A stretch of DNA of 55,990 bases from Girardia tigrina. Its lineage: Eukaryota. The stretch is from positions 6,837 to 62,826 of the forward strand of contig MQRK01231190.1 of the NCBI GenBank assembly GCA_001938485.1. Direction: 5' to 3'. This document shows, one piece after another, positions 1 through 55,990 of the stretch. The notes under the pieces were generated by a model. It saw only the letters and a list, made by a program, of their open reading frames with translations. It did not search any database and was not told the origin of the DNA. How positions within the stretch are numbered: the stretch's first letter is position 1; each line of letters begins with the position of its first letter. A program made the position numbers and the translations under genes.

Positions 1-1576
1 GCATATTTATCGCTAACTCATATAAAAATGCGATAATTCCAAGACATCCGCAATGAAATTGAACAGGAAAACAACATTGCATGAAAAATTAAGAAAATTA
101 AATTTTCAATGAAAGTCTTGTTTTGAATCCTCAAGAGCGCAATACTCCGAAGAACTGAACGAGAGAGCTGTGTTTGCAAACAAAATATCTCATGTTGCAA
201 ACGTAAAGAACCTTTTATTTGAATAAATCATGTCTTTTCGTATTTTGTTGCTGTTGTTTATATTAAGTATTATTAAAATATATTTTATGGCCTTTCTTTT
301 TAATCTTAATAAAACATATATTATAGTATTTAATCAATGGGGATATAAAAAGAAATAACCCATAATTTAGAAATGAAATAAATATAATGATAACTTTTAA
401 AATTTAATTTACTTTTCATTAATTAGAAAATATATTTCTGATTTATAACAGCTCAGTATTTCCATTATTACTGATATTTTCATTAAAATCAGTGAAAAGT
501 TCGGAAAAAATTCATTATATTTATAATTAGGTTCAATTATAAATTTTGTCGGTCGTCTAATTTTTGAATAAAATCAGAAATATCACACAAAAAGTTAAAA
601 TAAATAAACTTCAATTAAATAAATTTATTTGTTTTAATAATTCTTTTAATTAAAACACTAATGATTTATTTATTTTTTATAGAAAATTAATTATTTATTA
701 ATAAAACATTTAATTTTTCTTTGATTTCCAGAAAAAAATTATTATTTTATATTTTTTCATTAAAATTTTTTTAATCATAATCAGTTATCAATCATCAAAT
801 TTTTGGCAATGTGAAATATTTTATTTTTTTGGAATTAAATTTAATAATAGAAATTATTATTTATTTTTTTATTTTTTCTTAAAATTTACAAATATTTTTC
901 AAAATTTTCAAATAATTTTTAATAACAAAGATTTAATTAAGTCTTTGATTTATTATAATTAGTTTTAATAATTAAACAATTTATTCCATTTATACGTTAT
1001 TAATTATGATCGTTGTTTGGACATGAAAATATTAATTGAATAATAATTAATAATTCTCGGTTTTGATCCAAAGGGATAACAATGAAGATTCTTTAAAGAC
1101 TATTACTTTAGCGCCATTCCTTCCTCGGGGGAAAATGTTAAATGACTCTCCAGAATGAGGAAGTTCAACCAAAGAATTCCTATAATAATAATTATGAATA
1201 TAGATTTATCTAATGCATAACGAATTTGTAGATTTGGTTCACTGGCGATCATATTACCCGTAACATTACTTAATTGTTCCTAAAGAGCCTGATATTCAAT
1301 ATTTATACCGAAGGAGACCCATAATGATTTATTTTTCTTTTTACTTTTACTTTTTTCTTTTAATTTACATCTGTTCAGAATTTATATTTAAAAATTCTTA
1401 TGTGTATTCGTTATTATTATAATATTTAATATTATCCTACTAAAAGACAAGTCATTTGGGCCAGAAACTTCATCGTTTTTAGTTCATTTGAATGACAATT
1501 TACTGATCTTTTTATTGTATTATTCCTTTAGCTTTGTGGCTTATATACAGTCGTTGCTATAATTCACCAGCCACCC

Positions 1577-1931
1577 CTACCAACTTGTACAATCGAAAGT
1601 CTCTTTCAACCAGACGTCGACGAATGGTTCGTGCGCTAGGGAATTTATTAATGTTAGCTGGAAGATCAGCTTGTATTGCGCGGGAACCAGCAAATGGATT
1701 GGTCTTGCAGGATCTCAAAATGGCTTGATCTGTCACCTTGCTTGTGATACACGGCCTTCCACTGCGTTTCGTATAGGCAAAGGCGCCGGTGGCTTGATGA
1801 AGACGGATAGTGTCGGCTACTGCAGGGCGGCTAATATTGAATCGCAGGGCAGTTGCACGGTTCGAGACTCCAGTGTCGTATAAAATGACGATTTGTTCCC
1901 TCAGAGTGGGTAAAGGTTTGTTGTCAGTCAT
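1577..1931 (-). pseudogene. Tc1 transposase N-terminal paired/HTH domain; DDE domain deleted
   Basis: MTDNKPLPTLREQIVILYDTGVSNRATALRF...KRSGRPCITS...SARTIRRRL; the frame runs directly into the TIR. Confidence 0.85.
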
Positions 1932-2375
1932 GTCGGAATAGTCACAAATACTTGACACAAATACTTTTATATATCATAATAGCATAGTGGGTGTTAGTAG
2001 CTTTTTTGAGTTCATACAATTTTCGAATTTTAAATCTAATAAATTTAATAATTCAATACTTAACATTTTTTTACAGATTAGGTTTAAATGAGATTTTTAT
2101 CAAATAAAGTAAAAAGTAATTTATATACAATTAATTTTTAATGTGAACATAAAACCAATAAAAAAGATTTTTTAGTAAAGTGAATTGTATTTTTTTTCGA
2201 AACATAAAATTTAATTTTTGGGAAATAATAAATAAACTAGAAAAACTATTTTGTAACTTAATATATAATTAATTAATATATAATTTTCAATTTTTTTAAG
2301 AAATATAACTTTTATTTTTTTAAAAAAAATGTATTGTAATAATTCTAAAATTAATTGCAATATTAATTGTATCTA

Positions 2376-3373
2376 TTGGGTTCTTGATCAAAAGACGTTG
2401 TCATGAACACAAAACTTTATTTCTACCAGAATTTGAGTTTTTTTAAACAAATATTTCCGAGGAACTTTTGCACTTTCTTTTTACACAGACCATTATAAAT
2501 AAGAATTGATATAAATATAAATATGGTTATTGTATTTTTTTCGAATTAAAATTCTATATTTTTTTAATAAAAAATTATAAAGTGAAATAAAATTTTATCA
2601 CAAAGATTTTGTTTCGTCTTTTATTAAATTTCAATTTTATTGTACCTTGAAATTTACATGTTTCTCAATTAAATTTCCCAATTCTATACAATAGAATTTT
2701 TCATTTCGTTTTCATAATAAATTTAAAAATTACTTTGGATTTAATAATATTTTAAAATAGAATTTAAAATCGCAATTTCGTTTAATTAATTTTTTACGTT
2801 AAATTTCTGAAAATCTTATTTTAACATATCTATAACAATATTTTACGGAATGTAATTGTTTAATTATTAATTTGATAAGATTGTAACTTCAAAGATTTTA
2901 TGAAATCAACAACGCTCCCAACAGTATCTTTAAAACGTATTTTACTAATTGTGATTTTAATTTTATCTTTAAAACATTTCGTAATAAATCTAAAATAATT
3001 GGGATTTTAATGTTATGTTACCGAATCTAAAAAAATAATATTTAAATGATTATGAAATCAAAATGAAAGTTTTGTGTTATGGAATGGGACATTGTAATTG
3101 AGAAACGATTAAATTTCTGAAAATTTAATAAAAGAGGCAACAAAAACAACTGTGACAAATTTTAACTTTATTTTTTAATAACTTTATAATTTTAACAAAA
3201 AAAATATAAATTAAAATTCTTAATAACCATATCTATATTTATATTTATTTATAATGGTTTGTGTAAAAAAAAGAAAGTGCGAAAGTTCCTCGAAAATATT
3301 TGTTTAAAAAACTTGAATTGTGATAGAAATAAAGTTTTTTCTTAATGATATCTTCTTTTGATCAAGAACCCAA
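2376..3373. mobile_element. ~1-kb foldback/MITE-like element nested in the Tc1 element
   Basis: Ends TTGGGTTCTTGATCAAAAG / CTTTTGATCAAGAACCCAA; imperfect inverted arms extend several hundred bp inward. No clear TSD. Confidence 0.75.
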
Positions 3374-5635
3374 AAGTGGGTATGCTACTAAAGCTGTATT
3401 CTTATTTGATGTTGGTTAAGAACATTATTTACATGCACTTACACACACGCACGTAGATATTAATTTTCTTTAAAATGCAAGGGTGGCCGGTGAATTATGG
3501 CCACGACTGTATGTAGTAATATATTAAAGATATAATAAAATAAAATTTTCAACAATTTAAATTAAAAATTAAAATAATTAAAAAACCCGAACAAAGGGGT
3601 ACTGTTGTTGGTGGGTTGTTATTTCGATGACTAATTAAGAGTTAATTAATTTTTGGTGTGCCTGATTTTGACTGAATTGGTCAGATCATTTATATACTAA
3701 TCTGATTGGATGAATAATCAGAGCGAGTGGACAGAGAATTTCTTCATTTATTTTTAAATATATTTTTCTATAATTGTTCGATCGACTAAATTAACAAAAT
3801 ATACAATTATAATTTAACGATTGTCTATTCATCATTTTTTTCACCTAATTGAGTGAATTTTTTTGATATTAAAAACGATTTGAATCTTTTTACAGTTCAT
3901 AAATAAACGAATCTTCTTGATCGTAATTTTAGTTCCTTAGATTTAATCTGAGATTAGCTATACAAAAAAATCATCACTTGAGAGAAATTATGATCAATCT
4001 GAATAATATCATAAAAAAGTAGATCAAGCACGAAATGCTCGACCTTCAAATCTGCTGCGTCCCTGTTACCACCGTTCAGTCTCTTGGAAAACTTGGGGAC
4101 TGCACCGAACAACATCTATAACTCTTTATTATGAGGAAATGTTTTAGACGCGTACTGATAAGTCATATATATCTTGGCAAAAAAGTTCGCTGTGTAAAAG
4201 AACAAACTTAAGAATTTGATTTATCTTTAATGTAAAGGTAGTTTGAAAGTTTAATTAATAATTTTTATACTTGTAAAAACCATTTTAAATTAAAAGAAAC
4301 TTTTTTCAAGTTTTTATATTCATTGTTCTTAAAAACTGGGTAAAGGGTTCTAGGTATATATTATATCCAACAAAAATAAATGATGAAAGAGAATGCAACC
4401 TGATAATTAATCATTCAAATATAACATTTGTCTTAGTATTAAAGATAAAAGATTAACGGGAAATATTTTTGAACCTTGTCTTTTTGTTCAAGCCTTTGAT
4501 ATATGATTTTTGATTATCAAAATATTGTTATTTTCTAATAATTCCAAAATATATTTTAAAAGTTAATTATTTTTTATTCTTGTTTGAGAAGAAAGCTTCT
4601 TCAATTTAATTTATTTTAACAACAGAAAATTAAAATTAATTAACATTTCAAACCAAATTTATTCTAAATCCTATTTTTTATCTCTTACAAATCTGAGATT
4701 ATCCTCATAAGATTACTCTTTTAACGGACTCAGAGACTGAGAAGTTTATTCCCTCTTTAAGATTAAAACAAAAAATTCTATACAATTATTTTTTAATTAA
4801 TAAAAGAAAATTTTAAAACTAAGAATGAAGATTTTTTAATTACAGAATAAAAGAAATTTGAGAATTCTTTTACTTTTGGAAAAGTTATTTTTTACAAAAA
4901 AAGCGATTTTATAAAATTAACTTTACGATTCACTTTATATGTTTTTGGTAAAATATGACGATTTTGTCAACATTTAATTTCGATATTTTGTTTGCGGAAC
5001 GGAGATAAAGTGATTTTACAGTGAATAAGCATATTAGAATTGAATTTCCGTGCTTTCAGGATTGCAAATTTTTATATTGCTTCTTGAACAAAAATTTTTA
5101 GAAGAGTAATATATTTTGGAAAAGGATGAAGTATAAAAATTGCAATATGACTTATTCTTCCTTCTGCAAAATCATAATTTTCCAATTGATACATCCCTAC
5201 AAAATTAGGGATAAAAAATGAATAAAATATGAATTTACATTAATTCTAATTTTTTAATGAATATTTTCTATCCTAATTTTATTAAAAGATGTTGTAACAA
5301 CACATAGATGAATTTATATATTTTTTGATGATATAATTCCATTATAACACATCTTTTTGATCGTGAAGATTGTGAGGTGCCCCTTGAAGATTTGATATTT
5401 ATACCGATTAATCTTCAATATGGACTATGCGTAACAATCTCCTGATGTCAGTCAACTATAGAGGTTCAAGAAGACCATTTCCAAGCACTTAGAATTAATC
5501 AAATTAAAATTAACAATAATTGACGGAGTCAAAAACATGAAACATATTTTAAAGAAAACAAAGTAATTTAATATTCATATAAATATTTTAAAAATGACGA
5601 CAACGAATTTTTAACAAAAACTTTTCGTCAAAATG

Positions 5636-5682
5636 TATTGTTATTAATTTCGACGGATCGACCGTCATCATCAGACAGAATT
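5636..5682 (-). ncRNA. Minimal hammerhead ribozyme in Penelope pseudo-LTR
   Basis: Minus strand UGU-CUGAUGA-U-GACGG(UCGAU)CCGUC-GAAA-UUAA-UA-ACA, ~65 nt downstream of the GIY-YIG stop codon. Confidence 0.8.
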
Positions 5683-5745
5683 AACAATGATATACTCGCG
5701 TTTATGTATCAAAGCAAAGTTTATGTAATCACTATGTCATTTAAA

Positions 5746-6800
5746 TCATGAAAATACTTTCAATAAAGTTGAAGAGGATCGTGTTTGGACATTGATTTTA
5801 GGATCAAAATATTTAATCAACAATGTTTCACTCATCACCCTCTCCCAGTAATTATCAAATTGTGAACACAAAATCTTAAAATTACTTACATCAACTTTAC
5901 TATTCAAACAGTTCTTCTTATGTTGAGCAATATTGCTATCACTTTCCCTGCGATTATGTTCCTGAATCCGTTTACAGAGATGACGACAAGTCTCTCCGAT
6001 ATATATGGCGTCACACCAATTACATTTATATTGATAAACTAAATTGGAACATAACCCAGTTGGAGTGATAGATTTACTACTAAACAAACTTCCTATCTTA
6101 CATGATCCAGATACAATTTTTAAATTTAATAAATTATTTTCAAAATAGAGAATTTGAATTTCCTGAAACCCTCAGAGTAGGGAACAATCAAAATAAAACC
6201 AATATTATCATAATTATTATTTATCTGATTTTTGTTTTTGACGCTATTTATTGTATTTGATTTTTCATTTTCATTTTCCGATTTAATTAATTTATCGACA
6301 GTTTCACGAGTTAATTTTTCAACTATCGATTTGGAATATCCATTTTTATGAAGTAAATTCNNNNNNNNNNNNNNNNNNNNNNNNNNNNNNNNNNNNNNNN
6401 NNNNNNNNNNATTTATATTGATAAACTAAATTGGAACATAACCCAGTTGGAGTAATAGATTTACTACTAAACAAACTTCCTATCTTACATGATCTAGATA
6501 CAATTTTTAAATTTAATAAATTATTTTCAAAATAGAGTTTTGGATTTTCCTGAAACCCTCAGAGTAGGGAACAGTCAAAACACAACCAATATTGTCATAA
6601 TTATTATTTATCTGATTTTTGTTTTTGACGCTATTTATTCTATTTGATTTTTCATTTTCATTTTCCGATTTAATTAATTTATCGACAGTTTCACGAGTTA
6701 ATTTTTCAACTATCGATTTGGAATATCCATTTTTATGAAGTAAATTCATTAACTTATCAATACTTTCATTACATTTAGCGTACGTAGACGAAAGATCTAT
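5746..6800 (-). mobile_element. 5'-truncated Penelope-like element (RT linker plus GIY-YIG endonuclease)
   Basis: LLHKNGYSKSIV...VPYSEG; SNLVYQYKCNWCDAIYIGETCRHLCKRIQEH...ETLLIKYFDPKIN. Segment ~6021-6360 is repeated at 6411-6747 across a 50-N gap. Confidence 0.92.
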
Positions 6801-9593
6801 TGATCAAACTTTTTGTCATATTTCTTTTATATTTAAGTTCTAAAAAATTATTATATAATTAATAATTTAATATTTATATTCATTAATATAAAGAATTTAA
6901 TTCTAAATGGTTATCGCATCGCTACAACCTTCTACATAATTGTATTCCTTTTTATTAACTTAAGATAATCTAAGTATTTTTCAAGCGATCAAGCTATAAC
7001 ATATTCACCATAAGATTCTATCTTTCTTAAAGAAAAAGTCTATTTCCTTTCTTTTTAATTTATTAGATTTTTGAGGTCTACATAGACCATTAAAATAAAG
7101 AACAAACGTTTTTTCTGTTCATGGATCAAAGAGGCCTTTTAATATCGCTCAAATCTATGCAGTAAATTTACAATACTCTGGAAAATTAATAGAAATGATT
7201 GAAACTCACCAATTTGTTTGCTTGATGAAAATGCTCCCAAATCGTTCCACCTTTATTGAATTTTCAGCCACCCTAGACTGTAGCTCCAAATTCATTGATC
7301 CTTTGTCATAAAGTACCTTTTTGAATTTCCAGACTTTAATTTTTGTCCAAAAAGATATGCAAAGTATAATGCATTTTAATAATGTATTTGACGCCCACAC
7401 ATTTTCTGATGACTAAGATCGCGATACATAGGAAAGGGATTGGTATGTATTCTTAGATACTATTTATTGATTGTTAAGTACATTTCATTGCTTTCCACTT
7501 TTACTACCATTGATAGTCAGAGGCATTTTTTAATAAACTGCCACAGTTATGAGACCTGAAACTTCATACAAAACCTTCAAAAAACAATTTTTAAAAGTTT
7601 TATTTCAGAAATAAGACAATAATACTGAAAAAAATAATTCTAATTTGTTAACAAATTAAATATAATTACTTATAAACATATTCATAAAATATTAAAACGA
7701 TTTTTAATATTGAAAATTAAATCTGATTAATAAGATTTACATCAAAATAATTTTTATTTTCTTTTGAATAATTGTTTTAAGAAAAAATTTTTACATTGCC
7801 GAATAATATTAAAAAAATAATCTTAACAATCTTTTTGAATTGTTATAAAAGCATTTAATAAGCACAAACAAAAGATGTATTGTTGAAAAAGGAAAAAAAT
7901 TATATTTTGAGATTTATATAATTTAACCGGATTGTTGGGAGATTGTTTTTATGGGATTTATTCACCTAACCGAGAATACATTGCTTTTGTCCAGAAATTC
8001 CATTTACTTCAATTTTATGACTGTTTTGATAGAAAATCTGTTAAGGATTGAATAAAAAACACAATTCAATACAGATTTTATCTTGTAAAAGACAATTTTG
8101 ATTTGAAATTCTCTTTGGGATATTTTTTTAAAAAATTAAATATTCACAACATCCGGTCTTATAATATAAATAAATAATTTATTTGATATTTTTGATGTTA
8201 CTACACAAATTACCAGCAATTAATGAAGAAAAATTTATAGACAAATTATATCACCTTAATGTAGAAAAAAATAAAATAAAACGGCATTTTAATTATTTTT
8301 TCATTTTTTTTAAAATAAGTTTTCAGCGCGGTTTACAAAACAAAATTTTTAATTAATTAATAAAGATTTTATCATTAAATTAAAAAGGAAAAGTAAACAT
8401 AATGCGAAATCCAAAATAATAAGTTTTTTTTCTAAACAAAAATTACTAAATATATATTTTATTTCTAACGGAAAATTTTTCATTATTTTTTATTAAATTA
8501 AAATTATTTTTTAAAATTTATTTGAAATAAAATTTACTTGATATTAAATTGATAAAAAAAATGAATTTTTTTTAGATTAACAATTTTTTTTCTAGTCTAA
8601 ATGAAATGATTAAAAGAAAAAAAATTCTTGAATTATACGAAAAGAAAAATAAATATAAATATAAAAATTTATTTAAAATTTATTCTAATTATGTCTGAAT
8701 ATTTATAATAATTTTATTTTAATTGTTTTATTTGAACGTTGAACATTTCGGAAATTTTAAAATAATAAATTCAGTTAGAAGAGTTTTATATTTCGAAATA
8801 TTATTACCACCAAGAGATATTTCATGATTTATGGGAAAATTGACAATTTTACGAACGTATTAAATCGCTAATTTATCCTCCCATTTCTTATTATAAAGTA
8901 TATATCCTATTTGTATAAAATTGAAATAATAAAATAATTTTACTTATACATTATATTTTATAATAATTTTTAAATATTTATTCTTTTTGTCGAATAAACA
9001 GAAATTATAATAAATTTTGTAATCAAACATTTTGTCATCCATTTACAGAATACAAAAAAGTGTTATTCTTGTCTATCAGCTAGACTAATCTGTCAGACCT
9101 AGATGGAGGGTCTAAACATTTTGATCTAATTTACAAAAGTATTTTTAAGGTTTAATATTCGTCTGAAAGAAGAACAATAAATTTTATCAAAAAAATTTAC
9201 TATTTATCTAATTACAACAATTAATCTAATTTTGTTCTTATTTGCTTGAATTAAAAAACCTTATTCCCAGTATAATTGATGGATTATTCGAAGAAAAAAG
9301 AAAGAAATAAAAATATGGCTACTATCATTTATACGTTGCTTCCATTTGTAAACTAAATTTAAACTATATTAATGAAAATGAATTTCACATTAGTGAAAAT
9401 CAATTTCACGAAAATATAAATATGAAATCATAAATGAAAATAAATATCAAATGTAAATATTTCATGAATTATAATATATCAGAATATTATAAAAGAATTT
9501 CTTGAATTTGATTTTTTGCACTTTTGATACAGTTAATATTAAAAATATATATTTGTTTTAATATTTAATCAATTTATAAAAAAATCAATCATC

Positions 9594-10638
9594 ATGCCAC
9601 GCGGAAAATGTAATAAAAATGACAGAAGTGCCCGTCAAAAAATTTTAGAACTCTTTGAGAATGGAGGTGATTGGAAGTCAGTCTGCATGATCTATGAAAT
9701 AAATACAAGAACAGCTTACGACTGGATTCGCAATAATCAAAATGAGCCACTTTCAAAAGGAGTGTACAGAAAGAGTGTCAAAAGACACAAGAAGTTGTCA
9801 ACAGTCTGATACAGTGGATTGAGGATGACTGTCAAATAACTTTAAAACAGTGTGTCGATCGCCTAGTAGAGGAACTCGGTATGAAAGTGAACGTCAACAC
9901 TGTCAAAGACTGGTTAGATTATGAGTTGAGGATGTTCGACCTGCAATTGCTAACATGAACTTCGAAGAATACAAAATGAAGCGTTCTCAATATATTACCT
10001 CACTGTTGTCTGCTCGATCTCTAAATTGGGACAATTATTTAGATTGATGAATCAAATTTTAACTTGTTTTGTCGCCGTAAACAAAGCCGCTCAAAAATTG
10101 GCTCCCGTTCTTGCGTTGTAACTCCAAGTTACGAAGGAAATAATTTCCATTGTATTGCAGCCATGTCATCCACCCAGTTGATTCATTTCCAGTGTTTACT
10201 GTGGTCCTTCAAGAAAGAAGATTGTCAGCAGGGGTTTCGAAAACTCATAGAGCTCCGTGTCGATACTGGTGTTAAGTCCGCAACTTTTTTGATCGACAAT
10301 GCCTTCGTTCGTTCCGGTTTGAAAAGGTAATTGAAGATTGTGAAGATGTTCAGTTAATTCGTCTGGCTCCATATTCTTATTTAATAAACCCGATTGAACT
10401 TGCGTGGAGCCCATTCAAAACCTCCGTAAAAGATAGTTTGAGGAATGAAATGCTGAACATTTTAAATTATGCCAAAAGAGACAGGGGTCTAACTATAGCT
10501 GAATATAGAATGCTAGTTCTGGAGAAAATCGCTTTGGAAGCAAAAAATATTTTAACTTAGTAAAAACTAATTCATTTTTTAAATCATTTTGAACGATACT
10601 ATTCCGGCATTCTCAAAATGGATGATTTAAAGGAGTAA
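9594..10638 (+). pseudogene. IS630/Tc1-like DDE transposase, degenerate
   Basis: N-terminal HTH (INTRTAYDWIR), IDESNFNL, LIDNA, RLAPYSYLINPIELAWSPFK; frameshifts and stops. Confidence 0.88.
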
Positions 10639-11574
10639 GGATTTTGGTAAAATCTTAAGTAAGTGCATCTTAATGCAATTAGGTTTGTTTTGTGAGTAAT
10701 GTTTGATTGTAAAAAAGAGTGTCAAATTATTTCATCAATTGGCACAACCGAAAACATACAAATGGATGTTAACAAATTATTCAAAGAGTTATCAATCAAA
10801 GAAATCAAGTAACAAAACATCAAAACTCGATCATAAATCGAAACGAAAAGGTTCAGTAAAGCATCAATGTTATCTAACATTTGTCGAAACATATCGATCC
10901 ATTCTCAGTTAATGTCTCATAAATATCAAGACGAAGAGCTAAATATCCACATTATATTCAATCGATATGGGAGCTTATTGTCGAATTTAGAAACAACAAT
11001 CGGATTAATTTGTCGAAACTCTCTAAAATCCACAAAAATTCGTCACACAATTAATGACGTTCTTGATTGTTTAGTTGGAATTCTTTTAATAGAAAATCGT
11101 GTCAGACAGTGATTTGATTTAGAATTGCATGTTTAAATTTAGTTATGTACTGAATTTTATGACTATTAAAGAGTTGAAAAACATTTGTTCGTGTTTCTTT
11201 TGGATTTTGTAATTGAAAAGGAAAAAGGCAATTATTGAATTTGGTTTGAATCTGAATTTTATTTAAAAAAGAAATTTCAATTTTATTAATCAAATTTGAA
11301 ATTATTGTAATTGTTTTGTCTTAAATAATTGTATACATCTATTCGAAATTTGTAAAGAAATATCATAATAATTTTTTTGATACAAAATTAAATGTTTGTT
11401 GAGATAAATCAGTTGTTGGTTTGTTTTGTGAGACGATGAATCACGGTTTTTTTGAATTTGAATAAACGTTAAATATCAATTTCGAATCGAGTTCTTTTTT
11501 TGTCTGTATTTAACTATAGAGTTATGAATTTTCTTTGCGATTTTATCGATTATTCATCGATAATGATTATTATT

Positions 11575-12885
11575 ATGTTAAGGGAAATTAGAATTGTCGA
11601 ACACGAATCAGTTGAATGGATTTTTAAAAATATTCCGAAATTTTCAAAAGGAAAATTTCTAAAGAGATTGAATGTAATAATTATGAAAGCTTAGAGTAAC
11701 TTTTCGATTCGCTGAATAAGTTAATGTTTTAATTTAAAAATTTTGCAAAAATTAAATAATAAAAACAGAGTTTAAAATCAAAAAAAAATTAAAGTTGATA
11801 TATTTCAGTTGACAGTTTTAAAATAAAAATTTTAAAAAAAATAATACAATTAATAAAAGTTTTTGCATAAATTTATATATGAAGCTGTTACAAAAGTTTT
11901 TTTTACGAAATTAAATAGTTTTCTACAAATTAATTTTAAAATTAGATGTTATATAAATGTAAAAAATAGTTTATTGTGTTTAGAATATTTTTTAAAAAAT
12001 ACATAATAATAAATATTTTTAAAATTTTATAAGTTGATTGCATCTTATTTAAATGAAATAAATTAATTTTATAGGTAATAAAATTTTATAAAGCATTCTA
12101 GAAATAATAAAAAAGTTTTAATTAAAAAGAAAAGTTCAAAAATATGTTATCGAATATAATAAATTATTTTTAAAGTTTTTACACATTCATTAGATTTTAT
12201 TTAATTGAATAAATTAATTTTATTTGTCATATAATTTTTAAAAAATGCATTTTAAAAAATAATGAAAATTTGATATAGTAAAAAGTCAAAAATAAGTTAT
12301 AGAATATAATAAATTATTTTTAAAGTTTAAAATGTTTTTTTACGAATTGAATGTAAAATAAAATTTATAAGGCGAGTTGAAAATTTTAATAAACGGAAAT
12401 TTGTTTAAAAATTGGGCATTGTCATATTAATAAATTTTGGTGTTAAAAATAAATTCTGATATTGATGTTGCAACCATTTCTCACAATAATAACGGCATTC
12501 GATGTAAACGTCGATATTGTTGTGGTCAGAACGAATAACGGCAATATTTATTAATCGTAAAACTAATTTAATGGAAATTGTTTTGCTGGAAAAAGATTGT
12601 GAGGTCTGCCAATTGAAAATTATTCGCACTGTCGACGTATTGATCGCCGTCGGATTCATTGATTTATATCTTGACGATTCCATTAAAGGATGGTTTGGTT
12701 TTCCAAGAAATGAGTCAGTTAGTTATTCCTGGCGAATATAAAGCTACCGTTTCTTGTATGTCATGGAGTACAAATGCAGAAAAGCTTTTTAGTGGAGATA
12801 TTTATGGATTTGTTTTCTGTGTTAATATTAATTATCAGAATAAAACAGTTTCTGCATATGAAATTTCTAAAACAGCATCGTTAAT
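11575..12885 (+). pseudogene. TECPR2: TECPR2/HPS5-like WD40 N-terminal fragment, two exons (11575-11673, 12474-12885)
   Basis: MLREIRIVEHESVEWIFKNIPKFSKG | PFLTIITAFDVNVDIVVV...EVCQLKIIRTVDVLIAVG...VSCMSWSTNAEKLFSGDIYGFV resembles TECPR2 (LTALDTN...ITALAWSPNGMKLFSGDDKGKI). GT donor at 11674; acceptor reads AA; frameshifts. Confidence 0.7.
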
Positions 12886-12998
12886 CAGAAAAGGCATGAA
12901 GCGTATAAATCGAAGAATTTTTCAGTCGCTCTTGATCATTATAATAAAGCTATCGAACTTGATCCAAAAATTGCACAATTTATACTGACGTTGCAGCT
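12886..12998 (+). pseudogene. STIP1: STI1/HOP TPR2A-like fragment
   Basis: HEAYKSKNFSVALDHYNKAIELDPK(fs)TIYTDVAA resembles [36 protein letters not shown]. Confidence 0.7.
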
Positions 12999-14270
12999 CA
13001 CAAAATTCTAAATGAGTTATAAACAAAAACCACATAAAATTTTTTGTTTTAATAATTATTTATTTAAAAATTTTTAAAATTATTTCATTTTGTTCATTGT
13101 TGTTGGCAATATTGGCATGCACGACAATTAACACTTCAGCAACGAATTTTTATAGTAAAACAGTGGATAAAGCATGATAGAAATTCAAGAGCTGTAGCTG
13201 CAGCATTTGCAAAAGAGTATCCTAATGACNCTCCTCCATCTTGACAATCAATGCATGTTTTGGCTAAAAAGTTTCACGAGACCGGCTTTGTAACCGACAA
13301 GAAAAGAAGCGGGCGCCCTAATAATATGAATACCGATGAAAATAAAGAAAATGTTAGAACTTTCTATCATAATGCGCCATCAACATCTGCAGTTCGTGCA
13401 ATTTTGCAGTTGCATATACCACACACAAGTTTACGTAGAATAATGAAGGACATTGAGTTGAAAGTTTGGTGACCTCGTTTGCTCCATCAAATGAATGATG
13501 ACGATTATGACAGGCGTATAGAACTTTGCGATTGGTTAAATCAACAACTCCATGAGAACATTGACATCAGGGACAGAATTATTTGGACCGACGAAGCTTC
13601 AAGTTGAATGGTCACGTTAATTTGCATAATGTCGTGTACTACTCCACTGAGAATTCTCATCTGGTATGGAAGACCAACAATCTTTCTCCAGGAATTTGTG
13701 TGTGGGGAGGAATACGTTCAACTGGTGTACTGGGTCCATACTTCATTGATGGAACGGTCGATTCTCAGCTATATCCCGACATGCTGTGTGATTTTGCCGT
13801 ACCTCAACTTGACACAGATAACGACGTTTGGATGTAAGACGGTGCTCCCCCTCATTATGGTAGAAATGTACGCGACTTTTTGGATAACACTTTTGAGATG
13901 TGGATCGGCAAGAGAGGAACTACTGAATGGCCTCCACGATCACCGGACCTGACACCTTGTGATTATTCAATGTGGGGTATCCTGAAGGAACGCGTTTACT
14001 CACAAAATGTTCTAACCATATCCGAGTTGAAGGAAAGAATTACTACAGAATTTTTAACCTTGAACAACGATAAAGACTTGTGCCGACGAATCTGTCACTC
14101 TGTTCAGAAAAGAATCCAGTTGTGCATTAAATCTGAAGGATAACACTTTGAAGATAAGATTTAATTGTTTTCAAGTTTTTGTTTTGAAATTATTATTGTA
14201 AAGTTGTATCATTTAGAATTTTATGTTTATTATTATTAAAACTGGGTTAAGCGACTTATGGCCACCCCTG
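12999..14270 (+). mobile_element. rosa/DD41D-family Tc1/mariner element, degenerate; left TIR lost
   Basis: Transposase ~13117-14164: KKRSGRP, IIWTDEASFKLNGHVN, DGAPPHY, WPPRSPDLTPCDY (40 residues between second and third D). Right end ...GGCCACCCCTG followed by TA. Confidence 0.9.
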
Positions 14271-15754
14271 TATTTATTTGTGATATATTCATTTTATCAT
14301 TTAATAATTCCAATTAAGATCATCGTGTTAATAATTACATTGAACGGGAGAGAACAGCATACTCAACAAATTTCAATCAACACACATTAATTATCAGACA
14401 AACGCCTCACAAGCGGTAAAAGCGAAAGATATATTTGATGTAGGGAATATTTCATTGACGATGATTGTTGATCGAAGTCTTAGTTTCGAAAGTAACCCGA
14501 TATGGCAAGTAAAAGACATGGAACATGTTTCAATTTGGTCGCAGGTTGGACATTAAGTGAATGCATAGATGAGTCATTTGAATCAAGGAGATGATAGATT
14601 TGTTTCCATTAAAATCGCTGATTATATCAGTGAGAAGTTTGTGAAAATTCAAGAACCCCTTTTATCTTCCCTCTAGCTTGTAATGGCTGCTGAAAGTCTA
14701 GCCTTTCTGCGTGGAATATGGAAGATTAGAAGTAAGGATTTTACAGCAAATAACCCTTTCGGTGATACCATTTACGAATGTATCTTTGTAACGTTTTTCT
14801 TTTGTTCTTTAGAGAAACATATGCCCTATATTATGGTCAAATTGTCAGGCCCAGATTTTAAAATATAGTACAAAACTGTGACCCAGACATATATTTGTTT
14901 AAGAATGAATTAAAAAATATTATTGACATAACTCATAAATATTTCATTGGGTGAAAGACGATTTTTGAAGTTTTGAGGGATCTACTTAATCTAAAAAAGG
15001 ATTTGATGTTCCATAGACAACAATATACGATTATCTAAGATCTTTTAATTAATTTATTATTGATTTTGTTATTTTAACATAGTTCCGAAAAGTATTAAAA
15101 ATGATAAAATCGTTAGTTTTATATTCATATTTTCGATTCTCCTAACTTAAGAATTGTACTTAAAAAGTTTTCATAATCCTTAGAATGATACGAGTAAAGT
15201 AAGTAATTTTCATATTACTTCATTTAGGTCATGGAAACATTTCCATCACATCCCTATAAAAATGAATCACAAGTATAATATGCATAAAAATGATGTACAT
15301 CAAATTGCGCTTTATGTTTCCTTGAAGCATTTTGTAAACAAATATTTTATATATTCAACAATCTTCAATTAAAAAAAACTAAATTTTCTTTAATCTTTTA
15401 ATTGCGGCGAAATTTTACAGACGACGAAAGAAAAAATAGGTAAGAACGACTGTCGACAATAAGCAATTTTATGACATTAATAATTCCATCGCTTTAGTTT
15501 ACGTTTTTTATTTGTCGTCTGACTACATTTATTTATTTTATTTATTTATCAGTTTATCTTACGTGGCACAAATTTTGCTGCTTTAGATAGGTTTTTGGGA
15601 AAGAATATGCAGCGAGAGGTAAAAGAACAAGGACCATTTAAATAAGTATAAAAAGAAATTAAAAATTTGTAAATTAAATTATCAATTTTCATATTTTTTT
15701 AATAATATTATATATATTGAAAATATAATTTGATTAAAGCTTCTTTTATATAAT

Positions 15755-15800
15755 TATTGGACATGTTTCGATGTTTACATACATCATCATCAGTAATATT
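15755..15800 (-). ncRNA. Minimal hammerhead ribozyme in Penelope pseudo-LTR
   Basis: Minus strand UAUUA-CUGAUGA-U-GAUGU(AUGUAA)ACAUC-GAAA-CAUG-UC-CAAUA; canonical core, GUC cleavage triplet, palindromic CAUG. Confidence 0.85.
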
Positions 15801-15944
15801 TGGAAATTTAGTATTTTAATGTTTGAATTTTTTTATTAATACGATTTTAAAAGGTATATTAAGTTTAAATGGAAAATTTTTCAGTGAATATTATAATTTA
15901 TTAAATTATTATTGGGTAATAATGGCAAAATATATTTTAATTAA

Positions 15945-17596
15945 AAATTTCAAGTATTGAAATAACCTTACTTTGCCCATTCTGAATGTTAATTGATGGG
16001 TTGTAGTGTCTTATTAGTAGAGATTCACAAAACTGTCGTTCGTAATGTGAATCGAGTCCCTTTTGTAGAACAGAAAACTCATCTTTTGAAATGGATGAAG
16101 TTCTATCCCCGCAACATAATCAACGATCAAGAAACTTACTCGATCGACTCATTTGGAAGTACTCACTAATCCGAGTTTTGGCACTCATGACAATTAAATT
16201 TATATACCAGATTAGATTGCAAACCACAAACTGTTTTCGATTTATTTGAGAGGAAACATTGACCTTTAGATGTGACAGAGACTACTTTTGCACTACTTAT
16301 TGTTCTACAAATACTCTTCTTAAACGCTCTAAATCCTTCTGATTATGGAATTTTAATGATTTTTTTTGTATTCTTCAGTATTTTCATCTTTTAATTGTTT
16401 CTTAACTCGTGTATTTGTATATAATTTGTCTAATGTTATCCTAATGTTGTGTTCTATTTGCTTGTTTGTATACATAGTGTCCCTTAAGCGCCCTCTAAGA
16501 ATATTTAAACCCTGATTTGCAATTTCAAAAGTGGACAACAAATTCAAAACTCTGTGAACAAGGCCTTTTATCATACTTACTCTATATTATTCCCCACAAA
16601 AACTCTGTGGTGTTGTGTAAAACCTGTATTTGTTGCCTTTCTGAATAATTCAATTTTATAGCCTCCATTCATCCTAGTGACAAGAATGTCCAGAAAAGGA
16701 AGTTTATTGTCTACTTCGAATTCTGTGATAAATTTAATATTAGGATGAAGACCATTCATGAATGTTAGGAATGATTCTATAAAGGATTGATTTCCGAAAA
16801 CCAAAAAGACATCATCTACATATCTCTTGTACAACACAGGTTTTTCACCAAGGTATGTTTTCATTTTTTCAACAAGCGACTTCATAAAACTTGATGCTAA
16901 AGTTTGTGCTAATGGGGAACTCGTTGCGATACCGTCTTTCTGAATGTACCATGCATCATTAAAAAGAAAAGACACATTTTTAGCACAAAATATAAAAAGT
17001 TCTTACAGTGCCTGTTTGTTCATTATTTTATTCACAGAGTTAGAGTTGTCATCCAATATTTTTCATACAAATCAATGATTTCATCGATGGCTACGCTCGT
17101 GAATAAACTGCAAACATCAAATGAGACCATACATTCAGAATCACATTTCGGTACCTGATTCAAAATGAAATCATTGAAGTCAAAGTTATCCCTAATATCA
17201 AAATCATTTGAAATTAAAGGACTCAATAGTGAATCAAGAACCTTCGCGACTCTGTACTGAACCGTGTCAATCATTGATAAAACAGGGCGGAGTGGATGAC
17301 CAGCTTTATGTATTTTAGTTAATCCATACAATTTAGCTGGCTGTGAACCCTTACACGTCAAAAGATTTTTCAAATTTCTGATCGATTCTTTTACTCTTAA
17401 GGAGACGCTTTAAAATATCCTTTAATTCGGTTTCATTATTCGTCGGTAACGGTTTACTATTTTCTTTCAAATTTAATTTACTGAATTTATCTGTTCCTAA
17501 TATGTCATTCATTTTACTTATGTAATCTGATGTGTTAAGTATGACGAGACTGTTACCTTTATCAAATTTTGTAATAATTGAGAAGTTTTGATTCAT
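15945..17596 (-). mobile_element. Penelope-like retroelement (RT plus partly deleted GIY-YIG), degenerate
   Basis: KFDKGNSLVILN, LYGLTKIHKAGHPLRPVLS, SFDVCSLFTSV, QKDGIATSSPLA, YKRYVDDVF, LPFLDILV, SNLVYKFNCHEC. Confidence 0.93.
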
Positions 17597-19019
17597 TAAA
17601 TTAGGCTTTTACGAACTAAAATTGAATATTTGCAATTTAACGCGAATTTGAATTAATCGAGTCACGTACACAATTTATTTCAAAAATTTTCGTTATCAAC
17701 TAATAAGATTTAAATGGCTCAATTTAAACAAAATTTGACCTTGAATTAATTTTTCAATGATAATAATAATTAAATTAAATGTTTTTTACAATTATAATTT
17801 GATAATTAATTGGTTCATTTTGAATCTTCCAATAATTATGTCCTTCTTTTTCCATAAATCCTTTATTTTTTTTCTTCATTAATTTTCATTTTCTTATTGT
17901 TATTAATATAAGTATTTGTAACCTTTTTCAATTCAAATTGTGATGTTGTTAATATTGGTGATAATTGATTTTTTAATTTTCGTGTACGTGACAAATGAAG
18001 TTTAAAATTATTGGTTTTGATTAAAAATTAATTAAACCATTAAATACAATTAACTCCATTATAAAATTTTAAATCATTTCGGCTAAGAAAAATTATTCTA
18101 CTGTTGATATTCATACTTTACAATTTTGATTGAAAATATTTTTGAAGACTAAAGGCACAATAAACTGGCCCATTAATGACTGGTTTTATTCGGAAATTGA
18201 TAAATCACAAAATGCAAAAATATGTTTGCTCAATAGCAAATGTGTCTTATAGTGATAGAATTTAATGATAACCTCCAGATATCCCTTAATGTTTCTGAAA
18301 TGAAAATTTATAATCATAATTCCTGTCTGTATTATCCATGGAGGGACCCAACCCTATGGGCCCAAGTGCTCCGGAACCGCAACTCAAACCATAATAATTA
18401 TTATGATTGCTACTATGTATAATTTTTGAAATAATTAGTTTCCTTAATTTTATAAAAATCTCAAATGTACTCAAGATTTATTTTAAATCAATATTTAAGA
18501 ATTTAAATTTTTTTAAACAAAATCTAATGTATTTAAAAATTTTTTTTAATAAATATCAATGAATTAAGAAATTATTTGCAATATATAATCTTTTTAAAAT
18601 TAAATGTAAATGCATTTTACAAATACCTTTCACAAGAATAATTCTTCAAAAATATCCAGCTGTCCGAATGAAAAATTTGGTACCCAACAATGAAAACACC
18701 AGGATCATTCATTATTGTGAAAATTATCGGAAAAATGACAAAATCTTTTATTTAGATTATTTTATATTTATCAAAGAAATTTTAAAATTCCAGAAAAATA
18801 TTACAAAGAAATACATAAATTTAAAACATTTTAGATATTGGCTTTTATTCTTTTTAATATTGTATTAAAACTATGGAAAACTAGAATAATTCGATAATAA
18901 CTCAAATAATTATTTAATCAGCAAAATTCGTTTTTAAATAAAAAATGATCGTCTCTTAAATCTCGGAAAAATTGGTTTTATTTTAATCAAAATTTTAATC
19001 ATGCGCTTTCATATATGTA

Positions 19020-19177
19020 CAGTTGAACCTGTTTAATCCGTCCGTCTTCAATTCGGCATGTCTGTAAATAACCATTTTTCAATCACGGTATTTGTTGTGA
19101 CTCTCTCTATTCCGCAAACTTTATATTCCGGCATATTTTCAAATCACCGGCTATGCCAAAATAGCCAGGTTCTACTG
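19020..19177. mobile_element. pogo/Tigger-like MITE, 158 bp
   Basis: TA-CAGTTGAACCTG ... CAGGTTCTACTG-TA. Confidence 0.8.
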
Positions 19178-19299
19178 TATTCACACTGAAATTTACATTT
19201 TGTCATTGGAATGTTCACTTACAATCAATGACAATCAATTTCATTTCCATATCGTTTCGTTTTCGTATTATCCGTTAATTTTTCTGTCATATTGAAAAA

Positions 19300-19372
19300 A
19301 TGTTCTGTGCAACAAAAACACGCAAGGCCGACACGATTGCCGAAAAACTTGAAATTTGAAAACGTCTAAAAT
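19300..19372 (+). pseudogene. pogo/Tigger CENP-B-type HTH start fragment
   Basis: MFCATKTRKADTIAEKLEI*KRLK resembles the pogo N-terminus pattern KRKxLTIxEKLEII. Confidence 0.5.
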
Positions 19373-19910
19373 AAGAAAGTATTTATAAAAGTAAAATATT
19401 GAGTTAACAGTAAAAAAAATTTAGTCGACTATTTTTTTCTTTTTTTCTCATTCTTTTCTTATATATTTGACGCATTCTTATTTGTCATATGAAAAAGTGG
19501 TCGAAGTAACACTTACATGAATCTTGACAGTATAATTACTAATGAGGAACATCACCGTCGTGCAACTCATTGACTAAATTAACTACAGTAACAAGTACAC
19601 TAAATCATTCCTCACACCACTTAGACCCTACCAAACTAAACAATTCCGAAACACTGAATACCAAAAAATCGAGTGATTCGCTTGCTCTCTAATGGTGCAC
19701 GACCGGAATAAAGACAAAAAGAGTTCCGAGGCCGAATAATATTGGTTTAAAATAATGACTGAAGGAGAAACAGCTAACGGAAACGGTTAAATGTAGAGTT
19801 TTAAAAATTATTATTCAAATTAAAATATAAAAATTTAAATTCTTTGTAATCATGATAAAACGATGCTGGAGTCATTGTACTAGCTATTTATCGTATTAAA
19901 TAACGTTGTA

Positions 19911-20358
19911 CAGGGTGCGGCAGTTATTTAAAAACTAACTGCATAGGCGTCACACTTTCCTGTGTGTTTTTTTTGTTGCAGGTAACCATGGCAGAAACTA
20001 CTCTTGCATAAGAAATTAAGAGGCATGTAGTTATTTTACTTTTGTCGGCACGACACACCAATTCAGAAACTGCTGCATTCTTGAAAGTTACCCTATGATT
20101 TTTATTCAAAGTTTCGAAAAAAATGCGAACTGCAAAAAGTTATGTGGCTGAAGTTTTCAAGCGGAAACGACATTGTCGACGTTTTGAAAGTACATGACCC
20201 AAGATTTTTAAAGCCAAGTCCAAGTTGATATCGAAGAGAACCCTAGGATGTCGATGATTGTTCAAGCTAGAGAGCTGCAGGTTGATGATACAATCGTCCG
20301 ACGTGTGGCTGGTGAAGGTCTGCGTTTCAAATCATACGTGATGCGGAGAGGATAGTAC
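19911..20358 (+). mobile_element. 5' part of a maT/DD37D-like Tc1/mariner element
   Basis: TA-CAGGGTGCGGCAG terminus; frame from 19988 reads EIKRHVVILLLSARHTNSETAAFLKV...IEENPRMSM..ARELQVDDTIVRRV..EGLRFKSY. Confidence 0.75.
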
Positions 20359-21579
20359 TCTGTGTATGCATTTGTATTGAACCATTAGTACTAAATTTTG
20401 AAGTTCTTTTTAGTTTTTAGATACACTTCATCTAAAGGATTGATATGCAAAAGATTATTTTTTTATTCGAATTAATCATTAAAATAAAGTTTTTACTTTC
20501 CTATTTTTTTCAAACTTATAATTTCAACTAAACTTTTACATTATATCAATTTAATTAAAAATAATAATAATTAATAAATTCAAAGTAATTAAAATAAAAA
20601 TTTTTCGACCAATTGAAAAATAAATTATTAATTAAATATTGATAGAAAAAACATCATTAATAATAAAAAAGGAATAAATTTTTGTTGAGCCCGTGACGGA
20701 AAGACTGTACACAATAATGCCTCAGAAGGAGACAGAAAAATGACAGAAGAAATCAAAATAATGAAAATCAGAATTTTGTTCCTTTAAAAAGGAATTAATT
20801 CTGATTTTTAATTAATTAAATTGTTTATTAAATATTTGAAATAATTAAAAAAAAATCGTATTTCACTTAAAATTAAATGAAAATTATTACTGAAATTATC
20901 AAAAAAAGATTGTTTTATGACTTTCATTTTAAAATTTGATGGAGAAAAATCAAATTTTTTTTCTTTTTTAGGGAATGAAAGAAAATAATTTCACAGCAAT
21001 CAATTTAGGAGTTATTGAGTCTATTTTTATTGGATTTCTATCAAGAAAATATGGACGAGATATGAATTATTAATGAATTCTTAAATGACAGCCCGTTATT
21101 GTTTTATTTGTTCCGATAAATGTTCATCTCCATATTTCGCTTAGTTTAATTGCTGTTGAGAAATGTCACTGAGTACTTTTAGGTTTGAGAGTCATGACTT
21201 AATTTTCGTTCTCAGCTTATCTTTTGGATTTGACGAATCTGCAATAAAACATTAGTGAAAGATTGACTAATCTTGGAACATGAGGCGCAAATTTTAAAAC
21301 AATCTACTGGAATTTAGCAATATATTTATAGTCAATTAATTTCGACAGTTCAATCGCCATCTTCAGATCACGGCCACTCAATGACGGCCATCTTTAGACA
21401 TTGACTGATTGTATAACATGTTGTGTAATTATAACTTTACTGATCGTAAGTTAGGTTTTTCATAAATATAACGACATTTTTCATAAATAAATAAAAAATA
21501 ATTAAAAATTAACATCTATAAAAATATAGAAAGAAACTGCCAAACAATATTTATAAATAAATTTACATCAAATATTTTA

Positions 21580-22470
21580 ATCGTAAAATTAACTTTGCTG
21601 CATGTTGTTTATCAAATTCACGGTTTCCCAAAAATGCCGATAATATTGACAATATATTGTAAAATCCTGTAAGTTTAAACAGTCGAAATATTTAAATTAA
21701 GAATATTTCGTGAATTTGCTTTCGGTCTTATTCGATCTAAACTTGATTTAATTGTTGAAAAAACATTTTCAATAGGATTTATATCGAGACTATATGCAGA
21801 CAAAAATACAATTTCGATATTTTTCTGAATACAAAAGTCTGCAATCTCGGCACATTGATGAAACCTAATATTATCAAAAACAAGAACTGCGTTTTCAACA
21901 AAGACTTCGCGCTCATAACACTCGTTTAGAAATATTTCGCTATTATATGCATCATAAACGAGTTTTAAATGCTCGATTCGATTTGTCGATATTATTGAAC
22001 ACAAAGAATCGTTTCTTCCTTGTGATTTTGGTTAGTACAGAATCGCCTCTTCTGACACAGGACTATAAGCATAATTTGTTTATGTGTGTAAATTGAAGCC
22101 CGATTCGTCCAAAAACAATATTCTCCTTCGAGTCATACCCAACACGTTAGCACAAAATGTCTGTCTTGCGTTTCGATTCTCATCCGTAACTCGAACAAGT
22201 GATATTTCTTGAGTCATTTTCGAGTAAGATTGACTGTTTTCATTTCCCGATACATTTGGGAAACGGAAATTGGTGATTGTAGAAGATCTTTACATGCCTG
22301 TAAAGGTAAACAACTATCGTTTTCCATAATGCTTCGAACCTCCACATGTACCTGGTTTTTGTTTATGATTTTTCCTCCCGCCATTTTATATAAATTATCT
22401 TATTTTGTATCATCTTCGTCGTATTCCGTAATCTTTTTTATTGCGATATATACGAAACTACGACCCAATA
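21580..22470 (-). pseudogene. IS630/Tc1-like DD34E transposase, degenerate
   Basis: LFLDESGFNLH, VLVFDNIRFH, FLSAYSLDINPIENVFSTIK; 34 residues between D and E. Confidence 0.9.
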
Positions 22471-24594
22471 ATGTGACTATTAAGAACATTAATTGAATTT
22501 TTATTACATTTATTTGCATCACAATTTGAATTGTCACTAGAACAATTCTACTTAAAACTTGTGTAGCTTGACATCGTTCTTGATTGATAATTTTTTAATA
22601 ATATTCTTTAACGTTTATTATTTAAACAAATTTAAATTACAATTTATTTATTACAAAAATAATTTATACTTTAAATTCAAATAAATTTTATTTATTTTAA
22701 GAAAATTATTATTAAAATATTATTTATGAAATATTAACTTAATTTTAAAATTTGTTGTTTAAATTTTAATAATTGATTAAATAATCCGACGTTTTAAAAT
22801 ATTTAAAATATCAATCTTCCATCTGGGTCGGAGAAACACAATCCTAAAACAACATACCAAACAACGTACAATAAGCACTATTCAAAAATATTCCTCACAG
22901 TGACCTTACATATCTTCCACAGACATCGTCGCATATAATATTTTAATAGTAATTAACTTTTCTTCGTTCATTACTATTCTCTGTTTCCGTTGATCGTGAG
23001 TATTATATATTGTATATTGATTTTCCATTTTTATTGTATTTGAAAAATTTTAAACTTTCTATCGACCTTGTAATAAATTCAATAAAATATATCGAAAGGT
23101 TTTATATACTAGAATTTGATTTGTTTGTTTCTTAATTTTAAAAAATTAATTTTTAATTATTTTTTATTTTTTATGAAAATTTGTCCGTTTAATTTTGCAA
23201 AATAATCAAATATTTATGAAAACTTTCGATTTATATAGGAAGAACAACTGAATTATTAATCAATTTGAATTTTAATTATTAAATTTTATTAAACAATATT
23301 ACTTCAATTATGTTTTTTTAACAATTGAAATGATAAAAAAATTAACTTTTCAAAATTACGTTATTTTTCCCATGAAGATTCTTACAATACATATTAAGAA
23401 CCCTGAAATGGTTTTCAAAATGTTTACTATAACAATTCGTGTTGTTTTAAGGACAACCTTACTTGAATCAAAATTTCATTTGTAGCTAGGAGAGGGCTTA
23501 CTCTAAACTAATGAACAACATTATGTTAGGTTGTCATGAAAGTTATGCTTGTTCTTTTCTGTGCTCAATAATTCAATATTTTGTTAAACTGAATGAAGCA
23601 AGATACTTTATTTTAATCTCAAATAAGGAGCGATCTGCAGCCAGGCAGTTTGAAAAACTAACTAAATGTAGAAGCCTGAAAATCAATCTGGAAGAGTGGT
23701 TTAATAAATTTTGTTAAATTTGCGGCCTTGAAAGTATACTTATAAATGCTGCAATTATGAAATGAAGAAACAATTCCTGTAATATTGTGAATGTTAGATT
23801 ATTATAATAAACATAATATGGAAGTAATTAATTATCTTTAAAACTATAATACGATGCATAAATAATTTTCAAAGAATGATTAAAAACATTAATGAGATCT
23901 TAAAATATGACAAAAAATGTTTTATTTCATTGCTAGTTTCTTTACGGAAGACTACCCAGAACTTTGACCTCAAGGAGCAAGGCAAGGTTTTATTCTTCAA
24001 AAAATCTCATGGAACATTTTAGTCAATCATCAAAGTACAAGATATGGTACAATCAGACTGTCATTTATGAGCCAAAATAGCTTTCGTTGAGTATTTTGTT
24101 AGAAACTTTTGGTGAACTTTAAATTTTTGAATATTTAAAATCTAAAATCATATTTATAATTTAAAAAAAGGTCAAATAATTTATTTACATAAGTTTTTAG
24201 AAAAGAAATTTAAAAATGGAAAATTTAATTGAAAAGGATATTTACGGTAAATGTTAAAATAAAAAGTGAAAATAACTATTTTAGAAAAACGATTTTTAAC
24301 ATCGAAATTAAAATCGGTAATAATTTTTATAATTAATGTTTAAAATGAAACAATGAAAATAAATATTTTAGGAAATTAATTTAACATTGAAATTAAGAGC
24401 AAAAATAATTTTTATAATTAATGTTTAAAATCATATTTCGGATTAACAAAAATGTTAAAAAAATGTTTAATTTATTATACAAAACTTTTCAAAATAAAAT
24501 CAATGTTATATTATTAATTATTATATTGATATTTATATTTGGAATTTGTAAAATCTGGTTTATGCAAATTGAAAATGTGCTGTTATAATGATGG

Positions 24595-24810
24595 CAGTTT
24601 GAGGATGGCTTCTGAAGAACAGAATAAGAATTTAAAAATCGTGATGATTCCACCTAAAACTACAGGGATGTGTCAACCTTTAGATAGATATTTTTTCCTG
24701 TATACAAAAACTATTATCGTAAATTTTCAGATTTTGTGTTACTTCATTCGATTAATGTAACGCTTCACTTAAGAGATGAAATCATCACAATTCACTCTCT
24801 AATTCACATA
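24595..24810 (+). pseudogene. Tc4/Tc5-like (pogo superfamily) transposase C-terminal fragment
   Basis: IPPKTTGMCQPLDRYFF(fs)YKNYYRKFSDFVLL...LHLRDEIITIHSLIH. Confidence 0.75.
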
Positions 24811-25374
24811 CTGCACAAATATTTACTAAATGTATAAAGACATTTCAAATACATTCCAGAATCATGCATATTGGTAAATTGTTGTCTGTTGATTAAAATT
24901 TTTCTTTAAAATCAGAACAAAACATTTCAATTGATTCTAAATAGAATTTCATCAAAAGTAATTTTTATGCAACGGAAAATTACTATTACATTTTTTTATA
25001 AATTTATTTCTATTAGTAACTGTAAAAGTGGTTCTAATGGAGTAAAATGTTATATGTATTAGAAAGAAATATTTAGTGTCACGAATCTTGATCTTAATCA
25101 TTAACCCAATATTATATATTACCGAAAAAATAAATTTCAATGTTTGATAATATTTATTTTTAATTAACTACATATCTGTTAAATATGAAACAATAATTTA
25201 TTATAATTTCAACATAATAAGAGAAACTTGTATAAAATGTCTTATATCTCTTTCTCACCATTAGACTAAATCGTGATATAAAACTAAAATTATTCATAAT
25301 TAAAATTATATTTGAAATATTTTATATTTGAAACACAAAAATATAACAGATATAATTGTTTATAATGCAATTAA

Positions 25375-25608
25375 CCCTTTCCAGCCCATTGTTGCCATAT
25401 GGCAACATATTGGAAAAATTAAATTACAGTTATCTCTTTTACACAATTTAAATTTTACACATAGCAATAGTTTCTAAAAAGTCTGATAGATGACACTACA
25501 TATATTAGAATGCAAAAAAGTGCGATTCTCTCTTGTTTCTTAGCAATTTAAATCAACACTGTAACGGATATTCAATGCTCCAAAAATAATAATTTGGACT
25601 GGAAAGGG
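25375..25608. mobile_element. piggyBac-type MITE, 234 bp
   Basis: TTAA-CCCTTTCCAGCCCA ... TGGACTGGAAAGGG-TTAA; internal perfect palindrome TGTTGCCATATGGCAACA at 25390-25407. Confidence 0.92.
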
Positions 25609-26998
25609 TTAAAATAATTTGTTTTGATTATTTTCGAATATTTATTTATTTATCGATTTAATAATTAATGGAAGAGAGAGACGATTGAGGCTTTATTCAT
25701 TAATAATATCAGTAAGCCTGAAAATTAGACATTTTCAAATAGAACCTTATAACACAATTAACTTTATAAGCATCATTTTCCTATTTAAATTAACAAAAGT
25801 TATTTAGTTTGGAAATGACACTAAGTGATCCACCAACACAAATTATCAAAATAAATTAGGATAAATGTTGTTTAAAATTTTAAATTAAAAATTCCAATTA
25901 TTTTGTTAAATTTATCAAAAATACATTTTAATATGAAATTTAAACTTTATTAACTTTATTTTATCTTATTTACTAAAATTAATCATTTTAAGAACCTGTC
26001 GATTCAACATTTATAAAAATAAAAAGAAAATTAAAAACGTGTTTTCTTGAACTTTAAATAAAAAAAAGTATTTATAAAATATTTATAAAAAATATTTATA
26101 AATTATAATATTAAAAATAAAATATAAAAAATAATTAAAAATTTTCTTTTTTTTTGAAACATTTATTTAAATTAATTAAAAATTAATTCATTTTTATAAA
26201 ATGGTTAATAAAAAAAAGAAAAATTGAAAAATTTATTATGACCGAATTTTGATTGAATTTGAGAAGATTGTTTCATGTATAATATGAAGATTTGATTCGG
26301 TCAGAGAAAATATTTGTTAATGGATCAAAATTAATTAAAAATGGGCTTTGAAAAATTTAATTTGTCTTAAATTATAGGAAGAGAATAAACTGGAAAAGAA
26401 ATTAATAATTTTATGATTTAAAATATAATTTTTTGGATTAATTAAATTGAACATTTATTATAATTAAATGAAAAAATTATGAAAATGTTTCTTTTGTAAT
26501 TAATATATAATTATCATAAAATAAAAATTAAATAGAATCAAATAATGTAGATTCAAAATTTTTATAGATCATTTTGTTGATTTAACACCTTAAAATTGAT
26601 TCTTTTTTGTTAAAATCTTCGTTTTTTCTATATAACATCTGATATTAATAGATAACGATAAACATTACTTGCGGGGGTCGACAATTCTAACACAAATAAA
26701 CCTTCTCTTGACTTTCTTTCGCACTGTTAGCTCAATCGAGTGGTCTTATTAAATAACAAACGAGTTCTCAAACGATGAAAACTTTAATAAGTTCACTAAA
26801 ATTTAAATATAAATAGAAAATACTTTTTGACCACCTGAGGTGCTCACAAAATAAAATACTGCACAAAAAACAATTTAAAAATATAATAAACATTTACATT
26901 TATAAATTTGTAATAATTATAAATTTGTGTAATGAAAAAAAATTATGAAGACAGATTTTTGACGTATAATTTGAAGTTGTAAATAAGAGTGTTTTAAA

Positions 26999-27310
26999 AT
27001 GTCGTTAATTTCTTAACCAAAACTCAATCACGTTCTCCGTGTTATGAATACTGACGTTCAAGGTCAGCAACACATAGTATGTGGGCCGACTGCTATTATG
27101 ATCGTTGGACAACGATTCACTCGTGCTATTTGCAAAGAAACCGCTGTCAACATAACATGGCGTGTTGATGAAATTAGAGAAGATGAACCAAAAGATTTTG
27201 CCTCACCAACACGATCATAGAACGGTGATTCATGGATCTCAGTACAAATGGTTCAAGTTGAATCAAAAGATTGACCATCAAATTAAACAAGGTTTGAGGC
27301 AAAGAAGGAG
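26999..27310 (+). pseudogene. RPS18: 40S ribosomal protein S18 (uS13) pseudogene, no intron visible
   Basis: MSLIS*PKLNHVLRVMNTDVQGQQHIVCGPTAIMIVGQRFTRAICKETAVNITWRVDEIREDE aligns with [40 protein letters not shown]...RAGELTEDE. Confidence 0.82.
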
Positions 27311-27484
27311 GAATTTTGGTTGAAATCTAATTTTTTCAAGGGCAAATAATTCAACAATTTTACTTCTGACTTCCTCTCACAATTAGTCTTTTAAATATTT
27401 AGGTTCTAATGTTCATAAACACTTAATAGTTTTTTGATTGTTTTACTCGATATTTTTATGAATGTGGTTTGTTCTTTTTAAATC

Positions 27485-27572
27485 TGTATCCTCTAAAGAT
27501 AACCTTCTGAGATGTTTGGATCATCAAAGACTATAACTTCTTGTTGATGTTGCACATCAATTCCGAGTTCCT
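27485..27572 (-). pseudogene. SF2/DEAD-box helicase motif V-VI fragment
   Basis: ELGIDVQHQQEVIVFDDPNISEGYL*RI resembles RGIDVQQVSLVINYDLP...YIHRI. Confidence 0.45.
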
Positions 27573-30500
27573 ATTCTTTATGCTCATCTTTGCTACCCCT
27601 GTCCGGCCCTTTTGGGAAACTTTACGATCGGGTGGAACAGTTATCATAATATAATATACCTTTTACTATTCTCCCAACTATTTTTTTAGGAAGATTGTAT
27701 TTTTTTATTCTCTTAAAAAACTTTAAAAAAAAGAAAAATCTTTCCTCAAATGCTTGTCCCTTTTCCATCTTATAAATCTTTCACCTTGAATAATATTCTG
27801 TTTTATTATCGTGAAAAATTATAGTTCATCAAAAGTCATAAAAAATTTATTACTTGGTTTCTATCAATATTTTAGTAACTATATATAATAAATATATTGA
27901 AAATAGTTTTTTTTCGATTTTATTCTTTTGTAATTGTCAAGAATGTCCATAAATCATTTTGCCAAAAGAAGTCCAAAATTGGATTGAGTAACCACTAAAA
28001 ATGGAAAATTTATTTTTCTAATCCGTCAATTATTTGAAGAAATAAATTCTCCTTAAATTCAATAAAATATATTTTTTTCTAAATTAATGAACGTGTCATA
28101 TAATACGTTCAAGTAGGGAAAAAAGTCATTTAATTTATTTTTTATTATTGTTTTTTTTATTTTTTATATGATTTTTATAGCCATTTGAAATAGAACATTA
28201 ATAATTTATTAAACTATATTACTTTATTAATTAATAAATTTAATTAATTTCAAGTAGACAATATTGAAAAACGGTTTAAAATATAATAATAAATAAATAA
28301 TAAAATAAATAATAATTCCAAAAATTAAATTTTAATTCTAAAAAACTGCTAACAACAATTGAGAGCAATAGAATTTTTAAACTTTTATTTTAATTTATAT
28401 AAAGTACTTCGTAAAAACCTTCGAACACTTCGTTCTTAAAGGGTGTTCCATTTAAAACATAATTAAGATCAAAATACTTGGTTTATTAAATGGAAAACAA
28501 TATCTCATGAAGAAATTATTGAAATTATACAGATATCCCATTCAATGATTTTTTATACATCAATGGAACTTAGGAAGACGTATCTGGAGGAGAGACTTTA
28601 TGAGTACAACCAACGAAAAGGAATGAAGAATTTTGGATGAGAAAATAATTAGTGGTCACAAAGAGATTCAAAAAGAAAAATAAAATGAATCGTTGCCTTA
28701 CATTATCATTGAAAGTTGAAAATTTCAAATATCAAATTCCAAGAAGATTAAAAAGAAACTCAAGTGAGAATTTTATTTCAAAAGTTTTATTAAGAACACC
28801 AATATGGTTTTCACACATATATTTTAATCACAGTTCGAATTGTCTTTGTGTCAACTCTCGGCCAAGCTTTCGTAAATTGACATTTCGCTAAATCGATAAA
28901 TTTTTGTTAATGTCTTGATAATAAACAATTATCCGACCAAATTTTGCATTTTAAATTATTTGAACATTTTATTTTAAAAATTCTACTTTTATAATTTCTT
29001 TAATACTTTTATCTAAAGATTTTAAACAAATAGCATGCTTATGCTTGCATATTGTTGCATGGAATAATAAAATAGGACTTCGGTTTTATTTTGTTGTTTT
29101 TCGAAACTGAAGTAATGATTTGAAGTAACATTTGTTTAATCAATTTAAAAATAAGTTAAAATATTATTTATTTTATTAAAATTTTTAAATTTAAAATTTT
29201 AAAAGATTAAATATTTAAAAGTTTTTTCATATCGTATCTTGTAATTTAAAATGTCAATTTATCGCGAATATCCAATGCACCAATTTTCCATCTTGGTGGG
29301 AGAAGCAGATTTTCAAATACTCAACTCAACATACAGAATTCAACATACCAATTTTAAAATATTTTTTACAATTTAATCTAAGCACAGTTTTTGAATGCTT
29401 CAAAGATTATACTGAAAGAACTACATATATGAGTAATTGATGTACTATGAAAACACCAATATAATCAATCAGAATAATGAAAGTAAATGATTCCGCCATT
29501 CCATGAAGAGTTGTAGGAAAAATTACAAAAATAAGGAATGTTTTAAGAAGCATTTAAAGAATGTTCCTCACTTCAAAATTATAAATTAGACAGATGGAAC
29601 AACTGAACACATTCAATTAATTAATACTCTGTTTAAGTTGTACATGATGATGAACCAAAAATGATATCAAAAGAAGTTCCTGTTTTCAGATTAACAGACC
29701 TGTAGACAAAGGCATAATTTGGTGTTCTTCGTTTCTCTGAATAACGATCCTTTACTTTGCTAAGGACTCGTAGAACAACAGAATTCATGATAATAATTGT
29801 TCATTCGTATATCAAAAGAAAGACAAAAAAATATCAATGAAGAGTTACAACTAATATTTTGGTTCTATTAAGAACATTTAAACAAGTCTCATTTGAATTT
29901 TTATTATTATCACATTTAGAGTCATTATGACTCTCAGAAAGTCTTTCATCGTTTTCCATCGTTCTAATTGGTTTTCTTATTTCTGTTTTTAATCATGATT
30001 ATTTGAACCATTTTTCTAAGTTAATTTTTTAAATATATTAATTATTATTAATTAAAAATAATAAATTTTACCATTTCTCAATAAATCCCAAAATAATAAA
30101 AATGTCATAAAATTATTAAAAATACATTTAATTTAAATTTTACCAAAAAATATTAAACTTAATTTTAATTGTAAAATTAAAAATATTAACTTATCAAATA
30201 GTGTTAAATATTAACTTTATCAAAAATTGTGTTCGAATAGTCAATCCTTAAAATTTAAATAAAAATATACCAATTTCCATCTGGGTGGGAGAATCACCAT
30301 TCTAAATTCAACATACTTAAATCAACATATAGCATTAATACATTTACACCTTCAAACAATTTAAAATATTCCTCACAGATTCGAATGAGTTATTAACAGA
30401 GATCTCAGATTTTAATACTAACCATATATCTAATAAAAGTATATTATTCGGTCCAAATACCGATTTGAAAAAAAACTTATTAATAATAACAAAAACAGCA

Positions 30501-31332
30501 AGATATAATAAGTTATTATACCTTATTGTTTTGGTTATAAACTAGTAGATTAGTAAGATTTAAAAGTATAGTGTACCAAAATACTATCTTAGCTAAAAGT
30601 ATTAGTTTATTAAAATAGCATTTATAAAATTTCTTCATCTTCACTACTTAAGTTCTCATTATTTATAAAAATATCAATTATTTTATAACGAATCTTTTCA
30701 CTTTGTCTTAATCTTAATTTTAATGATTTTATAATCTTCACTATGAGGTCCCATTCTGAATGTTGTAAGTTTGTTGTTTGTATGCTGGTAACTCTCATAA
30801 TCAGATGGGATTGATATTTTATTGATTAATTATTTAAATCTAATAAGATTAATTTAATGAGATTAATGTTTAAATACTAATTAATTAAAAGTTTTCTAAT
30901 TTGAAATTTTAATAATACTATTTAGTAAATAATTGAACTTATTAAATTTAATATAATTTTTCATATCTCATTCATTAATCAAAGATTTGAATAAATATAC
31001 AACAAATTATCATTCAAAGTAAGATGCTTTCTGCAGATGGTGTGACCAAAGATTGTTGTAAAGATGAGTCTGCTTGTGTTGTTAATAAATGTCTTCGCGC
31101 AAATTGTTATTGTTAATATTCACCGTTCATAAATTCAGCTTCTCTCTTATTGAAATAAACCTTCTTAAATGAATTTAATATTAGTTTTCTTAAATCCGTT
31201 TATTAACGGATTTTAACGATTTTTTTAACGATTTTCATGTCTCGGGTATCTAATAACAAATCTATACATATGCATTTCAATTCATACCATTATATTGCTT
31301 AGCATTTATATATGTGAATTAAATTATTAATC

Positions 31333-31377
31333 AGTGAACTGGAGATGACGGTTGATCCGTCGATATATATTGTCATT
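31333..31377 (+). ncRNA. Degenerate solo hammerhead ribozyme (Penelope pLTR remnant)
   Basis: CUGGAGA-U-GACGG(UUGAU)CCGUC-GAUA-UAUA-UU; stem II nearly identical to the 5636-5682 copy, but both core motifs are mutated. Confidence 0.6.
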
Positions 31378-32939
31378 AAATATAGTTTTAAATGGATATA
31401 TTATGTTTTTCAATATTTACTACATAAAAATATATTTATAGGATAACAAACACGAATGGTTTCATCTCTGTGATTAATTAGTTTCCATAATTATTTCAGC
31501 TGTTTCCTCATTAATTACATTAATTACATTAATTACATTCCCTCATTAACTCTACCAATTACATCTTATACGCTCAATATAGAGCTAATCAGGCTCCATT
31601 TAAAATAATTTTTATTCAAAAATGGGAAAATTTGTATTCGGTATATATTTCCTGACAAATATTTAAATAAAACGACTCGGAAAATAATAACTTAAAGAGA
31701 GCGTGAAATAAAAATATTAAAATATAATATAATCATTTTTAAATAGTGAATTTTTTTCGCTTTTACAATTATTTTATTTAAATGTAAAAAATGTCAGAAG
31801 AACACAAATAAACCTTTTAATGTAATAAGATTTAAGCAAAATTAAAATTTTATTAAAAAAAAGAAATCTAAAATAACCTGGGGATAAATAAATTAAATTA
31901 TTTTTTCTTTATTTTATTTTTTTCTGTAATTTTTTCGATTTTTCTCTAAAATTTATTGTAAAATAAAAATTTTTATTTTAACTTCTTTTAAAATAAAAAA
32001 AGAAATGTTTTATTGTGAAATAAGAATTATTTGCAGAATTTTTGTTGTAAATATGAAACCATTGTTTCATTTCGTTGAGAGTCCCATTAGTTACAAAAAG
32101 AAGAGATAAAAGAAACAAAAATAGTCAATGTTGGATTAAATAATGGGGGTCACATAAAATTATTCCTTTGAATTGAAACAGCTCTGTAGGTTTGCTGGGA
32201 GAGAACAGGCAATTTCGTTAGAAAAACGTTTTTTAATGTATTTTTAAAAAATTTTTTTTCTTATTTAAATAATTAAATTGGATTTTAATTACTTTTTATT
32301 TAAATTTTTTTATTTATTTGAATTTCCATCTCTTCAATGTTTATTTATGAATGGACTCTTTTAATTTTCATATATAAGATTAAATATGTTAAGAACATTT
32401 GATGACGAAAATTACTGAAAAGACGAATTTTTAAAACTAGAAAAGTGATTTTGTTTGTTTCAGTAAAAAGTTGAGCGAAAATTGAACGAATGTTTATTGA
32501 AATATAAATTTATCTGTTTGGCGAGTGCAATTTGCACCACCAACTTCCGTCGTTGGAACGGGAAGAAAAAAGACATGCCTGGAACATAAAATGTATTGAT
32601 CCATAAAACGAATACATGACCCGAATCGGTAGGATAGAGACGTCTATCGGCACAATAATTGGCATAGATCCACGCGTCTCGTCTGGGCATATTTGGGTTG
32701 CTGATTGACAGTTCGTTGATTACACTGATTGTGTTTCTGGTTGGTGTTATGGTGGATTCGTATTTTTTTTATTTTTTCCAATTTGATTAGTTAAACAAAA
32801 CATTATTATTTTTGTTTATTCTGTTAATTTTTTAATTTTAATTTAAATTTTTTTTGGTGTTTTTTTGAACACCACAATCTGTTTGAAAAATTTTTCTTTT
32901 CATTTATCTGTGTATTAGCATCAATCGCGGTTATACTTT

Positions 32940-34345
32940 GGTGGTGAAATTGGGTGAAGCATTTGAAACTTACAATGGAACTAGAGACTTTGTGCAGTGG
33001 ATATCAAAATATGAGCTGAATGATTAACTCTAGAAATTGATTGAGTTGTAAGCCGTGATGCTGTTCCTCACGAAAAAAGCGTTCGTCGTGTATGACAAAT
33101 TGTAAGGAGCAGAGAAGCGGGACTATGAAACATGAAACGTGAGATGGAGAGATATGTGTTTCAAGAATAAAAATGGAAATCTACATGGTTAGAGTTACTT
33201 ATCACACATAAACAGTGGCCAGTCTACAGTAGGAACTGTCTCACTGGTTATATCCTGTTGGGGTTGCTGCACATTCGATTACTCCCTAGTTTTGCCAACT
33301 AGAAAGGAAATGGTTAAGTTCAATAATGTAGAGAACTTGACAAGATTTTAGGGGCCATCAAAGCGAGACTGTTTCGTTTTGCTGGGTCGAGAAGTAAATT
33401 CCTGCGCAATCCATACAAAGACGTATGGTACCACAAAAAACGAATGACGGAAAAAGAATTAGACGCAGCTAATTTTCCGTCTTGGAGGGAGCAGTTGCAG
33501 GGGGTTGTTGTAGAGACGAATGATGTAGTTGGCGGACTTTAGTGGCCATGTGTTGAAGTTGATCAATCGTAACGTTATCGTATCTTATAAGTATGACAAA
33601 CGAAACTCAAGTATTATTCTGATGAGTGAAGACTCAATCGAATGTACGCAAGCGTGCATGGTATTCGTAAAGGTTAGTTGCTGATCCGGGTAGAACTGAA
33701 CAACAGCCAAAAATCGTTGACAATAATTTGTAAGCTTAATTTGGTGAAAAAAAAATTGATTATGTAATATCATTGGCTAGAAGAAGGTGGACATTTCTCA
33801 CTAAAACATAATGTTCCTCTCTACCTTGTTAAGCGAAAAATTCAGAATGAGTCTTATGATGAAGTTGTCAGATGCATTGAAGAAGGATAGTCGCAGGAGT
33901 TTAAAGAGTAATACGAAGGACTTGTTCCGTTTATGGCCGATGTCCAGACCAGTGATTGATTTCCGGAAGTTTAACCAATACACTTCAAGTCATTCGACTT
34001 CCAGAAATATTTGTAAAGAGAATTTTAAGATATGGTATCAAAAAGGGACAATCTGAATAATTGATTTGAAAGACGCATATATACAGTGGCACGTGTCCCT
34101 AGAGTTGTAGAAATACCGGATCTTGTAATATAAAGGGTACTTTGGTGCGTAACGTAGTTTGGTTTTAAGTAAAACGAAGTGCAAAAGATTATGTCTGTTG
34201 TGATCAAATTTGTGCTGTTAAGTGATCCAAAAATTAAAGAGACAACCATTTTGTATTTAGGCGATATCGTGGTAAATTTGAACAAATTCACCAGTCATGA
34301 TGTCTCAATTATCTTAAAGAAGTTTGGCTTACATGCAAAACAGAG
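32940..34345 (+). mobile_element. Ty3/Gypsy LTR retrotransposon remnant (gag to RT)
   Basis: Gag-like FETYNGTRDFVQWISKYEL...LFLTKKAFVVY; RT-like RPVIDFRKFNQYTSSH and YLGDIVVN (YLDD-like)...LKKFGLHAK; many stops. Confidence 0.82.
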
Positions 34346-34465
34346 CAATTTTTTTTATCAAAATAAATAAATAAATACAAATAAATCAAAATCTCAATAA
34401 ATGTTCGCACTTTTCAGACCAGTTGCCCTTTCGGTCTTTTAATTAATAGAATTTTCATTAATTTA

Positions 34466-35750
34466 TTAGGTTTATGCAAAAGTAATGTCGTTTTTTAACC
34501 GTCAAATTTAAATGAACATAACTTTCTTTAGAATTAACTTTATTAGTCAACATAAAAACCATTACATTGAACACACTATTGCCAACAGATAACAAATTTT
34601 TTAATTCCAGTTTCATAAAATTCTGGAGTTCTGGAGGCGATGAAGTCGTCCAAGGCTCTTTCAGCATCTTCTTGATTTTTGAAGCATTTTTAGCGAAAGA
34701 ACTGGCGGAAATGTTTGAAGAGGAGAGAGTCTGTAGGAGAAAGATCTAGTGAGTACGGTGGATGAAGTAAAGTGTCATATCCCAGTTCATTTACCTTCAT
34801 CATTGTCTTTCTTGCAACAAGTGGACGAGCGTTGTCATGCAGAAGAATTGGCCCCTTTCTATTGAGTAAGGCCTGCTGTTTTTTTGTAGTTCTTGGTGCA
34901 TTTTGTCAATTTGCTGACAATACTTTTCCGTTGTAATTGTTTCACCTTGTTTTAGGAAGCTTTAATGGATTAAACTGCGTGCGGACCACAAAAGAGTTAC
35001 CATGACTTTTTTGGTGTAATTTTGACTTCAGGAAAGACTTTGGAGTCTCAATGAGGTTCAAACACTGAGCTGAACGTCGCCGGTTTTCATATAGGATCCA
35101 TTTTTCATTGCACGTTACAATTCGATCCAGAAACGGGTCGCTTTGATTACGCAAAAGTAGAGAAGAACACACGTTAAAACGACGATTTTTTTGATTTTCG
35201 TTTAATTCGTGCGGCACCCACTTGTCCAGCTTTTTCACTTTCCCGATTTTCTTCAGATGGCGAACAACCATTGATTGGTGAATGTTGAGTTCTTGAGCGA
35301 CTTCCTGTGAATTTTTATGTGGGTCGGCATTGATTAACTTCTTCAAATGGTCGTCATAAACTAATGATGGTCAACTACCGTGTTCTTCATCTTCTAGGCT
35401 TTCGCTGCCACTACGAAAGTTAGAAAACTAACGTTGTACTATTAGTAAATTAGTGGTATGTTGACCAAATACATTGTTAATATTCCGAGCCGTCTCTGTC
35501 ACTTTTCGACCTAGTTTGAAATAGTAGAACAAAATTGTTCTCATTTCCTTCTTTTCTAACATTTCTAAAATAAAATAAATACATCTTAAATTAACAACAA
35601 TAATATTATACTTTGTATCAAAATATAGAGTAAAGTTTAAGCTTTAAAGTAAATTTAAATATGAATCTATTTGTTAATGATTTTCTAAATATTTCAAACA
35701 ATGAATATTAAATGAATATTAAAAACAAAATTTCTTTTGCATCAACCTAA
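34466..35750 (-). mobile_element. Full-length mariner (cecropia/Hsmar1-like), 1285 bp, inactive transposase at 34543-35562
   Basis: TIRs TTAGGTT(T/G)ATGCAAAAG with TA TSDs; KKLDKWVPHELNENQKNRR, RIVTCNEKWILY, LLHDNARP; stops and frameshifts. Confidence 0.95.
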
Positions 35751-36299
35751 TATATGATTCTCTTCGAATAATTTATGTAAATCGAAAACGAATTTTGAGA
35801 CAAACAATGTTGAAAGCCGACAAAACAAGTTCACGTACTTATAAATATCAATAATCCATTCGACCTTTTCGTTTTACATATTTTTATTGAGAATAATAAT
35901 AATTGTTTATATTTTCTCATGTACAATTAATTATTTGCATAAAATAAAGTATTATCTTAATTTTCCTAAAGATTTCTACATAAATATTATTTTTTATTTA
36001 AATTTTTATATTTAATTTTTTGTGTTATTTACATAAATTTTATAAATAATCTTCGAGGATAAAATAAATAAAGCTATTTTTATACATTTAAGTAAATTTC
36101 ATTTTTAAAATGTTTTCAGATAACACATTTTGATATCCGCAGGAAATATAAACTTTCTGTTCAATGAAATTTTCTCTATTATTTTTTAATTCATATTGTG
36201 TTTTCTGTTGATCAGAGAATATTATCTTTTATCTGATTTTCACATGTTTTACCATGCTTTATCTCTTTAAGCATTTGAATTTATTCACTACTGTCTTTT

Positions 36300-36560
36300 T
36301 ATACTTGATTCTTTAAGTTTGTAAGATTTTAGCTTTACATTTTCCTGTTTTTTCGTCTTCATACTTTGAAAGGCATTGTACATGGAGCTCAAAAATCATT
36401 CATCATATGGTATCAGATATATGTTTTATATTTTTTAAGTTACATATAATTCTTCAGTACAGGCCCGTTTCCCCTATAGACTAACCATTGGTAGCAGACA
36501 TGGAAGTAGATTTGCTTTTGTTCGTGCTGGACCAATTTTAGGTGTAACTGATTGTTCATC
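36300..36560 (-). pseudogene. Twin CX9C (CHCH) protein pseudogene, possibly CHCHD1/mS37-like
   Basis: Removing a 56-nt GT-AG intron (36388-36443) gives RAC-TEELYLHVQ-C (CX9C), then LSKYEDEKTGK-C and a frameshifted second X9 motif ending in S. Confidence 0.4.
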
Positions 36561-37124
36561 AAAAATCGTTAACAAGATAATTCGATGCGTTTAATAAAAC
36601 AAAAAAATATATTAAAACTCTTAGTCTTTCTAAATTTTGTACAATAAATCCTTAGAATTAACAAAATATTCTTGTGCAAAAATTATTTGGATAGAGAAAT
36701 CATATATTCGACAATTGTTAAACAAAATCGTAATCAGCGATATTTCAAATCACTCAATATCACAAAGCACGCTCTAATTGGTCAACCAATCAGAACTAGT
36801 CATTTTGACTCATTTTTGTTTTCCTAACACGAACACACTAATCGGCACCTGATCGGTCAAGCACGGGCATACTCTGCAACAATAATAATCAACTCAATGA
36901 GTCATTAAATAGTAATACGACTACTATCCCAAACAAAGAATTCTTTATTCTGGATTTGACTCAAATTCGAATTATTATATTTTTAATTACTTAAGTAAAT
37001 TTATTTTAAATTTCTTTTAATGTTTTTTTAATAAATTTAATCTATTTTATAATTAATTTATTTAATTTTCTTTACATTTATCTAACATATTTACATATAC
37101 ATTCATATCTTATATATAAATCTA

Positions 37125-38237
37125 AAGAGGTGTTCAATTTAGCAAATTGCCATTCAGATAATAATATATCACGAAACGAATTAAATTCTTTTGAGAAAGA
37201 TTTATTTAAGTTCCGGTAGAATTTTGTCACACAAAATACAGTAGTTTAGTTTGATGAAATTCCATGAGATGTTAGAAATGTACATCGTCCCTGAAGATTG
37301 GTCTTTTTAAAAAATTCTTGTCCTCTTTCTGTGTAATCACAATTCAGTAGGCGAATCCTAGTCACTTTCTATGCTCTGCTGACTTAAGTTCTTGTATCAA
37401 CCGAATTCTGTATATAGAGATCTTGTAACAGTATTTGATGCATAGAAATTTTTAACATATTTAGGTGTTGTGATCGATAGAAAAGCGATTTCATTACAGT
37501 ACTACCATGTTTTGTTGTAGTTGCATTTTCTATTTGTAGTTGACTGAGATTCTTTGAATTTCTGTACCAACTCGAAACTGTTTTTGTAGTAAGGACATTG
37601 TTACATGCAAAGATGGAGCGGATATTTGCATATCTTTTCTCATTTTTTGAATGAGTTGTCATAAGAAGAATGCGTTACTTGATACTGGACATTGCGACAA
37701 AATGGAAAAACACTAATAAAATTCTATTCATATGTATAATAAAAAAGAAAATGATGAGAACAATGCTCATCAAATAAAAAAATCCTACGAAATTAAAAAC
37801 TGTGTGATCTTCTCATCCCCTATCAAGGTATTAAGCATGAGGCTTTATAGGAGGACTGAGACGCTTATGGCTTCGAAAAACACTCCGCCTATGTAGGGAT
37901 CTACATACCTAAGCTCCACCGGCGAACCGGCTTCACAAAACCCCTCACTAAGATTAGAAACCTTGGATCATTGCGATGCAGTCCCCCACACGACTGCAGG
38001 GTCACTACTCCATACAGTCTGACACTCCGTTTTATGAAGCTGGGTCTTCAAAGTATTGGTTTGTTAGTCCAATACCGATACATCGGCTGCCGACCTTTCA
38101 AACAGCAAATAGCTCAACTCAGGACGCTTTAGCCTAAAGAAGAAAACTCTAGTTTCTCAGGGATACCACGCGGAGGTACGTCCAATCTTGCCTTGCACAT
38201 AGAGATCACTAAAAAATGTACTTTATGAAACACCCTT
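37125..38237 (-). mobile_element. Highly degenerate rosa/DD41D-like element carrying an insertion
   Basis: TA-AAGGGTGTTTCA terminus at 38237 and weak partner at 37125; minus frames give HQILLQDL, YRIRLIQELKSAEHRK*LGFAY, IFRDDVHF (IFSDEAHF-like). Confidence 0.6.
38122..38210 (-). ncRNA. HDV-like self-cleaving ribozyme, slightly degenerate
   Basis: Minus strand: P1 AGUGAU/AUCCCU (one mismatch), P2 GGACG/CGUCC, P3-L3 ACC-UCCGCGU-GGU, P4 AGAAAC/GUUUUCU, J4/2 GGCUAA containing the catalytic C. Confidence 0.78.
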
Positions 38238-39093
38238 TATATAAACAACATTCTTTTTAAAATGTATATCATAAATAAAGATTATTTAATTTTGTTCATT
38301 TTTATCACTTGTAACATTTTTGACTACAATGATGATATTATATTGATATAATGTTGCAAGCTAATAATAAATAAAACGTGGCTTTTTATGAGGGCATTCA
38401 TTTAAAGTAAAAAAAATCATCAACATTTATATTTTATTATGGAATAATCATAACTGGGAAATTTACCGAAATCTAACATCAAACAATTCTTTATAGTTAA
38501 AAAAATCAAAATTAATTTAATTTTTTCTGGAATTTTTTATACCTGTGTTTACACAGTTCGTTTTTTATTGTTAATTTATGGAGTTTTGAATGTTTGGAGT
38601 TATAAAATAATTTTATATGTGACTTTAGATTATATGTCATAGTTAATGTTAATAGAGTTAATGGAATGAATCTACATTTCGAAATGTCGATAAACGATCT
38701 CAGTTTAAATTAAAGAATATTTACAAAATAATTGATTTGAAATGCTGTGAGACGACTCTCGGAGGATCCTTCACTATTCAATTATTAGTGTTATTTCTGA
38801 ATTTTTAATAATGATTATTCGAAAAAGTGTCCTGATTTTTTCAATAACATTTATTATTATTTTTTAATTTTAAAATATTTATATATTCGTTATAAAATTA
38901 ATCGATTTTTCTTTTTTAACTTTAAAATTATTTTATTTATATTTCCTTTCAAATTCACTATATAAAAATATGTTTAAATGCAATTATATTACGAAAACTT
39001 ACGCGTCTTCTATTAGTTGTACAAATATAAAAGTTCGTTTTTTTACTATTTAAAAAAATTAAAATTTCAAAAAAAGTTTTAATTAAACTTTTA

Positions 39094-39830
39094 TTAACAG
39101 TAACAACCATTATTAACAACAACATTATTTCAATTTATTGGTAATTTCTGGATTCCATCACAAAAGAATTGCGGTTGTTTCGACGCAATCCATTTATCGA
39201 GCCAGTTTCGCACTTATTCGGGTTATGTGAATTTCTGTTCCGCCAATCCGTGAGCCATTGATCGAAATAAGTGATAATCCTATGGATCAATATCAGGAGA
39301 GTACGGGGATTGGGTACGATTTCCCAGTTCAGTTCTTTTATTATATTTATGATCGGTTTTGCAACATGAGGTCTCGCATTGTCGCGAAGCAATATCGAGC
39401 ACTCATGTCTTGTGGTCCATTCCTGTCGTTTGGTGGACAATTCTCAGTTTAGATTGATTAATTGCTCTGCATAACGAGCCGATTTAACAATATAGTCAGG
39501 TTTCAGAAGTTCATAATACAAAATACCTTTCTGATTCCACTATATGTAGAGTAGCACCTTCTTTCCATGGATGTTATGCTTGGAAGTCATATTTGACGCC
39601 TTTCCCTAGGTCTGACTATGATCTCTTTCATTTAGAATTATCGAAATAAATGTACTTTGATCACCAGTGATAATTCGATGCATGAATGATTTGCATTGCT
39701 GTCGATCATGCAAAGGTTCGCTCATCCTTCTTGTCAATTCATGCGGCACCCATTGTACGTTTTTCTGAATTTTTCCCACGTCATGCAAGCGATTTGAAAT
39801 TGTTTGCTTATTCATACCTAATACTTCATA
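39094..39830 (-). pseudogene. mariner (mauritiana-like) transposase remnant
   Basis: QWVPHELT, HRIITGD, GILYYELLKP, LLRDNARPHVAK, YSPDI..DYHLFRSMAHGL. Confidence 0.9.
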
Positions 39831-40837
39831 TCTCTGAAAGTTTTGTGAAAAATCAACAAACTTTGTGTCTGATAATATCGTCAAATCAATGATTTTTTTG
39901 TAAAAGCAAAATTTTTTATTTACGAATTTCTGATTTTATGCTAGAATCTTATTTTCCAATATTCTTTTAGTTCGAATCATTGTTCTCGATTACAATAGGC
40001 CGGACCACATAATCGTGAAATGCTGTGGCGTTTCTCTGCATCTGATCTGCTGGTCTCGGTTGACGTGGAAGAATCCTCACAGACTGATCGACAAGAATGT
40101 CCAGTATGACTCGATCGGGGTTCTATAGAGCTGCTGCTCGCAGAAACAACGGTACAGGACCGGAAATTGGCTTCCCTCGCAAAATCCGCATTATCACTCA
40201 CTCGAACTATCAATTGTGGTTCATGATCAGCATGGTTGCGGCATCGTGAGTCGGTTTCTTTTTGAAATCTGTCAAAATTTATTGTGGAACTTTGGCACAA
40301 TCTTCCCAAGAAACCATAGTTGAGTTTTAATACCATACGTTAAGTTCAACTAAGATATAAGGAATTGTAAAATCGATTATAGCAGAATACAGAAAAATTG
40401 CTCTAATAATAATTTGTAATAATGTGTTTAAAAAAAACTACAGCGCGTCCAACATTATTTAAATAACTAATAAATTGCAATTTGTACAATAATTTAATTT
40501 TTAATTCGAGTTTTTTTTCACTACGGGAAAATTAAATCACCGAAAGTGTGAACGAAAGTGTTTTATTAAATTTGAATATTTATGGAAAGACCGAGAATTT
40601 TTTGATAATTTTGTTGTTTCGTGGTCTAAACTATTGTTAAGTTTTTATTGCTCCACAAAAGTTCTTAAACCCAAGAAAGATTTTGTGATTTATGGTATAA
40701 TCGCATTTTATTTTTATAAACCGTTTTGGCAGTTTATGGTATTTCAAAAATACATTTGTGTGATTTTGGTGTGATTTTGGCTTTACTACAGATCAGTCGA
40801 TTAGTTATGTTGGGTATTCGATAAAATTAACCTTTTA

Positions 40838-41146
40838 ACTCTCTTGAGTTTTATAGTATCGACACGTAATCTGACTTTGAGTTCAGAAGGTTCTTCCAAC
40901 TATTTGTATACTTTTAACAGTTATTCCTCGCTTGAGTATCGTCAACAGTATCAATCTCGAAAGAGATTTTGTTGATTCAAATTTCAAATATTATCTCGAA
41001 TGAGAAATATTTGATATAATGTAATCTCGAAGGAGATTAAATCTTTTGCAACCTTTTATACTGCCTCACAAGAGACAATCAAATTAAACAATTTATCTCG
41101 CAAGAGATGCTACCGATTTTGATTCACAATTATCTCGCAAGAGATA
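40838..41146. repeat. Array of about 9 short hairpins with core CTC-N4-GAG
   Basis: Clear units at 40954, 40993, 41024, 41063, 41095, 41132; weaker units near 40838, 40871, 40927. Confidence 0.8.
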
Positions 41147-41393
41147 CCTTTTAATTTATTATCTTAATATTATTATGAACTTGAATTACAATAACTGAAC
41201 CAACAGTTTCAATCGCTTTTATTTTTTAATATTACAATCGGTTTTAAATACAAAGTTTGTTTAACAATTGAGGATTCCAAAATTATTTTTTTACCACTTT
41301 TACCGAATATTTTTTCCAATTATTTTTGTGACTTTCTTATAAAAGTCAGGGTGTTTATACCCATTATTGATTTATTTCTTTTAATTTATTTTA

Positions 41394-41563
41394 CGGTGCG
41401 ATTGCACCAATTTAACCTCTTTCGGTGCACTTGCACCTGACATTTATCAATGATGCGCTTGCATCTAAATATCTCCTCAGTTCGGTGCGCTTGCACCTAT
41501 GAGATACAAATGGCAAAAATGCCATTTCAAAAATTTCCTTCTTATCACGGTGCACTTGCACCT
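41394..41563. repeat. Array of 5 palindromes GGTGC-N4-GCACC, ~30-bp period
   Basis: Units at 41395, 41424, 41452 (GATGC/GCATC), 41484, 41549. Confidence 0.85.
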
Positions 41564-41639
41564 ACATAGTTGGCATAAATGTCACTTAAATTGAATAAAA
41601 TTCCTTTTTCCCTTTTATAATAATTAAGATATAAATAAT

Positions 41640-41920
41640 TACATTAATAATAAACATAATAATAATACTAGCAATAACAGCAATATAATTAATCAAATAA
41701 TAATAATCAACACTAAATAATACTAATGATAATTATGATAATTATAATAATAGTAATAATAATAATCTCAATAATACTACTAATAATAATTTTAATAATA
41801 ATTATAATCATTTATTAATAATACTGATATTCAATATATTAATAATAGTAATATGAATATCCAAATAATAATTACGATGATTATAGCAATGATTATATAA
41901 ATAATTATTAATAAATGATA
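41640..41920. repeat. Degenerate (AAT)n microsatellite
   Basis: Runs of aataataat with substitutions. Confidence 0.8.
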
Positions 41921-42229
41921 AACAATGGTTACTGATTTTTTAAATATTTATACATATTATTTAATATATTTTATTTCAGGATCCCAACAGTTATAAAACT
42001 AATTGAGAGCCGAAAGGTGGTACGATCCGGTAAAAGGATATGGAAGCTGAGTTTTATTTTCATTCAATTTTCAATGAAACCTTTACTAAAGGATTTTCTT
42101 TGTATTTTAAACATCAAAAAAAGTTATTTAGAGTTATTATTTTAAATTCGCACATCTATTTAATTTGATACAGCTAAAGGTAAATAACAAGGGATATGCG
42201 TCGAAAGTAAAAAAAAAATAAAATAATGG

Positions 42230-44010
42230 ATCCCTGGAATGGTCTTCAATGTTCCCTTGAACTTTTGCTGGTAATACACAGGGTCTGCGATGTGAAAAGG
42301 AATATTGGACAATGAATTTGCTTTGTTATAATAAAGTCTAAAGATTACGAATATAACATATTTGAAAGTTATGATTATACCGATTTCAAGCATGAACACG
42401 AAATAATAAGCTCTAAATTTTTCCAAACTGATAAACTGAAGATTCCCATGTTTGAGATGATTAGTTTTCCAATAACATATAAGGCTTCTTCAGCAGTCAA
42501 AGTGTAACCACTATTTCCAGTCAGACGGTGTCTCTTACATTTTGAAGTATTTCTAATGTCATCACAATTTTAATTTCTGTAGAAAAAACAGATTTAAAAA
42601 AAACCTTTTTTTATAAATTTTCTAATTGTTGGAATTTAATTTTCTTTTGATAAATCTCTTGTATGCTAACATTAGTTAGAGCAAAACCTCTTTTCTGAAG
42701 CATAAAAAGATTGCAGATTTTGATAAAAACCAGTTTGTTCAACAATATTTTCAAAAAATTCTCCATTGAATAAATATTCAAAACAATTTAGCGATCATGT
42801 CCATAAACACAATTCGTCTTTACCTCCATAATTTGCGACTGTTGTTGACTTAATGTCACCCCATTCTAACAGTTATTATCAATATCAAAATTTAATATTG
42901 ATTCTCCATCACCAGATTCATATTGGAAATGAATTACAGAATCAGTGTAATCCTTATTGAAAAGTTAAAAAACAAAGTAAAAAATACATTATATACACTA
43001 AAGTGACCATTTTTTTAATTTCTAAGTTTCATAACATTTCGTATGAACTTTTTTTTGCTGAGAATGAATCTGTAATCAGAATTCTTCAACATTAAAAAAA
43101 ATAAAAAATTTTACCATTTTGGTTTTAAGGAAATTACAATAAGTTGTATAATAATTTATGACAAACTGGTTTGCACTAATCAAACGCCAACGTAAAAATA
43201 ATTTATTTAAGATACATTATTTAATTTACATGTGACACTGACATAAAAATAAGAGAATTTATCAAATTACAAACAGAAGTAAATCTTCCAATCTTTTCAT
43301 TAGCTAGTCTAAAATTCTGTCAACAGCTTCATTTGTACATGGGTTGCACGTCCACCTTTCCTTCTAAATCGTGCTTTGTAAGTATTTTAGTAAATATAGA
43401 TGATAATCTTTTAGCTGGGCACAATCTACAACATTTCTGACGCTGAAACAAACATGATCAAATTGATAAACCAAATTGTTTAAATCTATAGTGTTTTTAT
43501 ATTTATATTTTAATACCAACTCAACCATCAGTGAGTCTATTGCCTTACTGTTCCATCTTGCTGAACTGGAATTTTAATACAACTCCTTCCTCAAGTCTCA
43601 TCAGCAGCTCGATCATCTGCACAGGAACCGTCCCTAGAATTTTTGGCAGGTGAGCTCTAAAAACGAACAACATTCAATCCAAATTCAATTACATGGATTG
43701 CATCACGACAGTCTGATGTGGTTATCATAGAGCTGTTTTGAGCAAATTAAACTCAGGATATTCCCACAGCATCTTTGGTAGAATCCGTAGTCAAATTCAG
43801 AACCATAGGAAATAATGGATTTCGATGAACACAATAGTTGATGATATAATAGGATTTTTCTATTTTATAGCGAGTCGAATTCACAGCAACGACACGTCCA
43901 AACTTTTTATCCATAGAATTGTTCCCCACTTCACACTCAAACAGAAGTTAAACATTTAATTGTATCAGGAACAAATTCTTCATTTAAAAATCACTCTCGG
44001 CAACAATACA
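42230..44010 (-). pseudogene. Multi-exon EGFR-like receptor ectodomain/TM pseudogene (tentative)
   Basis: L-domain-like MKNLFLIQ..LLFE...VVAVNS...HRNPL; Cys-rich pieces WTCNPCTNEA and YGGKDELCLW..LNCFEYLFNGE; TM-like IGIIITFKYVIFVIFRLYYNK; short GT-AG intron near 43657-43692. Confidence 0.42.
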
Positions 44011-44082
44011 TGCAAACAACATAACAAAGAAATTTCCAAAATGAAAAAAAGTTAATTTATTTTTATTTTTGACATCTAAAAT

Positions 44083-46602
44083 CACGGTGGCCCTAAATCA
44101 ACTTTTAGTCGAAAAAAATTTGCCAGAAAAGCAGTTTGCACTTTCTGAATCTATTTCAGATCCTGATTCAATATATGTAAAAATTAAAATCTTCTATCGA
44201 GGGCTTCGTTAGAAAATCGATATTAACGATTTTGTGCGCATGTCTATATANNNNNNNNNNNNNNNNNNNNNNNNNNNNNNNNNNNNNNNNNNNNNNNNNN
44301 NNNNNNNNNNNNNNNNNNNNNNNNNNNNNNNNNNNNNNNNNNNNNNNNNNNNNNNNNNNNNNNNNNNNNNNNNNNNNNNNNNNNNNNNNNNNNNNNNNNN
44401 NNNNNNNNNNNNNNNNNNNNNNNNNNNNNNNNNNNNNNNNNNNNNNNNNNNNNNNNNNNNNNNNNNNNNNNNNNNNNNNNNNNNNNNNNNNNNNNNNNNN
44501 NNNTTCGCTCCATCTTGCAAGGCCTTCATTCTTATCACGTAAAAAATCGTCTATGTGAAAAAAGATTGCATGGACTTTTGGCGTTACACTGATTTCTAGG
44601 TCCAGGAAGCTTGTTTGAAATTCCTTTATAAAATCCGAATAATTTAAATCGAGTTTATGGCCATAGCATGATTTGACAACGTTCTTGAATGCTGACAGGC
44701 ACTCGACATATTTCAAGCACCGTAAGGGAGTCATTGAGCGCAATAAGTCAATTTTCGATAAAAGTTCATTGCACGAGTTACCATTAAAAGATCCACCATG
44801 AATAGCATCTCTTTGTACGTGGCACTTTACTGCCCAACCAATTGCTGCTGGCCATTCTTTCATTAGAGAATTGAAAATNNNNNNNNNNNNNNNNNNNNNN
44901 AGATGGAGCTCGGGAGGGGGAAGAAGAGTGATGACCTTATCATCCGGATCGCCATTCAACAAAGGCAGATGGACGACATTCCCATACTCTTTAGCATGTT
45001 TTATGTCACTGCCTGATTCATGCCAAGCTCAAAATTTTTCTCGGATATTTGCCAATGTTCGAAGTTTACCTTTTGAATTCAGATTCGATTTTCCGACATC
45101 ACACCAACAACAGGGGTGAGTAGATCCATGTGACATTAATCCAAGGAGNNNNNNNNNNNNNNNNNNNNNNNNNNNNNNNNNNNNNNNNNNNNNNNNNNNN
45201 NNNNNNNNNNNNNNNNNNNNNNNNNNNNNNNNNNNNNNNNNNNNNNNNNNNNNNNNNNNNNNNNNNNNNNNNNNNNNNNNNNNNNNNNNNNNNNNNNNNN
45301 NNNNNNNNNNNNNNNNNNNNNNNNNNNNNNNNNNNNNNNNNNNNNNNNNNNNNNNNNNNNNNNNNNNNNNNNNNNNNNNNNNNNNNNNNNNNNNNNNNNN
45401 NNNNNNNNNNNNNNNNNNNNNNNNNNNNNNNNNNNNNNNNNNNNNNNNNNNNNNNNNNNNNNNNNNNNNNNNNNNNNNNNNNNNNNNNNNNNNNNNNNNN
45501 NNNNNNNNNNNNNNNNNNNNNNNNNNNNNNNNNNNNNNNNNNNNNNNNNNNNNNNNNNNNNNNNNNNNNNNNNNNNNNNNNNNNNNNNNNNNNNNNNNNN
45601 NNNNNNNNNNNNNNNNNNNNNNNNNNNNNNNNNNNNNNNNNNNNNNNNNNNNNNNNNNNNNNNNNNNNNNNNNNNNNNNNNNNNNNNNNNNNNNNNNNNN
45701 NNNNNNNNNNNNNNNNNNNNNNNNNNNNNNNNNNNNNNNNNNNNNNNNNNNNNNNNNNNNNNNNNNNNNNNNNNNNTTGCTGATGCAACCTTTTCACTTT
45801 CTTTTGGGGAAATAGCAGCAGCAAGATTCGTGATATTTTGTAGACGAGTAGAGCTGCTACAATTGTGTCCCTTGCCACGACTAACAACAGTAAGGAAAAA
45901 CTGGCAAAGACGCACTGGAATTTTTTTCAGAATAGCACAGTCTTTTGATTTGTATGTTGAGGGAGGCCGCCCTCGCCGAGAACAAGTCTTCGGCCTTATG
46001 TTATTACGAGCTTTGACACATACTATACACGAACATGAAGGTGAAGAACAAGTAATTGGGGGAGCAGAACCAACTGCAGAATAATCAAACAATTCTATAC
46101 TCCTGCTGAAATCACCTGCTGCATATTCCTGGGTTATTTTTCGGCACACACTGCACAAAGCATTAGGCAAACGTGAGTCATTTGGATCATATCCATGTAC
46201 AAAATATTCTTCAATTATAGCTTGAATATTAGCATTGATTGTTCTCCTTTCTTTGGACTTGCCCAGGCACAATAAACACACTGCTGAGCGGGATTCATCG
46301 TGATTTCTTGCTGTATTTGGCATTTTCATCAAATGAGACACTCAAGAAAACTCATTTGTGCCAAAGTAGCAGTTTGATGAAAGTAATGTAAAACTATCAC
46401 GTGATATCTAAAATGTCCATATCAAAAATGTCCATATATGGACATGCGCACAAAATCGTTAACATCGATTTTCTAACGAAGCCCTCGATAGAAGATTTTA
46501 ATTTTTACATATATTGAATCAGGATCTGAAATAGATTCAGAAAGTGCAAACTGTTTTTCTGGCAAATTTTTTTCGACTAAAAGTTGATTCAGGGCCACCG
46601 TG
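44083..46602 (-). mobile_element. Chapaev (CMC superfamily) DNA transposon, young copy with N-gaps
   Basis: ~166-bp near-identical TIRs beginning CACGGTGGCCCT; 4-bp TSD AAAT (44079-82, 46603-06). Confidence 0.9.
44504..46329 (-). CDS. Chapaev transposase (gapped; one in-frame TGA near 45030)
   Basis: Chapa Zn finger HDESRSAVCLLC...LPNALCSVC...CSCIVCVKAR...GKGHNC; core HGSTHPCCWC, PPPELHL, HGGSFNGNSCNELL, VTPKVHAIFFH, GLARWSE. Confidence 0.85.
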
Positions 46603-46740
46603 AAATATGTCCATTCCTATATGAAACAAACAGATTTAAAATGTCTAAAATCAACATTTTTTGCTTTTCTTTTTAATTTTTTATGAATCCAGAACAGCCT
46701 CTTTTGTGGTCAGCGGTAATGAACTATCATCGGGGGATGT

Positions 46741-46908
46741 CACGATCTCGTCCGTGTTCACATCCCGCGCATAATAAGCGGCCCCGAAGTTGTCGCAGCC
46801 GATCTGGCGCAAGTCCGTGTAGGTGAGCGCGGGGTCGTGCTCGAGTGAGAACAGAACTGAGATAGCGGGTCGCTCCTTGAATATCGTCGGGCGAATCGTG
46901 TTGAGCAT
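46741..46908 (-). pseudogene. TAOK: TAO kinase N-terminal fragment
   Basis: MLNTIRPTIFKERPAISVLFSLEHDPALTYTDLRQIGCDNFGAAYYARDVNTDEIV resembles [45 protein letters not shown]; truncated before the VAIK lysine. Confidence 0.85.
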
Positions 46909-46985
46909 CTCTATGACGACAAGAGTGACGATGATGAGGCGATTATCGATTGATAATGTCGATGGATTTTCGAACTGACCAGATG

Positions 46986-47130
46986 CCAAAAGAAAATCGA
47001 TAGTAAATAAATTACGAATTTTGTCGGCCGCAGAGACACGCGCGATTCGTCAATCGATCAATATCGAATATGATTGCAATTCGATTTGACGAAACCAAAA
47101 GAAAATCGATAGAAAATAAATTACGAATTT
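46986..47130. repeat. 36-bp direct repeat containing ATCGATA
   Basis: CCAAAAGAAAATCGATAG(T/A)AAATAAATTACGAATTT at 46986 and 47095. Confidence 0.85.
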
Positions 47131-49269
47131 CTTTGATTATAATGTTTTCTGTTTTATTTAACGAATTATCGATAGAAAACTTTTTGAAAATGAAATATGA
47201 AATCGAATTATTTTCAAATTCAAATACACGAACATTGAATAATGTTTATTTTACAAAAAAATCCCGCAAAAGCTTTTTACAAATTTATTGACATTAATCT
47301 ATCTAAACAAAAAAATATTGAAATTCCAATTCACAATTAAATAAAAAGTTTTTGATAAAAAAGAATTCGTATTATTTTACAAAATTTAATTTTTTATACA
47401 AGTATTTCACTAAATAATATCATTTCTTCAATCAACAAAAATCATTTTAATAAACGAACAGCAAAAACAAAAAAATAAAATACAATTTTGAAATGTCAGA
47501 CAGAGATTTAATAATTATGTGTAATTATAAATAAGAAATATCGGATTTTTTATATATATATTTAATATTTATAAATACTGATTAAAATTTTGTGTCACTA
47601 CAGCCTCCTTAAAGAATAATAAATCGACAATTTCGTACCGAAATAAATGTCGTTAAAAATATTAAATTCTGACGCTAATTGTTGTGATGAATTGAATTCA
47701 AATAATTGAATATCGTGCTGTAAATTAAAGGAAACAAATAATCAAATTAAAAAATCTCCAACATATTCACAGTCCCAAATATATTAAAAATCATCGGGAA
47801 ATCAAAAAAGAACATAAGAGATCAGAAAAAAAGAACAGACGAACGAAAATGAATAAATTAATAAAATTTAAAAGAAATATTTTAATAATAAATCAGGAAC
47901 TGTGAACAAAACCAGGCCACAATGTCATTATTATTGTTTCTTGGAAAATTTATTGACAATCCATATACAGATAATTTTGGAATTCCTTAAATAATAAAAA
48001 AAATAATAACAAATTATTCGAGAAAATTATTAAAATTAAATCAAATTTTCTTAATGAAATCGAGAAATACTACAACAAATAAATTTTGTAAAAATATGTA
48101 GAAATCTGGATAAAAACTAGAGGATGGAATACATCGCGAAGTATCAAAACAAGGGGAGAGAAATATAAATATTTCAATAAGAATTTGAATTTTTTTCACT
48201 AAATATAAATTATTTAGTTCATTATCTAAATATTTATTTATAAATATCTAGTGATAATATTTACGTAAATGCTTCTGTACTTAACATTTATATTAAACAT
48301 AACTATTTACACAATTTGATGCTATTTGAAAAATCTAGAAAAAAGGAATGATAAGAATAAGATAACCTCGGATATTCGCTACCTTGAGATTTGTTATTTT
48401 AAAATAAATAATTACTAATTAAAAATTTCATTATAAAGAAACTGTTAAGCAATTTATATTTACTTATATAAATTAATTTTGACTGAAAGAAATGTCTCAA
48501 ATATAATAAGAAATTTGTCATAAAAAATTGTTATTAAAAATTTGAGATTTTAAAGTTTGTTATAAGAATAAATTAAATAAAAATATTTAATACTCGTTTT
48601 TGCTTTTCCACTGTCATTTTGAGTAATTTAATTAATATTAATTGCTAAATTAAAATTTAATATTTATTTAGAGAACTATTAAATAAAAAATCCGGAAATT
48701 TAATCTAACATTTCCTTATGATCCGATCAGATATTTATTATATTCGTCAATTATGTCATAGGTTTTCTTTTATTGTTCATGTAATAATTTGCTTTATTTC
48801 ATGAAAATTATTCATTTTAAAATCTTTATTTAAATAATAAATAATAATATTTAAGGATCATAACTAGGAGTTTTTTTTAATTTTTTTAGACTCCTGTTGT
48901 CCTACAGACGAGGACAATTTTAAATATCTTCATTAAAAGAAATTCAAAGCCCCCAGATTATGGGAATATGGCTGTGAACGAAGCTAAGGAAATTTCGCCC
49001 CATCGGCTTCATTTCCTTAATGATTGAATTTTGCCTCCCGATGCTACAACCAAATTCCCGATCTTTTTTCTAAACCAAAAAGTAAACAATATTTTAGAAT
49101 TTGTAAATATCCTACACTGGTAATCAGGATAATATTTATAAGAAGTTCCTGAATCTGATATTTTGGAAAAACAATTTTGTTAGAGCTTTTTTAAGAAATT
49201 AATTATTGTATATGTTTTGGAATTTCCTATTCCATCATCAGCAATTATATAGGCTCATGAAAAGACATA

Positions 49270-50635
49270 AAGCTGGTCATGCACTCCACTATGTACGATG
49301 GGCGTTCCGAGAGTAAGTGGAAATACTTATATGCGGGTGTGCGCGGGTGTGTTCATCTTACAGAGGGACAGATGGCATGGTGGCGTGATGTACTTACCAG
49401 CCAATAAAAATCGAGCAAAAGTGGCATTGGTCCATACAACATGTGAGTTTGGAAAATTCGGCCTCTTTGTGGCATTCTGGTAGAAGGATTCTTGGGATTT
49501 TTGTTGACTTATCTAACATTAGGCCGTCTTTGTGTCGGTCGATAATCAGTGAAAAGTGAGGGATGTTTTGGATAGAAGCGTTTTTCTTTTGATCTTCAAT
49601 TAGCTCTTTGAGGGTGATGTGGGATAATTCTTCGGAGTGCTTTTCTTCCTGATGTCGGGATATAAAATTGGCTACTACGTTCTATGAGCCTTTGATGTAA
49701 TCTATTTCCATATTGAACTGAGAGAGGAATTAGATCTATCGCCATTGTCGATTTGATGGGTTCATTATTGTTTGGAGATATAGTAGAGGCTTATGATTTG
49801 TTTGCACTGTGAATTTATCGTTCTCAAGGTAATACTTGAAATGTCTAACCGCATGGACTATAGACAGAAGTTCACGGTCGAATGTGGCATATTTTCTTTC
49901 TGTTGTGGTGAGTTTCCTAGAAAAAAAATATTGGTTTCATATGACCTTCTTTATCTTCTAGGTTGATGCTGCTGCCTACTCCTGTTTCTAATGTGTCTGT
50001 ACATAATATAAATGGGGAACTGTCGTCTGGTAGACCTATTTTTTTATATTTTTGAGTTTTAACTTTGTTTCTTGGAAAGCTCGCTCATGTTTCACCTCCC
50101 AGTTGAATTTGGTTCCACGTTTGTTGCTCTGTGTGACCAGGTCGTGAAGGAGGGCTAACGTCTCTGAAAGTCTTGGAATTAGTTATTGGTAGATGTTGAT
50201 TGCTCCGATGAATCTTTGTAGCATTTTGGTGGATCTCAGTGACTCTATTGCATAAATATTACACAAGTTCATCTGTATTGATTTTACGCCGAGTTTCGAA
50301 ATGTTGAAACCTAAAAAATCAATGTTCCAGTTGCATCTGCTGGAGTTGAATTTTAGTTTGGCGGACTTCAATCTGTTCAGGATATCTTGTACATGATGCT
50401 TGTGTTCTCTTTCGTCCTTTGAAAATATAATAATATCATAGATTTACGCCAAGGCTTATGCTTCGGATCCTCGTAGAATGGAGTCAATTGTTCGCTGAAA
50501 TGCCTGCGCCGCATTCCTTAATGAAAAAAGGCATGAAGTTATATTCATAGAGTCCAAAAGGAGTGATGACGGCCGTTTTGTGTTTGTCAGCTTCCTCAAT
50601 CTGGATTTGATGATAGGCTTTCTCGATATCGATTT
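49270..50635 (-). mobile_element. Ty3/Gypsy pol remnant (RT, RNase H, start of integrase)
   Basis: IDIEKAYHQI, KTAVITPFGLYEYNFMPF, LRNAAQAFQR, IDFLGFNIS, ERKYATFDRELLSIV..VRHFKYYL, TNHKPL, YIKGS.NVVAN. Confidence 0.93.
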
Positions 50636-50699
50636 TTAATTTTAAAATTTCAATTTTTAACAGAATGAAAGTACTTCATAAATTTTCTGCCAAAAAATG

Positions 50700-50935
50700 T
50701 TTCATTCATTTTTAACAATGAATAGTATATTCAGAGAAAAGGGGTTCGTCATTAGCACCAACGTTTGCATCAATTTTTAAGAAGTCTCTTGAGGAAAACA
50801 TCGATATATACCCTGAAGAAAAACATGTGATCTACAAGAGATATGTAGATCACATCTTACTTGTTTTCAAAAACCAATCCCTGATAGAACTATTCTTAAA
50901 AATTTGAATGGTCCTCATCCTAATATTAATTTCCC
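50700..50935 (+). mobile_element. Penelope RT fragment related to the 15945-17596 family
   Basis: LAPTFASIFKKSLEE...YKRYVDHILLVFKNQS...LNGPHPNINF. Confidence 0.85.
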
Positions 50936-52899
50936 TAAAAAGTCCGAAGTATACAAAAAATAAAACTCGAATGACTGGGTCATCCTTACGCGGCCCCACG
51001 CTCTCGGTTTCGGCTCGGTGATGACGACACATCGACTGCGACCGGTTGTCCTATGGTTGCCACTTTCCCCTACCATTCGACGGTGGCCCCCGTCACTGGT
51101 GGAAGCGGGTTCATCTAACGTGCGGAACCTCACGGATTCTGCAAAATTAAGTGGTCGGGAAGAAACTCATTCTGAAGCAACGAACCCATCACATTAATAT
51201 TTTAAAATAAGCTAAATGCAGTCGACACTGGCAAATCAGTGCATTATGGGACCGAAAAAAAGTGTTTCAGTCGAATTACTTTAAATAAAAGATCTTTTCA
51301 ATCGAGTTTTTTTATTGTTTCAAAACATTTTCAACATTCTTTAATTTATTCAAATTCGATAATCCACCAGAAATATTTTTTCGGTTTCATAATTTAAGGA
51401 TTAGCGAGAGTCAACTGTAATAATAAATAATTATGAATTATGAATAAATTTTTGTAAAATTATTACTTTTAGAATGGCGGCCTTAGTGAGTTTATTTTAC
51501 ATTGGATATTTTGAATCATTAATTTACAAAAGAAAAAAAAGCCGGATTGAAAACATAAATCATCAAAAATAGTCAAATAATTTATTAAAAAAATCATTAT
51601 AAATATTATTCAAAATTAAAATAAATATCGAATGGGAAACGAATATAAACTGAGGATTGAAAGAGGGGGGTAAAGGATCGATATGATTATATTGACAAAG
51701 AAAACTCAATGAATATTTTAATCTCTGTTGTTGATTAGCCTTAGAATTTATTATTTATAACTTCAATTTATAAAATTTCTCCACGAAAGAGGATTTTCTT
51801 TAAAATTATATTTTAATAATTTCTTGTTAGTAAATAGAGAACTTTTGGGTTTCACAACGTAATACTTTATGAGGTAAGAGTTACCTTCTGAATATATGTT
51901 TAAAGGTTATGGAACATGTTTTTTAAGAACAAGATCTCCATGATAATCTTCAATAGTAGTGATAATCAATAATAAACGCCATGGATATAGAAAAAAATAA
52001 TAATTTATTTTTCTACTTAAATCTATACATTTAGTCGATCTATTTTCTAAACTTTGAATTCCATTTAGCAAAACATTCTTGATCTTGCCCTAAAAAAGTC
52101 CCTAACAGCGGCTATCAAGTCGCTATCGTTGTCATATTTCTTGCTCCGGAAGTGTTCCTTGAGCCGATGAAAGAGAAAGTTCATTTCTTAAATGGCAGCC
52201 CCAAACATCTGCAGCTTTGGTAACCGATGATTTGTCTTGGTTAAACCGTACTCTAGCCCGCAGTTTGCGCGCCTTTCTGATTGATTGCCTCCTGCAATCT
52301 TATTATTTGTTTTACGCAATAGGGGCTCATAAAAGTGGTACTCTTCTCCAAATAGTCCATAATAACGGACATATTTTCCCTGCTGTACTTGACACTTTGA
52401 AATTCTTAGATGTCGATTTGTCGGATTGTTTCAAGGTCATCGATTGTTGGTTAGTTTCTGGATCAAAGTAGTGGATCTAAGTCTTGTCCATGGTCACAAA
52501 ACATGACAAAGATTTTTTATTGTCTGTGTAGAAGCTTTTGAGATTTGCTCTTGAAATGTCGACTCGTTTCTTCTCTTGTTCGTCGGTCAACATTCTCGGC
52601 ACGTGATGCTCAGAGACATTTCTCATATGCAATTTATTCACAAGGATTCTTTAAATACTGCCATACTCTGTGATCTCAGCTACATACCTGATAGTCACTC
52701 GACGATCTGCAAATGCAACTTCTTCCAATTATTTTACGTTATTTTTAGGGAATGATGTGGATGTGCTTTCTTCACATTGTTTATCTTCGGTCGATGTTCT
52801 TCCCAGTTTAAACTCCTTGACCCAACGTTTAACTAGGGAATATGTAGGAAAAGAGTCCCCCCAATGTTTCCATCAAGTCGCAGTGTATGTCTTTGGTAG

Positions 52900-54954
52900 A
52901 GGTTACTGAACTTATTTCAACAAAGGAACAAATTTCAACAGAAAATTTATTTTCAACTAAGGAACTAATTTCAACAAAGGAACTAATTTCAACAATATGT
53001 ATTATTCATTACTTTTTAAACTATTTGTGAGTGTTGTGATCATGTTAAATGAAATAAAAAACATTTTAATCAAATAAAATTACAATTAAAATAAAATAAT
53101 ATTGTTTAAATTAACTGTATTGTACAAAAATCACCTTTTTGCATTTGTTGGTAAATCGATAAGTGTAAACCTCCGAACATTTCAGTGGGTAAGTGATTAT
53201 TCAAAATTATGTTTAATTTATACATTAAATCGCTCTACTGCTCATTATCATGCTATATATAGAAAGATTAGAGATTTTTACCAACAGACAGAATAATATA
53301 TACTTTTGAAAAGTTTAAAGACATACGAATCGGTCGTCCTAATCATCAATTAAATATTGAAAGATTCAAAAACTATTTTTCTAGGACTTGGTTGAGAGAT
53401 TTACAATTAATCAGCTGGTTTGATTCTAATTATAAAACAAACAATTTTAGTGAAACTTTTAACAAGAAATTAAAAACCACCTTTGCTGTCCACCATGCAA
53501 AACCATGGTTTCTTACTGAAAGATTGAATAAAATAATTAAAGACTTTGACTTAGAAATTTTAAGAATTATTAACAATTTAATCACGACTCGGCAAAGTAA
53601 TCCAGGACATCTAATCACACTGCCTTCAAATCTTAAAGATCAATTGATTTTCAATGAAATAAATGAATTTGAATTCCTCATGCGATTTCTCCAATTTGAT
53701 GAATTACCACTTGAAATGCAGCATTTATTACCAAAATTTTCAGACAATAATTTATCAGACTTAGGTGGAAATTCAGATGGTTCCGAGAATAACAATTCAT
53801 TAGGGTCCAGTGGCAGCGATTATTCTGAAACATTTTATGGAAATGATATTTCGATTGCATTTCTTAGAAATATACCAAATGGTACTGAAATAGACAGAAA
53901 TTGTGTAGTTTGTTTCCGAAATGGTGCAGGAAATATACGATTTAATTGTGAACATTCAACTATTTGCCGCAGATATGCAAAAAGAGGAGTCAAAATTGCA
54001 TCTGAAAACAATCAGATATATCAATGTCCCGTGTGCGGAGCTGAAGTTATAAAATTGGATATAATTTATAAGTTTTGTATAATACAATTTATTCATGACT
54101 TTTTTCAGAATTTTTTTCCTATTATAATAATCTTATTACATATAAAATAGTTCATTAGTTGAAATTAGTTCATTTATTGAAAATACTTTTTCTGTTTGTC
54201 ACCGCCACCTCATGTCTTGACATTTCTGGAAACTCTGAGCCCCCAGAGTTTTTTAGTGGTTCAACATCAAACCCGATGTGTGATATTTCTGTAGGTATTT
54301 TCGATTGGGTGGCCGGACGCGTCTCCCTCATCCTTCATCTATAAATAGTGAAGGTTTTGGAGCGCCTTCAAGTTCTGGAGGCCAGTATGGGCGAGTAGCC
54401 CCTCATTGTTTATTTACATCGTTAAAATTATATGATCATGCCAACATCTTGTGTAAGCGTCTCACTCTGTAAATGTAGTAATATTTAACGTACTAATTAA
54501 CTTATGCATATCACATTCCATGCAGACCATAGTTATAATTATTTGAATCAAAGAGACAGATCTGTTAGAAATCACATAATTTTAATAGTTTTCGGATACA
54601 TAGAATTCATATTAACCGTAGATATTATGTTTGGTTGATCTTATCTATTAAATGTTAAATTTTATTTGTTTCATAATTTAGTAAAACTATATACATCAAT
54701 AATTAAGTGCTTTTATATTGATAAATCGATTATTCACAGCATTGGAAGCAATGACTCATATGAGTCAACTGTTGAAATCAGTTCCTTAGTTGAAATTAAA
54801 CATTCTGTTGAAATTAGTTCTTTTGTTGAGATTAGTTCCTTAGTTCAAATTAAATTTTCTGTTGAAATTAGTTCTTTTGTTGAAATTAGTTCCTTAGTTG
54901 AAATTAAATTTTCTGTGGAAATTAGTTCCTTTCTTGAAATTAATTCTGCACCCC
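52900..54954 (+). mobile_element. Mutator-like element (MULE) with tandem-repeat TIRs
   Basis: 9-bp TSD CTTTGGTAG (52891-99, 54955-63); inverted arrays of ~18-nt units AATTTCAACAAAGGAACT / AGTTCCTTAGTTGAAATT at both ends. Confidence 0.9.
53356..54150 (+). pseudogene. MULE transposase C-terminus fused to a C3HC4 RING finger; 5' part deleted
   Basis: FKNYFSRTWL...W...KTNNFSETFNKKLK....HHAKPW, Ser/Asn/Gly linker, then CVVC...NCEHSTICRRY...CPVCGAEV. Confidence 0.8.
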
Positions 54955-55885
54955 CTTTGGTAGAGGTATTCGATTACAGTTTTGATTTCCTTTTTTTCCT
55001 CTTTGACGTTCACTCTTCAGCAGTTCGCTTATACATACTCTTTTCATCCCTCATCGATCTCCGCTGTAAACGGATCGAACGAAATCGATTTTAGTGGCGC
55101 ATCTGCCCAAAGACTGACCACAACATGACTATTGATCATGTTTGAAAGCACTATATTGATTGAACATCTTTATTTTCGAACGTTTACTCAATCTTTAACA
55201 GTCTCGGAACTTTTAGTGCCTGATACTGACTATCAACTGAAAGATGATCTTCTTTTATGATTTTTAAACCTCCATCAATTTTGAAAAAATAAAATAAAAA
55301 AACTGAAATTACTTTTTACCAATAAAAAAACTTTAATTTAAATTTTTATGGATCCAAATTCTGTGTCATTCATACGGAGTCTTCTACTTATACGAAAATG
55401 TTCGACAAAATAGAGGACAAGTAACAGTAACTCTTACATAATAAATATAAAATAACTAAAAATTAACAGAATATTAATAAATAAATAAGAATCATAAAAA
55501 TAAAATGAATAAAAATACAAAAATAATAAAATTTATCATAAATTAAATATTTATCTGAACAATATTCACCTAATGGCAAATAATTCTGATTAAATTAATT
55601 TTGTCCATCAATTGATTAATTAATCAATTAATTAATCAAGAATTATCTTTCGGAATTATTACCACCTAAATGACTCAAAGATCTCAGCACCCGCATAATT
55701 GAATGGGCTTGAGATTGATTCAAAACTGGAGGACAAATTAATTATTTTTAAGTAAACTGAACCTCACATCCTTTAATGCATTAGGTCCTGGGTTTTTTTA
55801 GGAAGCCTGGTACGCTGATCGTGCCTTCATACCACTACCTTCAATTAGGGGGAAAATGGGCATTCGGCCTACACCCCCCCCTAGC

Positions 55886-55990
55886 CGTAACCATGACAAC
55901 GGTATAGGTTATCGCGGTTACCATGGCAACGGTCGCGGTTACCATGGCAACGGTCGCGATTACCTTAGTTACGGTCGCGGTTACCATGGC
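55886..55990. repeat. 21-bp tandem repeat containing an X-box-like palindrome; runs off the window
   Basis: TCGCGGTTACCATGGCAACGG at 55912, 55933, a variant at 55954 and a partial unit at 55975. Confidence 0.9.

Follow-up and report, generated by a model that had tools for sequence, protein, structure and literature searches.

Targeting of ribosomal DNA is known from R2-type elements, which use a restriction-like endonuclease, and from the R1 clade, to which the rDNA elements R6 and RT with their APE endonuclease also belong. R1 itself combines an APE endonuclease and a 28S target with tandem copies and target duplications (PMC1919474), as does the lineage described here, but has two ORFs and a 14-bp duplication. 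R2 SIDEs are ORF-less, begin with an HDV-like ribozyme, carry a LINE 3' end, reside in 28S genes and show tRNA template jumps at their 5' end, all of which recur in our system, whereas the 28S site is another one, the partner is a single-ORF APE element rather than R1 or R2, the duplication measures 11 bp and there are many dispersed copies.

Ribozyme-headed, ORF-less LINE derivatives have been described for RTE, Ingi, Vingi and R2 (PMC5786205). The bipartite RTE/Ingi/Vingi derivatives (PMC5786205) as well as NARTc, RIME and SIDER (PMC4035085, PMC3185411) are likewise short, dispersed and ORF-less with a ribozyme at +1, and the L1Tc ribozyme also cleaves at C1 (PMC3185411). In contrast to the bipartite derivatives, we found no LINE matching both the 5' and the 3' part of our element, its structured 3' end is tail-less, and its best target lies in rDNA. 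RTE-clade LINEs such as Perere-3 (PMC8501958) likewise possess a single APE+RT ORF, a 5' ribozyme and a short 3' UTR; they are described as not site-specific or T-stretch directed (PMC6007223, PMC8501958, PMC13708176), with RTE-1 treated as a dispersed integrator (PMC13708176), and by term count "RTE" is absent from a 2024 review of rDNA transposons (PMC10946416). The lineage presented here differs from them by its C-terminal zinc fingers, its own branch (support 99) and its stacking at a 28S site. Among the papers listed by our literature searches, none places an RTE-type element at 28S or joins the 11-mer of this site with the word "retrotransposon". The architecture of a ribozyme-headed short element is already known; the new part would be 28S targeting by an RTE-like lineage.

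We analyzed a 55,990-nt stretch of Girardia tigrina DNA (the window). Its minus strand contains what we read, with a probability of about 0.78, as a decayed, protein-less element of ~407 bp that starts with a predicted HDV-like ribozyme and was likely mobilized by an RTE-like lineage of APE/RT LINEs whose best target is a single site in the 28S gene. We directly observed fixed ends, target duplications, covariation in the ribozyme, a target signature common to short elements and LINEs, and tandem stacks within 28S. The element and its borders comprise the following features:

37806–38211, minus strand: copy of a short ORF-less retroelement of ~407 nt, sharing 92.4% identity with the majority sequence of the 30 best copies
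37861–38121, minus strand: non-coding middle body, colinear with a 28S-resident sister, without tRNA or 5S match
37806–37860, minus strand: 3' tail resembling a LINE 3' UTR, in which a closing stem encloses two small hairpins
38212–38219, minus strand: imperfect target duplication, upstream copy (ACATTTTT)
37795–37805, minus strand: imperfect target duplication, downstream copy (AC-ACAGTTTTT)
38220–38239, minus strand: upstream target signature of the window copy, with GTG at −14 to −12 and T at −1, which may also be a terminal repeat of the transposon relic hosting the insert

The first-pass annotation had recognized a non-coding insert by its shift in composition, which we could reproduce (GC rising from ~0.20–0.31 to 0.37, no overlapping ORF of ≥100 aa), and had set its 3' end at 37810, which we correct to 37806 (37804 if the final AC is counted). 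Contig depth in two DNA runs drops sharply at ~37805 and ~38210. The genome search for the family yielded 1,570 first-look candidates, of which 40 were scored, and 39 other places were 85–89% identical with nearly common ends. The resulting majority sequence of 407 nt has stops in all six frames; the 30 best copies are 92–96% identical to it, and all 30 best loci cover 382–408 of 408 bases. An anchorable duplication, mostly 11–12 bp long (range 10–13 bp) and starting with AC, flanks 37 of the 44 distinct full-length sites, the seven dropped from this set including the imperfect one of the window. The short element lacks poly(A), its 3' half is common to several sister subfamilies with covarying ribozymes, and 5'-truncated copies exist. 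Nine partial element contigs occur in run X3, which we only guess to be RNA.

These data bear out the earlier suggestion of a SIDE-like short element, that is, a discrete ORF-less unit inserted repeatedly with target duplications, and support its classification as a non-autonomous non-LTR retroelement. The other option raised at that time, an isolated LINE 5' UTR, was rejected because none of 30 ribozyme-core loci and none of the 30 listed 3'-end loci enters a LINE ORF and because the duplications flank the 407-bp unit. LINEs of this genome are themselves headed by HDV-like ribozymes, as a 5' UTR origin would have it, but the fixed 3' end, the duplications around the unit, the lack of any copy entering an ORF among the ribozyme-core loci and the lack of a tRNA or 5S match make it highly improbable that the unit is a stray 5' UTR or that it is a SINE headed by a polymerase III RNA. 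No polymerase III head of the tRNA, 5S or 7SL kind was identified.

The head of the element folds into the following predicted ribozyme:

38122–38211, minus strand: HDV-like ribozyme with the catalytic C at 38132, expected to cut 5' of 38211
38211–38205, minus strand: P1, 5' strand
38183–38178, minus strand: P2, 5' strand
38177–38175/38167–38165, minus strand: P3
38174–38168, minus strand: L3
38164–38158, minus strand: P1, 3' strand
38157–38156, minus strand: P1.1
38152–38134, minus strand: P4
38127–38122, minus strand: P2, 3' strand

All elements named in the first-pass annotation could be located in the proposed order on the minus strand between 38211 and 38122, and the element 5' ends coincide with P1. 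P1, P1.1, P2 and P3 covary across the sister subfamilies, as expected for the proposed fold. Among 12 subfamily representatives 91.3% of the cells were paired, with both-sided changes in 9 of 24 pairs (three in P1, four in P2, one in P3 and one in P1.1, the latter a C-G to U-A swap); none of 500 shuffles reached this level and slid controls were 17–54% paired. P1 is misaligned in part, and the rows were selected by hand. As the 12 representatives are related to one another, these figures are to be read as support and not as a probability. The catalytic C in J4/2 is present in 11 of 12 rows and the U-C at the start of L3 is invariant. At the level of sequence comparison, the nested double-pseudoknot HDV-like fold is thereby confirmed as real.

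The cleavage site had been placed at 38210. As most copies carry a C one base ahead of AGGGAT, P1 would extend to 7 bp with a C1-G pair, shifting the predicted cut to 38211, where the window copy has a T at +1 in place of the C of the family. From the lesions listed initially, the P1 mismatch (38208) and the loss of a G stand, but P1.1 does not read GA; in the corrected register it is AG instead of GG. Both the mismatch and the lost P1.1 G at 38157 depart from the family majority, and the catalytic C (38132) is retained. Based on the +1 C to T change, the P1 mismatch and the lost P1.1 pair, the ribozyme of the window copy is likely weakened or dead. Scoring with covariance models had been suggested as a check of the fold; the relatives gave the covariation described above, whereas the Rfam HDV model did not match the window copy (no match at gathering over the window, three unrelated chance matches). 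A custom HDV descriptor also missed the window copy, since it requires the P1.1 G, and gave two chance matches in the window and one in three shuffles. Taken as a whole, the window copy did not fold more stably than its shuffled versions (z −0.44).

We found the 28S connection via locus L061, a LINE located by its endonuclease and flanked by large-subunit rRNA. L061 encodes a single ORF of 1,241 aa with APE, RT and C2H2 domains, and the 28S-resident LINEs are single-ORF APE/RT elements with three zinc-finger-like motifs at the carboxy-terminus. With one APE+RT ORF, no ORF1 and short UTRs, the partner LINE has the architecture of RTE elements; its head is HDV-like and scored 32.9 of 50 bits against the Rfam HDV model, below the gathering score. 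With 9,372 first-look candidates, of which 150 were scored, this lineage is abundant. In an RT tree (FastTree) of 171 rows, from which pieces of <200 profile positions were excluded except for four own-genome rows and one duplicate was dropped, the own-genome families and P0001–P0004 form a branch with a support of 99. This branch is nested in one of 22 rows, apart from DUF6451-bearing RTE-like homologues, one of which is labelled craniofacial development protein 2. From the architecture and the neighbours in this tree, which is without named references, we infer that the lineage is RTE-like. A metagenome scan kept 80 of 459 loci, all of ≤40% identity, with none beside 28S and none matching the HDV descriptor; no metagenome row of the tree fell inside the LINE lineage, rendering the scan uninformative for it.

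The tail of the short element aligned locally to the LINE tail of L061 with a score of 64, the best of 2000 shuffles scoring 46. This similarity is partial, and the 5' likeness is limited to the ribozyme core. Because the 3' tail, the target signature and the ribozyme type are common to both, the APE/RT LINEs likely mobilize the short element, with the tail hairpins as the predicted recognition signal for the reverse transcriptase. A pattern combining the LINE C-terminal motif with the short tail gave no match to an exact parent LINE, and BLAST of the majority sequence against 30 endonuclease and 20 extended LINE loci retrieved only ribozyme cores or short elements. The genome BLASTN suggested in the first-pass annotation for obtaining a consensus, its ends and duplications and a partner LINE thus delivered the first three together with a likely partner lineage, the exact parent not being found among the loci searched. 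Within the LINEs, the L061-type ORF opens directly after the ribozyme, with no ATG ahead of the endonuclease motif (L130:1802–2100; L054–L056, L058), which hints at a non-AUG or ribozyme-linked initiation.

The 28S site reads GAGGTGTCAGAAAAGTT/ACCACAGGGAT, is continuous in the Rfam consensus (RF02543, model position ~2817), and a composite measure places the R2-type site ~550 bp upstream of it. Assignment to the R2 or R2/R1 SIDEs was rejected on this position, the R1/R2 sites being others. At the dispersed sites (n = 23) we observed GTG at −14 to −12 in 16–17 cases, T at −1 in 18 and AC at +1/+2. A weight matrix built from 18 strictly independent, dispersed non-rDNA sites ranked the 28S site first of 1,526 rRNA positions (14.0 versus 7.0 bits, for a copy with one substitution), and this top rank persisted with the 20 upstream bases alone. 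The intact 28S site scores 16.9 bits, reached by none of 111,920 window positions, 900 of which score as high as the site of the window copy itself. With upstream bases alone, the window likewise contains no equal of the 28S site. Dispersed LINE sites follow the same matrix, with 6 of 7 in its top 1.3%.

Insertions are found at the 28S site. Exact matches to its 5' half (n = 25) include no uninterrupted site: 11 have 28S sequence upstream and all 11 run into non-rRNA sequence, three consist of a remnant of the target with an element behind it, and the other 11 belong to a tandem repeat of 215 bp. At the 3' junction, 14 of 14 matches join an element tail to 28S (two LINEs, one short-family member and 11 long ORF-less elements). 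In locus L289 five copies of the 11-mer separate four tandem elements within one 28S gene, in the order 28S, 267-bp short element, 3.86-kb LINE, 413-bp short element, 1.65-kb element, 28S. Its 413-bp unit (L289:4951–5363) aligns colinearly to the window copy, with 63.8% identity. From the window's own subfamily no full-length copy was seen in 28S, only a truncated tail in L116 (90.6% over 85 nt, the 11-mer on both sides).

In each unit of the AT-rich 215-bp repeat, ~26 bp of the 28S target recur exactly and without an insertion (11 of the 25 matches; L109, L110, L115, L120–L123, L128, L129). An element of 1.65–1.7 kb without a long ORF represents the commonest 3' junction at the 28S site (11/14; L289:5375–7030; L291 (G000:C7972); L108, L114, L118, L124, L126, L127, L245–L258). 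One of its head types looks HDV-like by eye with ~50 extra bases inside L3; another is ordinary, a C-G pair of P1 having changed to G-C. The 267-bp unit of L289 (804–1070) is an internally deleted form, 92.7% identical, of the 413-bp element in the same array, and thus a deletion derivative of a deletion-type element.

Target specificity is nevertheless loose, judged from the insertion sites. The 36 distinct LINE 3' flanks, a set including hand-added rDNA loci, comprise five with the 28S duplication, three with a motif of a nuclease-like gene and 28 others, so that strict rDNA specificity, with nearly all copies at one site, does not apply. In the dispersed duplications bases +3 to +11 mostly differ from 28S. 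The same LINE lineage could be a dispersed, RTE-like one with a motif preference, for which 28S is one good multicopy match among others, the elements being transcribed from their own or host polymerase II promoters. The 28 LINE flanks and all dispersed short-family sites outside rDNA speak for it, a loose insertion signature is known for RTE elements (PMC6007223), and the L1Tc ribozyme overlaps an internal promoter (PMC3185411). Against it, the matrix made from dispersed sites singles out 28S as its best match, several unrelated families are stacked there, and the 5' heptamer of the ribozyme equals the end of the 28S duplication. We regard such a purely dispersed lineage as unlikely and retain 28S as the best target.

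A second hot spot falls within a nuclease-like coding repeat reading Y-x-F-x-C-x-x-C-x-N-S-Y-I-G-E-T (L015:1450–1497 and 14 other loci; uninterrupted copy L010:2042–2548). By its motif this repeat may be of Penelope type; searches of Pfam, PDB and NCBIfam gave no confident match. With 15 of 37 anchored short-element sites in this motif and none in 28S, the main target could be the YIG codon in a nuclease gene of Penelope type, one element parasitizing another, and 28S a secondary one. The 15 sites share one base and involve several subfamilies, and LINE copies insert there as well. On a matrix built without either site, however, the YIG sites score well below 28S (median 7.4 versus 16.9 bits), and their counts are inflated because the host repeat recurs in many loci. 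We consider a main target in the nuclease gene quite improbable, and the 28S gene remains our preferred target.

The window copy resides in sequence that the first-pass annotation had taken as a dead DNA transposon:

37525–37680, minus strand: decayed transposase-like amino-terminal relic (probable host), with two other genomic copies, 81–83% over 69–87 nt

This context held up weakly: a related relic (L164) matches DUF4817 with an E of 0.006, below the cut-off, but the window piece has no match, and no second copy of 38220–38239 as a terminal repeat was found in the window. A dead transposon, presumably of Tc1/mariner type, is a plausible host, and its GGGTGT start would simply supply the target signature. 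A decayed mariner-like transposase upstream (39011–40340, minus strand), recognized from motifs read by eye and with no Pfam match for the pieces tested, was discarded as host, as it ends ~800 bp before the insert. Elsewhere in the window we noted a 169-nt inverted repeat (44082–44250/46435–46603, 98% complementary) enclosing 2.2 kb in which numerous open frames of low complexity overlap, two ORFs between inverted arms built from an 18-bp tandem unit (52898–53006/54751–54961), and a 300-nt direct duplication of 96% identity (6024–6323/6411–6710).

By analogy with R2 and its SIDEs, as described in PMC3414825 and PMC3774820, these observations suggest a cycle of co-transcription, ribozyme release, tail binding and target-primed insertion. 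Source copies in rDNA would be transcribed together with the 28S RNA, and the ribozyme would free the element RNA by cutting at +1. The LINE protein would bind the structured 3' tail and nick the bottom strand at GTG-N10-T/AC, this nick priming reverse transcription, probably aided by the terminal AC, and a second nick 11–12 bp away would give rise to the target duplication. Loose endonuclease specificity would scatter copies to look-alikes such as the window site and the nuclease-gene motif.

Two features concern the 5' end. A tRNA ending in CCA, detected with Rfam, is fused to the element +1 inside the duplication at L141:1259–1328, fitting template jumping at the exact +1; its anticodon reads as that of tRNA-Glu. 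ARAGORN reported no tRNA in six loci, and Rfam found the one in L141 and none in L142. In L142 and L146 a short CCA-ending piece without a tool match precedes +1. The heptamer CAGGGAT at the element's 5' end is identical to the last seven bases of the 28S duplication; L119, L130 and L289 contain it twice, and the first bases of the LINE in L111 merge with the duplication. It was probably captured from the target and could anneal there during second-strand synthesis, a priming role suggested by this match in sequence. Where the ribozyme of R2 elements cuts inside the upstream 28S sequence, RNA 5' bases derived from 28S have likewise been proposed to prime the second strand (PMC3774820), whereas here the heptamer is part of the element and the endonuclease is of the APE type.

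Taken further, an undescribed single-ORF APE (RTE-like) lineage may have independently evolved a preference for a new, conserved 28S site, taken the first strand of its ribozyme from the target, and now support at least three ribozyme-headed, protein-less passengers that breed in rDNA and spill over to look-alikes, an account to which we give even odds. If true, a single-ORF APE lineage with 28S preference would constitute another independent origin of rDNA targeting, directed at a target that is conserved in the Rfam eukaryotic consensus. It would also offer a testable case of specificity loosening, in which the YIG hot spot is probably a look-alike, and show that SIDEs, a rare kind according to PMC3414825, can attain high copy number. 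The short elements would define the minimal ribozyme-plus-tail template for such an enzyme.
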